Source: an uncultured Tidjanibacter sp.
GTDB lineage: Bacteria > Bacteroidota > Bacteroidia > Bacteroidales > Rikenellaceae
Direction of reading: 5' to 3'
Length of the DNA stretch: 64,000 bases
Assembly: GCA_947852905.1 (NCBI GenBank)
Contig: CANTVF010000005.1
Location: 44,053-108,052 of the forward strand
Part shown: piece after piece, positions 1 through 64,000 of the stretch
Numbering within the stretch: position 1 is the stretch's first letter
Layout: each line of letters starts with the position of its first letter
Notes under the pieces: generated by a model
Told to the model about the DNA's origin: nothing
Database searches by the model: none
What the model saw: only the letters and a program-made list of their open reading frames with translations
Position numbers and translations under genes: made by a program

Positions 1-816
1 TTATCCTATCACTACATCAAACCACAACTACTTCAAATACGATTGCTGGGAATTTTCGCTGTTACTTATTCTATTACTGCATCAAACCACAACACCTCGC
101 CTTTCATGGTCGTAGTGGTAACGGCTGTTACTTATTCTATTACTACATCAAACCACAACTCACTCCTTGGCACAGGAGCAAACATTGCAGCTGTTACTTA
201 TTCTATTACTACATCAAACCACAACCCAGACAGCGACACCCGTATGACGGCCAGTGTTGTTACTTATTCTATTACTACATCAAACCACAACTCCGAGGAA
301 TTAGGTTTATCTCCTGATTCTGCTGTTACTTATTCTATTATTACATCAAACCACAACACTCAGCACCTATATATCAAGTAGGAAAGGCTGTTACTTATTC
401 TATTATTACATCAAACCACAACGGCGCTTCTTTAATAGGTACTGGCGCTAAGCTGTTACTTATTCTATTATTACATCAAACCACAACCGCGACATCAAAC
501 AAAACACCGGATCTCGAGCTGTTACTTATTCTATTATTACATCAAACCACAACTATAATGAATACGAAGAGAATGACCGCGAAGCTGTTACTTATTCTAT
601 TATTACATCAAACCACAACTGAGTTGCAGATAATAATTGACACTTGAAGGCTGTTACTTATTCTATTATTACATCAAACCACAACATACCGTTGCATTGA
701 TTGAGCGCCCAATTAGCTGTTACTTATTCTATTATTACATCAAACCACAACTACTATTCGTTTACCTTCATCTTCGGCTAGCTGTTACTTATTCTATTAT
801 TACATCAAACCACAAC
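1..816 (-). CRISPR. Type II-C CRISPR array: 36-bp repeat (minus strand GTTGTGGTTTGATGTAATAATAGAATAAGTAACAGC), 12 full repeats + 1 truncated, 12 spacers of 29-30 bp
   Basis: Repeats at 58-93, 124-159, 190-225, 256-291, 322-357, 387-422, 452-487, 518-553, 584-619, 650-685, 716-751, 781-816; degenerate partial repeat at 1-28. Degeneracy increases leftward and the tracrRNA pairs with the minus-strand 5' half, so transcription is on the minus strand. The array may continue left of the window. Confidence 0.98.
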
Positions 817-953
817 GACTGGAACGCTGATAATTGATTCTCTGTTGGTTATGTGTGCGATGCGTGGAGAGAAAATCGTGTCGGAGGATCCGGCGAAGTG
901 TGTTTGATGCTGTTTTCCCGAATGTCAAAGAACGTCGAAGTGTAGCGAAGGTA
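817..953 (-). promoter_or_regulatory. CRISPR leader between cas2 and the first repeat
   Basis: Non-coding gap adjacent to the invariant end of the array; a TACCTTCG -7-like box on the minus strand lies immediately downstream of the cas2 stop codon. Confidence 0.75.
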
Positions 954-1292
954 CTAAAAAAATTCTAATTGTTGCGGAAGTTCCGGTCTGTTGCGTTCCG
1001 TTTTACCCCAGAAGTTCATGATTTCACCGTATTGTTTGTCCGTTACGCTAAGTATGCTTGTGTAACCGGCCGGAGGCATCGATTTGCGTACCCGGTTGAT
1101 GTGTACCTGCATGTTTTCTTTCGAGGCACAGTGCCTTACATATACCGAGTATTGCATCATCGAGAAACCGTCTTTCTCAAGCGCCTTGCGGAATTGTACT
1201 GCATGGCGACGTTGGGTTTTGGTATTGGTCGGCAGGTCGAAGAATACGAATAGCCACATGATTCTGTATGCATTTAGGCGCAGTTCCGTCAT
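954..1292 (-). CDS. cas2: CRISPR-associated endoribonuclease Cas2
   Basis: MWLFVFFDLPT...GFSMMQYSVY Cas2 motifs; likely start MTELRLNAY at 1292, just after the cas1 stop. Confidence 0.96.
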   Translation of the reverse strand: MTELRLNAYRIMWLFVFFDLPTNTKTQRRHAVQFRKALEKDGFSMMQYSVYVRHCASKENMQVHINRVRKSMPPAGYTSILSVTDKQYGEIMNFWGKTERNRPELPQQLEFF

Positions 1293-1297
1293 ACGGA

Positions 1298-2185
1298 TTA
1301 TTCTAATAGTGGGTATGCGATCTTTTTCTGTGTTCCGGCAAAGCATTTGGCCAATGATGCAGAAGTGAATGTCAGTCCTACGTCGAGCGGGCGCAATATC
1401 TTTTGGAAACGTGTATCGGTAAACAGAATGCGTAGCAGTTCGCCTTTGACATCTTTCGTAAGTCGTACATTACCTTCAGAACAGAGCCTGTAGACCGTCT
1501 CGTCCACGTAAGGTCTGTAAGGTTCCATAATGTCGTCCGCCAGTGGAAAGGCGTTATACCTGTTGCGGTGGAAAATGCCGAATGCCGGAAACAGTCCCGA
1601 TCCCATGAGCGATCTGGCTACTGCTGCACGTAATATGGTGTAGCCGTAATTAAGAAGATTGTTGGGCGGGTACCCTTCGCGGCTGCGTATGAAGTCTTGT
1701 CCGAACAGTTCCGCCCAATATATTCTGGCGGCGGCGCCTTCTCGGTTGTCCGTATCGCCGCTTTTTACGTTTTGGTAATAAGGCTTTAGTCTGTCGCCGT
1801 CCTTACCCAGTTTATTCAGCAGTGCGGACTGATTCCGGATTTTCGCTTCGACGGTCTGGCGCCACAGTCCCTTTTTCAGCGGCTCGCCGGCCTCCATTTG
1901 TGCTCTGTATGTTTCGCTTTGCGTCCGGTTGGAATCGAGATTTTGCAACATGGCATTGGGCATGCGGTTGCCGTCGCAGAAAATGACCGCGACGTTATTT
2001 GCCGAGAGCGCGTTGAGCAAAGGTAGCGTGACGGAAGTCTGCTGATGTTCAAGTATTACTACTCCTATGTCTTCTATAGGTATGCTTCGGTACGCATCCG
2101 GCGCTTCTTTCGTTCTGACTATCATTTGGTCGTTGTGCAGACTGAGGCAGAATGGGGTCGAGAAGAACAGCGTGCGTTTCAGCAT
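1298..2185 (-). CDS. cas1: CRISPR-associated endonuclease Cas1 (type II)
   Basis: IPIEDIGVVILE, NREGAAARIYW, NNLLNYGYTILR, LADDIMEPYRP motifs; 295 aa. Confidence 0.98.
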   Translation of the reverse strand: MLKRTLFFSTPFCLSLHNDQMIVRTKEAPDAYRSIPIEDIGVVILEHQQTSVTLPLLNALSANNVAVIFCDGNRMPNAMLQNLDSNRTQSETYRAQMEAGEPLKKGLWRQTVEAKIRNQSALLNKLGKDGDRLKPYYQNVKSGDTDNREGAAARIYWAELFGQDFIRSREGYPPNNLLNYGYTILRAAVARSLMGSGLFPAFGIFHRNRYNAFPLADDIMEPYRPYVDETVYRLCSEGNVRLTKDVKGELLRILFTDTRFQKILRPLDVGLTFTSASLAKCFAGTQKKIAYPLLE

Positions 2186-2190
2186 GGCGT

Positions 2191-5100
2191 TCAGCGTTTG
2201 AATTTTATTTCACCCGTTACGCTCAAATCGAAATCATAGCCTTCGACAAGCATATTGAAGTTTGAGACGCTCAAGCGTAATTTGGGCGATGGTTCGGAAG
2301 CTACGAATCGGGAAGCTCCGGCGCCGCAAATCTCTTTGAGTGCAGTCTGGTCGCGAGCTTCTTGATGGAAAAGAAATTGCGCTCGCCCTTCAACAGACAT
2401 AACGGTTAATTTATACAGCCTTTTCACAAGCTCTTTTTCCGAGCATTCGTACAATTCTTCGGCCGAGTGTTCGTAGAAGAGCACCATGGTGCCTGTCTTG
2501 AGTATGTATTTCAATCCGTAGCCTTTGGCATCGGTCAGAGGTACGAGGTCGGGACGCGACGTTTTGTCGGCGCTTTTCTTGAAATACTGGGCGGCCTCGA
2601 TCGTACTGACGATCTCGAACGATCGCTTGCATTGTCCTTTTCTGTCGGTTCCTTCGTAAATGGCCATGCAGTAGTTGCTGCCGTAGGATACATAGAAGGG
2701 GCGTTTGTACTCCATGGCGGATTGGTCGCGTTGCAGTTTCTGCCCCAACGGTTTCGGCGACATGGTTTGTCCGGCATAAATCCTGACTTTTCGGATAGGC
2801 ACGCGTTTGGCTTCGTTCATCCATATCGTGTAATTTTCCGTATCCATGGCCGTTTTGAAACCTACGGCCTCTGTAGCTTCCTGCACTTTGGCCCTGACTG
2901 TATCGTCTACGATTTTGGCCACATCCGACTGTTGCAGTTGCGGCAGAGCTTTGCGCACGACGTATTTTATGTCTTCGTCGCGTCGTACCGCTCCGTAGAA
3001 CGTTTGCAAATGCAGTGCTCCGCGTGCCGTGTCGCCCTGCATGTATATGACATTTCCGTTTTTGTCGCGCTTTATTTTGCCGCGGACGCGCAGTTTTTTG
3101 CGTGTCTGTTTCGGCATATTGTCGGGAGTATGGTGGGCGACGAGCAATTCGTCGGCAACGGCCGCGACGTCCTCCGTAAATGTAGGCCACGGTTTTTTGA
3201 AATGCGGTTTCGGTCCTTCGCCGCGTTTGTAACTCTCCTCTTCGCCGGCATACTGCGCCCACTTGTCGTATTCTCTGCGGCCGATGCATGCTATGGTAAT
3301 GGCGTCGATGCAGTGGTGTACATGATTGATACGCTCTTTTTTCGTGTACTCTTTCTGCAATCCCCATGCCGTGCGGAAGGCGCTGGTAGTCGCGCCTTTG
3401 ACTATGTAGATACGGTCGAAAACGGTGTTGAGGTACATGCGGGCGTATTTGCCTATTATACCTATGTCTACGCCTTGCCTGTTGCTGAATCCTTCAGGAA
3501 TCTCGGTCATGGTGAACCGGGCGCATTTGTCGCGCCAATAGTCGCGGTGCAGTTCCAGATAGTGGCGGCGTATTATGGCGTTGTCCTTATCCTGTTTCGT
3601 CGACGCATTTTTACTGCGGCGGATTTGATATTCGATTTGCATTTGCAGGTCGTCTGCTTTTTCCAGCCAGCCGAGCGATTCTATGCGATTCGTTATTTCG
3701 TCGTGGTTGGGTAGTTCTGCCGGCAGTTTGTTGCGCTTTATGCGGCGGTTGAAGTCTATTTCGCACAAGGTCTTGTTCGCTTGCGAGTCGTCGCCTCCGC
3801 GCGAGCGTGGAACTGTATGCTCGATGTCGAAACGGGAAGATCCTCCGATGAAATCTGTTATGGAGATATGTTGTTTGTCAGTATCCGTGTATAGGCATAT
3901 GTGTCCTTGTTCTTCCCACAGTCTGTATTTGAGGATGTCTTCGCCCGACGGGGTTATCTCCTTGCCCGTGGCATCGGCATAGAGTTGTCGGATCTCGTCC
4001 GCATAACGTCTGTTTTCTGCTTCGCGTTCCCTCTGGTATTGTTCTATGGCCTTGCGCATGTTGGCGTTGTTGAGTCTGCGCGAGAATTCTATGTTTATTT
4101 TAGTGTGACGGTCTATTTTGCCTTCGCGTAACAGGGCGTTTATCAGTGCGCGCAGTCGGAACAGCGACCGCATGGCCATGGGATTTCGTACTGCCGGCGT
4201 GCGCGGCGATCCCAGAAGGAACAGGCCGTTTTCGTCTGGTTGCGCTTTGGGGTATGTGTCGATCATGGACGGATGGTATATGCGCGCGAGGCGGGAGTTG
4301 TCTATGTCGAGACTGTTGCGCAGATAGTCGCATATGCATTGTTCCTTCGTCGACTGACTGTTCAGAGGGTTGTCCCAGAAGTCTTCGAGTATCTCCAGTA
4401 TGTCGTTTTCGGTTTCCCGGCGCCGGTTATCGTCGGCGTAGATGTGCGGCGGCAATACCGCTTTCAGATTGGCCATGAAGACGGCTTCGTCGTAGCGGTA
4501 TCCACGGCGCAGGTACGGGAGTATTTTGTTAATCGCATTCAGGCTTAGCGATGCGTATTGCTGCGGCACTCTTATCGAGGCGAAACTCTTCGCTTCGTCT
4601 TCGGATAGCCGTAGCTTTTCCTTGGCCCAGTCGCAGAGCTTGTCGTCGTCGTCGAACGAGAACAGTGCGTGCCATACGTCGTTCAGAATATTGTCGTCGC
4701 TTTTACCCTCGCCGAGAGTGTAACGTTCCGTTATGTTGCGGAGCCAGTCGTTGCCGAATACGGATATCAGAGATGCCGTGACCGGACATCCGGAGACTGT
4801 CGAGGTACGTGCGAAGTTGAAACGGTATGGGGCATCGCTTTTCTCGCCTTTGCAGGCATATTGTCCCTTGCCGGCGATTTTTTTCGCTATCTCATCGAAG
4901 TCGAAATGGGGTTTGCTCTTGCGCATGAACAGCGGCGATATCGTTTCGATTTCCCGTTCCGACAGAGGACGGAAGTCCGTATCGCCCGGAGCGAGGATGC
5001 GTATGTTATTGATGTACGACAACATGCGGAACTCCTCGAAACGTGGATGCGATACCGGGCAACGGCTTTTATTTTTCTCGAACTTACATTTTCCGACCAG

Positions 5101-5856
5101 ACCTTTTTGCGATTTCAGCGGTCTTTGGTAGAATATGGCGCGTTCGAGCGCACGGCACAGATCGTCCGGCAGGGCTTGTCGGGTGCATATGGCTTTGAAT
5201 TCGTGCAGGTAGTGTTCGTTGCGCGATGTGTATTTCTTGCGGATATTTTCGCCGTTGTTGTAGAGCATGTAGAAATATTCGCCCAGATATTCGCATCCGG
5301 CGGCGGCCATGTCGGCCGAAAGGTCGCTGATGCCTTGTTTTACCTTTCCCTCTTCGCTGTCGTTGCCGGTCTCTTTGCGGTTGCTGATGAATCCGCGGCG
5401 TTGCGCGATATGATACATGGCGCGTCCTATGGCATGGCGGTCTTTGCGGTGGTGGAAATCGAGTGTTTCGGTCAATGCTCTGAAACGGTCGTGATACGGA
5501 TTTTTGCCCGTATTGTCATCGGTACGTTGCCATTGCATGAACTCTTCGTTCTGCGGGTATATTTTCTCCTTGCGCCATTTGTCGAGTTGTTCTTCGGTCA
5601 GACCGGGGCACATGTCGTATTTTATGAGTACCTTCAATACTTCTATTTTGCGCAGCCGGCGGCGGAAATAGTGACGGCGCAAGGCGCGTGCTGCCGTGCG
5701 GTCCTGTACTGCGGGTTTCTCGGAATTCTTGTCGCGTGCGACGCCTTCCTGAAATATGTCTACGCCTCTATCTAAAAGTTCGTACTCGTCGTCGTGCTGT
5801 TCCACTATCGCCCAGCCGAGAGAGTTGGTGCCTAAGTCGAGTCCCAATATCTTCAT
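2191..5856 (-). CDS. cas9: Type II-C CRISPR effector Cas9, 1221 aa
   Basis: RuvC-I MKILGLDLGTNSLGWA (true start 5856), Arg-rich bridge helix, RuvC-II INIEFSR, HNH DIEHTVPRSRGGDDSQANKTLC..FNRRIK, RuvC-III NHVHHCIDA. No csn2 or cas4 in the locus, hence II-C. Confidence 0.98.
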   Translation of the reverse strand: MKILGLDLGTNSLGWAIVEQHDDEYELLDRGVDIFQEGVARDKNSEKPAVQDRTAARALRRHYFRRRLRKIEVLKVLIKYDMCPGLTEEQLDKWRKEKIYPQNEEFMQWQRTDDNTGKNPYHDRFRALTETLDFHHRKDRHAIGRAMYHIAQRRGFISNRKETGNDSEEGKVKQGISDLSADMAAAGCEYLGEYFYMLYNNGENIRKKYTSRNEHYLHEFKAICTRQALPDDLCRALERAIFYQRPLKSQKGLVGKCKFEKNKSRCPVSHPRFEEFRMLSYINNIRILAPGDTDFRPLSEREIETISPLFMRKSKPHFDFDEIAKKIAGKGQYACKGEKSDAPYRFNFARTSTVSGCPVTASLISVFGNDWLRNITERYTLGEGKSDDNILNDVWHALFSFDDDDKLCDWAKEKLRLSEDEAKSFASIRVPQQYASLSLNAINKILPYLRRGYRYDEAVFMANLKAVLPPHIYADDNRRRETENDILEILEDFWDNPLNSQSTKEQCICDYLRNSLDIDNSRLARIYHPSMIDTYPKAQPDENGLFLLGSPRTPAVRNPMAMRSLFRLRALINALLREGKIDRHTKINIEFSRRLNNANMRKAIEQYQREREAENRRYADEIRQLYADATGKEITPSGEDILKYRLWEEQGHICLYTDTDKQHISITDFIGGSSRFDIEHTVPRSRGGDDSQANKTLCEIDFNRRIKRNKLPAELPNHDEITNRIESLGWLEKADDLQMQIEYQIRRSKNASTKQDKDNAIIRRHYLELHRDYWRDKCARFTMTEIPEGFSNRQGVDIGIIGKYARMYLNTVFDRIYIVKGATTSAFRTAWGLQKEYTKKERINHVHHCIDAITIACIGRREYDKWAQYAGEEESYKRGEGPKPHFKKPWPTFTEDVAAVADELLVAHHTPDNMPKQTRKKLRVRGKIKRDKNGNVIYMQGDTARGALHLQTFYGAVRRDEDIKYVVRKALPQLQQSDVAKIVDDTVRAKVQEATEAVGFKTAMDTENYTIWMNEAKRVPIRKVRIYAGQTMSPKPLGQKLQRDQSAMEYKRPFYVSYGSNYCMAIYEGTDRKGQCKRSFEIVSTIEAAQYFKKSADKTSRPDLVPLTDAKGYGLKYILKTGTMVLFYEHSAEELYECSEKELVKRLYKLTVMSVEGRAQFLFHQEARDQTALKEICGAGASRFVASEPSPKLRLSVSNFNMLVEGYDFDLSVTGEIKFKR

Positions 5857-5933
5857 ATGTCTTCGCTTCTTTTTCGTAAATTTATGGCAAAAGATCGTGA
5901 CTTTCAAATTTTTTTTGATTATATTTGTATCGT

Positions 5934-6022
5934 AAGTAATTCTACATCTTACCACAATAAGGCTATATGCCGAAGGTTTTAATGCCTATGTCTCCGCGTA
6001 CTTCCGTGGAGACACTTTTTTT
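5934..6022 (+). ncRNA. tracrRNA
   Basis: Anti-repeat TAATTCTACATCTTACCACAAT (5937-5958) complementary to the repeat 5' half; nexus hairpin GGCTATATGCC (5961-5971); further hairpin; 9-bp stem terminator 5990-6013 with U-tract 6016-6022; TATATTTG -7 box at 5920-5927. The 5' end is approximate. Confidence 0.9.
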
Positions 6023-6279
6023 GTGATGCATACTGGCCGTAGTATATTCCGTTTCGTCCGAAACAGTGTGAATCGTATGCTTATGGTAAAAATAAATCCT
6101 CTGTCCGATGAATTTGGGCGGAGGATTGTTTTTCGGTGTCAGCAACCGGTGCGGTTTTGGTTTTTCAGGTTGTTATTATATGAGTTGACTGGAGCGGAAA
6201 GACAGTCCCGGATGAAAAACCATACTTGTCGGGATATTGCTGACAAGTACGTTTTTCGTCGACTGCTTAATTCCTAAGT

Positions 6280-7584
6280 TTAATTGCTTGATTCCGTTTT
6301 CGGATTTTCGGGATCCTCTGTCTTGTTATTCAATTGCATACACTCGATGTCGCGGATATAATATATCCCGTCGAAAATATTGAGCCAATGACCTTGGATC
6401 AAACTCAATGTTGGCAATGCCGGAAATTCGAATACTGTATTCCGGTAGCCGTCGAGCCATCTCAAACTTTCAAAATCTATGAATGCGTAAGGAGCATCGT
6501 CTGTAAAGCGAGCGATCTGCTGTTCCAATTTGCCGGATTGAAGTCCATCGGTACGATTCAACGAAGTAACTGCAATAGAATATACTTCATTACCCAAAGC
6601 ATGAAAAAGGTTCTCTCCCAATAAATTGAAGTAATAACCGGTTGAATTGTCATATATGGCTTGCGAACCGTCTTTTTCAGCATGCATATTCGCACACCAG
6701 ATAATCAACTTTTCTTCGGGGAAATTCTTTCTGTACCATAATACGTTTTCAGCCATTGCCTTGTCTCGTATCTGTATTCGCATGGAACCGAGAAGACCGC
6801 TGAATACTCGATATTTAAGCCGAGATGAAAAATCGAAAAAATTACGATCCATATTTATGAGCCATTGTTTCATTGCGCTCAAATCGGTAGTATTTCCGTA
6901 AATGTCTATCAGATAATCGACTCGGTTTCGGATAGTATTCAATATGGAAATATATTCTAATTGTTCTTCGAAGGTTATGGATTCCGGATCGGTCACATAA
7001 TTTATTAATTGCATCCATAAAATACTTAATCGATCCCAGGAAATGTTAAAATCGTCTGTTGGGGGATAACTATCTAATATTTGCTGTGCAATAAGAAGAT
7101 CATAACCTAAAATATCGCAATCCATACCTAAGAATTTAAAATATCCGCTATCGAGCATTTCCAGAATCGGGTCGATAGACTCACGATGCATAATCCAAGG
7201 GGTGAAAAAAAGCAGATCTTCAGAAGTAAGCATATCGCCTGACGGCAAACGGCCGAAAGCATATCCGGACAACATCGGCGCCATTTCGAATACCAATGTT
7301 GTAAAACCGCATTCATGCAGTTTACGCAACAAGCCGATTCGTGCTGTGGTCGATGTGATATCGAAGTGCATCTGCTCTCCCAAAATGACGATGGACTTGT
7401 CCTTCACGATTTCTTCGATAAAATTCCATTGGTCGTCGTCTTGCATGGCTATGGCATTTCGAGCGATATTCTCTTCGGCAGAAAGCGTATCGCTCCATGG
7501 AATGACTGTATTGTTGCGATTCTGCTGCCCCAATGCCGTGATGCACAGCAAGCTGAATAATAAACCGATAATTCCTCTTCTCAT
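6280..7584 (-). CDS. Secreted erythromycin esterase-family protein
   Basis: Signal peptide; LGEQMH...R...GFTTLVFE, FLGMD, RDKAMAENVLW and KLIIWCANMH match the Ere-family motif order. Confidence 0.8.
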   Translation of the reverse strand: MRRGIIGLLFSLLCITALGQQNRNNTVIPWSDTLSAEENIARNAIAMQDDDQWNFIEEIVKDKSIVILGEQMHFDITSTTARIGLLRKLHECGFTTLVFEMAPMLSGYAFGRLPSGDMLTSEDLLFFTPWIMHRESIDPILEMLDSGYFKFLGMDCDILGYDLLIAQQILDSYPPTDDFNISWDRLSILWMQLINYVTDPESITFEEQLEYISILNTIRNRVDYLIDIYGNTTDLSAMKQWLINMDRNFFDFSSRLKYRVFSGLLGSMRIQIRDKAMAENVLWYRKNFPEEKLIIWCANMHAEKDGSQAIYDNSTGYYFNLLGENLFHALGNEVYSIAVTSLNRTDGLQSGKLEQQIARFTDDAPYAFIDFESLRWLDGYRNTVFEFPALPTLSLIQGHWLNIFDGIYYIRDIECMQLNNKTEDPENPKTESSN

Positions 7585-7930
7585 AATTTTATTGGTTCAA
7601 TAAAAACAACTTTTTTATCCATTGCATGCTCCGACAATGCAGAAACGTATCAATGGTCATGATTCCGATGTAGGAATGCTTTCTGCGGAGCGTAAATGTA
7701 GGGACTTTTATTCATGGCCATGCCTGCCGGTGGTCTGCGGTTTACGATGTGCGAAGTATATTTTCAAATGTAATGAATTATCCTGTGGATGCCGATAGTT
7801 GTGTGGCATAAATCGATAATGATAATTGAAAATCACACATGACGGTTGTCGATGAAATCTTGGCCTGTTTACAATCCGTTTCGTCGAGTGATGTTTATGA
7901 CATGGCCGATCGCAGTAAAATAAGGACTGT

Positions 7931-8091
7931 GTGTCATAACGGGCAATCTGCTGCGCTTTTATCGTCAAGCTATCTAAGTCATTTACCTTACGAAACTTCT
8001 GTCGCCCTCTCACTCACTGCCGTGTATTTTAACCGTTTTCACATATCTGAAAGGGGTTGCGTCAAAACGTCAAGTTTTGATGCAACCCCTT
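7931..8091 (-). repeat. ~160-bp palindrome-capped element, copy A (IS-end/MITE-like relic)
   Basis: Inverted repeat AAGGGGTTGCGTCAAAAC (8051-8068) / GTTTTGATGCAACCCCTT (8074-8091); its reverse complement aligns by eye with 12911-13072 along the whole length. Confidence 0.75.
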
Positions 8092-8125
8092 GTTTTTGTA
8101 TCGTAACAGGGCAGGGTTTGGCTTT

Positions 8126-8944
8126 TCAGAGTTTCATAGTCCAAGACCGGCAACCGTCGGGAGCTTCGTATGTCGGACGGTCGTCGAATATGCCGTATAT
8201 CGCGGAGCCGGAGCCGGACATAGAGGCATATACCGCACCTGCGTCATACAGTGCGGATTTTATTTCACGCAATAACGGATAGTGTTGGAAAACCGTTTCC
8301 TCGAAGGCGTTTTCTATAGTCGCTTTCCATGTTTCCATGGGGGCGGCGATCCTTTCGGCGAGCGGTGTCCGGGCTGTACGGGGCGTTACTCCGGCATAGG
8401 CTTCGGCAGTGGATACGAAGACCGGTGGTTTCACTATCGTGAGCCAGCGGCCTTCGAGACCGATATCTATCGGCGACATCTTTTCTCCTCGACCTGCGCA
8501 TAGCGCCGGCCTATCGTAGAGGAAGAATGGCACGTCGCTACCGAGTTCGGCGGCCATGGATTCCATTTCGGTGTCGGAAACGTCGAGGCCGAACAGCTGT
8601 ACTATTGATCGCAGTGCGAAAGCTCCGTCGGAGGAGCCGCCTCCCAATCCTGCTCCGAAAGGAATGACTTTGTGTAGGTGTATTCGGGCGGGGTCTATGC
8701 CGTAGCGTCTGTTCATGATCTCCCACGCCCGGATCACTATATTGCGGTCGGCAGTGCAGTCGAGCGTAAGACCCGACGAAGTGTAGACCGTATGTGCCGG
8801 CGGTACTTCGAGACTGAGCATTTCGAGACTGTCGCACAGACCGTGGACGGGATACATGACCGTTTCTATGTCATGATAGCCGTCCGGGCGGCGCGCGATT
8901 ATTTCGAGTCCGATGTTTATTTTACAGTGCGGAAAGGTTATCAT
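8126..8944 (-). CDS. ispE: 4-diphosphocytidyl-2-C-methyl-D-erythritol kinase
   Basis: MITFPHCKINIGL start; IPFGAGLGGGSSD GHMP motif; SMSGSGS. Confidence 0.96.
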   Translation of the reverse strand: MITFPHCKINIGLEIIARRPDGYHDIETVMYPVHGLCDSLEMLSLEVPPAHTVYTSSGLTLDCTADRNIVIRAWEIMNRRYGIDPARIHLHKVIPFGAGLGGGSSDGAFALRSIVQLFGLDVSDTEMESMAAELGSDVPFFLYDRPALCAGRGEKMSPIDIGLEGRWLTIVKPPVFVSTAEAYAGVTPRTARTPLAERIAAPMETWKATIENAFEETVFQHYPLLREIKSALYDAGAVYASMSGSGSAIYGIFDDRPTYEAPDGCRSWTMKL

Positions 8945-9159
8945 TATGGTAAGTTCAGGTTTGTAACGGCGCAAAGTTATGTATAAATATTTTTTATCGG
9001 CACCTTTCACGGTGTGAATTAAGCGAGTATTTCCTTCGGCGGCGGTCGTGCGGCGGGCTGCGTCGTTGTGGCTGTTTGGGGTTAATTTGATAACTTTGTA
9101 CGGTCGTGCGGAGCGGAAGCGTTGCGGCCGCTTCGTCGTGACGGAAAATATTCAGCCGT

Positions 9160-10146
9160 ATGAAATTCAGAACAGAACTGACCGTGTCGCGTTCGCCGTT
9201 TACCGTGTCGCATTCTCGGCACGGTTTCATGGCGGGCTCGTGTTTCGCCGACAATATCTACCGAAAACTGTCGGCGGCTAAATTTCCGGTAACGGCCAAT
9301 CCTACCGGAATACTTTTCAATCCGGCTTCCATAGCGGCGATGATCGGCAGGGTGGCGGAAGGCAGGCCGTATACGGAGGCGGAACTCGTGCACGGCGATG
9401 ACGGATGGTTCAGCTACGATCATCACGGAGCGTTCTCCGGTGATGACATGGCAGCGGTACTCGACGGAATGAATCGTTCTCTGGCGGAGGGGCACCGCGC
9501 TCTGTTCGATGCCGATTATGTCGTCGTGACGTTCGGTACCGCGTGGGTGTATCGGCTCGTATCCGACGGACGTGTCGTGGCGAACTGTCACAAGATGCCG
9601 TCTGCGGAGTTCGTCAGGGAAAGACTGTCGGTCGGGGAGATAGTGGATGTTTTCGGCGAATTGCTGAAAGGCGAGCTTGCCGGGCGTCAGGTACTTTTCA
9701 CGGTCAGTCCGGTGCGGCATCTGAAGGACGGGTTGGCCGAAAATTCCCTGAGCAAGGCGGTTTTGCGCGTAGCTGCGGGAGAGTTGGCCGCGCGTTACGA
9801 CAATGCGTTTTATTTCCCGGCTTTCGAGATCGTAAACGACGATCTGCGCGACTATCGTTTCTATGCTCCGGATATGGCGCATCCGTCGCCGCAGGCCGTG
9901 GATTACGTGTGGGAGAAATTCGTGGAGTTTGCCATGGACACCGAGACGGCGTCGTTGCTGCCACGGTTGGAGAGACTCGATGCGGCTATGCATCACAGAG
10001 TTATGAATCCGTCAGCGAACGGTTGCCGCGCTTTCCGAGAGGCGTCGCTAAGGTTGCTCGACGGATTGCGCAGAGACCTTCCGGCGATCGATTTCTCTGC
10101 CGAGGAGACTTATTTGGCCGGACTTGCCGATGTGGAGGAACGGTAG
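9160..10146 (+). CDS. GSCFA domain-containing protein
   Basis: GSCFA motif, NPTGILFNPASI, TVSPVRH, YFPAFEIVNDDLRDYRFY. Confidence 0.93.
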   Translation: MKFRTELTVSRSPFTVSHSRHGFMAGSCFADNIYRKLSAAKFPVTANPTGILFNPASIAAMIGRVAEGRPYTEAELVHGDDGWFSYDHHGAFSGDDMAAVLDGMNRSLAEGHRALFDADYVVVTFGTAWVYRLVSDGRVVANCHKMPSAEFVRERLSVGEIVDVFGELLKGELAGRQVLFTVSPVRHLKDGLAENSLSKAVLRVAAGELAARYDNAFYFPAFEIVNDDLRDYRFYAPDMAHPSPQAVDYVWEKFVEFAMDTETASLLPRLERLDAAMHHRVMNPSANGCRAFREASLRLLDGLRRDLPAIDFSAEETYLAGLADVEER

Positions 10147-10357
10147 GTACGTGCAAGCATACGATTACGGAACGGTCGAAAGCGTGGTATCGGGACACAG
10201 GTACGGTGGCGAGTCCTGTCGTATTACGTTAAGGGTCTTGCCGCTATTGCAGGCATTGGCCTTCTTGGTGCTCATGTGCGGAGGGGAATGACGTATGACG
10301 ACACGAATATCCTTCAAAAAGGCGTTGCGGACTTATCCCGTTATCTTGAGTAATTCG

Positions 10358-10365
10358 TATCTTTG
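10358..10365 (+). promoter_or_regulatory. Bacteroidota sigma-A -7 box (TATCTTTG) upstream of the PafA-like gene
   Basis: Exact TAnnTTTG match about 70 bp before the ATG at 10438. Confidence 0.55.
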
Positions 10366-10437
10366 TGCGTCCGTGCGTAGCGGGTGGCGTGCCGTATGGC
10401 GCCGATATCGCTTTAGGACATACATAATGGTTTGAGT

Positions 10438-12069
10438 ATGAAAATTTCCAGAATATTATTGCCGTTAGCCGTTTTTTCGGTCTGTTGCATGGCCGGTGCG
10501 ACTGCCGTAGCTTCGGGGCGGCCGGCGCTCGTCGTCAACATTGTGGCAGGCGGCGTGCCTTACGACTTCGTGACGCGATACGGTCACAATCTGTCGGACG
10601 ACGGTATACGCCGTTTCATGGACAAGGGACTGGTGTTCACGGCAGGACGTTACGAATATATGCCTACCAATCAGGCGTCCTCGCTCGCGACGATAACGAC
10701 GGGGACGTATCCTTACGTGCACGGGGTCGTGGGCAGCGAGTGGTACGACATACAGAGCGGACGCAGAGTTTCGCTGATAGACGATCCGCAGGCTTCGGGA
10801 CTCGACTGCGAGTACGAGGAGGAACGTTATTCGTATGTGAATCTGGTGGCACCGACTTTGGGCGACCGGTTGCGGAAGGAGGTGCCGCGCAGCAAGGTGG
10901 TGACTGTCGCCGCCGATCCTCTGTCGGCCGTGACGCTCGGCGGATTCGGCTCGCAGGTCTATTGGTTCGATACCGCGCGTGCCTCATGGGTGTCGTCGAG
11001 CAAATATATGCTTTACCTGCCCGGCTGGGTGGTCAACTTCAATGCGCAGTATAAGAACAATACTTATTTGCACGACTGGTTCTGGGCGCCGCACCTGTTG
11101 TCCGGCGATTATGTTAACAGGCGTTGCGAAGTGTTGCGTCCGCACGGAGACGAATCGTTCCGTACGCTGGAGGATATAGGCGATTGCGAGGCGGTCGTCG
11201 CACCGGGACGTTACGAGCATGTGCTGGCTACGCCCCTGATAGACGATCTCGTATCCGATTTCGTGCAACAGGCCGTCGTGCAGGAAAAACTCGGAACGGA
11301 CGAATATCCGGACTTGCTCAATGTATGTTTCGACGGTATGAGGAAGGTCATACGCCGGTACGGGCCCGAATCTGTCGAGGCCGAGGATATGTTCTATCAT
11401 CTGGACAGGACGTTGGCATCGTTGATGCGTTTCGTCGAATCGCAGTGTCCGGAGGGCAGCGTGCTGTTCGTCTTTACCTCGGATCACGGGACGAGCGAGG
11501 CGTTCGACGTTCCTGCAATCGCACGCGAAAGATTCAATGACGTGCAGTTCGAGGCTATTATAAACAGTTTCCTTTGCGCCCGTTACGGCGGCGACCGCTG
11601 GGTAACGGGATACCATAACCGCAGGGTTTACATAGACCGTGCGAAAGCGCTGGCCGAAGGACTCGATATAGAGAACGTGCAGAGGCTCACATCGGATTTC
11701 GCCATACAGTTTCGCGGATTGTCGAGGGTAGTGCCTTCGTGCGACCTCAAGGGCGGATCGGCCGGAGACAGCTATATGCAAAAGTTGCGTAACGGGTATT
11801 ATCCGAAACGTTCGGGCGATTTGTTGGTAGACCTCGTGCCCGATATGATAGAGGAGGAGCCGGGAGTACGTTCCATGACCGGGTCAGGTTACGACTACGA
11901 TACCCACGTGCCTTTGATGATGACTGGGTGCGGCATAGCGCACGGGGAGATAACCGCGCCTGTGGATATGGCCTCGCTGCCCGTAACGCTGGCATACATT
12001 TTGGGAATACAACGTCCGGACGCCGCAACGGCGGAGCCTTTCGACGGAATTTACGAATATTTGAAATAA
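10438..12069 (+). CDS. PafA-like alkaline phosphatase superfamily protein, probably catalytically degenerate
   Basis: Signal peptide; overall PafA layout (TLGDRLR, VFTSDHG, YDYDTHVPL) but several metal/nucleophile residues are replaced. Confidence 0.8.
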   Translation: MKISRILLPLAVFSVCCMAGATAVASGRPALVVNIVAGGVPYDFVTRYGHNLSDDGIRRFMDKGLVFTAGRYEYMPTNQASSLATITTGTYPYVHGVVGSEWYDIQSGRRVSLIDDPQASGLDCEYEEERYSYVNLVAPTLGDRLRKEVPRSKVVTVAADPLSAVTLGGFGSQVYWFDTARASWVSSSKYMLYLPGWVVNFNAQYKNNTYLHDWFWAPHLLSGDYVNRRCEVLRPHGDESFRTLEDIGDCEAVVAPGRYEHVLATPLIDDLVSDFVQQAVVQEKLGTDEYPDLLNVCFDGMRKVIRRYGPESVEAEDMFYHLDRTLASLMRFVESQCPEGSVLFVFTSDHGTSEAFDVPAIARERFNDVQFEAIINSFLCARYGGDRWVTGYHNRRVYIDRAKALAEGLDIENVQRLTSDFAIQFRGLSRVVPSCDLKGGSAGDSYMQKLRNGYYPKRSGDLLVDLVPDMIEEEPGVRSMTGSGYDYDTHVPLMMTGCGIAHGEITAPVDMASLPVTLAYILGIQRPDAATAEPFDGIYEYLK

Positions 12070-12079
12070 GGGTTAAGTC

Positions 12080-12523
12080 ATGCAACAGACCGATCTTGTA
12101 CAGGAGGAGATCATAGACGAGTTCTCCGCATTCGACGACTGGTTGGACAAGTACGATTTGCTTATCGAACTCGGTAACGGACTGGACGGTATAGATCCGT
12201 CTCACAGAGATCAGCAGCACCTTATCGAGGGGTGTCAGTCGAGGGTGTGGGTCGATGCCCGGCTTGAGGACGGCAAGGTGTACTATTCGGCCGACAGCGA
12301 TGCCATAATAACCAAGGGCATTATAGCGTTGTTGATACGGGTATTGAACGGCCGTACTCCGCAGGAGATAGTGGATACGGACCTGTATTTCATAGACCGC
12401 ATAGGGTTGAAAGAAAACCTGTCTCCGACGCGTTCCAACGGTTTGCTCGCCATGATAAAGCAGATGAGGCTGTATGCGCTCGCTTTTCTGAGCAGGCAGG
12501 AACATGATGCGGCGGAGAAATAA
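12080..12523 (+). CDS. sufE: SufE family Fe-S assembly protein
   Basis: IEGCQSRVWV, SDAIITKG, LSPTRSNGL motifs. Confidence 0.95.
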   Translation: MQQTDLVQEEIIDEFSAFDDWLDKYDLLIELGNGLDGIDPSHRDQQHLIEGCQSRVWVDARLEDGKVYYSADSDAIITKGIIALLIRVLNGRTPQEIVDTDLYFIDRIGLKENLSPTRSNGLLAMIKQMRLYALAFLSRQEHDAAEK

Positions 12524-12542
12524 AACTCAATAACAGTATTTT

Positions 12543-12863
12543 ATGGAGCCTAACGAGATTCTAAAGGTAGAACAGGATATAATAGCGACGCTGAAAAACA
12601 TATACGATCCTGAAATACCTGTCAACGTATACGACCTCGGTCTGGTTTACGAAATAGATTATACGCCGGACGGAGAGGCGAATATACAAATGACGTTGAC
12701 GGCGCCGAATTGTCCTATGGCCGATATGCTCGTCGAGGACGTTAACGTTCAGGTCGCCAAGATTCCGGGGGTTAAGAAGGTCAATGTGACGCTCGTGTTC
12801 GATCCGCCGTGGGACAAGGACATGATGAGCGACGAGGCCAAACTCGAACTCGGATTCATGTAG
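12543..12863 (+). CDS. DUF59/SufT-like Fe-S cluster assembly protein
   Basis: IYDPEIPVNVYDLGLVY, MTLTAPNCP, FDPPW. Confidence 0.92.
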   Translation: MEPNEILKVEQDIIATLKNIYDPEIPVNVYDLGLVYEIDYTPDGEANIQMTLTAPNCPMADMLVEDVNVQVAKIPGVKKVNVTLVFDPPWDKDMMSDEAKLELGFM

Positions 12864-12910
12864 ATTCCGCACTGCGCCTACGCGTGCGATCGATATTGTT
12901 CGGTACGGAA

Positions 12911-13072
12911 TGGGGTTGTGTCAAAACGTTGAGTTTTAACGCAACCCCTTTCATGTGTATAAGAAGGGGGTAAAATGCAAGATCGTGAGCGAGAGGTCGA
13001 CAGGAGTTTGCGGAAGGTGAACTACTTAGCCCGAATCACGATAAAACGCAGCGGATCGCCCGTTATGATACA
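12911..13072 (+). repeat. ~160-bp palindrome-capped element, copy B
   Basis: GGGGTTGTGTCAAAAC...GTTTTAACGCAACCCC palindrome followed by sequence homologous to the reverse complement of 7931-8050. Confidence 0.75.
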
Positions 13073-13626
13073 TCGTCTTTTTTATTCGTACAGCTATTCG
13101 AGGGCTTTCCCAAATATGCAATTCTCTGAGGGGGAAACCTGTTAGACAATCTATGTTTTCGTATTCGCTGCGGGGCGGATTGTTACCGGGCGTGTGGACG
13201 GTATTCGGTTTCGGAGCTGTCGCAGTGCTATCGTTTTTATATACGTGTCGAGATTTCAGTTAGTTCAGTGTGTGTCGGTGACGTATTTGGGTCATGCGCT
13301 TGTGGTGCATGCCGTTGTCCGGTGTGTCATTGATACGTGTTACGGACGTTTGGGAGTTCGTTTCAGCATGGCCATGATCGGACGTATCGTATGGCATGTA
13401 ATTTCATGGTCGAATAGTGGGTAAGGTGTGAATGTTTCCGGACTGTCGCTATGCGTAGGGGGCATTTCCGTATATGTGTCCAGTCGTTTCCCGGAACTTC
13501 GTGTACATGAGATGTTGTTGGCGATGTCGATAATTGGTGTCGCACATGGTGTTTGTGGTGTTGCAAAGCGACTTTTTTGTTATATTTACCTTTTCGGGCG
13601 GCGCTTTTTATGCCGTGATTACGGAT

Positions 13627-14889
13627 ATGGTTTACGACGACATATTGAGATTCATGTGGCCGGATACGGCAGCGAAAACAGACGAGATGGAGTTGCACGG
13701 AGGCGGTTCGGTACGTATATATCGTGTCGGAGAGGAGGACGCTGCCGGACGTAAATACGTCGGGGCGGAGTTGGAGATCGACGGGGTGAGGCGTTTCGGC
13801 GATGTGGTGTTCGGCGAGGGCGGTGCCTCTTCGCTTACGCGATATACGGCGTTGCATGTGGTACATTCGCCGCAGCGGTTTCTTATGGACGACGAGGGGA
13901 GGCGGATACCGCAGGCCGTGGTCTCCGTCCCGCAGGAGCTGGCGGGTTCGGTGGAGTCCCTGCGCATGGGCGCAGGCGGGTATGAATGCGGCGTCTGGCT
14001 CGGCGATCAGCCTGCCGTACGACGCATAGGGCTGCTCGACAGGCTTTTACTCGAACGCATGGAGCGTAAGTGCCGCGATGTGGAACGGGTGTTCGATGCG
14101 TCGGACGGCGATTGGGCACAGACATTGTATGTAATGTTATTCCGTGCCATGGGCGGTAACCGGAATCGTGAGCCTTACATGGAACTCGCTGCGAGGGCTA
14201 CCTATCAGATGGTGCTGCGGGAAAGGAGTTCCATGGAGCTGGTCGAAGCATTGCTGCTCGGTACGTCGGGATTGCTGGAGGATTGCTATTACGACGATTA
14301 CATACGGTTGCTCGGCGAACATTTCCTGTATCTGGCGCGTAAGTACGGCATAACTCCCATGATGCCCGGACAGTGGGAGCGTTCTGGTGTCAGGGCGCAG
14401 AACAAGCCTTTCGTGCGGATACTCCAGCTCGCCTCGTTCGCAGCGCGGCGCGACTTCATGTTCAACAGTGTCGTGGCATGTCGGAGTCGTGCCGACGTGC
14501 ATGCGCTGTTCGATACCGAGATCAAAGGCTACTGGAGCGTCAATCCGATACCCGACGGCGAAGGCGTGCGTTGTCCGGGGCGTATCGGCGCTCAGAAAGC
14601 CGATCTGTTGGCTATCAATGCTGTTGTGCCGGTAATGTTCTCTTACGGAGCCGCTTCCGGCAAAGCAGCCGTGAAGGACGCTGCACTGGAACTTCTGGCA
14701 TCGTTGCCGGCCGAAGACAATTATATCGTCAGGGGGTGGGGCGGCATGGGAGTGCCGGTTGCGAACGCATGCGATTCGCAGGCGTTGATACAGCTGAAAA
14801 ACGAATATTGCGCCAAAGGAGAATGCGTATCGTGCCGGGTGGGGCGTTGCATAATAAAAATGAAAGGCAAAGCGTTCGGTTTCCGATAA
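13627..14889 (+). CDS. DUF2851 family protein
   Basis: LHVV, LLERMERK, NREPYMELA, ALLLGTSGLL, INAVVP, DSQALIQLKNEYC..C..C; likely start MVYDDILRFMW at 13627. Confidence 0.85.
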   Translation: MVYDDILRFMWPDTAAKTDEMELHGGGSVRIYRVGEEDAAGRKYVGAELEIDGVRRFGDVVFGEGGASSLTRYTALHVVHSPQRFLMDDEGRRIPQAVVSVPQELAGSVESLRMGAGGYECGVWLGDQPAVRRIGLLDRLLLERMERKCRDVERVFDASDGDWAQTLYVMLFRAMGGNRNREPYMELAARATYQMVLRERSSMELVEALLLGTSGLLEDCYYDDYIRLLGEHFLYLARKYGITPMMPGQWERSGVRAQNKPFVRILQLASFAARRDFMFNSVVACRSRADVHALFDTEIKGYWSVNPIPDGEGVRCPGRIGAQKADLLAINAVVPVMFSYGAASGKAAVKDAALELLASLPAEDNYIVRGWGGMGVPVANACDSQALIQLKNEYCAKGECVSCRVGRCIIKMKGKAFGFR

Positions 14890-14934
14890 AATAGGTATAT
14901 TTACCCTCTGTTTTATAAGACATATATTTGCAAT

Positions 14935-18237
<3,303 letters not shown>

Positions 18238-18266
18238 TCCGCGAAAATATTTTAAGGTTTAATATG

Positions 18267-18302
18267 CAGCGGAGGAACCGTTTTGAGTTCCTCCGCTGTT
18301 TT
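18267..18302 (+). terminator. Intrinsic terminator after secA
   Basis: 12-bp stem CAGCGGAGGAAC / GTTCCTCCGCTG followed by a T-run. Confidence 0.85.
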
Positions 18303-19059
18303 ATATTTATTCATTCGTGATCCTGTTTCGAGGGTATTGCGGGGGGGGGGATGCTGTTGTAATGCGAGACATATTCGTTGGGTGCATTGCGTATATTGGG
18401 TTATGTTTTTTTGTGTCGGCTCTAATTATTGTATGCTACGTGAAACGTACCTGGATGTAGTCTCTGGAGTAGTAGTGCGGATTTGTGTCGATTCCGGTAT
18501 TGTTGCAGAATGGAAAATAGCGGATAATTCTGTACCGCAGCTTTAAAAGCCAATATGCTGTATGGTTTTTTCCGAGATTTGCGGCATTGTCCGGCCATAA
18601 AACGATATGTTATTATTGTGATACGACTACTGAAGTTCGGAAGGGGATTATACTATATGCGTCGTAACGGCAGGATGTTCCGGATTAGCAATAACTCACA
18701 GAGTCGGCCTCTGACGGGTGTTTTTATTTGTTCTGATATTTGATCAGAAATGTGGGTAACATACCGCTTTGTCGCATTTTTATTCTTGCTGTAAATTGAT
18801 GTGATTTTATGCAGATATGCTATGTGTTGCATAATGCATTTGAATAAATATGTTTATTGTCAATGTAAATATAAAATAATGTTTACAGTGTTTGCATTTT
18901 GAGGATAATTGTATTACATTTGTCAATGTAACGAGGTGCGGCCGATGCCGGTAAATACTCGTTGCGTGCAATAGCTGTGACAGCTGTTTTTTAAGTTAAT
19001 AGGTGTGTTTTAGGAAGGACATGAAATTGTCCTGTTTTAGCAAAAATCCTTTTTAAAGA

Positions 19060-19088
19060 TTAAGGCGGAGCAATATGCTCCGCCTTAA
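19060..19088. terminator. Hairpin, likely bidirectional terminator
   Basis: TTAAGGCGGAGC-AATAT-GCTCCGCCTTAA, perfect 12-bp stem downstream of the META gene. Confidence 0.75.
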
Positions 19089-19118
19089 TCGTATGCTCCG
19101 CGCCGTGTGAAGACGTTT

Positions 19119-19583
19119 TTATTTTTCCGTGTTTTTGTCGGTATCTACGGGTTTGTCCGTTGGTTCGAATATAGCTTTGATCTTGTTGTCTACGAACAGA
19201 TAGAGGTTTTTGCCGTCGAACTGATATAGGTGCACGTTCTCGAACATTTTCAGAAATGCCGATTCCGTTTCCAGATCGGGGCATGCCATCATCGTGGAGC
19301 CGACCGGACTCATTTTGATGCTGCCGTTGGCATTCAGCACTTCGTAGGTGCCGAAGAAACGGTTGCAATCGCCGACGCCGGCAATGCGTCCGTCGTTGAA
19401 GAACGTCAGTTCATAACTGTCCGGAGCATTTATTTCGCGTCCGTCGAATTGTATCATATGCCATACGGTACCTTGGAGCGGACGCGTTGCGGCTTCACGG
19501 CTTTTACGGCATTTCTGGCAGCAACCGGTGAGCAATGCTCCGGCTACTAAAGCCAATGCTGCGATAGTAATAATTCTTTTCAT
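19119..19583 (-). CDS. META/HslJ domain lipoprotein
   Basis: Lipobox LLTGC; GVGDCNRFFGTY and GSTMMACP META motifs. Confidence 0.92.
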   Translation of the reverse strand: MKRIITIAALALVAGALLTGCCQKCRKSREAATRPLQGTVWHMIQFDGREINAPDSYELTFFNDGRIAGVGDCNRFFGTYEVLNANGSIKMSPVGSTMMACPDLETESAFLKMFENVHLYQFDGKNLYLFVDNKIKAIFEPTDKPVDTDKNTEK

Positions 19584-19770
19584 CGTTTAGTGTTTGTTTT
19601 CTGTCTGCAAATATAATTAAAACTTCATTTCCTGTCCCGTGTGGCTGTGCATACTGTTCGTTTTTGTCGGATGTGTTTTGGAACGGTCGTATTGCGGATA
19701 GACCGCGTTATTTATTATCTTTGTGCTGCTGTTAGCAACAGCCGACAATATATTTTAAAACATATAAGCC

Positions 19771-20145
19771 ATGAAAAAAGTAATCTCTTCTCCCAATGCC
19801 CCGAAAGCGGTGGGACCGTACTCGCAGGCTATCGTAGCCGGCAATACGATTTATGTTTCCGGTCAGCTTCCCATCAATCCCGCTACCGGTGCGGTGCCTG
19901 AGACCATAGCCGAACAGACCGCCCAGTCGCTCGAAAATACCGTTGCCATACTCAAGGAGGCAGGCTATACGTTGGACGATGTGGTTAAATCGACCGTATT
20001 GCTCGATGATATGAACAATTTCGGTGCCATGAACGAAGTGTATGCCCGTTATTATACTAAAGATATGCCTGCAAGGGTGTGTTATCAGGTGGCTAAACTT
20101 CCCATGGGCGTAAAAGTGGAAATCGAAACGATCGCCGTTAAATAG
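19771..20145 (+). CDS. ridA: RidA family reactive-intermediate deaminase
   Basis: APKAVGPYSQA, SGQLP, PAR..YQVAKLP, VEIE. Confidence 0.95.
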   Translation: MKKVISSPNAPKAVGPYSQAIVAGNTIYVSGQLPINPATGAVPETIAEQTAQSLENTVAILKEAGYTLDDVVKSTVLLDDMNNFGAMNEVYARYYTKDMPARVCYQVAKLPMGVKVEIETIAVK

Positions 20146-20163
20146 TGGGCGGTAGTAGCATAT

Positions 20164-20206
20164 AAACGTAAGAAGGCGCATCCGTCGGATGCGCCTTCTT
20201 ACGTTT
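20164..20206. terminator. Perfect 20-bp inverted repeat between convergent genes
   Basis: AAACGTAAGAAGGCGCATCC-GTC-GGATGCGCCTTCTTACGTTT. Confidence 0.8.
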
Positions 20207-20411
20207 TAGGGCTGTTTTCAAATCGATGTGCTTGCTGTGTTATTTCGGTAAAATGCCACATGAGCCGTGGACTGTCTACGGTTTTTGAAATTGCGGCTTT
20301 CGGCATCGCGTATTCGATTCTGGTCCGTATCGCGTGTTTTCTGTTTCAGTGACGTCAGCAGTCAAACGCAAAGTTGGCGCGTGCGTTTTCGGACAATCCA
20401 GCTTTTTCGTA

Positions 20412-20666
20412 TCAGATAGTAGTTTTTGCGTGCGTCTCGTTTTCATGTGTCGGGATATCCGTTCCGGGCGGGTACGTCGTTGTTTTAAGAGTGTCCGTGG
20501 CGGGAAGAGTGTCCCGACGTTCTTCCACTATCTCGTCGAGCCGGAACCAGATGCCCGCTTTATCGCGGATATTCTGCCAGCGTATTATTACCCCTATGAG
20601 CAGTACGACTATTACGACCGCCATTATTTTGCCCTGACGGTTGAGCGAACGGAACCATTTTATCAT
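20412..20666 (-). CDS. Small single-pass membrane hypothetical protein
   Basis: One hydrophobic segment (IMAVVIVVLLIGVII); co-oriented directly downstream of zupT. Confidence 0.6.
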   Translation of the reverse strand: MIKWFRSLNRQGKIMAVVIVVLLIGVIIRWQNIRDKAGIWFRLDEIVEERRDTLPATDTLKTTTYPPGTDIPTHENETHAKTTI

Positions 20667-20720
20667 TGTAGTAATCCCTTGTTGTCTTGTATTTGGAAAA
20701 GATGACGTTGTCGGCGTTAG

Positions 20721-21539
20721 TTACGACAGCAGTATCAGGCTCGTGGCCATGACGGCCATTCCGGCTATCAGGCCGTATATGGCGAGGTGGCTGTAGCCGT
20801 ATTGATGCGCGGCCGGCAACAGCTCGTCGAGCGATATGTATACCATGATACCCGCCACTACCGCAAACGTGCATTCCATGAGTATAGGCGTCAGGAAGGG
20901 CATCAGAAGCAGATAGGCGAATATGGCTCCGACCGGCTCGGCCACTCCGGAGAGAAACGAGTACCAGAAAGCCTTTTTGCGGCTGCCGGTTGAAAAATAT
21001 ATCGGTACAGATACGGCGATTCCTTCAGGTATGTTATGTATCGCGACCGCCACGGCTACGGCTATACCCACTTTCGCGGAGTCGAGTGCCGATATGAACG
21101 TCGCGATGCCTTCCGGAAAGTTGTGTATAGCTATGGCTATCGCCGTGACGACGCCCATGCGTTTGAGACCGTGTATGTGGCTGTCGCTTCGTGCACCGCC
21201 GAGTTCCTCCACGCTGTGCAGTTCGTGCGGGTTTTCGGCGTCGGGTATCAGTTTGTCTATTATGCCGGCGATCAGTATTCCTCCGAAGAATGCCGCTGCC
21301 GTTATCAGACCTCCGCGGGTAGCGCTGCCGGTTATCATGTCGAGTTGAGTGCGGGCGTTGAACAGTAGCTCCATGAACGATATGTATATCATTACTCCGG
21401 CAGACAGACCGAGCGCAAACGAAAGGAATTTTGCATTCGTTTTTTTGGCAAAGAAAGCTATCGCGCTGCCTATGCCCGTAGCGCAGCCTGCCATAAGGCT
21501 GAGCAGCAAGGCGTATCCTATATGTCCTGTCGTCATCAT
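20721..21539 (-). CDS. zupT: ZIP-family zinc transporter ZupT
   Basis: IAIHNFPEG and IHNIPEG signature motifs; multiple transmembrane helices. Confidence 0.95.
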   Translation of the reverse strand: MMTTGHIGYALLLSLMAGCATGIGSAIAFFAKKTNAKFLSFALGLSAGVMIYISFMELLFNARTQLDMITGSATRGGLITAAAFFGGILIAGIIDKLIPDAENPHELHSVEELGGARSDSHIHGLKRMGVVTAIAIAIHNFPEGIATFISALDSAKVGIAVAVAVAIHNIPEGIAVSVPIYFSTGSRKKAFWYSFLSGVAEPVGAIFAYLLLMPFLTPILMECTFAVVAGIMVYISLDELLPAAHQYGYSHLAIYGLIAGMAVMATSLILLS

Positions 21540-21825
21540 TTAGGTACCTGTGTTTGTTATATCCGCGAAGTTATGCAAAGATCCTGCAAAACGGAAACGA
21601 TACTCACTTCGGGCGATATAAAAATAGGTCAGGTTCTGTTTTCGGACGAGTTCGAATGTGTTTCGGGAGATGTAATTTTTACAGTGGTCTTTATTGTGTA
21701 AAGACTTTTACTGTTGCTTTTGGGGTGTTTTGTTGCATATTGTAGTGTATTTTATATATATTTGTATTATACCGTTCCGGAACGGCTGGCTTTTGTTTAT
21801 GTTTTATCTTTAATTCTTGATTTGG

Positions 21826-23277
21826 ATGAAGAAAAATTTATGGTTTATCGGTTTGTGGCTTGCCGTGTGTGTGGTAGGGTTATCCGGTTGTATAGTGGAT
21901 TCTGATTCGTACGAGTATGTAATACTTGAGGAGACGACATGTTCTTTCCTGAGCGAAGGTAATGCGGACAAAATAGTCCGGGTTAAGGCATCCGGAGCGT
22001 TCGATGTTTCCGTGTCGGCGTCATGGATCAGGATTATAGATCGTGACGGGGGCGGTATTACAGTAAATGTCGATGATAATGCGACGCAGGAGGAGCGTAC
22101 GGGAGAGATAACGTTTACATGCGGAGGTGCGTCGGAGACCGTTTATGTCAACCAGCTCGGCGATATGTCCGGAGACTGGCGTTTCCGTTGGCCTTCCGAT
22201 TTCGATCTCGGAGCCGTTATGTCGCCAAACGGAAGATATGTGGGCGGAATTTTGCCTGCTCTGGAGGTAGACGACTGGGGTGAAGAATGGATATACAACA
22301 TAATTATCATAGACGTGGAGGCCGACGAGCGTATCGTGGTAGCTGAAATGCCCGAATCATTCGGCGTCGGCGGGCCGGATGCCATTACCGATCAGGGTGT
22401 GTTTTTCTTCTGGTCTAACGAAGGTAGTCTCGCCATAGACCTCGAAGGCAATACCTTCCGTCCGGATGTGATCGACGGTTATAAGATGGCCGGAAACGTC
22501 AGCGCCGTGTCGGAGGATGGAAATATGTGGGCAGGGTGGATACAGGACGACAAGTTGGGCGAGGGTATGTATCACCCGGTGATATGGGAGAACGGAATTC
22601 CGAGGGAACTAGAAATGCCTCCGCTTAATTATCGTGATGAGCCGCATTGGGCAGGTATTATGGTCAGGGGAATGAGTGCCGACGGCTCGGTGCTTTACGG
22701 CAGTACGTGGGATAATAACGACCGAGGCATGGTGTATTGGAAAGATGGTAAGGTCGATTATGTCGGCCGCGACGTGAGGAAAACCGAGACTGTGGAACTC
22801 GTAGACGGTTTGGGGCAACCGTATGAATATACCCTTGTCTGCGGCATGACCGTTTCAAATGAGAAATACAATATCAGCCCTAACGGGAAATACATAGCTG
22901 GAACTTACAGGGAAGAGTTCCTCGAAGGATCTCGGCCAGGACAGCGTGAGTATGCCGGATTTTTCAATACGGAGACAGGGAAGACGACCGTCATACGCGA
23001 TTTGGGTGAAGGCGGCGGCATCACGGCTACCGACGAGGGAATAGGCTTCATGTGTATAGGAACGTTTCTGCCGTCTGATTGTGCGGTGGTGGATATAGAT
23101 GAAGGCGTCGTTTTGGGACATCTCGATGAATGGGCACGGGAAAATTACGGGGTGACGTTGCCCGCAGGTTATATTGCAGATGTCGCACCTAACGGCACGT
23201 TATTCGGACGGACTATGCTTCCGGATGTGGCTACAGGAGCCAAGACGACCGACTGGTATCTGGCTCCGGCTAAATAG
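21826..23277 (+). CDS. BACON-domain lipoprotein with HAF-like beta-propeller repeats
   Basis: Lipobox LSGC; BACON-like SWI...N....ERTGEITF; repeated SxNG/SxDG blades. Confidence 0.75.
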   Translation: MKKNLWFIGLWLAVCVVGLSGCIVDSDSYEYVILEETTCSFLSEGNADKIVRVKASGAFDVSVSASWIRIIDRDGGGITVNVDDNATQEERTGEITFTCGGASETVYVNQLGDMSGDWRFRWPSDFDLGAVMSPNGRYVGGILPALEVDDWGEEWIYNIIIIDVEADERIVVAEMPESFGVGGPDAITDQGVFFFWSNEGSLAIDLEGNTFRPDVIDGYKMAGNVSAVSEDGNMWAGWIQDDKLGEGMYHPVIWENGIPRELEMPPLNYRDEPHWAGIMVRGMSADGSVLYGSTWDNNDRGMVYWKDGKVDYVGRDVRKTETVELVDGLGQPYEYTLVCGMTVSNEKYNISPNGKYIAGTYREEFLEGSRPGQREYAGFFNTETGKTTVIRDLGEGGGITATDEGIGFMCIGTFLPSDCAVVDIDEGVVLGHLDEWARENYGVTLPAGYIADVAPNGTLFGRTMLPDVATGAKTTDWYLAPAK

Positions 23278-23524
23278 GGAGCGTCTCGGATTTCGATCGG
23301 GTGACGTATTAATCGTGTTATTGCCGGAAAGCTACGAGTAGCTTTCCGGCTTTTGTGTCGAACAGGGAAAGAAGGCATGGAAACATGGACTTTGCCTGTG
23401 GGATTTTATGTCGGGACAGGCGGCTTGCTGAGGTTTTATTATTAATTTTGCGGTAGCGGCGGGCGGAGTGTCGCGCGGATGCGATCCGGCTCTGCGAGGC
23501 CGTGTAGATTAAAAGGTTATAAAT

Positions 23525-24085
23525 ATGTCCGTAGATAACGGTGCGGGAACGATAACGTTGCATGGCAGACGTTTCGATGTATTCATACCGCACGAAACCA
23601 TACAGTCGCACATAGACGAAATAGCCCGCAGGATAAATGCTGATTACGGAGGCGGAGAGGATGTGCCGCTTTTCGTGGGAGTATTGAACGGGTCGTTCAT
23701 GTTCTTTGCGGAGTTGATGCAGCGGATAGAGTTTCCGTGCGAAGTGTCGTTCGTGAAACTGGCTTCTTACGAAGGTACGGAGTCGAGCGGTTGTGTCAGA
23801 CAGCTCATCGGGCTGCGCGAGGATATTAGCGGACGCAGAGTTATCGTCGTCGAGGATGTCGTGGATACGGGGTGCAGCATAGCCTATACGGTCGGTCTGT
23901 TGCGTGAGATGCGGCCTGCGTCGGTAGATGTGGCGGCGCTTCTGTTCAAACCGGCTTCATACAGTCGCGATATACCTATCCGGTACAGAGCTATGGAGGT
24001 CGGAAATGAATTCATAGTAGGTTTCGGGCTGGATTACGACGGGTTGGGACGCAACCTGAAACATATTTACAAAATTTGCGAATGA
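23525..24085 (+). CDS. hpt: Hypoxanthine phosphoribosyltransferase
   Basis: GVLNGSFMF, VVEDVVDTG PRPP motif, GFGLDY. Confidence 0.95.
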   Translation: MSVDNGAGTITLHGRRFDVFIPHETIQSHIDEIARRINADYGGGEDVPLFVGVLNGSFMFFAELMQRIEFPCEVSFVKLASYEGTESSGCVRQLIGLREDISGRRVIVVEDVVDTGCSIAYTVGLLREMRPASVDVAALLFKPASYSRDIPIRYRAMEVGNEFIVGFGLDYDGLGRNLKHIYKICE

Positions 24086-24091
24086 TGCCGT

Positions 24092-24748
24092 GTGCATTCT
24101 ACGGTGAAAAATTCGGGTATGTCGATGAATGGAATTAGTACCGGTGCCGTGGATTATATACGGCTTGTAGAGGATTTCTATACCATACAGGGCGAGGGTG
24201 CCTTTACTGGTATGGCCGCCTATTTCATACGTCTGGCCGGTTGCGATGTCAGGTGTCCGTGGTGCGATGCCCGTTTTACATGGGATCTTAATGCCGGGGA
24301 TACGGTGTCAGTGGCGGAGGTCGCAGATAGGGTGAGAGCCTGCGGTGCGCGTACGGTAGTCATAACGGGTGGCGAGCCTTTCATGCACGATCTGGGGGCC
24401 CTTACCGGGGCGTTGCACGATGTCGGAGTGAGAATCCATGTGGAAACGTCGGGGACGCACCCGCTTACCGGCAATGTCGATTGGGTATGCCTGTCTCCCA
24501 AACGTCATAAGAAGCCGCTGGCCGATATGCTGCGTCGGGCTGACGAGCTGAAGGTCGTGATACAGACGGCCGGCGATTTCTCATGGGCAGAGGAGTGTGC
24601 AGCCGGAACGGACGGGAAATGTATGTTGTTCCTGCAACCGGAATGGGGCGTTTCTGCCGATATGACGGCCGTTATAGTGGAATATGTGAAAAGGAATCCA
24701 CAATGGCGCATATCGTTGCAGACGCATAAATTCATGAATATACCGTGA
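24092..24748 (+). CDS. queE: 7-carboxy-7-deazaguanine synthase (radical SAM); start codon uncertain
   Basis: FYTIQGEG, RLAGCDVRCPWCD, ITGGEP, SLQTHK. Confidence 0.93.
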   Translation: MHSTVKNSGMSMNGISTGAVDYIRLVEDFYTIQGEGAFTGMAAYFIRLAGCDVRCPWCDARFTWDLNAGDTVSVAEVADRVRACGARTVVITGGEPFMHDLGALTGALHDVGVRIHVETSGTHPLTGNVDWVCLSPKRHKKPLADMLRRADELKVVIQTAGDFSWAEECAAGTDGKCMLFLQPEWGVSADMTAVIVEYVKRNPQWRISLQTHKFMNIP

Positions 24749-25062
24749 CGGGGAGTGTGCCGTCCGGAGCATTGTGTATCGGAGTGAAGAAGTTCTGGGA
24801 GAAATACAAGATATGGATAGTCATCACGGTAGCGTTCGTGCTGATAGTGACTGTACTGTCCAAGAATACGTTGCTGGAGGCCATGGCCATAAACCGGCGT
24901 ATCAAGAAGATGCACGAGGAACAGGTCATGTATCGGGAACGGGCGCGGGAGGACAGTATGTTTCTGGAGAAACTGAAATCCGACTGGTTTCTGGAAAAAT
25001 ACGCCCGCGAGACATTTTACATGAAAGCTCCCGGCGAGGAGATATATCTCGTGGAAGAGTAG
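24745..25062 (+). CDS. FtsB/DivIC-like septum formation initiator
   Basis: N-terminal transmembrane helix, coiled coil, LEKYARETFYMKAPGEEIY. Confidence 0.8.
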   Translation: MTGSVPSGALCIGVKKFWEKYKIWIVITVAFVLIVTVLSKNTLLEAMAINRRIKKMHEEQVMYRERAREDSMFLEKLKSDWFLEKYARETFYMKAPGEEIYLVEE

Positions 25063-25214
25063 TTTGCCTAATTATAGCCGGTCGGGAGAAAAACCGTGGC
25101 GGTGCGGTTGAGGAGCGGTGCCGGTAAAGCTGGAGTATGATACGGCGGCGCTTCGGCGGGTTCCGGAACCGGATGCGAGGAAGGCGTCGTACGTGTAACG
25201 TAATTTATGAAGTC

Positions 25215-25643
25215 ATGAAAATATTGATTGTCAACGGACCCAATCTCAATCTTGTGGGGCGGCGCGAGCCGGATATATACGGCGATACCGGGATGGACGG
25301 TTATTGTGCTTCATTGAAGGAGACGTATGCAGCCAGAGGTATCGGGATAGATTGCCGTCAATCCAATGTCGAGGGTATAATAATAGACATTCTTCAGGAG
25401 GCGGACGGACGTTATGACGGCATAATACTTAATGCCGGCGGCTATACGCATACTTCGGTGGCGATAGCCGATGCCGTGAGAGCTATATCGACGCCTGTCG
25501 TGGAGGTACACATATCTAACATTTTCGCGCGCGAGGCATACCGTAGCGTGTCGCTTACTGGAGCGGCTTGCCGCGGCGTCATATCGGGGTTCGGCCTCGA
25601 TTCCTACCGGCTTGCCGTGGAGAGTTTCATAGCAGACAGGTAA
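25215..25643 (+). CDS. aroQ: Type II 3-dehydroquinate dehydratase
   Basis: MKILIVNGPNLNLVGRREPDIYG, NAGGYTHTS, EVHISN. Confidence 0.97.
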   Translation: MKILIVNGPNLNLVGRREPDIYGDTGMDGYCASLKETYAARGIGIDCRQSNVEGIIIDILQEADGRYDGIILNAGGYTHTSVAIADAVRAISTPVVEVHISNIFAREAYRSVSLTGAACRGVISGFGLDSYRLAVESFIADR

Positions 25644-25713
25644 CGGCCTGCGATATTTCCTGCGGTGAGGGGTGCGAACGCATATGTTTGAGTAAGGTTT
25701 TGCAGACGGATTT

Positions 25714-27174
25714 ATGGAACTGAAAAAGAGTGTCGTAAGAGGAATGGCTTGGACTTTTGCCGAAAAGATCCTTACCTCCCTTTTTCAGATGGTCGTCGGG
25801 CTGGTGCTGATGAACTTCCTCTATGAGGAGGATTACGGCGTTATCCGCCTGCTCGTTGTTTTTACCACTGTCTGTTCCGTTTTCGTTGACAGCGGTTTCT
25901 CTGCCGCATTGATAAGGCGGAAAGAGGTTTCCGACCGGGAATATTCGGCGGTTTTCCTGTTTAACGTATCCATAGCGGCGTTGTTTTATGTGATACTGTT
26001 AAGCATCACTCCTGCGTTGGCCCGTTATTACGATGCTCCGGTCATAGGGAGGATAGCTCCCGTATTGTTTCTTTTGGTGCCGGTCGGCTCTCTCTCCAAT
26101 ATCCAAAACACGATTCTTACCAGACGATTCGATTTCAAGACCATTACGAAGTATACGTTGTGGGCTACGTTTGTCGGCAGCTGTTCGGCCGTTGTCATGG
26201 CCGTCAGCGGTTGCGGTGTGTGGTCGTTGTTGGGGCAGAGACTCGTCACGCCGGCCGTCAGGTCGTTGCTATTGTGGGTGGGTAGCGATTGGCGTCCTTC
26301 CGGACGGCTATCGTTCAGACCGTTGCGTTCCATGTTCGGATACAGTTCCCGGCTGTTGCTGAGCGACATAACCAATGCGGTATACGGCAATATTTCGGAG
26401 TTGTTCATAGGTAAAATGTATACTAAGGAACAGCTCGGTCTCTATGACCGCGGAAAGCAGTACAAGGATATGCCGGTGAGCGCCGTCATAAGTTCCGTGC
26501 AGAACGTTACTTTTCCGGCTCTGTCCAAATTGCAGGACGATCCGGTAAAGATGAGTACGAGCGCTCATCAGGTCACTGTGGTGATGAATTTTCTGATATT
26601 TCCCGTGATGATAGGGCTTATCGGTGTGGTAGACGATTTCATCGCCGTATTCCTGCCGCAGAGATGGATGCCGGTGGTGCCCTATTTCAGGATATTGTGC
26701 ATATCCGGGCTGTTCGCTCCGCTTTCGGTAGTGTCGTACAATATACTGAAAATAAAGAGTGACGGGAAAATGATTTTCCGTCTGGAAATAATAAAGAAAC
26801 TGATAGCTACGGCCGTTCTCGTAGCTATGATTCCGATAAGCGTGAAGGCTATCGCGTGGGGGCAGACGATAATATATTTTTCCGACGCTGTCATCAACAT
26901 GCTCGGTGCCGGAAGGTTTCTGCGCTGGACGGTTTGGGGCAGGGTGAAGGCTACGATACCTTATCTGTGTTCCTCTTTGGTCATGTTGGCCGCCGTGCGC
27001 GGGGTGCATTGCGTTTTGGCGGGCATCATGCCTTTGTGGGGTATATTAGTCACGGAGATAGCAGTAGGCGTGGTAGTGTATATGGGGCTGGCATTGTTGT
27101 TTCGACCTTCGGGGTGGCGTGAGGTGCGCATCATAATAGCGCAGGCGCTGCAAAGCCGCGGCAACCGTGCCTGA
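25714..27174 (+). CDS. Wzx-type polysaccharide flippase (MOP superfamily)
   Basis: DSGFSAALI and 12+ hydrophobic segments typical of WzxC-like exporters. Confidence 0.88.
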   Translation: MELKKSVVRGMAWTFAEKILTSLFQMVVGLVLMNFLYEEDYGVIRLLVVFTTVCSVFVDSGFSAALIRRKEVSDREYSAVFLFNVSIAALFYVILLSITPALARYYDAPVIGRIAPVLFLLVPVGSLSNIQNTILTRRFDFKTITKYTLWATFVGSCSAVVMAVSGCGVWSLLGQRLVTPAVRSLLLWVGSDWRPSGRLSFRPLRSMFGYSSRLLLSDITNAVYGNISELFIGKMYTKEQLGLYDRGKQYKDMPVSAVISSVQNVTFPALSKLQDDPVKMSTSAHQVTVVMNFLIFPVMIGLIGVVDDFIAVFLPQRWMPVVPYFRILCISGLFAPLSVVSYNILKIKSDGKMIFRLEIIKKLIATAVLVAMIPISVKAIAWGQTIIYFSDAVINMLGAGRFLRWTVWGRVKATIPYLCSSLVMLAAVRGVHCVLAGIMPLWGILVTEIAVGVVVYMGLALLFRPSGWREVRIIIAQALQSRGNRA

Positions 27175-27222
27175 CGTGCGTATGTAGAGTTATGTCCAAA
27201 CAAATTAAATTATAAAAAGCTT

Positions 27223-27810
27223 ATGATGAAGAAAATGTTTTTGATCGTAGCGGGAGTGTGCCTGTGTTCGCTTAACGTTTCCGCACAGGATTGGAAATCG
27301 GCCCTGAAAGGCGTAGCCAAAACCGTGGTGGGCGATAAGGCGACTACCGCAGAATCCATTGTCGGAACTTGGCGGTTTTCGGGACCGGACTGCCGTTTCG
27401 AGAGCGAAAGTCTGTTGGCTCAGGCCGGAGGCGAGGCGGCTGCCGTACAGGTGGAACAGAAACTGGAGTCTCTTTACGACACGTTGGGAATGGATGGCAG
27501 CGAATATTCTTTCAGTTCGGACAATACGTATACGCAGACTATAAAGGGGCGTACTTCCAAAGGGACGTATGTTTTCGATGCGGAGAATAAGACGATTACG
27601 ATGAAAACCAAACTCGGAGTCTCTATAACGGCGCATGTTATGGTTACCGGAACGTCCATGAGTTTGCTGTTCAATGCTGATAAACTGTTGTCGGTGTTGA
27701 AGACATTGACCGATATGGCTTCGAAAGTGGATTCCGGAGCTGCGCTCGCAGGATCTTTGACGGACAATTACGACGGACTTCTGCTGGGATTTGAATTAAA
27801 CAGGCAATAA
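27223..27810 (+). CDS. DUF4923 family secreted protein
   Basis: Signal peptide; IVGTWRFSGP.C.FESE, YDGLLLGFEL. Confidence 0.8.
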   Translation: MMKKMFLIVAGVCLCSLNVSAQDWKSALKGVAKTVVGDKATTAESIVGTWRFSGPDCRFESESLLAQAGGEAAAVQVEQKLESLYDTLGMDGSEYSFSSDNTYTQTIKGRTSKGTYVFDAENKTITMKTKLGVSITAHVMVTGTSMSLLFNADKLLSVLKTLTDMASKVDSGAALAGSLTDNYDGLLLGFELNRQ

Positions 27811-28009
27811 CAGTTTATCGGGAAGTTATATTTGGATATATGTATATCGGATTGTAGGGCGTCTATAGGATCCGACATGCAGACCAACGGCTTTATCGGT
27901 TCATGATAAGTACGGCGAAGCTGTGATTGCTCGATGTCATTGTTTTTCGCATTTTCCGTGCTAATTTGTCGATTAGATAGGATTGTTGCAATAGTTCGTT
28001 GTCGCATTG

Positions 28010-28027
28010 TTGGCATAATTTTTGCAA
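28010..28027 (+). promoter_or_regulatory. Putative sigma-54 -24/-12 promoter
   Basis: TTGGCATAATTTTTGCAA = GG-N10-GC consensus, about 150 bp before the ATG at 28175. Confidence 0.4.
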
Positions 28028-28174
28028 TATATTTTCTTTTCGGCTCTATGCAGTTGTAAAGAAAGGATATATATAATTATTTTTCGGAATACATAAATAT
28101 TTCAAATTGTTACCTGCCGCTAAGGCATAAAATTTGTTGGCAATTTTATTGATTGTAGTATATTAAGCGCAAAG

Positions 28175-28582
28175 ATGAAGCAGTCCATTGTCGATAAAGC
28201 TGTTGAACTGTATGAGTTGGGTTACAGTTCGTCGCAGTCGGTGTGTGCAGCTCTTGCCGGACATTACGGTTTGGATCAGGAAACCGCTATGAAAATGTCT
28301 GCATCTTTCGGTGATGGAACGAGTCATTTGAACGGTACCTGCGGTGCTGTCGATGCGCTTGTTGTTATGGCCGGATTTGAAAAAGGACAGGGGCTTCTCG
28401 ATACCGAAGATATACGAGAAGAGAATTATAAAATGGTTAGAGACCTTGTCGGACAATTTAAAAAGCGGAATGGCTCGGTGTATTGTTACCAGTTGTGCGA
28501 AGGTATAAAGTGTCGGGAGAAATGCGTGAAATACATACAGAGCGCAGCCGAAATCTATACCGATTATATCGGATTGAAATAA
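28175..28582 (+). CDS. C-GCAxxG-C-C family putative redox protein
   Basis: GY..SQSV, GTCGAV, GSVYC..LC, C-terminal CVKYI layout. Confidence 0.78.
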   Translation: MKQSIVDKAVELYELGYSSSQSVCAALAGHYGLDQETAMKMSASFGDGTSHLNGTCGAVDALVVMAGFEKGQGLLDTEDIREENYKMVRDLVGQFKKRNGSVYCYQLCEGIKCREKCVKYIQSAAEIYTDYIGLK

Positions 28583-28840
28583 TATGAGTAGGCAGTTTGG
28601 CGCCTTATGGCGCTGACTATAGATTGTAGTGTCGCGGTTTCCGAGTATGCGTGCATGTATCGGAATCCGCGAATATCTGCTGTCGAGTAGTGTTTTTGCC
28701 GTGATGCATTTTGATAGTTGGATGTGTGACTTACGTTGCCAAGGTGTATGGTATGATACATGTATCGTAATGTAAGTGCGCTGTTTGCGTATCGGCCGCA
28801 TCATCGGCATTACGTTCGTGACCGTATATGCCTTAAAAAA

Positions 28841-28878
28841 ATATATGGGCGATATGTGTTTGCATATCACCCATATAT
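28841..28878. terminator. Hairpin between convergent genes
   Basis: ATATATGGGCGATATG / CATATCACCCATATAT, 16-bp stem with one mismatch. Confidence 0.65.
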
Positions 28879-28906
28879 GTGTTTCGATGTAAATAATCTT
28901 TTTCGG

Positions 28907-30040
28907 TCAGCCTATTTTCTTTGCAAATACTGCACGTCGTTTATGCAGCTCCTTGTCGAAGTTGCCCCAAAGTGCCTGTATGCGCTGATTGTTTTCCAGT
29001 TCGGGATTGCTTTCGGCATATATGGTCCCGAGTTTGTGGAAACGCGGTATCATGGCATCGAACAGCATGGCCGTAACGCCCATCGATTGTGCGTTGGGAT
29101 GTGAGGCTATCAACATTAGGTCGCATACTTCGGCGCGTTTGCCGTAAAGGGCTCTCAAAAGGGGGATGAATCCGAATGGGAAGATCCGGCCGCGCGCTTT
29201 CTGCATGGCCCGCGACAGCGACGGCAAAGCTACGCCGAACGAAACGAGGTTGTCTTCGCGGTCTACTATAAGCGTTATTAGATCCTTTCGCAGCATAGGA
29301 ATGTATTTGTTCACGTAATATTCCATCTGCTTTTCGTTCAGCTGCGAATAACCGTACAGTTCGTTGTATGTTATATTGATGAGTCTGAATAGTTTGAGGC
29401 CGTATCCTTTTTTGATTATTTCCGAAACTGTTTTGAATTCGAGTACTCTGAGATCGTATTTCTGGCGTACTATCTCGGCTATTCGTCTGTGCTTTTCGGG
29501 CATGGTGTCAGGAACATGTATCAAATACTCAACCCATTCGGCTACAGGTTTGAAACCGAGACGTGCGAGTTGTTTTGGATAGTATGGGTAGTTGTAGATG
29601 CTCGCTATCGTACTCAGGCGCTCGAAACCTTGTGTCAGCATGCCTTCCGGATCGAAGTCGGTAAATCCCAGCGGACCTTGTATATGTGTCATGCCGTGTT
29701 TCCGTCCCCATTCCTCTACCGCGCCGATGAGCGCATCCACGACTTCGTCGTCATTGATGAAATCTATGAATCCGAAGCGTACGTAGTCGATGCCTTCCGT
29801 TCGGTTGTTTATGTGGTTGATTATGGCAGCGACGCGTCCTACCGTTCGTCCGTCGCGTTTGGCCAGAAAAACCTGATATTCGTATATTTCGTGTGCCGGG
29901 TTGCGTCCTTTGAGCAGTGCGTCTATTTCATCCGAATATAGCGGAGGAACTGCATATGGGTTGTTTTTGTAAAGACGTAGTTTGAACCGTACGAATTCTT
30001 TTAATTCCTTTTTGGTGTCTATCGGAACGATTGTTACCAT
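28907..30040 (-). CDS. Conserved tandem GNAT-fold N-acetyltransferase-like protein
   Basis: GRVAAIIN, RFGFIDF, QGPLGFTDFDPEG, YNYPYY, AESNPELENN. Confidence 0.8.
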   Translation of the reverse strand: MVTIVPIDTKKELKEFVRFKLRLYKNNPYAVPPLYSDEIDALLKGRNPAHEIYEYQVFLAKRDGRTVGRVAAIINHINNRTEGIDYVRFGFIDFINDDEVVDALIGAVEEWGRKHGMTHIQGPLGFTDFDPEGMLTQGFERLSTIASIYNYPYYPKQLARLGFKPVAEWVEYLIHVPDTMPEKHRRIAEIVRQKYDLRVLEFKTVSEIIKKGYGLKLFRLINITYNELYGYSQLNEKQMEYYVNKYIPMLRKDLITLIVDREDNLVSFGVALPSLSRAMQKARGRIFPFGFIPLLRALYGKRAEVCDLMLIASHPNAQSMGVTAMLFDAMIPRFHKLGTIYAESNPELENNQRIQALWGNFDKELHKRRAVFAKKIG

Positions 30041-30290
30041 AGATAGTTTCGGGTAGAGTTTAGGTTAACCAACAAAAATACTAATAATATCGTATAATGT
30101 AGTCTTCGGAGCGTTTATTTTTATATTTCTCATTGGGTGGTTTTGATATCGCATTGTATTGAATATTCGACCGGTATTATGAACACGGATCGTTTTTTGT
30201 GATACCTTTGTTCAAGGGCGGTATTGGCGGCTCCTGCCGGGGAGGGAATAGGGATATATGCCGGTGCTGCTATAGTATAAATGAATAGTC

Positions 30291-31157
30291 ATGAATGTAG
30301 AGTTGTATGTAGACCGCACGGCATGTATCGCGTGCGGCAGGTGTGTGAAGATATGTCCTGCCGGAATTTTTTCATTGGACGTTGAGCGACGAAACGCGAC
30401 GACCGCCAATGTTTCTTCATGCATAGTTTGCGGTCATTGTGTCGCCGCCTGTCCGACAGGTGCCGTTCATCACGGCGACTTTCCACCGTCGAGAGTGCAC
30501 GATGTGGATCGGTCGGAACTGCCCTCGCCGGAGGAAGTGTTGACGCTTTGTCGTATGAGACGGTCTAACAGAGCGTTCGACGGCCGGCCGGTACCGGAGG
30601 ATAAACTTGCCGTGATAGTGGAAGCTGCGCACCGTGCTCCTACGGCCAGCAACAAGCAGCAGGTGGCTTTTACCGTCGTGACCGATCCGGCCGCGTTGCG
30701 TAGAGTTACGGATTATACCATGAAGAGTTTCCGCGGTGTGTTGACTCTGTTGCGGAATCCTGTTGTCGGTGCGTTGGTAAAGGCCGTGAAACCTGATATA
30801 TATGCCATGTTGCCGATGTTGGAGAGACTGGACGGAAAATACAAGGCCGGTGTGGATCCAATATTGCGCGGAGCGTCGGCGCTATTGTTGATACATACCC
30901 CTGCCGATAACCGTTTCGGGCGGGACGATGCCAATCTCGCCTATCAGAACGGCTCTCTTATGGCCGAGAGTCTCGGCGTTTCGCAATTTTATACCGGTTT
31001 CTTGTGTACGGCCATAAGGCGCGACCGTCGGGGCGAATTTTCGCGTATGCTCGGTATAGACGGTGTCGTGCATGCGGGTATGGCCCTCGGAATGCCGGCG
31101 TTCCGTCTGTCGAAATATATTGATAAAAAGGATGTTTGTGCAGAATATATCCGTTAG
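30291..31157 (+). CDS. Nitroreductase family protein with N-terminal 2x[4Fe-4S] domain
   Basis: CIACGRCVKICP, CIVCGHCVAACP, RRSNR, APTASNKQ. Confidence 0.92.
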   Translation: MNVELYVDRTACIACGRCVKICPAGIFSLDVERRNATTANVSSCIVCGHCVAACPTGAVHHGDFPPSRVHDVDRSELPSPEEVLTLCRMRRSNRAFDGRPVPEDKLAVIVEAAHRAPTASNKQQVAFTVVTDPAALRRVTDYTMKSFRGVLTLLRNPVVGALVKAVKPDIYAMLPMLERLDGKYKAGVDPILRGASALLLIHTPADNRFGRDDANLAYQNGSLMAESLGVSQFYTGFLCTAIRRDRRGEFSRMLGIDGVVHAGMALGMPAFRLSKYIDKKDVCAEYIR

Positions 31158-31699
31158 GCATAAGATTGAGGCGGATGGCTATACTGTGAATGCATGGCCG
31201 GAGACGACTGTGCATGCGGGCGTTGGGAATATTGGCGGTCTCTGTTTGCGGTAACACGGCATAGACGTCATTATAGAGCCGTCGTGCTGGCGGAGTGGAA
31301 GAGCCATGCGTTGAAGTCGTCGCATATGTATTAGCCGGCCGGGAAGATATGGAACGACAGTGTGTCGCGTTCTGTCCTAACAGACGGATTAATGTTGCAT
31401 TTGCGAGATCGCATCGTAGTATTGGCTGGGGGATGCAAGCCGTCGTTTGCTCGCATTAGGCATTGTCATATTCCGTTCCACTTGCATTAGGACGAGCAAG
31501 TCTATAATGCGTATTTCTAAAATAGAATTCGATTTGGGCGCGAGAGGATAACATGCCTAATATAGTAAATATCAGTATGTTCGGCTTGATTAATATGTAT
31601 TTCGCGCAACGGGTTAACCGTTGCGCGAAATATTTTGTTGAATATGGCTTGAGAATTTTAATAATCGCGGTACCGGACGGGACGCAAGTGCGAATGTTT

Positions 31700-33184
31700 T
31701 TATTCCACACTATCTGTATCCGCAACAGCTTGCGATTCGTTTTTCGTAGGTTTGTCCTTTGGCGTCTTGCTGGGATCGGTTATGGGGTCGGGCATGGCAT
31801 CTATGTCCCAACCGCCGCCGAGTGCCTTGTAAAGTTCCACGAGAGCTATATGTTCGTCGCGGACGGCGTTGCTGAGACCTATCTGTGCATCGAAATATAG
31901 ACGCTGGGCGTCGAGTACGTCTATATAGTTGATGCTGCCGGCGCGATACTGGAGGTGGGCGAGGTCTACGTACTTGAGGGCTGCGTCGCGAAGTTCCAGT
32001 TTAAGCGCGGCGGTGCGGCGTGCGTTGCGGTAGGTTATTACCGCATTGTTGGCCTCGTTGAATACTTCGAGTACTTTCTTTTCGTAAGCCAGCCGCGCTT
32101 CCTCGTATGCTGCGAGTGCGGCACGGTAGCGTGCCTGTTTCTGTCCGAAAGAGAATATGGGTGAGGTGAGCGATCCTATGGCATAGGAGAACGGCGATTG
32201 GAGAAAACCTCTGATCTCGTCGTTTTCGAGACCTCCGGTCAACGAGAATTTCAGTCGCGGAAACCGGTCGGCATAGGCCATGCCGGCTTCTGCCATAGCT
32301 GCGCGCAACTGTTGTTCCGAATCTCTGACATCCGGACGCCTTTGCAACAGTTCCGAAGGCAAACCTACCGGCACGTATTCCGGCATATCTACTTCTATAT
32401 CCATTTTCTTACGTCCTACGTCGAGGTTGGGAAATTCGCCCATCAGCAGCGCTATGCGGTTTTCCGTGACTTCGATTTTGCGTTCGAGGTCAGGTATGAG
32501 CGTTGCGGTACTGGCGTACTCCACCTGTGCCTGCTGGTAGACGGTTTCTGATGTCAGTCCCCCTTCGAAACGCAGTCTGGCCTGATCGATGCCTTCCATT
32601 CGGGTGATGAGTGTCCGTTGCACGATGGCGAGTTCGTTGTCGAGCGCCATCAGTTCGAAATAGGCTTCGGCCACTTCGGCGACGAGTGTCATATGCATGG
32701 CGCGCCATGCCTCCAGCGACGACAGGTATTCGGCGTTTCCTTTACGTTTTGCCCAGCGCAAGTTACCCCATAGGTCGAGTTCCCAACTCAGCGTGGCTTT
32801 TGCACTGAACTCAGGATCGCGCGAGGAGGGCTCCTGATAATAGTCGTTGGTTTCGTAATCGGCCGAGACGAGACCTGTTATGGAAGGGTATTGTGCGGCA
32901 CGTGCTATACGGTACGTTTCCCGCATGCGTTCTACTCTGGCTGCTGCGGCGAGTATGTCCTTGTTGTTTTCGAGTGTGCGCTCTATGATATAACACAGAG
33001 TGGAGTCGCCGTAAAATTCCCACCACTCCATGTCGGCTATGGTCAGCGAGTCGGTGCGCAGTCCTTCGGCTATTTCCTTCGGCATCGTTATGTCAGGCTC
33101 ATTGCAATGTTTCGTGACCGAACATGAGACCAATGTGCCGATTGTTACAGTCAGCGAAAGGAGCACTATAGCTAATCGTTTCAT
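31700..33184 (-). CDS. TolC-family outer membrane efflux lipoprotein
   Basis: True start MKRLAIV at 33184 with lipobox LVSC; WELDLWG, GLPSELLQRRPD, LYKALGGGW. Confidence 0.94.
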   Translation of the reverse strand: MKRLAIVLLSLTVTIGTLVSCSVTKHCNEPDITMPKEIAEGLRTDSLTIADMEWWEFYGDSTLCYIIERTLENNKDILAAAARVERMRETYRIARAAQYPSITGLVSADYETNDYYQEPSSRDPEFSAKATLSWELDLWGNLRWAKRKGNAEYLSSLEAWRAMHMTLVAEVAEAYFELMALDNELAIVQRTLITRMEGIDQARLRFEGGLTSETVYQQAQVEYASTATLIPDLERKIEVTENRIALLMGEFPNLDVGRKKMDIEVDMPEYVPVGLPSELLQRRPDVRDSEQQLRAAMAEAGMAYADRFPRLKFSLTGGLENDEIRGFLQSPFSYAIGSLTSPIFSFGQKQARYRAALAAYEEARLAYEKKVLEVFNEANNAVITYRNARRTAALKLELRDAALKYVDLAHLQYRAGSINYIDVLDAQRLYFDAQIGLSNAVRDEHIALVELYKALGGGWDIDAMPDPITDPSKTPKDKPTKNESQAVADTDSVE

Positions 33185-36100
33185 CGTTTCAGCTTGTGTT
33201 TCAGTTTGTCTTTGATACGGTAAACCCATACGAAGAAATACGGAACGAACAGTATTCCCACCGTTATGGCTACGATCATGCCGAAGAATACGCCCGTACC
33301 TATGCCTTCGCGGCTCGCCGAGCCGGGCCCGGAGGCGAATACCAGCGGCAGAAGTCCGAGTATGAATGCGAGCGAAGTCATGACTATCGGGCGGAAACGA
33401 AGGTGCGCCGCCGTAACTGCGGCCTCCACAACGTCGCGTCCCTTTTCGACCTCTTCTTTGGCGAATTCGACTATAAGTATGGCATTCTTGGCTACCAGTC
33501 CTATGAGCATTACCATGCCGATTTGGAAATATATGTTGTTTTCCAGTCCGCATATCCAGATTCCAAGATATGCCCCGATAAGGGCTACCGGCAGCGACAG
33601 CAGGACGGCTATAGGCACCGACCAGCTTTCGTACTGGGCGGCGAGGAACAGGAATACGAACAGGAATGCCAGAGCGAGTACAAGTCCGGTCTGGCCGCTG
33701 GCATGTTTTTCCTGATACGATAGGCCGCTCCACTCGACCCCTATGGAGGACGGCAGGTGTTCGGCGACTATCTCTTCGAGAATAGCCATGGCCTGTCCGG
33801 AGCTATACCCATGGGCGGCTTCGCCGGATATGGTCGCCGAGTTGAACATATTGAAACGTTTCATGGTACCGGCGCCGGTGGTATAGTATGTGGTACCGAG
33901 AGCGGATACCGGTATCATTGCTCCGTCGGAGCCTTTCACGAAAAACAGGTTCAGGTTGTCGCGATGGGCGCGATATGGCGCTTCCGCATATATGTATACG
34001 CGGTATATGCGGTTGAACATGTTGAAGTCGTTGACATATATGGAGCCCGTAAACGCTTTCATGGTCGAGAATATGTCCGACAACGGTACACCGAGCAGTT
34101 TGGCCTTGTCCCGGTCTACGTCGAAGAACAACTGCGGAATGTCGTCCTGCATGGAAGATGACAAACGGGATAGTTCCGGTCTCCTCTCGGCATAGTACAT
34201 GAGCGTGTCCACTGCTTGTTGCAGTTCTGCGTATGTGGTGTTCCCGCGTGCTTCGAGTACCATTTCGAAACCGCCTGAGGTACCCAGACCCGGTATGACC
34301 GCCGGAGTGGACAGGTAAACCTTGCTTTCGGGATATTGCGACAGTTCCGCTCTTACGCGATCCATTACCTCGCTTACCGAGCCTTTCGAGGAACGTTCGT
34401 TCCATGGCGTGAGAATCACTGTGAGCTGGCTACGTGCCTGATTGGTACCCAGACGAGGGCTGGAGCCGGTAACGTTGAGGACGTACTCTATGTCCGGATC
34501 CTGCATCAGAAAAGCCATGGCGCGGTCTGTCACCTTGCGGGTGCGTTCGAGCGTGGCGCCTTCGGGAAGCTCGAGTTCCACGGTGAAGTAGCCTTGGTCC
34601 TCCTGCGGCATGAAGCTCTGCGGAACGAGTTTGTTCATGAGCCATATGCCGATCAGGATTATGCCGAATGCGGCTATCATGCGTCGCGAATATTTCAGCG
34701 AAGCGCGGATCAGTTTCTCGTATTTGGCATTACCTTTTGCGAGCGTGCGGTTGATCCAGCGGAATACTTTGTTTTTCTCTTTGCCGTCATTGGGACGAAG
34801 GAATTTGGAGCACATGACGGGACTGAGCGTCAACGCTACGACGGTCGATATGATTACCGATACTGCGATAGTTATCGTAAACTGGCGGTATAGCTGTCCA
34901 GTGATGCCGCCGAGGAAACTTACCGGTACGAATACGGCACACAGAACGAGCGACATGGCTATCAGGGCGCCGCTCAGGTTTCGCATGGCCTTCTTGGTCG
35001 CCTCGTAAGGGGACAGGTGTTCCTCGTTCATGATTCGGTCGACATTTTCCACTACCACGATAGCATCGTCCACGACGATACCTATGGCGAGGATCAGACC
35101 GAGCAGCGTCATCATGTTGAGCGAGAACCCGAAGATCAGCATGACGCCGAACGTTCCGATGAGCGATATGGGGACGGCCACGATAGGGATGATAGTAGCG
35201 CGCCAGCTTTGCAGCGACAGGAACACTACCAGAATCACGAGTAACAACGCCTCGAACAGCGTCTGGTATACATGGTGTATGGATTCCGATATGTACGTGG
35301 TCATATCGAACGGTATCGCGTAGCTTATGCCTTCCGGAAAGTTCTGGCTGATCTCTTCCATGGCCTCTTTAACGGCGTCGGCAACTTCCATGGCATTCGC
35401 TCCCGGCAGCATGTTTATGTTGAGTACTGCCGCATTGCCTCCGTTGATACCGCTTTCGGTATTGTACGACTGAGCTTCGAGCGATATACGGGCCACGTCT
35501 TTAAGCCGGATGATCGATCCGTCTGGGTTGGCGCGCAGCACGATGTCTTCGAATTCGCTGACCGACGAGAGACGTCCGTGAGCCGTGATAGGAATGGTGA
35601 CGTCGAGACCTGTCATAGGTGCCTGTCCGAGTATGCCGGCCGCCGATTCGCGGTTCTGGTCTTTGAGCGCCGATTGCAGATCCTTGACCGTCAGGCCGAA
35701 ATTTGCCAGTTTGTCGGGTTGTACCCATATCTGCATGGCGTAATAACGGCTTCCGACATTTGATACGCTACCTACTCCGGGAATACGGCGCAGCATGTCC
35801 ACGACGTTGAGTGTCGCGTAGTTGCTGAGGTAGATTTCGTCGAACTTGGGATCGTCTGAAAGCAACGTTATGGTCATCAGTTTGCTCGAAGCCTGCTTTT
35901 CGACCGATATGCCGTTCTGTACCACCTCGGCGGGAAGACGGGCTTCTGCCTGTTTTATACGGTTCTGTATGTCCACGGCCGCAAGGTCGGGATCGGTGGA
36001 TATGTCGAACGTAACGGTTGCCGTAAAACCTCCGGAGTTGGAACTCGACGATTCCATGTATATCATGCCCGGAGTACCGTTGAGTTCCTGTTCGATAGGT

Positions 36101-36291
36101 GTGGCGACTGCCTGTGTGACGGTCTGGGCATCGGCACCCGGATAGGAGGCCGACACTTTCACTACGGGAGGTACTATCTGAGGGTATTGGTCTACGGGAA
36201 GCAGTGTCAATCCTATGGCGCCGACGATAACTATCACTATGGATATTACCGTCGAAAAGACCGGGCGGTCTATGAAAAAGTCGGTCTTCAT
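33181..36291 (-). CDS. RND efflux permease (AcrB/HAE1 family)
   Basis: FFIDRPVF, GIVVDDAIVVVEN, RFRPIVMTS; 1036 aa. Confidence 0.97.
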   Translation of the reverse strand: MKTDFFIDRPVFSTVISIVIVIVGAIGLTLLPVDQYPQIVPPVVKVSASYPGADAQTVTQAVATPIEQELNGTPGMIYMESSSSNSGGFTATVTFDISTDPDLAAVDIQNRIKQAEARLPAEVVQNGISVEKQASSKLMTITLLSDDPKFDEIYLSNYATLNVVDMLRRIPGVGSVSNVGSRYYAMQIWVQPDKLANFGLTVKDLQSALKDQNRESAAGILGQAPMTGLDVTIPITAHGRLSSVSEFEDIVLRANPDGSIIRLKDVARISLEAQSYNTESGINGGNAAVLNINMLPGANAMEVADAVKEAMEEISQNFPEGISYAIPFDMTTYISESIHHVYQTLFEALLLVILVVFLSLQSWRATIIPIVAVPISLIGTFGVMLIFGFSLNMMTLLGLILAIGIVVDDAIVVVENVDRIMNEEHLSPYEATKKAMRNLSGALIAMSLVLCAVFVPVSFLGGITGQLYRQFTITIAVSVIISTVVALTLSPVMCSKFLRPNDGKEKNKVFRWINRTLAKGNAKYEKLIRASLKYSRRMIAAFGIILIGIWLMNKLVPQSFMPQEDQGYFTVELELPEGATLERTRKVTDRAMAFLMQDPDIEYVLNVTGSSPRLGTNQARSQLTVILTPWNERSSKGSVSEVMDRVRAELSQYPESKVYLSTPAVIPGLGTSGGFEMVLEARGNTTYAELQQAVDTLMYYAERRPELSRLSSSMQDDIPQLFFDVDRDKAKLLGVPLSDIFSTMKAFTGSIYVNDFNMFNRIYRVYIYAEAPYRAHRDNLNLFFVKGSDGAMIPVSALGTTYYTTGAGTMKRFNMFNSATISGEAAHGYSSGQAMAILEEIVAEHLPSSIGVEWSGLSYQEKHASGQTGLVLALAFLFVFLFLAAQYESWSVPIAVLLSLPVALIGAYLGIWICGLENNIYFQIGMVMLIGLVAKNAILIVEFAKEEVEKGRDVVEAAVTAAHLRFRPIVMTSLAFILGLLPLVFASGPGSASREGIGTGVFFGMIVAITVGILFVPYFFVWVYRIKDKLKHKLKR

Positions 36292-36295
36292 GGGA

Positions 36296-37513
36296 TTACT
36301 TTGCGTTTTCGGTTTCTGTAGTGTCGGCCGGTACTGTCTTGACCTTCATGCCGTGCGACAGTTTGTGATAACCTTCCACCACTATTTTCTCGTTGTATCC
36401 GAGGCCGCGCTCGATGATTATGTCGTTGTCTATTTCCGGACCTGTCTCCACGAAACGCTTTTCGACGACGTTGTCCGGTCTTACCACGAATATGTACGCG
36501 CCGCCTTTCTCGATGATAATGGCTTTGTTAGGCACGACTATGGCATTCTCGCGAACGTCGAGCAGCAGTTTTACCTGTGTGAACTGACCGGGGAGCAATA
36601 TATGGTTCGGATTGGCCATTTCGGCACGGACGGAGAACGTTCCGGTCTTGGGATCTACCTGCGGGTCGGCGAAATCAACGAGACCGCGGACGGGATATTG
36701 CGAACCGTCGGCGAGTGTAACGGTTATATACGGATCCCATGTACGCGTGGAATCCTTGTGTCCGAGATTTACGTTACGGGCTTTGGAACGCAGATAGTCC
36801 AGCGCCGTCATGCTGAAGTCTACGAGTACGGTATCGCTTTTCACGACCGTAGCCAAAAGAGATTTGCCGCCGGGACCGACGAGCGTACCTATGTCGGCGT
36901 TGCGTTCGGATATGTAACCGGAAATGGGGGACTGGACTGTCGTATAGCTTAGAGTCATTTCGGCCTGTGTCAGGTCTGCCTCGCTGACAATGACGTCGGC
37001 TTCGGCGCTTTCGTAGGATGCGATAGCGTTATCGAGGTCGAGCTGGCTGGCGGCATTCTGTTCGTACAGAGGCCGGATTCGGTTAAGGTCGCGTTCGGCC
37101 TTGAGCGCCTGCGCACGTGCTTTGTTGAGTTGGGCTTTGGCTTTATTTACGCGAGCTCGGTACAATTTGGGGTCTATGATGAAAAGCGTCTGGCCTTTTT
37201 GGATATATGTACCTTCATCGAAAAGCATGGCTTCGAGATAACCTTCAACACGTGCGCGTATCTCGACGAATTGTTGCGCTCTGATGCGGCCTACGTATTC
37301 GCCGTATATTTCGGCGTCTTCCAGCCTGACTGGTTCGACGGCCACTACAGGCAGTTCTGCCGGTACGGGTTTTGGTCTGAGTACGATGACCAGTACGACG
37401 GCGATCACAGCCGCACCCAATATTATGGCGATCCATTGTCCGCGCGATAGGTCTTTGGCCTGTCCCGATATGTGGGCTGCCGTTTCCTTGAAGGTTTCCT
37501 TATTGAATTTCAT
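36296..37513 (-). CDS. RND periplasmic adaptor subunit
   Basis: EIRARVEGYL, TTVQSPISG, VDPKTGTF, LLPGQF. Confidence 0.95.
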   Translation of the reverse strand: MKFNKETFKETAAHISGQAKDLSRGQWIAIILGAAVIAVVLVIVLRPKPVPAELPVVAVEPVRLEDAEIYGEYVGRIRAQQFVEIRARVEGYLEAMLFDEGTYIQKGQTLFIIDPKLYRARVNKAKAQLNKARAQALKAERDLNRIRPLYEQNAASQLDLDNAIASYESAEADVIVSEADLTQAEMTLSYTTVQSPISGYISERNADIGTLVGPGGKSLLATVVKSDTVLVDFSMTALDYLRSKARNVNLGHKDSTRTWDPYITVTLADGSQYPVRGLVDFADPQVDPKTGTFSVRAEMANPNHILLPGQFTQVKLLLDVRENAIVVPNKAIIIEKGGAYIFVVRPDNVVEKRFVETGPEIDNDIIIERGLGYNEKIVVEGYHKLSHGMKVKTVPADTTETENAK

Positions 37514-37937
37514 AAAATAGTCCTTATCCGGTTAATTCGAAATCATAAGCACACAAAGATATGTAATTTGGATTGATTGAAGCATCGTAGAATGCCCTTT
37601 AATGGTTCCTGTCACTGATAAATTACGTTCCAACGGCTATTTTTATTGCTTATTGCAGACGTTCTCAGCCATTTTATATCGGTAGACCGGGTAGGAGAGA
37701 GACGATTCCGGTAGTTTCGTATTGTGTCCGCCTGTATTTGGATTTTGAGACTTGCACGGATGTTCGCAGTGTTGTTGTCCGTATAAACGGTATTTCGGAT
37801 TGTATGTTTTGGGCGCTTCTGACGCGGGATCGTAGATACGGCTATTAATGGTATGTCGTGTCGATCGACAGGTCTTGCCATGTGTTTTTGACCGTTTCGC
37901 CTGCGTGTTTGGTACGGTGTGTTGAGAACTGCAAAAC

Positions 37938-37967
37938 AAAAAAGCCGCTCGTATGAGCGGCTTTTTT
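37938..37967 (-). terminator. Terminator downstream of tRNA-Val
   Basis: AAAAAAGCCGCTC-GTAT-GAGCGGCTTTTTT. Confidence 0.85.
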
Positions 37968-37972
37968 GTTTG

Positions 37973-38047
37973 TGGGAGCACAGGGATTCGAACCCCGGAC
38001 CCTCTGCTTGTAAGGCAGATGCTCTGAACCAGCTGAGCTATACTCCC
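37973..38047 (-). tRNA. tRNA-Val(TAC)
   Basis: Reverse complement GGGAGTATAGCTCAGCTGGTTCAGAGCATCTGCCTTACAAGCAGAGGGTCCGGGGTTCGAATCCCTGTGCTCCCA folds as a cloverleaf with anticodon TAC. Confidence 0.97.
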
Positions 38048-38269
38048 TCGTGGTGCAATTGACAAGCATCGTTCGGTTTGCGAAAAACTTTCCTTTGCTT
38101 CTCAATTGCGTTGCAAATATACTGCAAATTCCTTTACCGCCAAATTTTCGGGTGATTTTTTACGTGTTTTTTCTTTTCTTATGCGGAGGTGTGGAAGATA
38201 GCTCGATGTGTATGTTCTTATATGTTATGTCGTTACGGCAATGTATGAATGCAGGGTAGGGATGGCGGG

Positions 38270-39178
38270 TCAGTATTCCGCGCGGTAGAAAACTCCCAGC
38301 GGCAGTGTCTTTTCGGCACGGTCGTAGAAAAAAAGTTCTCCGAACTGTTCGTGTTCAGGTCGTGGAAACAGTTGGCCTGCGATGCTTTTGGCCAGTAGCG
38401 CCGACAGTCCCATGGAGTACAGATTGAGTACGAGGAACGCCCCGTGGCCTGCAAGCAGCTGCGAACAACATTCGAGCATTTCGCCTATGTTTTGTTCCAG
38501 CACCCATTTTTCGCCTTCGGGACCTCTTCCGTATGCCGGCGGGTCGAGTATTATGCCGTCGTACGATTTGCCGCGCCGTACTTCGCGTTTGACGAATTTC
38601 AGAGCGTCTTCTATGACCCAGCGAATGCCTGAGAGACCGCTCGCCTCCATGTTCTCGCGCGACCACGATACCACTTGCCGGACGGAATCCACGTGCGTAA
38701 CGTCGGCTCCGGCGCAACATGCGGCCAAAGATGCACCGCCCGTATAGGCGAACAGGTTTAGTATGCGCGGAGCATGTCCGTACCGCAGCTTTTGTTCCGT
38801 GACGGTGTCGTATATGAAATTCCAGTTCTCGGCTTGTTCCGGGAATACCCCGACGTGCTTGAACGACGTCAGACCGAGGCGCAGCGTGAGTGCCATGGTT
38901 TTGTATCGGTACGAGATGCGCCACTGTTCGGGCATGCCCGGTTTAAGCAGCCAGCGGCCGCGTTCTTCGCTTGCGTTGTCTTTGCGGAATACGGCTCCGG
39001 CGAGGCGTTCCCATTCTGTATCAGGAAGCGATTTACGCCAGATTGCCTGCGGTTCCGGTCTTACGGTCATACGGTTGCCGAAGCGTTCGAGTTTCTCGAA
39101 TCCGCCGCAGTCGATGAGTTCGTAATCTTCCCAATCGGGAGTGAGCAGCGATGGCGTCATATCGTTGGTCGCGTTCAT
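38270..39178 (-). CDS. Class I SAM-dependent methyltransferase (RlmI-like)
   Basis: KHVGVFPEQ, ILNLFAYTGG, IILDPPAYG. Confidence 0.88.
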   Translation of the reverse strand: MNATNDMTPSLLTPDWEDYELIDCGGFEKLERFGNRMTVRPEPQAIWRKSLPDTEWERLAGAVFRKDNASEERGRWLLKPGMPEQWRISYRYKTMALTLRLGLTSFKHVGVFPEQAENWNFIYDTVTEQKLRYGHAPRILNLFAYTGGASLAACCAGADVTHVDSVRQVVSWSRENMEASGLSGIRWVIEDALKFVKREVRRGKSYDGIILDPPAYGRGPEGEKWVLEQNIGEMLECCSQLLAGHGAFLVLNLYSMGLSALLAKSIAGQLFPRPEHEQFGELFFYDRAEKTLPLGVFYRAEY

Positions 39179-39230
39179 TTTCGTATAGGTTTTTATGTTT
39201 GGGACGGCATGTTTCTGTGATGCCTTGGTG

Positions 39231-41105
39231 TCAACCTTCGTAGATTATGCTCATCATGCATTCGCGGCAGTCGAACTCCAGACGGTAACGATGCCGACCG
39301 TGGAGCAGGAACAGTGGCTTTGCTATGGTGCCGGATGTTTTCATGCACATTCCGTTCTCGCGCCGTATGCAGAACGGTGTGCGCATTACGGTGACGCCCT
39401 TCATGTCTGTGCGAAGGTCTAGACCGTCGGCGATGTTTTTCGCACCGTACCGTTTGTAGAATCGTGCCGCCATGCTGTTTGTGACGTTTTCGTAGGGCGA
39501 GACGTCGCCATATGGGTAGGTGTTTCCGTGACGTGGCCGGGGTATGTGTCTCGGCGGTGTTGCGGCTGTACGGATCCGTGCGAGCTTGTCGAGTCCTTCA
39601 CGACGCAGGGCATTGAGAGCGGAGACCCTTATGAATGGAAGTCGTTCAACGTCCGTTTCTGCCGTCAGGTTTGCATCCGTGTCCGAAGTTCTGTCGTCGT
39701 ATCCTTCGATTTTGACGTCGGCGATTCGGAATACGGTATCGCCCGATCGGGACAGTTGCGTGCGCAAGGTTTCGGCCATTTTGGCCGTGTCTCTGGCTTC
39801 GCCGTCGGTGCATCGGACGGATGCTACGGCTGCGTTTCCGTCCGTATCGGAAAAACGGACTTCGAGCGATTCTCCTGTATGGAACACCTCTGCGGAGGCG
39901 TCTATCACGCGGCGTGTCCGGCTGGCTTCCAACATTGTCGCGAAGCGGTGGTCGTAGTTGCGGAACAGTGTGTCGCCCGGCGAAACGGGTAACGGTTTGT
40001 TCGTATACAGGCGTCGTCCTTCCACGTGATTTATATTGGTGCCGGATAACATTCCTCCGCTTATGCAGCATATGCCGTCGCCGGGTGAGAATACGTCGCG
40101 GCTGTCGGTTTCTATCCATCCGTTGCCGGTTTTCGTTATTCTTCCCGCTGCCGCGCCCACGGCCTTAGGAGTGTCGGGAGAGGAGACTCCCGCTCTGCGG
40201 CCACAGTAGAAATATTCCGTCCGGCCGCGTGAGAACGTTTTCGTTATATCCGGAACGAAATCGGTGACGCTTTCCCCGGCGGACGATCTTACCAGCTCCT
40301 TGCGTAGTTGCAGTTCTTCGTCTATGCGGCGGCGGTACCAGCTGACGACGTTCTTTACGTATGCGGTATCTTTCAGGCGTCCCTCTATTTTGAAAGAGGA
40401 AATTCCGGCATCCATGAGTTCGCCTATGCGGGCGGACAGATCCATATCCTTGACCGACAGCAGGTGTTTGCCTTTGCGAAGTATCGTGCCGTCTCCGTCC
40501 GTGAGATCGTAGGTCATGCGGCATGCCTGTATGCAGTCGCCTCGGTTGCCGCTGCGGGACGACATGGAACGGCTCATGTAGCACCGCCCGCTGTGACATA
40601 CGCAGATGGCTCCGTGGACGAAGCATTCGAGTTCTACCTCCGTCGCCGACCTTATGGCGCGTATCTGTTCTATGGACAGATTGCGTTCCAGTATGACGCG
40701 TGTGAATCCGGCGTCCTGTAGGAATTTCGCCTTTTCGGGCGTGGCGTTGAAAGTCTGTGTGGATGCATGCAGCTCTATGCCTTCGAGCCCCATTTCCGCA
40801 TAAGCCATATCCTGCACTATCAGTGCGTCCGCACCGGCTTCTATGACCTGCCGTGCTGTAACTTCCGCGTCGCGGAGTTCGTCCTCGAAAAGAATCGTAT
40901 TGAGAGTGACGTATACACGCGCACCGAAAAGATGCGCGTATGCCGCAGCATCGGCAATGGCTGAAACGGGGTTTCCTGCCGCCTGCCGTGCGCCGAAGCG
41001 GGGAGCGCCCATGTAAACGGCATCTGCGCCGTAATCTATGGCTGCGCGTGCCGTATCGAAATCCTTGGCCGGTGCCAGCAGTTCTATTTTACGTTTTCCG
41101 TTCAT
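39231..41105 (-). CDS. U32 peptidase-family protein with C-terminal extension (RlhA-like 23S rRNA hydroxylase candidate)
   Basis: IELLAPA, GADAVY, HASTQ, Cys cluster GAICVCHSGRC...RGDCIQACR, FKIEGR. Confidence 0.85.
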   Translation of the reverse strand: MNGKRKIELLAPAKDFDTARAAIDYGADAVYMGAPRFGARQAAGNPVSAIADAAAYAHLFGARVYVTLNTILFEDELRDAEVTARQVIEAGADALIVQDMAYAEMGLEGIELHASTQTFNATPEKAKFLQDAGFTRVILERNLSIEQIRAIRSATEVELECFVHGAICVCHSGRCYMSRSMSSRSGNRGDCIQACRMTYDLTDGDGTILRKGKHLLSVKDMDLSARIGELMDAGISSFKIEGRLKDTAYVKNVVSWYRRRIDEELQLRKELVRSSAGESVTDFVPDITKTFSRGRTEYFYCGRRAGVSSPDTPKAVGAAAGRITKTGNGWIETDSRDVFSPGDGICCISGGMLSGTNINHVEGRRLYTNKPLPVSPGDTLFRNYDHRFATMLEASRTRRVIDASAEVFHTGESLEVRFSDTDGNAAVASVRCTDGEARDTAKMAETLRTQLSRSGDTVFRIADVKIEGYDDRTSDTDANLTAETDVERLPFIRVSALNALRREGLDKLARIRTAATPPRHIPRPRHGNTYPYGDVSPYENVTNSMAARFYKRYGAKNIADGLDLRTDMKGVTVMRTPFCIRRENGMCMKTSGTIAKPLFLLHGRHRYRLEFDCRECMMSIIYEG

Positions 41106-41425
41106 GCTTGGGTACGTTTCGTATTGCGGCATAGTTTACTCCGGCAAAGATACTCAACAAATGCGAGTCGGCGGTTATGGCCCGTCGGTTTTCGTTACCC
41201 TTGTCGGTATTCGATTGATGTACTCCACCCTTTATCGTGACTTGTTACGGATATCGGCGACAGTGTGTCCGGTGCATGACTGTAGATAGGGCGGATAACG
41301 GGCTTTATAGTGCCGTAGTATTACGGTTGGAGAGGAGAAACATGCATAGGAAACGGTTGTGAAAACGAAACAGCCTGTCCTAAGTCGGGCAGGCTGTCGT
41401 TGCGTTCCCTTTACCGGGTACCGAA

Positions 41426-41692
41426 CTATTTGTTGTTCTTCTTGTCGTAATGTTTCTGATAACGGCTCATGAACTTGTCCACGCGTCCGGCGGTATCGAC
41501 GAGTTTCATCTTACCGGTGTAGAACGGATGCGAGGTGTTCGAGATTTCCATCTTGTAGACGGGATAGGTCACGCCGTCCACTTCGATAGTCTCCTTCGTG
41601 TTTACGGCCGAACGGGTGATAAACACGTGGTCGTTGGACATGTCTTTGAATGCCACCAACCTGTAATTCTTAGGATGAATATCTTTTTTCAT
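41426..41692 (-). CDS. rpmE: 50S ribosomal protein L31, type B (Cys-free)
   Basis: MKKDIHP, SHPFYTG, AGRVDKF; no CxxC motifs. Confidence 0.96.
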
Positions 41693-41720
41693 TGTCTGTC
41701 TTGATCTAAAAGGTTACCAA

Positions 41721-42161
41721 TTACTCCGCAGCGACTACCGAGAAGTGTATCGTAGCTTTCACGTCCTTGTGCAGTTTTACGACAGCTTCATATTCGCCTA
41801 CCTGTTTGATAGGTTCTACGGTTATGTTCTTGCGGTCTACCTCTACGCCTTTGGCTGCTATCGCTTCTGCAAGGTCGGTCGAAGTTACCGATCCGAAGAT
41901 ACGGCCTTCCTCGGCCTTGGCGGAAATCACGATAGCGAAAGCTTCGATCTTTGCGGCCAGTTCCTTGGCGTCGGCCAGTATCTTGGCCTCTTTGTGGGCG
42001 CGCTGTTTGATATTTTCAGCCAATACCTTCTTTGCCGATTCGGTGGCTACGGTAGCCAGTCCTTGGGGAAGGAGGTAGTTGTTGGCGTAACCGGGTTTCA
42101 CCGAAACGATATCGTTGGCGTAACCCAAATTCTCTACGTCTTTTTTAAGAATCACTTGCAT
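41721..42161 (-). CDS. rplI: 50S ribosomal protein L9
   Basis: VKPGYANNYLLPQG, IFGSVT. Confidence 0.97.
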   Translation of the reverse strand: MQVILKKDVENLGYANDIVSVKPGYANNYLLPQGLATVATESAKKVLAENIKQRAHKEAKILADAKELAAKIEAFAIVISAKAEEGRIFGSVTSTDLAEAIAAKGVEVDRKNITVEPIKQVGEYEAVVKLHKDVKATIHFSVVAAE

Positions 42162-42180
42162 CTTTCAGTCCTCCTTTATA

Positions 42181-42459
42181 TTATTTCATCAAATCGGTTA
42201 CGAACGGAAGGATAGCCAGGTGGCGTGCGCGTTTTACGGCCTGTGCCACTTTTTTCTGGAATTTCTGCGAAGTACCGGTGAGGCGGCGGGGAAGGATCTT
42301 ACCCTGCTCGTTGAGGAACTTCTTGAGGAATTCCGGGTCCTTGTAGTCTACATATTTGATACCGGCTTTTTTGAAGCGGCAGTATTTTTTCTTCCGAACG
42401 TCTACGGTTACGGGGTTGAGATACCTGATCTCCGATTGCTGTGCGTTAGGTGTTGCCAT
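42181..42459 (-). CDS. rpsR: 30S ribosomal protein S18
   Basis: [27 protein letters not shown]. Confidence 0.98.
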
Positions 42460-42462
42460 GGT

Positions 42463-42819
42463 CTATTCCTCCTTTTTTTCAGCTGATTTGTTTGCCAGTT
42501 TGTTCCTGCGTTTCTCCGAATATTCGACGGCGTATTTGTCCTGACGGAAAGTGAGGAAACGGATTACGCGTTCGTCGCGGCGATACTGCGTTTCGAGGGT
42601 TTCCACGATCGAGCCTTCGCCGGTGAATTCGAGAAGGAAATAGTAGCCGGTGGTCTTCTTCTGAATAGGATAGGCGAGCTTTTTCAGTCCCCAAGCCTCT
42701 TCGTTTACGATCTGACCGCCGTTTTCGGTGATGACACCGCGGAATTTGCCGATGAGTTCTTCGAGCTGCTGGTCCGAAAGAACCGGAGTGGCAATGAAAA
42801 CGGTTTCGTAATTGTTCAT
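42463..42819 (-). CDS. rpsF: 30S ribosomal protein S6
   Basis: [19 protein letters not shown]; CAAAGATA (-7 box on minus strand) at 42860-42867. Confidence 0.97.
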
Positions 42820-42974
42820 AAAAGTTTGTTTTACATTAGACTTGTGCAAAATGCGGACGCAAAGATACCCATTAGATTTTTAATTGCAAAGGGTTGCCCC
42901 GTGATTTTTGCATAAAAAGCTATATGTCGGTACTTGTGGCGTGCGGTAATGTGCCGTTTGCATGGTTTCGGCTG

Positions 42975-43469
42975 TCAGAAAGTATAGCCTATGGAGAGCG
43001 CCGGAAGCGCTATGACGGGTATTATGTAACTATTTATTATCATTGCGTTCATGCCTATGGAGCAACTCAGATTGTCGCCGTTTTTCAGCCGGAAGTGCAG
43101 GCTTGACTGCGTCGATATTTCCGGTATCGCCGTCCATGATCGGAAGGCGGCCGGAATCGAGGTGATGATGCCTGCGTCTATAGAGAAAAAGAAGTTTTGA
43201 ACGATGAATTTTTAAACTTCAGTCTGGCGAACAGCCGTTCCGCTATGCTGCATTCCTGAAAGCCGAGCAGCCAGACCGCCACCGGCTCCGATATACACGC
43301 TGTGTGCCGCCTTGTAATACGCGATGTCGTTTATCGATAACAGAGTCGACGGGTGTATCTGTACCTCCGCTTGTCCTCGCCACGGCTTTTCGTCCGAAGA
43401 GAATTTCTGCGCTCCGGCGGTTGTTACAGCAGCTGTGCATACCAGAGTGGTGAGTAACGTTTTTTTCAT
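42975..43469 (-). pseudogene. Small outer-membrane beta-barrel gene interrupted by an in-frame TAA
   Basis: Signal peptide ORF stops at 43212-43214, but the same frame continues open to TGA at 42975-42977 and ends ...LSIGYTF, a typical barrel C-terminal signal. Confidence 0.75.
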
Positions 43470-43588
43470 AAGGGCAGTAGTTTAGTTTATTGTTGTATAA
43501 GCGTTGTAACAAATATATGGATTCAAAGCGTTGATTCCGTTCGGGATGTCCGCAAAATAGATAGTATATCGTAGGTACTTGTAAAACT

Positions 43589-43622
43589 AAAAATCCCGCA
43601 GGAAAACTCCTGCGGGATTTTG
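43589..43622 (-). terminator. Terminator after adk
   Basis: AAAAATCCCGCAGGA / TCCTGCGGGATTTTT. Confidence 0.85.
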
Positions 43623-43684
43623 GCTGTCGATCGAGAGGGCCGTTTCCGGTAGCTATGTTCCGTGCCGGAAGGCCGATCGTATCT

Positions 43685-44272
43685 TTATGCTTTACGTGCG
43701 ATTACGCCGTCGATAGCTTTGCAGAGGCTGGCGAATACCTCTTCTATGGTACCGGTGCCTTTGACGGGGATATATTTAGACTGCGCTTCGTAATAGTCGG
43801 CTACCACTGCGGTCTGTTTCTTGTAGACCTCTATTCGGTTGTTGATGACGTTTTCGTCGGCATCGTCCGGGCGTCCGCTGACTTCAGCTCTGAGTTTGAG
43901 ACGCTTGACGAGTTCTTCGTCCGGTACTTCGAGCGCCAGCATGACATCTATCGTCTGGCGGTTGCGTTCGAGTATGACGTCGAACTCCTTGGCCTGATTG
44001 CTGGTGCGCGGAAATCCGTCGAAGATGTTTCCTGCGCAGTCGCTGTGAGACTTGATATATTCCTCGATTATGCCGAGTACGAGTTCGTCGGGCGCGAGTT
44101 CGCCGCGTTCCATGATCTCCTTGACCTGTAGGCCGCGATTGGTGCCGCGCTGTATTTCGCCGCGGATCACGTCGCCGGTGGATATGTGGTTGAAGCCGTA
44201 CTTTTCGCTCAGCATCTTGGCCTGCGTGCCCTTGCCCGCTCCGGGAGGGCCGAACAATACTATATTTATCAT
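43685..44272 (-). CDS. adk: Adenylate kinase
   Basis: True start MINIVLFGPPGAGKGTQ at 44272; HISTGD, DGFPRT, GRPDD. Confidence 0.97.
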   Translation of the reverse strand: MINIVLFGPPGAGKGTQAKMLSEKYGFNHISTGDVIRGEIQRGTNRGLQVKEIMERGELAPDELVLGIIEEYIKSHSDCAGNIFDGFPRTSNQAKEFDVILERNRQTIDVMLALEVPDEELVKRLKLRAEVSGRPDDADENVINNRIEVYKKQTAVVADYYEAQSKYIPVKGTGTIEEVFASLCKAIDGVIARKA

Positions 44273-44449
44273 GTTGAATTTGACTGTTTGTGTTATCCGA
44301 TTAGACAATCCGAAAACCGAGACAAATTTAACCAGTTTTTTTACTAAACCAAAAAGTAATGTAACTTTGCAATACGCACCTTGCGGACGATGTTCGTGTA
44401 TCGTCCGGAGCGTGTTGCCGCCGCGGGCGGATAATTGAATGTAGGTGAT

Positions 44450-45478
44450 ATGGACAAAGGCAGAACCGAAATAGCCGAACTCGGCGAATTCGGCTTGATA
44501 GACAGGCTGACGAAAGATTTTCCCGTGCGTAATGCCGGAACGGTAAAAGCGGCGGGCGATGATGCTGCGGTGATAGACGCCGGAGACAGATACATGTTGT
44601 TTTCTTCCGACCTGATGCTCGAAGGCGTGGATTTCGATCTCGTCTATTTCCCGCTGAAACATTTGGGTTACAAGGCTGTAGTTCGGGGAATAGGCGATAT
44701 ACTCGCCATGAACGGCCTGCCGGAACAGTTGACCGTTTCGATAGGCGTTTCGGCCAAACTATCCGTCGAAGACCTCGACGAGCTTTATGCCGGCATACGC
44801 GGCGCCTGCGAGGATTACCGCGTCGATCTGGTCGGCGGCGATACCACGGCGTCGGTAAACGGGCTGGTGATAGGAATTTCGGTTGTGGGATTCGTAGCGA
44901 AAGATATGATAACTTATCGCAGCGGAGCCAAGGTCAACGATCTGGTGTGCATTACCGGCGACCTCGGCGCGGCATATATGGGGCTGCATTTGCTGGAACG
45001 TGAGAAACGCGCCTTCGCTGGCAACGATAATCCCCAGCCGCAGTTCGAGGGGTACGAATACATACTGCGTCGGCAACTGAAGCCTGTCGCTCCGATAGAT
45101 GCCGTGCATTCGTTGCACTCGGCCGGCATAGTGCCGACTTCTATGATAGACATTACGGACGGGTTGGCTTCCGACGTGTTGCAGATATGCAAGAGTTCCG
45201 ATTGCGGCGTGCGACTTTATCTGGAACGTATACCCATAGCACGCGAAACCCACCGTATGGCCGAGGAACTTAAGGCCGATCCGGTAGTGGCGGCCCTGAA
45301 CGGCGGCGACGATCACGAACTGTTATTCACGGTGCCTGTTACGCGTCAGGGGGAGATAGCTAAGATCGGCGGTATAGATATAATAGGTCATATAACTTCG
45401 CCGTTGGCAGGGGCGCGTCTCGTAACTCCGGACGGCGGCGAGATATCCGTTACGGCTCCCGGATTCCGGGATCGTTGA
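44450..45478 (+). CDS. thiL: Thiamine-monophosphate kinase
   Basis: GEFGLID, GDDAAV, VGGDT, MIDITDGL, GGDDHEL. Confidence 0.95.
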   Translation: MDKGRTEIAELGEFGLIDRLTKDFPVRNAGTVKAAGDDAAVIDAGDRYMLFSSDLMLEGVDFDLVYFPLKHLGYKAVVRGIGDILAMNGLPEQLTVSIGVSAKLSVEDLDELYAGIRGACEDYRVDLVGGDTTASVNGLVIGISVVGFVAKDMITYRSGAKVNDLVCITGDLGAAYMGLHLLEREKRAFAGNDNPQPQFEGYEYILRRQLKPVAPIDAVHSLHSAGIVPTSMIDITDGLASDVLQICKSSDCGVRLYLERIPIARETHRMAEELKADPVVAALNGGDDHELLFTVPVTRQGEIAKIGGIDIIGHITSPLAGARLVTPDGGEISVTAPGFRDR

Positions 45479-45999
45479 TGCGGACAGCCTGCGAATACTT
45501 GAATACAATCGGCACACTGTCGTGGTGTGCCGATTTTTTGTATCCACAAAAGCGTACTTTTATGCGAGAAGTGGAGGTCGGGGGAATGACGAAATCGTAA
45601 CCGCTTATTTTACGTTGCCGCATATCGGTTGTGCGGTTGTGTGTAAAGTGTCGTATCGTACACTTGCATCGTCCGTCGCGGAAGTTTTTACGAATCGTTG
45701 TCGCTTGATATTCTGTCGTATGGTTGTTTATGTGCCGAAGCATTGCCGTAGGAATTTGTAGTCGGGAGAGTAACGTAGGCGATACGGTTACGGTCGTTCG
45801 GTATTAGGTAGTTTTGCTCTGACGTCCGTTGCCGACTTATTGTAATAATCGTTAATATGTTGATCGGTAGGGCTTTGTGTCGTGTGCCGGAAATGTGGAA
45901 AAGTTTTTCGTATTTTATTCCGTTTATAATTTGGTTTATAAAATAAACTACTTTATATTTGTGGTGTGAAACGGATATTAACCTTTAAAACTTTGTGTT

Positions 46000-46593
46000 A
46001 TGGAAGCTAAAATCGAAAACAGGGAACTCGATCCTCAGCAGAGCCTGAAACTGATCACCTCTATCATTAACGAGAGCCGCAAGACACTCGAAAAGAATGC
46101 CGGCACACCAATGATTCTCTGGGGTACACTCACTTTGATCACCTCGCTCGTGATATGGTGGCTTTGGAGCGGTACCGGCAATCCGCAATGGAACCTTTTG
46201 TGGTTGGCTATGGGCGTAGTGGGGTATCCGATGAACTATTTTTGGATGCGTAAACATTCGGTCGGTGCGAGGACATGGCTCGATTCCGTTTTGGGTTACG
46301 TCTGGACTTTGTTCGGAGTGTTCTCTATCGTACTCGCAGTGTTGTGTTTTCTCTGGGTACTGATGCCTATGGTGGCTCTTGTGATGTTGTTGCTCGGATT
46401 TGCTACCGCATTGACTGGGGTGCTTACGAAATCTTGGCTTATAATATGTGCCGGAACGGTGACTGCGTTGGTAGGCGTGCCGTTGTCGTTTACTTTGGCT
46501 CCTTACGATATGATTCTGCTGTTTGCCGGAGCGGCGTTGATTACTCTGATTCTGCCCGGTGTGGTGATGAATGTCAATTCAAAACGGAGATAG
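46000..46593 (+). CDS. Multi-pass membrane hypothetical protein
   Basis: Soluble N-terminal helix followed by about 6 hydrophobic segments; 3 bp from the next gene. Confidence 0.8.
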   Translation: MEAKIENRELDPQQSLKLITSIINESRKTLEKNAGTPMILWGTLTLITSLVIWWLWSGTGNPQWNLLWLAMGVVGYPMNYFWMRKHSVGARTWLDSVLGYVWTLFGVFSIVLAVLCFLWVLMPMVALVMLLLGFATALTGVLTKSWLIICAGTVTALVGVPLSFTLAPYDMILLFAGAALITLILPGVVMNVNSKRR

Positions 46594-46596
46594 ACC

Positions 46597-46881
46597 ATGT
46601 TTCGGGAGTTGAACCCGCTGTTGCATTCCGAATTGAGGCTTGCCGTCATGTCGGTGCTGATAGGCGTCGAGGAGGCCGACTTCACCTTCCTTAGGGAACA
46701 GACTGGCGCTACGGCAGGCAATTTGAGTGTGCAGATAGATAAATTGCAGAAGGCGGGATATGTCGATGTGGAAAAGACTTTCAGGGGGAAGATGCCCCGC
46801 ACGGTGTGCAGGATAACCTCCGAAGGTGTGAAAGCGTTCGAGGACTATACGGAAGCGTTGAAAAGCTATCTGAAACTCTGA
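46597..46881 (+). CDS. Winged-helix (MarR/ArsR-like) transcriptional regulator
   Basis: LNPLLHSELRLAVMS, TAGNLSVQIDKL, KTFRGKMPRT. Confidence 0.9.
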   Translation: MFRELNPLLHSELRLAVMSVLIGVEEADFTFLREQTGATAGNLSVQIDKLQKAGYVDVEKTFRGKMPRTVCRITSEGVKAFEDYTEALKSYLKL

Positions 46882-47034
46882 GCGGCCGTTACAATGCGGC
46901 GGTGAATGGACGAGGCATGCAACCGGTTGCATGCCTCGTGTCTTGATAGGACTTGTGCTCCCATGTCGTATCGGGTGAGCCTTTGCATCGGACTGGGAAA
47001 TGTATGCAGCGGTTCCCGTTTACGGAATAGGGAG

Positions 47035-47568
47035 TTATTTTCCGTTTTTGCCCATTACCGTCCGGCGCAGGTCCCTGTCGAATATGCGGTATTCGCGTTC
47101 GGTAATTTGCCGTGGAGTGGTGAGTACCGTCAGGCGGTGCGCTCTGTATTCGTTCCGGTAGGCCGGGTGCAGATGTCTGTATGGATTTTCCTTGAATCCG
47201 CACTTAAGATAGAATCTCAGCCGTGCTTCGGATATTTCGTCCGTGACGGGATCTATTTCCAGCAATACTATTTTATCGGTCGTTTCGACAAACGACTGCA
47301 GAATTTTACTTCCGTATCCCTTACCGCGCGAATCCGTATCGACGGCAAAATGTTCTATATATATGTAGTCGTCGAACTCCCAGTATGATATGAATCCGAT
47401 GAAGACACCGTTATCTTCGTATCCGGTCAGGTTGTAACGTTCGCAGCCGAATGCCGCATCTTGCTGCGTTTGCGTCCTTTGTTCGAAAATCGGAAAACTT
47501 GACGCATATAATTTTTCGAATGACCTGTATGACGCGTGTCGCGCGCTGTCTATTTTCAGGCGTTTCAT
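47035..47568 (-). CDS. GNAT family acetyltransferase
   Basis: YIEHFAV...RGKGYG, RLRFYLKCGF; start MKRLK at 47568. Confidence 0.88.
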   Translation of the reverse strand: MKRLKIDSARHASYRSFEKLYASSFPIFEQRTQTQQDAAFGCERYNLTGYEDNGVFIGFISYWEFDDYIYIEHFAVDTDSRGKGYGSKILQSFVETTDKIVLLEIDPVTDEISEARLRFYLKCGFKENPYRHLHPAYRNEYRAHRLTVLTTPRQITEREYRIFDRDLRRTVMGKNGK

Positions 47569-47579
47569 CGTTCGGGTGA

Positions 47580-48011
47580 TTACCGTACTATTATATCTTC
47601 CGGATTCCAGAGATATTCCTGCATGGAGTCTATCCACTCCTGTTTCAGCGGGAAAGTCTCCTGACGGACGAAATCGTATCCCACGGCTACCGTGCGGCAG
47701 TCGGCGTTCACCTCGCCTGTGGTGCGGTCTATGAGTTTTTGGTATATGGTGACGCTCTTTTTTCCTATTTTCTCGACGGCCGTTTCCAGATATATGTCGT
47801 CGTGCAGCCGTGTCTGGCGGAAATAGTTGGTGGCTGTCGAAACGAGTATGAGACTTTCATCGTCGGGATCTATGGTCTTGTGCAACGCTTTCTCGTAGAA
47901 CTCCATTTTGCCGAGGTCGAAATAGTGTTGCAGATTGACGTTGTTGATGTGGCCGAGACAGTCGGCATCGGCAAAACGTATCTGTACGCCGGTGATTATT
48001 TTCTTTCCCAT
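47580..48011 (-). CDS. Acyl-CoA thioesterase (4HBT/YbgC-like)
   Basis: IRFADADCLGHINNVN hotdog-fold motif. Confidence 0.9.
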   Translation of the reverse strand: MGKKIITGVQIRFADADCLGHINNVNLQHYFDLGKMEFYEKALHKTIDPDDESLILVSTATNYFRQTRLHDDIYLETAVEKIGKKSVTIYQKLIDRTTGEVNADCRTVAVGYDFVRQETFPLKQEWIDSMQEYLWNPEDIIVR

Positions 48012-48150
48012 AAAATGTTGTGCTTTGTTAGTTCTATGCATCATTCAGTCGGATGCGGCTGTCGGTGCAGGTGTCAGCGTTTTCCTACGGCGAAATGCGG
48101 CTCGCATCCATGCGGTAGCTAAGGCCGCATCCAATGTGCCGTAACGATGG

Positions 48151-48726
48151 TTACTCCCGTATGATTTTGACTTCGCCGTCCTCGCCGAGCATTATGATCG
48201 ACGACGGTTTGCGTGTCGGCTGGCCTTCGTAGTGCGGGTCGACAGTAAAGTCTGTACCGTCTACGATACGGCGGTCAATGTCGCCGAAACCTTTGGGAGT
48301 CGTTTCGCCGGATATGTTTGCCGACGTTGATACTATAGGCCTGCCGAACCGTCGTATCAGACGGCGGCAAAATTCGTGGTCGGGTACCCTGACGGCGAGC
48401 GTGCCTTCTTCGGGTATGAGGTTGGCGGCTACACCTGCCGCACCCGGCATGATGAGCGTCAGCGGTTTGTCGGCCACTTCGAGCAGATCCCACGCTATGG
48501 CGGGTATCTTCCGGTAGTAGCGGGCTACATTATCTATCTTGTCCGTCAGAACTATCATGCCCTTTTTGTTCTCGGAACGTTTCAGCGCATATATTGCGGC
48601 GACGGCTTCAGCGTTCGTTGCGTCGCAGCCTATTCCCCAGACCGTGTCGGTGGGGTACAGTATCGTACCGCCCCGGCGGAGGACTTCTACGGCGCGGTCT
48701 ATCTCTTCCTGCATCTTGTCCTGCAT
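48151..48726 (-). CDS. tsaC: L-threonylcarbamoyladenylate synthase
   Basis: YPTDTVWGIGC, PIVSTSANISG, PSSII. Confidence 0.95.
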   Translation of the reverse strand: MQDKMQEEIDRAVEVLRRGGTILYPTDTVWGIGCDATNAEAVAAIYALKRSENKKGMIVLTDKIDNVARYYRKIPAIAWDLLEVADKPLTLIMPGAAGVAANLIPEEGTLAVRVPDHEFCRRLIRRFGRPIVSTSANISGETTPKGFGDIDRRIVDGTDFTVDPHYEGQPTRKPSSIIMLGEDGEVKIIRE

Positions 48727-48840
48727 ATCATAGAAGTGTTTAGTCCCGCAAAATTAGGCCATTTTTTTGTCTTTCTCGTCAAAAGGTTATACTTTTGTGA
48801 CCTTGAAAAAAGATGTTCAATTATAAGAGACAGAGATAAG

Positions 48841-49560
48841 ATGGGAAGGGCATTTGAATATAGGAAGGCAGCCAAGCTGAAACGCTGGGGGCATATGGCG
48901 CGTACTTTCACGAGAATAGGCAAAGCTATCGAAATGTCGGTGAAGGCGGCAGGCCCCGATCCTGCCAACAATACCCGTCTGAGGCTTCTCATACAGAACG
49001 CCAAGGCGGAGAACATGCCCAAGGACAATATAGAGAGGGCTATCAAAAGGGCTATTTCCAAAGACGCTGCCGATTACAAGGAGATGGTGTACGAGGGATA
49101 CGGTCCTCACGGCATCGCCATAATGGTGGAGACGGCTACCGACAATCCCACTCGTACCGTGGCCAACGTCCGCAGCTATTTCAACAAGTTGGGCGGTACG
49201 CTCGGAACGAGCGGCAGCGTGGGTTTCATGTTCGAACACAAGGCGATATTCAAAACCCCAATGAAAGAGGGAATCAACCTTGAAGAGTTGGAGCTGGAAC
49301 TCATAGACTTTGAAGTCGACGAAGTGTTCGTGGACGATGAGAACTTCATCAATATTTCAGGTCCGTTCGAGTCGTTCGGTCAGATTCAGGCATATCTCGA
49401 AGAGCATGGCATGGAGATCACCAGCGGTGAATTCATACGTCTCCCGACAGATACCAAAGAGCTGCCGGAGGATCAGCGCCAGAGCGTCGAGAAACTGATA
49501 GAGAAACTGGAGGAGGACGACGACGTGGTGAACGTCTTCCACAACATGAAGGAGGAATAA
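48841..49560 (+). CDS. yebC: YebC/PmpR family protein
   Basis: True start MGRAFEY at 48841; NMPKDNIERAI, YEGYGP, ETATDN. Confidence 0.95.
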   Translation: MGRAFEYRKAAKLKRWGHMARTFTRIGKAIEMSVKAAGPDPANNTRLRLLIQNAKAENMPKDNIERAIKRAISKDAADYKEMVYEGYGPHGIAIMVETATDNPTRTVANVRSYFNKLGGTLGTSGSVGFMFEHKAIFKTPMKEGINLEELELELIDFEVDEVFVDDENFINISGPFESFGQIQAYLEEHGMEITSGEFIRLPTDTKELPEDQRQSVEKLIEKLEEDDDVVNVFHNMKEE

Positions 49561-49612
49561 CGAGTATTATCCGCGGTGTCGCTCCGGTAACGGACGGCTT
49601 CGGTAATTATAT

Positions 49613-49659
49613 ACGGCATACCCGGCAGGCTATATAAACCTGTCGGGTATGCCGTTTTT
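49613..49659 (+). terminator. Terminator after yebC
   Basis: 17-bp stem ACGGCATACCCGGCAGG / CCTGTCGGGTATGCCGT plus a T-run. Confidence 0.85.
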
Positions 49660-50323
49660 ACAGCTTCGTATACTATAACCGGTTATGACAGCTCAGGAGC
49701 TGGGTGGCGGAGGCTTGCCGGTACGGGTGGGGCGCGTTGCTTGAGATAGCTAACACATAGTGAAACACTTTGGAGATTATTTGTGGCGGCATTGAGCATG
49801 CGAACGTGATCAGAGTACGATATGAAAGAAGTCATGCAGGTGCGTTTTGTCTATGCGGCCGAAGGACGGTCGGCATTGGCAAAGGCAATCTGCAATACGG
49901 TTTCGGCAAAAGGGAGTTAGTTAGAAAGCGTTTTACGAGATTAGTCGGACAAGGCGCATAGTCGGCAGAGACAAATAGTCTTGCTTTATGGAAATTCGTC
50001 CGCAACAGGCGGATGACGCGCTTACGTGATGCAGGAGATGTCGGTAGTGTGCCGTATCATTTAGCTGGCGGATGTGATATGACGGCAGTCCGAGATGCGA
50101 AACAGGCGTGTTTAGAGTTACGTTATTTATTCAAATCCCAAACACATACTACATTAGAGAAGTTTGCTTGCACTGAATTTGCACGGTTGATTCCTCAAAT
50201 TTCCTATATTTTCCTAAATAAATCAGAGTTTTAATCGCATTTATGGTATTTGCAGATACTATAATAGCCTTAAAATTAACTACTAATTGCATGATTATAA
50301 GGCTGTTGATGTTTGGGGGATAT

Positions 50324-50363
50324 GGACGTAACTCGAATCCGCGATCCCCTGCGTGACAGGCAG
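50324..50363 (-). pseudogene. Degenerate 3' half of tRNA-Asp(GTC), att-site-like relic
   Basis: Reverse complement CTGCCTGTCACGCAGGGGATCGCGGATTCGAGTTACGTCC retains the anticodon arm (GTC) and a T-arm-like TTCGA; no D-arm or 5' acceptor strand. Confidence 0.65.
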
Positions 50364-50452
50364 AGTACATGTATGCGATGAAATTTTGCATGTCGGTGCG
50401 GATTGTATTATTGTCGTGGAAGGCGGCGAGGTTACGGACAGCACAGGAATAA

Positions 50453-50488
50453 GACACAGGCGGAGCATTGTTATGCTACGCCTGTGTC
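50453..50488 (-). terminator. Hairpin downstream of sdaA
   Basis: GACACAGGCGGAGCAT / ATGCTACGCCTGTGTC. Confidence 0.7.
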
Positions 50489-50545
50489 GTATCTAATGGG
50501 AGTATGCGGGTTGCTGTCGGGAGTGCAGTATTCGGGGGGCTGTAT

Positions 50546-51754
50546 TTATTTGTGCGGGTGTGAATAGTTTTTGGCGAGTCCGCCTTCCGCCGTTTCCCGG
50601 TAGAGGCTCGGCATGTCGAGACCAGTCTCGTTCATTACCTTCACGACTTTGTCGTATCCTACCATATGGTTACCGTCGGATAGGGTAGCATACAGGTTGG
50701 CATCGAGTGCGCGTGCTGCGGCTACCGCATTGCGTTCTATGCACGGAATCTGCACCAGACCGCATACAGGGTCGCACGTCAGTCCGAGAAAATGTTCCAG
50801 CGCCATTTCCGCGGCGTATTCTATTTGCGAGGGGGTGCCTCCGAACAGCTGGCAGGCCGCCGCTGCCGCCATGGCACAGGCTACGCCCACTTCGCCCTGA
50901 CAGCCTACTTCCGCTCCGGAAATCGAAGCGTTCGTTTTCGCTATGTTGCCGAACAGGCCTGCGGTGGCCAGTGCCCGCAATACTCTGATTGGAGCTACGT
51001 TTCGGGTAGTGGTTATACTGTACAGCACTGCCGGCAGAACGCCGCTCGAACCGCATGTCGGAGCTGTTACCACTATACCTCCCGATGCGTTCTCCTCCGA
51101 GGTCGCGAGGGCGTAGGCATAAAGGCGCGAACGTCCGCTGAGCGATTCGTTGAAACTGTTGGCTTTGACCATGTAGGTGCTCGCCTTGCGGCTGACTTTC
51201 AGACCGCCGGGAAGAACACCGTCGTTGTTGAGGCCGCGTTCTATGGTTTCTCGCATGGTTTGCCATATGGTAGCGAGGAAATCCCATATTTCGGTGCCTT
51301 CGAAATCTTCGACATATTCCCAGAATGTTTTGCCTTCGCGTTTGCACCATTGCAATATGTCCTCTATGGTTGTCAGCGGGTATATGTCTACCGGTTTGGC
51401 CTTTTGGGTATATTCGTTTGCCAAGGCTCCTCCGCCGACGCTGAATATGGTCCAAGGATCGATAAACTCACCGTTTTCGAATGCTTCGTACAACATGCCG
51501 TTCGGGTGGAACGACAGTACGACTTCCGGTTTCCATACTATTTCCGTGGGAGCCGCGGGGGAGAGTACCGAGAGTATGGCCGCATCGGTAAGGTGGCCTT
51601 TGCCTGTGGCCGCGAGCGAGCCGTAAAGCGTAACGCGAAACCCTTCGGCCTGCGGATGCCGGGCGAGATATTGTTCTGCGGCTTTCTTGGGTCCTACGGT
51701 ATGGCTGCTCGACGGGCCGTTGCATATTCTGAATAACTCTCTGATAGATTCCAT
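50546..51754 (-). CDS. sdaA: L-serine ammonia-lyase (Fe-S, single chain)
   Basis: GPSSSH, TAPTCGS, GAEVGCQGE, GLTCDPV..LVQIPCIERN. Confidence 0.96.
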   Translation of the reverse strand: MESIRELFRICNGPSSSHTVGPKKAAEQYLARHPQAEGFRVTLYGSLAATGKGHLTDAAILSVLSPAAPTEIVWKPEVVLSFHPNGMLYEAFENGEFIDPWTIFSVGGGALANEYTQKAKPVDIYPLTTIEDILQWCKREGKTFWEYVEDFEGTEIWDFLATIWQTMRETIERGLNNDGVLPGGLKVSRKASTYMVKANSFNESLSGRSRLYAYALATSEENASGGIVVTAPTCGSSGVLPAVLYSITTTRNVAPIRVLRALATAGLFGNIAKTNASISGAEVGCQGEVGVACAMAAAAACQLFGGTPSQIEYAAEMALEHFLGLTCDPVCGLVQIPCIERNAVAAARALDANLYATLSDGNHMVGYDKVVKVMNETGLDMPSLYRETAEGGLAKNYSHPHK

Positions 51755-52830
51755 ATGTTTTCAGTTCGATGAAGTAAAAGAATAGTGTGGTGAATTTCTA
51801 CGTAGCCTTGCAGTCGGCATTTTCTGTGTATGTTACGGTTTGTGCGGCTTTATTACCGGCTATGCTATCAAGTCGCTTCCCCTGCGTGCAACTGTTTGTT
51901 TATGCCAGTTGTGCCGTATCTATATTGCGCGGTAGTCATTCGTAAAGATTGACAATAACTGTGCCCGGCTATGATTTTCCGGAAGGTTTTAGCCTTTGTC
52001 GCTAATCTACGTTTATATGTCTGTAGATCGTCGTCACATTTGTCTGTTTTCGCAAATATGGCGTGTTGTTCTTCGGACATTTTCCACCGTTGCAAATTTA
52101 AGAATAGCATCGTTCACTGCAAAGAGCTGCGACGTATCGTCCGTTATTTTTTGCCGCAATAGACCGTGTATTGCATCCTGTACCAGTCGTTGTTGGCATC
52201 ATGCTGTAGGCATGCATCATGGTGGTATTGTTGTAGTTTGAGGTCGGAATCTTAGAACGTGTACGGTATCTGCATGAGGGTGTATGATAACATGATTGAT
52301 AGCGGTTGCGTTATTGTCGGAGCGTTATCGGCAGGACGGTAGACTAACCGATGCCGGGAATCCATGCGCGGCACCATTAGCATTCGGTATACCGGAACGG
52401 AGCGTGTACCGGTACTGTAATTATAACCGTTATCGCATATATACCGGTCGTCTCGCCTCCGTTACCGATAGTGTCCGTATCCCGGTAGTCGTACCTGTAG
52501 GGATGAAAATTTATGAGATGGCAAATATGGTGGCGAAAGGTATCGTTTACGACCGGTAAGCATGTATATTTATTTGCCGGCACCACGGTGTACGATCAAG
52601 ACTGCACCACCCGCAAAACCGTAAATGCTGTAGTATAGATATTCGAGTCCGATAGGTCTATATGACGACATTAAGTAAGGCTCTCCTATATATCGGCGTC
52701 GGGCTGCAATGTAATGTGTGGGTGTTTTGAATTGAAAATAAAAAGAGGATAGAATTCCTTCTTATCCTCAAAAATAGCTGCACATTTGAGTGTGCATGAA
52801 TCGTAACAACTTGATTTTGTGTCACAAAAG

Positions 52831-52902
52831 TAGTCCCACCAGGAATCGAACCTGGATTTACAGTTTAGGAAACTGTCGTTCTATCCGTTGAACTATGGAA
52901 CC
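52831..52902 (-). tRNA. tRNA-Arg(CCT)
   Basis: Reverse complement GGTTCCATAGTTCAACGGATAGAACGACAGTTTCCTAAACTGTAAATCCAGGTTCGATTCCTGGTGGGACTA; anticodon CCT. Confidence 0.96.
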
Positions 52903-52999
52903 ATTGTATCTTAGTACCTTCGGGTGTTATGTTTGCGGAGCATCGCTTCTTTCCGTAACCCTGCAAATATACTCGTTTTTTATCAATCCGCCAAGCGGT

Positions 53000-54010
53000 C
53001 TATTTGGAAAAGTCTCCGCCGTCGTATGCCCATTTGAGGTATATGGAACCCCATGTGAATCCGCCGCCGAACGATGCGAGTATCAGGTTATCGCCTTTGG
53101 CGAGGCGGCTTTCGTAATCCCACAAGCATAACGGTATGGTGGCGGCCGTGGTATTACCGTATTTCTCTATTATGAGCATGCATTTTTCTTTCGGCAATCC
53201 GATTCGTTTTGCCACTGCGTCTATGATACGCAGATTTGCCTGATGCGGTACGAGGTAACGGATGTCTTTCGCCATAAGGTTGTTTCGGCGCATTATTTCT
53301 ACCGTCACGTCAGACATGTTGGTGACGGCAGCCTTGAATACGCTTTGTCCGTCCTGATGGGCGAAATGCCAACGGTTGCGTACGGTCTCTTCCGTTGCCG
53401 GATAGGCCGACCCGCCGGCTTTCATGTATAGGTGCTTGCCGCCGTTGCCGTCGCTGCATGTTATCGAGTCGATGAGGCCGTAACCTTCCTTGTTCGGTTC
53501 GAGGAGTACCGCGGCGGCACCGTCGCCGAACAGAGGCAGGGTAGTGCGGTCTGTCGGGTCTATTATGGACGACATCTTATCGCCTCCGACTACTATGACT
53601 TTTTTGTTCCTGCCCGATTCTATGAATTGGGATGCGGTGACCAGAGCGAATATGAAACCGCTGCATGCGGCGAGTATGTCGAACCCGAACGCATTCTTCA
53701 GTCCGCATTTGGCAGCCGTGATGTTCGCCGTCGATGGGAAGAACATATCCGGCGTTACCGTCGCGCAAATGATCATGTCTATATCGAGCGGATCGGTGTT
53801 GGTCTTTTCGAGCAAGTCGTTCACGGCCCTTTCGGCCATGTACGACGTCCCGAGTCCCTCTCCCTTGAGTATACGGCGGGTTTTGATTCCCACGCGTGTC
53901 ATGATCCACTCGTCGGATGTATCCACCATTTTGCTCAACTCGAAGTTGTCGAGTATGTATTCAGGCAGATAAGCACCGACACCTGTTATGGCAGCTGTAA
54001 TTTTCTTCAT
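53000..54010 (-). CDS. fabH: Beta-ketoacyl-ACP synthase III
   Basis: [23 protein letters not shown]. Confidence 0.97.
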
Positions 54011-54960
54011 CAGAAATTACGAAATGTGTCTTGTAATTTATTAACTACGCCACCTTTTACATTCCTCTCCGTCTGGAGTATCATGTTCTGTATGGCGAGG
54101 GCCGATGAACGTCCGTGGCCAATGACGACTACGGCATTGATTCCGAGTACCGGCGTGCCGCCCACCACTTCGTAGTTTAGCCTGTCTATATAGGCATCCG
54201 TTATGCCGCGGCGGCTGGCGATCTCGTAAAACCCTTCGGTTTGCTTCAGTATGGTGTTGCCTACGAATCCGTCGCATACGACGACATCGGCTTTCAGTCC
54301 CGTGAAAATTTCGTTGGCTTCTATGTTGCCCACGAAATTGTAGGAGCCGTTTTCCGCCATCAGTTCGTATGCCGCTTTCGCTGCGAGATTTCCCTTTTCG
54401 CGTTCCGAACCTATGTTCAGCAGGGCGATACGGGGAGCTGGTTTACGAAGTACGGTCTGTGCGTATGCGTTGCCGATCATGCCGTACTGGTCGAGTACGT
54501 CGGGTTTGCAATCCACATTCAATCCGACGTCCAGCAGCAGAAAATCGCTGCCGTCAGTCGTAGAGATCTGTGCCGATATGGCAGGTCTGATTACGCCCGA
54601 TATGGTTTCGGCCGAATACATCGCACCGACCATCATCGGACCCGTGGCTCCTGCGCTGGCAAAACCGTCGATCTTTTTCTGTTTGAGGTAATCGAATCCG
54701 ACCCTTATGCTCGAATCGGTTTTCTGGTTGTACGCTTTGGCGGGGTGGTCCTCCATGGTTATCACTTGCGTGGTATGTACGATGTCGAATGCATCGTACT
54801 GCGCGCCGAGCGTCTCCATCAGTTGCCTGATCCTGCCTTCGTCACCGAACAGTACCAGCCTCGTATCCGCGGATATGCTGCCGAGAGCCTTTAATGCGCC
54901 CTGAACTACGACGTCCGGAGCGAAATCGCCTCCCATTGCATCGATACCGATCTTCAGCAT
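54010..54960 (-). CDS. plsX: Phosphate acyltransferase PlsX
   Basis: [27 protein letters not shown]. Confidence 0.96.
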
Positions 54961-54991
54961 GTCAGATTGATCGAACCCTGATTATGCGGAG

Positions 54992-55174
54992 CTATTCCGC
55001 TTTTTTCTCGATAGCGAGTTTGCCGCGATAGAAGCCGCATTCGGGGCATACTCGGTGATACTGAACGGCTGCACCGCAGTTCGAGCAAACCGCTACGGTC
55101 GGGGTAGCAGCCTTGTAGTGAGTCCTTCTTTTATCGCGTCTCGTCGAGGAGACTTTGTGTTTAGGATGTGCCAT
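54992..55174 (-). CDS. rpmF: 50S ribosomal protein L32
   Basis: MAHPKHKVS, CSNC, HRVCPECGFY. Confidence 0.97.
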   Translation of the reverse strand: MAHPKHKVSSTRRDKRRTHYKAATPTVAVCSNCGAAVQYHRVCPECGFYRGKLAIEKKAE

Positions 55175-55212
55175 TGTTGTATGAAATATTTAATTTATAA
55201 ATTTTTACTCTC

Positions 55213-55779
55213 TTATTCCTGTTCTTCGAGTTTGCGTTTCAATGCTTCCAGTTTGCCGCTTTCGGGACTTTCGGCCAGCGTCCGCGATTCGGGATCGAAT
55301 GCATCGAACTCTTCCTGACTCACGATCCTGAAACGTGAAAGCATGTCGGCATCGCAAAGCAGATTGCCGTTCGCATCAGTGCCGTGTACCTTCTGGTAGG
55401 GTAGGCTGAGTACTATGCTTTCATAAATATATTGTGCCAGACGGAGTTCGCCGTCCGACGGATTGATCCACATTATTTCGCCGTCGTAATCGTCTATTTC
55501 GTCAGAGAACTTTACCGTCAGCGTACCTTTGTAGTCCACCGGTAACTGTAACTCGCCGAGGCATCTGTCGCACTGTACCGTTACTTCTCCGCGAATGGTT
55601 ACGTCCAACACCAGCATTGTAGCCGACTTGGTCAACTCTATCTTGGCTGTCAGTTTGCCGCCCTCTATCTCGGAATCCTCGAAAGCCTCGAAAAAGGCAT
55701 CGTCTATTCCGAATTCGAAAGAGTGCTTGCCGTTCGACAAACCTTTCCACTGTATGTTATAACGGCTTAACGTATCCAT
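55213..55779 (-). CDS. YceD/DUF177 family protein
   Basis: CDRCL motif; canonical position upstream of rpmF. Confidence 0.92.
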   Translation of the reverse strand: MDTLSRYNIQWKGLSNGKHSFEFGIDDAFFEAFEDSEIEGGKLTAKIELTKSATMLVLDVTIRGEVTVQCDRCLGELQLPVDYKGTLTVKFSDEIDDYDGEIMWINPSDGELRLAQYIYESIVLSLPYQKVHGTDANGNLLCDADMLSRFRIVSQEEFDAFDPESRTLAESPESGKLEALKRKLEEQE

Positions 55780-56552
55780 ATCGCATTATCAGCCCGCAAA
55801 TTTAGATAAATATAATTGAAATGCAAAGAATTCTTCCCGACTTTGATGTCTTTTCGCGTTATTCGTCCGGTCGGTATATGTCTGGTGTGTAACGTTAAGG
55901 TATTGGGTATTATGGTATTGCCGCCTGTGGGTTTATGCAGCGGTGAGGCGGGGCGACGGAGGAAATAACATATGTCGTGCGATATATGTGGTATTGGTCG
56001 GTTGTGATGTCTGACGATGCGAAATGGAGGAATGTCCGTAAATGTTTTTGCCGTCGTCCCGGATCTGTAGCATCTGAATATTTAGTGTCGATTTCGGAAT
56101 GACCGATACGGCGTTTATGGGGCGTGTTTGGAAAATGGAACTCGGCATTTCCGCCATAGCGGGCATATATTACAAGGCGTAGTTATAGTTTTCTCGTTTT
56201 GCGGAGTTGGGCTGGGACGTGTCGTATTTTGTAGGTTAGTATGGAGAAGGCTATTGTTGTGTGTATGGCGTGAAAAAACGGTCGCATTGCGTTCCGAATG
56301 TCATGCAGTGAATTGCAAGAATACTATATGTCTGGAACTGCTTTTAGGAAATACTATATTCTTGAGTGCCGATAATTATTGATCCGGCAGTAATAATTGA
56401 TTGAAATACTTTCAACTCAATATGTAAGTCGTTTTGATGCAAGAAGTATAGGAATGATTTACTAAGAATATGTTAATTTTGGATTGATGCGTGCAGCAAG
56501 CGGATGTGCAGAAGCATCTATATAGAAGTAACCCATTTAATTCTAATTTCTT

Positions 56553-56992
56553 ATGATACGGAATATCATTGCAAAATTAAGAGTATTACTAATGGTTACG
56601 TTTATTATGACATCGTGTGATCCCGATTTGGGGGTTGCAAATACATGGGAGCTTTACAATAATACAGATCAGGTACTGATATATCGTTACGTTAATATAT
56701 ATATCCGGGAGAACGTACTCACTTGTATACAACGAACATATATCCGATAAGTGAACACGAGAAACGAGATGTGGATATCTTTTTCGAAGATAATTCTCAT
56801 TATACTAAATTCAGCATTTATAAGAGAGGGCAAACAGATACTCCTGTCGTAGTATGGCAAAAAGAAGATAAAAATGCCGGGGGTAAACAGTTTTTCAATG
56901 GCAACTCTTGGTATTTGCTCGATGATATTCCCTCAAAAACGTCTGAAGCGGGAACATGGGTATTCGAGATAACATCCGAAGATTTGAAATAA
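56553..56992 (+). pseudogene. Lipoprotein gene split by a frameshift at an (AT)5 tract
   Basis: Lipobox MTSC in ORF 56553-56750; second ORF 56723-56992 is offset by +2; removing one AT from 56695-56704 gives a single 145-aa protein. Confidence 0.7.
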
Positions 56993-57003
56993 ATCGACAA
57001 CAT

Positions 57004-57030
57004 CCCCGGCAAATATTGAGTTTGCCGGGG
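57004..57030. terminator. Hairpin after the lipoprotein gene
   Basis: CCCCGGCAAA / TTTGCCGGGG. Confidence 0.75.
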
Positions 57031-57204
57031 AAGGCGCATTTTATTAATTGCTTTGAATCTTTGGAAAGTGGACGTTTGTGTATGTTGTAGACTCGAAATA
57101 TCGGCGGCAATCAGTTATGCGGTTGGATTTATGGCCAGTTTGATGCGTGGAATCTTTGTCGGCGTCGAGCCGTCGGCGATACCCAATATGTTCAGTTCAG
57201 ACCG

Positions 57205-58239
57205 TTAGCGCCCGGTTATGTCGTGTATGTCGTCTGCGACGAGTGCCGTTCGGCGACTTCTGTCGCGCAGGGCGAGGTCTGCGAGGGCTATTGCGAGGGC
57301 GGCTTCTGCTACGACGGCTCCGCGCAGGGCAATGCAGGCGTCGTGTCTTCCGCCTATTGCGATAGTCTCCGTCAGGCCGGTTTCGAGGTTTACCGTCTGT
57401 TGCGGCCGGGATATACTCGGGGTAGGTTTGAAGGCGACTCTCATCACTATTGCGTTTCCGTTGGCGATGCCGCCGTTTATTCCTCCGTCGTGATTGGTGG
57501 CGGTCGTTCCCGATGCGTCGGTTATGGCGTCGTTATTATTGCTGCCTGTGCTGTTCGCCGCACCGAATCCGGCGCCGAATTCCACTCCCTTGACGCCGGG
57601 AATGGAGAATGCTATGTGGGAGGCCATGCTTTCCACAGAATCGAAAAAAGGCTCTCCCCAACCGGCCGTAACGCCTTCGGCACGGATTTCGACTATGCCG
57701 CCTACGGAGTCGCCCGCAGCGGCTGCCCGAGAAACTATTTCTGCAAACTTCGTCTTGTCTGCGGAACCTCCGACCGAGACCAGTCCGGCCGACAGCCTGA
57801 CTTCGGGAATCGTCTTTTTGGCAATCACTCCCGCAGCGACTATCGCCGCGGTCATGCGACCGGAGAACATGCCTCCGCCGCGAGGATCGTTGTACCCGCC
57901 GTATTTGGTGCTGGCCGTGAGATCGGCGTGCGACGGTCTGGGCGTACTCTTCAGTGCGTAATAGTCTTCGGAACGTGTATCCGCATTTTCCAGCAATATC
58001 GTGACCGGAGCGCCGGTGGTGAAACCTCTGTACACTCCGGAGATCGTATTAGCACGGTCGGTTTCCGCTCGTGGGGTTACGCCCCTGCCTGCGCCTCCTC
58101 TGCGGCGTGCCATATCGGTGGCGAAATCGTCTTCCGAAAGCGATATGCCGGCCGGTACGCCGTCCACGGTGACGCCTATCGCCTTGCCGTGCGATTCTCC
58201 GAAAACGGTTATTCTGAATGTATGTCCGAAAGTGTTCAT
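57205..58239 (-). CDS. aroC: Chorismate synthase
   Basis: GESHG, RPSHAD, GGMFSGRMTA, FKPTPSI, GRHDACI. Confidence 0.97.
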   Translation of the reverse strand: MNTFGHTFRITVFGESHGKAIGVTVDGVPAGISLSEDDFATDMARRRGGAGRGVTPRAETDRANTISGVYRGFTTGAPVTILLENADTRSEDYYALKSTPRPSHADLTASTKYGGYNDPRGGGMFSGRMTAAIVAAGVIAKKTIPEVRLSAGLVSVGGSADKTKFAEIVSRAAAAGDSVGGIVEIRAEGVTAGWGEPFFDSVESMASHIAFSIPGVKGVEFGAGFGAANSTGSNNNDAITDASGTTATNHDGGINGGIANGNAIVMRVAFKPTPSISRPQQTVNLETGLTETIAIGGRHDACIALRGAVVAEAALAIALADLALRDRSRRTALVADDIHDITGR

Positions 58240-58242
58240 CGT

Positions 58243-59484
58243 TTAGTCGGCAGTGAGTGCGGACAGGTCGTCCCAGAATCGCGGGTACGATTTGGATACG
58301 GCCTGCGCATTGGTTATGGTGACGGGAGCTGCCGCGCCGAGGGCGGCTATCGCCGCTGCCATGGCTATGCGGTGGTCGTTGCAGCTGTCCACCGTACCGC
58401 CGTGCAGCTTGCCTCCGCGTACGGTCATGACGTCGTCCTGAAATTCCACGTCGAGTCCCAATTTGGTATATTCGCCCAGTATGGCGTCTGCTCGGTTGCT
58501 TTCCTTGTGTATCAACCTGTTGACACCCTTTACTGTGGTCGTGCCTGAACAGTATGCGCCGAGTACGGCCAGTATCGGGAACAGATCGGGACAGTGCGTC
58601 GCGTCGAAGTCGAAGCTGCTGAGCTCGCGTTTGCGGACGGTGACGGTGTCCGGAGTGGTTATTATCACGGCGCCGGCGCGGGTGAGCGCATCGAGGACTG
58701 CGAGGTCGGCCTGTAGGGATATGCGGTTCATCTCCGTAGTCTTGACTTCGCCGGCTATGGCGCCGGCTACGAGCATGAATGCTGCGCTGCTCCAGTCGCC
58801 TTCTATGGATATGCGCGCGGGGCGGTAGCGTTGCTCTCCGGGTATGAAAAATTCACGGAACGAATTGTGTTCCATGCGTATGCCGAATTTGGAAGCGAGG
58901 TCGACGGTCATCGCGAGGTACGGCAGACTGTTGGGTTGCTCGACGTGCAGTATCGTGTCGTCGGCAGCCAGAGGCGACGACATGAGAAGCCCTGTCAGGA
59001 ATTGGGAACTGACGCGGGCGTCAACGTCGCTCTCTCCGCCGCGCAACGGTCCGCGGACGCTGATTGGTAGGAAACCGTCTGATTCTACCGTAGCGCCTAA
59101 CTTTTCGAGCGGCTTTATCATCATGTCTATCGGTCTGCGGAGCATGGAGCCGGAGCCGGTGATGGTGATCTTGCGGTCGCACAGGGCGGCTATAGGAGTG
59201 AATAGGCGTGTGGCGAGACCCGATTCGCCCGTATTTATAGTATCGGAGACCGGAGAAAGGCCTCCGCGTATGACGTATTCGGTATCGCCAGTCCGCGTCA
59301 CCTTTGCGCCCAGATCGGTGATTACCTGCATGGCATAACGGGTGTCGTCGCACAGTTCTATGTTGCCGAGCGTGGTTTCACCGTCGCATAACAATGCCCC
59401 CGCCATGGCTCTCTGTGCATAACTCTTGGAGCATGGCGGTCTTATCTCGCCGTGTATCGGCGACGGATTGATGACCTTGTCCAT
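58243..59484 (-). CDS. aroA: 3-phosphoshikimate 1-carboxyvinyltransferase
   Basis: SKSYAQR, SSQFLTGLL, KESNR, DHRIAM, KSYPRFW. Confidence 0.97.
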   Translation of the reverse strand: MDKVINPSPIHGEIRPPCSKSYAQRAMAGALLCDGETTLGNIELCDDTRYAMQVITDLGAKVTRTGDTEYVIRGGLSPVSDTINTGESGLATRLFTPIAALCDRKITITGSGSMLRRPIDMMIKPLEKLGATVESDGFLPISVRGPLRGGESDVDARVSSQFLTGLLMSSPLAADDTILHVEQPNSLPYLAMTVDLASKFGIRMEHNSFREFFIPGEQRYRPARISIEGDWSSAAFMLVAGAIAGEVKTTEMNRISLQADLAVLDALTRAGAVIITTPDTVTVRKRELSSFDFDATHCPDLFPILAVLGAYCSGTTTVKGVNRLIHKESNRADAILGEYTKLGLDVEFQDDVMTVRGGKLHGGTVDSCNDHRIAMAAAIAALGAAAPVTITNAQAVSKSYPRFWDDLSALTAD

Positions 59485-59566
59485 AAATCTTTGTTCCGGT
59501 GTGATAGATAATTCATGGCTGTACTACGCCTCTCGCGCGTTTCGTGTCGGGGTTTGGTAGTGGCGG

Positions 59567-60301
59567 CTATCGTAGCTTGAAGTCCTGTCCGAGATATACC
59601 TTGCGTACCTGTTCGTCGTTTGCGAGATCTTCGGCCGATCCTGTTTTCAGTACCTTGCCTTCGAAAAGCAGATATGTGCGGTCCGTGATGCTCAGCGTCT
59701 CGTGTACGTTATGGTCGGTGATAATTACGCCTATGTTCCGGTCCTTCAGTTTCCGCACGATGCTCTGTATGTCTTCGACGGCTATGGGGTCTACGCCCGC
59801 GAACGGCTCGTCGAGCAGAATGAACTTGGGGTTTATGGCTACCGCGCGGGCGATCTCGATCCTTCGCCTTTCGCCGCCGGAGAGTTGTATACCTTTACTT
59901 TTGCGTACCTTGTGGAGGTTGAATTCGTCTATCAGCGTCTCGACACGTTCCTTCTGATACTCTTTCGGGAAATCGGTCATTTCGAGTACCGCCTTAATGT
60001 TGTCCTCCACGCTCAGGTGGCGGAATACGGAGGCTTCCTGCGCGAGGTAGCCTACGCCCATCTGGGCGCGTTTGTAGACGGGCAGTTTGGTGATGTCCTC
60101 CGTCGTACCGTCGTTTTCGAGATATATGTGGCCTTCGTTGGGCTTTATAAGCCCGACGATCATGTAGAACGTCGTGGTCTTGCCGGCGCCGTTGGGACCG
60201 AGCAAGCCTACTATCTCGCCTTGGTTGACGTCTATCGACACGTGGTTCACCACGGTACGGGTTTTATATTTTTTTACCAGATCGGTAGTGTACAGCCTCA
60301 T
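59567..60301 (-). CDS. lptB: LPS export ABC transporter ATPase
   Basis: GPNGAGKTT, LSGGERRRIEIAR, LDEPFAGVDPI, ITDHNV. Confidence 0.96.
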   Translation of the reverse strand: MRLYTTDLVKKYKTRTVVNHVSIDVNQGEIVGLLGPNGAGKTTTFYMIVGLIKPNEGHIYLENDGTTEDITKLPVYKRAQMGVGYLAQEASVFRHLSVEDNIKAVLEMTDFPKEYQKERVETLIDEFNLHKVRKSKGIQLSGGERRRIEIARAVAINPKFILLDEPFAGVDPIAVEDIQSIVRKLKDRNIGVIITDHNVHETLSITDRTYLLFEGKVLKTGSAEDLANDEQVRKVYLGQDFKLR

Positions 60302-60737
60302 TTTTTCGGAAAAGTTTTTACAAAGTTAGTCAAGTTTTCAAAAAAAACTCTATCTTTATGTTGTGAAAAGGAGTTGGAATGCCCGTTAAGGTTTGATTTA
60401 TGATTATGTAAGTGCCGTCTGCTCAGGAGTTTTATACGCCTGAGGAGGCTTTGTTTGTGGCTATAGGTGTGGTTTGCACAGCATTGGAACGGCATTTGCA
60501 GACGCGTTGAATACGGTCCCCGAATCATACCGTTCTTATTGACGTTGGTTAGAGGAATACGTATTTGTCGGCATTCGGACCGTACGCCGTGGCGGCGTGG
60601 CCGGAAACGAAAATATCAGGCGCCGGGAGGTGCGTTATTGTGAGTTCGACGGATTTTTCGTTTTCGGTCGCCGGAGTGGAAACAACGGAATATGATTGAA
60701 GGTCGAACTCTCATGTGTTTTTAATTTATTGGGCGAT

Positions 60738-62933
60738 ATGGATAATTCACAGGACACTTTACTGCACGATAAGCTGAAGGAATATTTCGGTTTCTCGTCG
60801 TTCAAAGGCAATCAGGAGGCTGTGATCCGTAATGTGCTTGCCGGTAAGGACACTTTCGTACTTATGCCTACCGGCGGCGGAAAAAGTTTGTGTTACCAGT
60901 TGCCTGCATTGCTTATGGACGGAGTGGCTATAGTCATCTCCCCGTTGATAGCTCTGATGAAAAATCAGGTTGACGCGATGCGTATGTTCAGTCAGCATGA
61001 CGGAATAGCCCACTTCCTAAATTCTTCGCTCAACAAGTCGGCCATAAACCAAGTCAAGGAGGATGTGCTGGCGGGCAAGACCAAGCTGTTGTATTTCGCT
61101 CCGGAATCCCTGACCAAGGAGGACAATATATCGTTCCTGCGCAAGATCAAAATATCTTTCTACGCCATAGACGAGGCTCACTGTATTTCGGAGTGGGGAC
61201 ACGATTTCCGTCCGGAGTACAGGCGTATAAGGCCTATCATGAACGACATAGGGCGTGCGCCGCTCATAGCTTTGACGGCTACTGCGACGCCGAAGGTGCA
61301 GCTCGACATACAGAAGAATCTCGGCATGACGGATGCCGCGGTCTTCAAGTCGTCTTTCAACCGTCCGAATCTTTTTTACGAGATACGTCCTAAAAACGAT
61401 GCCTCGCGCGAGATAATCAAATATATCAAGCAGAACGAGGGCAAGTCGGGAATAATATATTGTCTCAGCCGCAAGAAAGTCGAGGAGCTGGCCGAACTTT
61501 TGGTCGCCAACGGAATCAAGGCGTTGCCGTATCATGCCGGTATGGACGCTGCGACGAGGGCTCGCAATCAGGATGCGTTTCTCATGGAGGAGGCCGATGT
61601 GATAGTGGCGACGATAGCTTTCGGTATGGGTATCGACAAACCAGATGTGCGCTATGTCATCCATTACGACATTCCCAAAAGTCTCGAAGGGTATTATCAG
61701 GAGACGGGGCGTGCGGGGCGCGACGGCGGTGAGGGACGGTGCATAACGTTCTACAGTTATAAGGATATTCAGAAACTCGAAAAGTTCATGCAGGGTAAAC
61801 CTATCGCCGAACAGGAGATAGGCAAACTGTTGCTCATGGAGACTGTATCGTATGCCGAGAGTTCCATTTGCCGTCGCAAGACACTGCTGCACTATTTCGG
61901 CGAGGAGTATACCGAGGACAACTGCGGCAGCTGCGACAACTGCCTGCATCCGAAACCCAAGATCAATGTCCGCGAAGAGATGCAGACGATGCTCGAGGCA
62001 TTGAAATCCATAGGCCCCAAGTTCAAGATGGATCATCTTATAAACCTGCTCGAAGGCAAGGTGACGGCGATGATAAAGTCGTATGAACACAACGAGAACG
62101 AATATTTCGGCGAGGGCAGCGACCATGATGCTAAGTTCTGGGGCGCAGTAGTGCGTCAGGCCTTGATAATGGGGCTTATAGACAAGAATATCGAGAATTA
62201 CGGTTTGTTGTCTGTGAACGAGGCTGGCGAAAAGTTTATAAAGTCGCCATACGACGTTACCGTTACGCTCGACCACGATTATGACGAGGAGGGCGACGAC
62301 GATGTTGTGACGCCGGCAGGCAGGGGAGGTGACGGTGCGGCCGACGCCGAATTGTTCGCCATGCTTAAGGATCTGCGTAAGAAAGTGGCCAAGGAGCACG
62401 ATCTGCCGCCTTTCGTGATATTTCAGGATCCGTCGCTGGAGGATATGGCGATACAGTATCCCGTCACTATCGAGGAGATGCAGAACATTACCGGTGTCGG
62501 GGCCGGCAAAGCCAAGAAGTTCGGTGCGGAGTTCGTCGCTCTTATAAAGAAATATGTAGAGGATAAGGATATAATACGTCCGCAGGACATGGTCGTAAAG
62601 AGCGTGGTCAACCGTAGCGGTAACAAGATATTCATTATCCAGAGTATAGACCGTAAGATGGATTTCGAGGATATAGCGCGTGCGCGCAATCTCGATTTCG
62701 ACGAATTGCTGACGGAGATAGAGGCCATAGTCAATTCCGGAACCAGACTGAATATAAATTACTATATACAGCAGGTCATGGATGACGACAAGGCCGATGA
62801 CATATATCTGTACTTCAAGGAGGACGCCGAAAGCGATAGCATAGACGAAGCCATGCAGGAACTCGGAGCCGACTATTCGGAAGAAGAAGTGCGTCTGGTG
62901 AGAATAAAATTCCTTTGCGAACAGGGGAATTAA
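60738..62933 (+). CDS. recQ: ATP-dependent DNA helicase RecQ
   Basis: MPTGGGKS, IDEAHC, WGHDFRP, YYQETGRAGRDG, Zn-binding Cys cluster, HRDC domain. Confidence 0.98.
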   Translation: MDNSQDTLLHDKLKEYFGFSSFKGNQEAVIRNVLAGKDTFVLMPTGGGKSLCYQLPALLMDGVAIVISPLIALMKNQVDAMRMFSQHDGIAHFLNSSLNKSAINQVKEDVLAGKTKLLYFAPESLTKEDNISFLRKIKISFYAIDEAHCISEWGHDFRPEYRRIRPIMNDIGRAPLIALTATATPKVQLDIQKNLGMTDAAVFKSSFNRPNLFYEIRPKNDASREIIKYIKQNEGKSGIIYCLSRKKVEELAELLVANGIKALPYHAGMDAATRARNQDAFLMEEADVIVATIAFGMGIDKPDVRYVIHYDIPKSLEGYYQETGRAGRDGGEGRCITFYSYKDIQKLEKFMQGKPIAEQEIGKLLLMETVSYAESSICRRKTLLHYFGEEYTEDNCGSCDNCLHPKPKINVREEMQTMLEALKSIGPKFKMDHLINLLEGKVTAMIKSYEHNENEYFGEGSDHDAKFWGAVVRQALIMGLIDKNIENYGLLSVNEAGEKFIKSPYDVTVTLDHDYDEEGDDDVVTPAGRGGDGAADAELFAMLKDLRKKVAKEHDLPPFVIFQDPSLEDMAIQYPVTIEEMQNITGVGAGKAKKFGAEFVALIKKYVEDKDIIRPQDMVVKSVVNRSGNKIFIIQSIDRKMDFEDIARARNLDFDELLTEIEAIVNSGTRLNINYYIQQVMDDDKADDIYLYFKEDAESDSIDEAMQELGADYSEEEVRLVRIKFLCEQGN

Positions 62934-62984
62934 TATTTTGATGATATTGATTAGTTGATACTTTTCTTAAGTTTAGAATAATTT

Positions 62985-64000
62985 ATGATGAGAGAACGGT
63001 TTGCGTCTTCATATCGCTGGGATTTAGATGTATTGAAAGCAATAGCCATTCTGGCTGTTGTTTTTTATCATGTAGGTTGGCTTGCGACTGGGTATTTAGG
63101 CGTGGATGTATTCTTTGCCATCAATGGTTTTCTGGTGCTCCCTGCGTTGTTGATTCAAACGGGGGGGGGGGGGATTATCAATACTTTAGATGGCTGCTTA
63201 AACGCATAATGCGGCTTTGGCCGTTGGTACTTCTGGCATCTGCCATTTGTTTGGCCGTCGGTTTTATGGGGATGTTGCCAGACGCTTTTGAAAATTTAGC
63301 ACAATCGGTTATTGCTTCTGATTTGATGTCGCAGAACATTCTTTCTGCTATTACAACCGCTGATTATTGGGATGTAAGTAATGAATATAAGCCATTAATG
63401 CATTTTTGGTACATTGGCATTTTAGTCGAGTTTTATGTATTAATGCCTTTGTTGTTGATGTTTGTGAAATGGTGTACTCGCATGATTAAATGCGATTATT
63501 ATAAAGCATCTAAGATAGTTTTGTGGTTTCTGTTTTTCGTTTCATTGATACTTTATTTCTCTCCAAATATTTCACCGGCAGATCGCTTTTATTTTTTACC
63601 ATGTCGTTTATTTGAATTATTAGCCGGAGGTTTGGTCGGCATTTATATAGGACGTGATGGAACGGACCGATTTAAACCGGTAATAAGAGTTGCGGCTATT
63701 TTGGGTATCGTTCTGATATTGTGCGGCTCGTTATATATGCCACATGGAGATGGGACGATTAATGTGGTGAATGGTCTTAGAATTGACAGATTACTTGTTC
63801 CTCAAAATATTCTTTTACTGGTTGTCGTATTGCTGACATGTTGTCTATTGATTACTAAACAACGAGTTGCGATGCCCTCGGTGTGGGTAAGAGGAGTAGC
63901 GTTGATCGGGAAAATGAGTTTTTCCATTTTTGTATGGCATCAGATTCTTTTGGCGTTTTATCGTTATTTTATAGATAATGAAATGTCGTTATGTTTTGTA
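62985..64000 (+). pseudogene. Acyltransferase-3 (OafA/YrhL-like O-acyltransferase), frameshifted at a G13 tract; runs off the window
   Basis: N-terminus RWDLDVLKAIAILAVVFYH..GYLGVDVFFAING; from 63173 another frame is open to 64000 with KRIMRLWP, HFWYIGILVEFY, RLFELLAG, GKMSFSIFVWHQ. Confidence 0.9.

Follow-up and report, generated by a model that had tools for sequence, protein, structure and literature searches.

Characterized Relatives of the Locus

RspCas9, from Rikenellaceae sp. (WP_035473639), belongs to clade VIII and PI group 22 of the Cas9 survey by Gasiunas et al. (2020, Nat Commun 11:5512, PMC7606464). The account of this enzyme in PMC7606464 gives it a working sgRNA and the PAM NVNDCCY, in which positions 5 and 6 are 100% C. 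PI domains were also found to diverge faster than the remainder of Cas9 (Gasiunas et al., PMC7606464). Solved type II-C enzymes include Nme1Cas9 and Nme2Cas9 of Neisseria meningitidis and GeoCas9 of Geobacillus (e.g., 6jdq, 8uza, 9ar4). In the textbook II-C arrangement, as outlined in PMC12080349 (citing Dugar et al.), promoters lie inside the repeats and spacers are acquired at the transcriptionally last repeat. [quoted passage not shown] (2022), as summarized in PMC12080349 and PMC13187072, and according to the summary in PMC12080349, leader-repeat hairpins have not been identified in II-C systems.

Organization of the Locus

The locus lies at the start of the 64,000-nucleotide stretch of DNA analyzed here (the window; Table 1). 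It is very probably a chromosomal CRISPR-Cas9 adaptive immunity locus, type II-C by gene content, encoding an RspCas9-clade Cas9 in an Alistipes-like Rikenellaceae host of the chicken gut. The minus strand carries, in order, cas9, cas1, cas2, the leader, and an array of 36-nt repeats, while the tracrRNA is encoded divergently from the cas operon. Every part named in the preliminary description (array, leader, cas2, cas1, Cas9, and tracrRNA) was found where it had been placed, and the assignment to subtype II-C was borne out by the presence of cas9, cas1, and cas2 only, an NMENI-class Cas1, and a Cas9 nearest to solved II-C enzymes. The ORF map of the window contains neither csn2 (II-A) nor cas4 (II-B), the far side of the array being beyond the window. 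A location on a mobile element was considered and rejected, as the locus is flanked by housekeeping genes. Each of the three cas ORFs is full length. The Pfam Cas2 match spans residues 30-108 of the 130-aa cas2 ORF, thus the start of cas2 is more likely at M19 (codon at 1292; 112 aa).

Table 1. Features of the CRISPR-Cas9 locus, in window coordinates.
Feature	Position	Strand	Description
CRISPR array	1-816	-	12 full 36-nt repeats (58-816) and a partial repeat (1-28) at the window edge
Older variant repeats	1-291		Distal end of the array
Spacer 12	752-780		Newest, leader-proximal spacer
First repeat	781-816		Nt 1-15 can pair with the leader element
Leader	817-953	-	137 nt
Leader element AGCATCAAACACACTTCGCCGG	891-912	-	Predicted pairing with the leader/repeat junction (817-821) and first repeat
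Leader -7-box-like TACCTTCG	945-952	-	Directly 3′ of the cas2 stop codon
cas2	954-1346	-	130-aa ORF; PF09827; TIGR01573, 61.6 bits
cas1	1298-2185	-	295 aa; type II (NMENI) class; TIGR03639 cas1_NMENI, 290.8 bits (cut-off 120)
cas9	2191-5856	-	1221 aa counted from ATG
Putative cas9 promoter, -7 box TAAATTTA	5877-5884	-	Near-consensus Bacteroidetes box, 20 nt upstream of ATG; position conserved in relatives
tracrRNA promoter, -7 box TATATTTG	5920-5927	+	Bacteroidetes consensus TAnnTTTG; conserved in relatives
tracrRNA	5933-6022	+	About 90 nt, predicted 5′ end; conserved, covarying
Anti-repeat	5943-5958	+	
Nexus	5961-5971	+	GGC/GCC
Hairpin 2	5974-5987	+	AGGT/GCCT
Terminator hairpin	5990-6013	+	
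T7 run	6016-6022	+	
Neighboring gene	6280-7584	-	Erythromycin-esterase-like; not a cas gene

The Cas9 Protein and Its Family

The Cas9 of the window scores 466 bits on TIGR01865 (cut-off 100) and contains the Pfam domains RuvC_III, HNH_4, and Cas9_a, combining RuvC-like and HNH domains in one large effector as is characteristic of type II. Its catalytic residues are D7, E590, H848, and D851 in RuvC and H680 and N703 in HNH. D7 and H680 align with D8 and H582 of chain 9ar4_A, and E590, H680, N703, H848, and D851 are invariant across 24 Cas9 homologues; the RuvC and HNH residues previously reported as present are therefore intact at all family-invariant catalytic positions. The best solved relatives are distant II-C enzymes, namely GeoCas9-like and Neisseria-type chains (E 3e-37 to 1e-28). 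The locus shares with Nme1Cas9, Nme2Cas9, and GeoCas9 the II-C gene content, the RuvC/HNH architecture, 36-nt repeats that start GUUGU, and a tracrRNA anti-repeat ending in ACAAU followed by AAGG, whereas the proteins are distant in sequence and the window's Cas9 is longer by about 140 aa.

More than 6000 homologues were found, many named as Alistipes Cas9, with a best non-self identity of 70%; an exact-protein contig look-up for this Cas9 returned no record. The family extends across Alistipes, Rikenella, Millionella, Tidjanibacter, Muribaculaceae, and Leyella, and the best 80 of 318 related genomic loci come mostly from Rikenellaceae, with some from Muribaculaceae and Prevotellaceae. The features of the RspCas9 clade recur here, including a length of about 1210-1230 aa (1221 aa vs. 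1213/1214 aa in RspCas9), a 36-nt repeat that starts GUUGUGGUUUGAUGUAG, a divergent tracrRNA upstream of cas9, and a conserved nexus with two hairpins. The window's Cas9 is nevertheless an orthologue separate from RspCas9, and its repeat differs in having A17 and a divergent 3′ half that ends in AACAGC rather than ACAAC. The novelty that the preliminary description had cautiously raised is weakened by this clade membership, since RspCas9 shares 69% identity across the N-terminal 397 aa (the only part compared) and has a known PAM, though no near-identical characterized Cas9 was found. The protein is a further orthologue in a large and already densely sampled family, and the locus is ordinary given the very large Cas9 family and the published guide RNA and PAM of RspCas9. 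With thousands of clade sequences at 50-70% identity, and with a C-rich PAM (N4CC) and an sgRNA already published for a biochemically characterized member, the practical value of this Cas9 is small unless its PAM differs.

The tracrRNA and Guide Duplex

Among the best 80 of the 318 related loci, 77 have a tracrRNA divergent from cas9. RNAalifold on related tracrRNAs returns three hairpins with compensatory changes in 8 of 15 pairs, so that the full tracrRNA with promoter and terminator read from the sequence earlier is supported by both conservation and covariation. The tracrRNA and the leader had no Rfam family at the gathering or E≤1 thresholds. The tracrRNA modules are those of RspCas9: the anti-repeat CUACAUCUUACCACAAU, the AAGGC nexus, a second hairpin, and the terminator GUCUCCGCGUAC..GGAGAC. 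As in type II systems generally, the anti-repeat is complementary to the repeat. The fused crRNA-tracrRNA folds at -42 kcal/mol (z = -7.7 vs. shuffles), and this fold reproduces exactly the proposed duplex of an 8-bp lower stem, a 2x2 U/U internal loop, and a 6-bp upper stem. The upper stem had been given as 6-7 bp, which separates by repeat age into 6 bp for the eight newest repeats (A17) and 7 bp for the older ones (G17); the G17A change thus leaves 6 bp, compared with 10 bp or more in relatives. The proposal that an sgRNA could be designed directly is sound in that the same rule, and the same fusion logic, already worked for the orthologue RspCas9, as described for that enzyme in PMC7606464. 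The predicted sgRNA for the window's Cas9 is GUUGUGGUUUGAUGUA-GAAA-UACAUCUUACCACAAUAAGGC...UUUU.

During interference, the tracrRNA would pair with the first 16 nt of every repeat through the stems and loop described above, and RNase III would probably trim the duplex. Cas9 would hold the duplex, the nexus, and the two 3′ hairpins, and the complex would cut DNA that matches the 29-30-nt spacer beside a 3′ PAM.

The Array and Its Targets

The repeat reads GTTGTGGTTTGATGTAATAATAGAATAAGTAACAGC in crRNA sense and recurs every 65/66 nt, the 12 intervening spacers being 29-30 nt long and all different. The array and its 12 spacers are present in the window as reported, but the array is incomplete there and continues past position 1, where contigs from four metagenomes add a minimum of one further spacer and one further repeat, so that the count of 12 spacers is a lower bound. 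The eight cas2-proximal, newest repeats are identical and carry the derived A at repeat position 17, while the distal repeats vary and the older ones carry G17, which implies at least seven acquisitions since the mutation. Ongoing acquisition was not seen among the four metagenome samples, in all of which the array is identical.

The newest spacer has a 29/29 match on a separate contig that is present in these four chicken-gut metagenomes, and the depth of the target contig ranges from about 0.3x to 4x that of the host. The flanks of the match are non-repeat sequence, and the possibility that it belongs to another array was accordingly rejected. The 90-nt target fragment has one frame open throughout as a protein-coding ORF and had no match in the phage database. 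A perfect spacer match in the same samples is indirect support for CRISPR-Cas9 activity, which is predicted from the sequence of the locus. A look-up of RNA runs containing the locus returned none. It is very unlikely that the locus, though intact in appearance, has become an inactive relic or been silenced and no longer interferes or acquires spacers. Such a state would fit the persistence of the matched target in the same samples, the identical array across four runs, and the weakening of the repeat:anti-repeat upper stem by G17A. It is opposed by three full-length cas ORFs that retain every family-invariant catalytic residue, by the acquisitions that followed the A17 mutation, and by a newest spacer that perfectly matches a contemporary element.

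Further searches returned weaker matches or none. When the whole array was compared by blastn with 50,697 phage records, spacer 6 had weak near-matches in Microviridae (26/29, E 0.2-3). A match to a 'Bacteriophage sp.' contig was rejected as a target, as this contig merely ends in two repeats of the same repeat family. A plasmid search with the array gave chance or repeat-driven matches only. Exact 22-29-mers of spacers 5, 6 (degenerate), 7, 8, 9, 10, 11, and 12 had no matches in IMG/VR, and two JGI metagenome scans with spacers 12 and 6 also gave none. Runs X5 and X6 contain related strains that do not carry the window's spacers. When about 175 spacers from the first 11 of 18 selected close relatives were compared with the phage records, one microvirus was matched, by three spacers of a single Alistipes senegalensis MAG whose Cas9 orthologue is 68% identical.

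Evidence on the PAM

The PAM evidence for this Cas9 comprises one exact protospacer and a handful of near-matches. The PAM is probably C at position 6 with a pyrimidine at position 5, compared with N4CC in the relative. The exact protospacer is flanked 3′ by GAGGTCGA, in which GAGGTCG is N4TC and not the N4CC expected from RspCas9. This target persists alongside the host, at a depth of up to about 4x, so that interference against it may be ineffective, or this Cas9 may use a PAM other than that of RspCas9. A differing PAM, under which the preliminary idea of an uncharacterized PAM would hold even for a member of this clade, is a real possibility, if not a probable one. In addition to the flank of the sole exact protospacer, it would be consistent with the three microvirus flanks of the A. 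senegalensis MAG (TGAACGG, GGTAATG, and TAGGCGG), which have CG or AT at positions 5-6 and are never N4CC. The C-terminal 220 aa of the window's Cas9 are also just 57-63% identical to relatives, and PI domains diverge faster than other parts of Cas9 (Gasiunas et al.). However, two of the three Microviridae near-matches to spacer 6 are flanked by GACACCA (N4CC), N4TC is one transition from N4CC, as would be expected of an escape mutant that coexists with its host, and the protospacers are too few to establish a different PAM.

Array Polarity and the Leader Hairpin

In the window, the crRNA sense of the array points away from cas2, and the array appears not to follow the typical, though non-defining, II-C logic of repeat-internal promoters and acquisition at the last repeat; its polarity is the reverse of that in textbook II-C systems. 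Among the 41 complete arrays of relatives, every proximal repeat has the consensus sequence and 28 distal repeats are degenerate. A Bacteroidetes-type promoter just past the cas2 stop codon would transcribe the leader and array as a single pre-crRNA in the direction of the cas genes, with new spacers inserted at the cas2-proximal repeat. The leader box TACCTTCG is one base off the -7 consensus; the corresponding site in relatives reads TATATTTG, TACATTTG, or TATCTTCG.

Transcription of crRNAs from a promoter inside every repeat, the mode of II-C systems in Neisseria and Campylobacter, would dispense with a leader promoter and with RNase III. This mode is unlikely here, even though it is the published II-C paradigm in the outline of PMC12080349 and the -7 box of the window's leader is imperfect. 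The repeat contains no TAnnTTTG box on either strand, such consensus boxes occurring within 1-6400 only at 2018-2025 (minus strand) and 5920-5927 (plus strand). Moreover, relatives carry their -7 box directly after the cas2 stop, the array has the reverse of the polarity that the paradigm describes, and the leader-first-repeat helix covaries, which implies that transcription passes from the leader into the array.

This helix is predicted to form between the leader element and the 5′ portion of the first repeat. As in the II-A hairpin, a leader segment would pair with the first repeat, next to the newest spacer, and cover its tracrRNA-binding nucleotides. By masking this repeat from the tracrRNA, the hairpin would suppress extraneous leader-derived crRNA. 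It differs from the II-A hairpin in occurring in a clade of II-C gene content and as a predicted long-range helix that encloses about 60-75 nt and includes the leader/repeat junction. The chances are even that the whole clade, which spans Rikenellaceae, Muribaculaceae, and some Prevotellaceae and includes RspCas9 and this locus, is II-C in gene content and II-A-like in array logic, with a single promoter in the leader next to cas2, spacers acquired at the repeat that is transcribed first, and a hairpin that hides this repeat from the tracrRNA. If confirmed, the II-C generalization of repeat-internal promoters, last-repeat acquisition, and absence of a leader-repeat hairpin would need a qualifier, and the II-A way of suppressing extraneous crRNAs would be found again in a Cas9 lineage of gut Bacteroidales.

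The II-A-like array polarity and the predicted, covarying leader-first-repeat hairpin were noted for the clade, and this combination is a more interesting by-product of the analysis than the Cas9 itself. The repeat family also extends to an array in Alistipes shahii WAL8301, whose 36-nt repeat AshahL36, GTTGTGGTTTGATGTAGAATTTCGATAAGATACAAC (PMC6390457), belongs to the same family. That array is described in PMC6390457 as an orphan lacking cas genes, whereas the window has a full cas operon and a repeat with a diverged 3′ half.

Gene Content and Genomic Setting

The CRISPR-Cas9 locus in the window is chromosomal, has II-C gene content, and is an ordinary member of the Alistipes/RspCas9 clade. 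[quoted passage not shown] On the minus strand the genes follow the order cas9, cas1, cas2. Neither csn2 nor cas4 was found among the genes in view at the locus, so that the gene content is that of II-C. Because the Cas2 domain begins only at residue 30, translation of cas2 more likely starts at methionine 19, whose codon at 1292 lies 5 nt past the end of cas1. In comparison with solved structures, the top matches of Cas9 were II-C enzymes, with the GeoCas9-like chain 9ar4 at E 3e-37 and Neisseria-type chains at E 1e-31 to 1e-27. D7 is aligned to D8 and H680 to H582 of 9ar4, and across 24 aligned members of the family E590, H680, N703, H848, and D851 are invariant, with D7 at least 90% conserved. 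The type II-C Cas9 system proposed in the preliminary description is thus borne out by gene content, catalytic residues, and a divergent tracrRNA.

Features of the CRISPR-Cas9 locus (window coordinates)
Feature	Position	Strand	Details
Partial repeat	1-28	minus	28-nt tail, cut by window edge
CRISPR array, full repeats	58-816	crRNA sense minus	12 x 36 nt, start-to-start 65/66 nt
Conserved leader block AGCATCAAACACACTTCGCCGG	891-912	minus	~77 nt upstream of first repeat
Leader -7 box TACCTTCG	945-952	minus	directly after cas2 stop codon
cas2	954-1346	minus	TIGR01573, 62 bits
cas1	1298-2185	minus	295 aa; type II NMENI model TIGR03639, 291 bits
cas9	2191-5856	minus	1221 aa from ATG; TIGR01865, 466 bits (cut-off 100); Pfam RuvC_III, HNH_4, Cas9_a
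tracrRNA -7 box TATATTTG	5920-5927	plus	motif match to Bacteroidetes consensus

The remainder of the window is ordinary chromosome, encoding SecA, a GHMP kinase, an RND efflux pump, adenylate kinase, FabH/PlsX, shikimate-pathway genes, RecQ, and two tRNAs. At 6280-7584 on the minus strand, a 434-aa ORF adjoins the tracrRNA and weakly resembles erythromycin esterases over only about 70 residues (PF05139, 28.4 bits, cut-off 26.4).

Relationship to RspCas9

Of more than 6000 Cas9 homologues scored, the top hit other than the window Cas9 itself has 70% identity, and dozens with 64-68% are named Alistipes Cas9/Csn1. A scan of one genome per species gave 318 related loci, and the best 80 of these (51% to 68% identity) include many Alistipes, Rikenella microfusus DSM 15922, Millionella massiliensis, and Tidjanibacter, as well as Muribaculaceae and Leyella stercorea DSM 18206. 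Three contigs with this Bacteroidales cas9 and tracrRNA (L005, L012, L076) belong to MAGs labelled Clostridia, Christensenella, and Lachnospiraceae; their presence there probably reflects contaminated bins and not horizontal transfer. The best 80 loci all have 36-nt repeats beginning GTTGTGGTTTGATGTAG and spacers of 29-30 nt, a repeat type already published as the Alistipes shahii repeat AshahL36 (PMC6390457).

RspCas9 of Rikenellaceae sp. (1213/1214 aa, WP_035473639) has been characterised with the repeat GUUGUGGUUUGAUGUAGAAUUGGAAUGAGAAACAAC, the tracrRNA ...CUACAUCUUACCACAAUAAGGCCAUGGGCCGCAGGUUUUAAUACCUAUGUCUCCGCGUACUCCGUGGAGACUUUUUUU, a functional sgRNA, and the PAM NVNDCCY, in which positions 5 and 6 are C at 100% (Gasiunas et al., 2020; PMC7606464). 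Its N-terminal 399 aa are 69% identical to the window Cas9 over 397 aligned residues. By the criterion given in the preliminary description, near identity to a characterised Cas9, no such relative was found; the clade, its guide architecture, and one clade PAM are nevertheless already known. The C-terminal 220 aa of the window Cas9 are 57-63% identical to relatives, compared with about 67% overall.

tracrRNA and Guide Duplex

The tracrRNA is encoded on the plus strand and points away from cas9; TAnnTTTG occurs just twice within the first 6.4 kb, once as the -7 box of the tracrRNA. About 6 nt downstream of the box begins GTAAGTAATTCTACATCTTACCACAATAAGGCTATATGCCGAAGGTTTTAATGCCTATGTCTCCGCGTACTTCCGTGGAGACAC, followed by T7 at 6016-6022. 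Across the whole window TAnnTTTG is enriched (54 found, 33 expected; no shuffle reached 54), and most copies closely precede an ORF start, in keeping with a Bacteroidota chromosome. The tracrRNA element occupies the identical position and orientation in 77 of the 80 best related loci; no Rfam family matched it. Alignment of 67 distinct copies yields three hairpins (nexus GGC/GCC, AGGU/ACCU, and a terminator stem), with 8 of 15 pairs preserved through changes on both sides. When crRNA and tracrRNA are fused through GAAA, the fold (-42 kcal/mol, z = -7.7) places these three hairpins after an 8-bp lower stem, a 2x2 U/U loop, and a 6-bp upper stem, the duplex geometry predicted in the preliminary description. 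In relatives the upper stem is at least 10 bp (GAUGUAGAAU with AUUCUACAUC); the window repeat has diverged (GUAAUAAU or GUAGUAAU) and the tracrRNA has not, leaving an upper stem of 6-7 bp. The middle of the window repeat has diverged away from GAAU.

Array Polarity

The window start falls inside the CRISPR array, whose repeat in crRNA sense is GTTGTGGTTTGATGTAATAATAGAATAAGTAACAGC and whose 12 spacers in the window are 29-30 nt long, no two alike. On contigs from four public chicken-gut metagenomes of one study (X1-X4), a further 29-nt spacer (...ACTATAAAATCGACGTCGCCGAACTG) and a further repeat lie beyond position 1. The anatomy given in the preliminary description is otherwise correct, but its 12 spacers are a lower bound because the array runs off the window. 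The eight repeats nearest cas2 (322-816) are identical, the four full repeats farthest from it have G rather than A at position 17 (crRNA sense) along with single changes, and the truncated repeat has two additional changes. A17 occurs in the eight newest copies alone; G17 is what the older copies, all relatives, and complementarity to the tracrRNA anti-repeat indicate.

The tracrRNA and the functional RspCas9 sgRNA fix the direction of the crRNA, which is parallel to the cas genes and points away from cas2. Complete arrays from relatives (n = 41) all have a consensus repeat next to cas2, and in 28 of them the distal repeat is degenerate; the reverse was never seen, and the window array has the same gradient. 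Intact proximal and degenerate distal repeats imply spacer insertion at the repeat transcribed first, which is the II-A arrangement. Recent acquisition at the cas2 end is supported by three observations: the derived A17 has spread over the eight newest repeats, no spacer is repeated, and the newest spacer perfectly matches a contemporary element.

According to PMC12080349 and PMC13187072, II-C arrays carry a promoter in each repeat and acquire spacers at the last repeat. The window clade appears to acquire spacers at the opposite end, and a motif scan of the window gave no TAnnTTTG box within the repeat. Instead, a -7 box follows the cas2 stop codon directly, as TATATTTG or TACATTTG in relatives and as TACCTTCG in the window.

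Predicted Leader-First-Repeat Helix

In most loci the conserved leader block forms its best duplex with repeat nt 1-18 at an equivalent site, and the variable positions of the block are mostly A/G or C/U, so that wobble pairing is kept. For 48 leaders (window 781-953, minus strand, and the 100 nt ahead of the first repeat in relatives L006-L083), RNAalifold predicts a long-range helix between the block and the 5 nt preceding the repeat plus the repeat 5′ half. In this predicted helix 91.8% of cells are paired and 50 are changed on both sides, as against 14-62% and 4-14 in slid controls. Four junction pairs covary; in 500 shuffles, neither the covariation score nor the paired percentage was ever as high as observed. 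Folding the window sequence alone by minimum free energy recovers the helix, with only 3 of 5 junction pairs formed and an overall energy that is not unusual (z = -0.6). The predicted helix resembles the II-A leader-repeat hairpin, which blocks extraneous crRNA, and by analogy may serve the same role in the window clade.

Spacer Targets and PAM

Of the words sampled from the locus, 92-93% are present in runs X1-X4, on contigs without differences. Other contigs in these runs match the tracrRNA core only (5940-6002), and their indels and 3′ portions are characteristic of further Alistipes species, which indicates that several clade members coexist in these chickens. The leader-proximal spacer 12, the newest (752-780), was found 29/29 in all four runs on a separate contig with at least 255 nt of unrelated sequence flanking each side. 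Since the depth of this target relative to the host contig varies among runs (approximately 1.9x, 4x, 0.7x, and 0.3x in X1 to X4, respectively), it behaves as a separate replicon. The recovered 90 nt hold one open frame and appear to be protein-coding; they had no match in a phage collection. In crRNA sense the target reads TAGCCGAAGATGAAGGTAAACGAATAGTA then GAGGTCGAGAAG, which is N4TC and not N4CC. Three explanations are possible: escape by a single transition away from CC, survival of the element in other hosts, or a window Cas9 PAM that differs from that of RspCas9.

Spacer 6 (358-386) has near-matches of 24-26/29 in an intergenic hairpin of several Microviridae (L001-L003), flanked by GACACCA in two of three. 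N4YC fits both window-derived flanks, that is, one exact protospacer and one homologous near-match. The remaining spacer searches (plasmids, IMG/VR exact-word scans, and two JGI metagenome scans) gave no further target. In an A. senegalensis MAG (L006), whose Cas9 is 68% identical to that of the window, three spacers match one microvirus from rodent faeces (L085, PQ006385.1) with 1-3 mismatches; the flanks TGAACGG, GGTAATG, and TAGGCGG suggest that PAMs may vary within the clade. Microviruses seem to be recurrent targets of the clade. A 5.6-kb record from human faeces (L004, MT838156.1, 'UNVERIFIED: Bacteriophage sp.') has no cas genes and ends in two clade-type repeats and one spacer; its source may be an Alistipes array whose distal end was carried over into a virome, or it may be a phage-borne mini-array.
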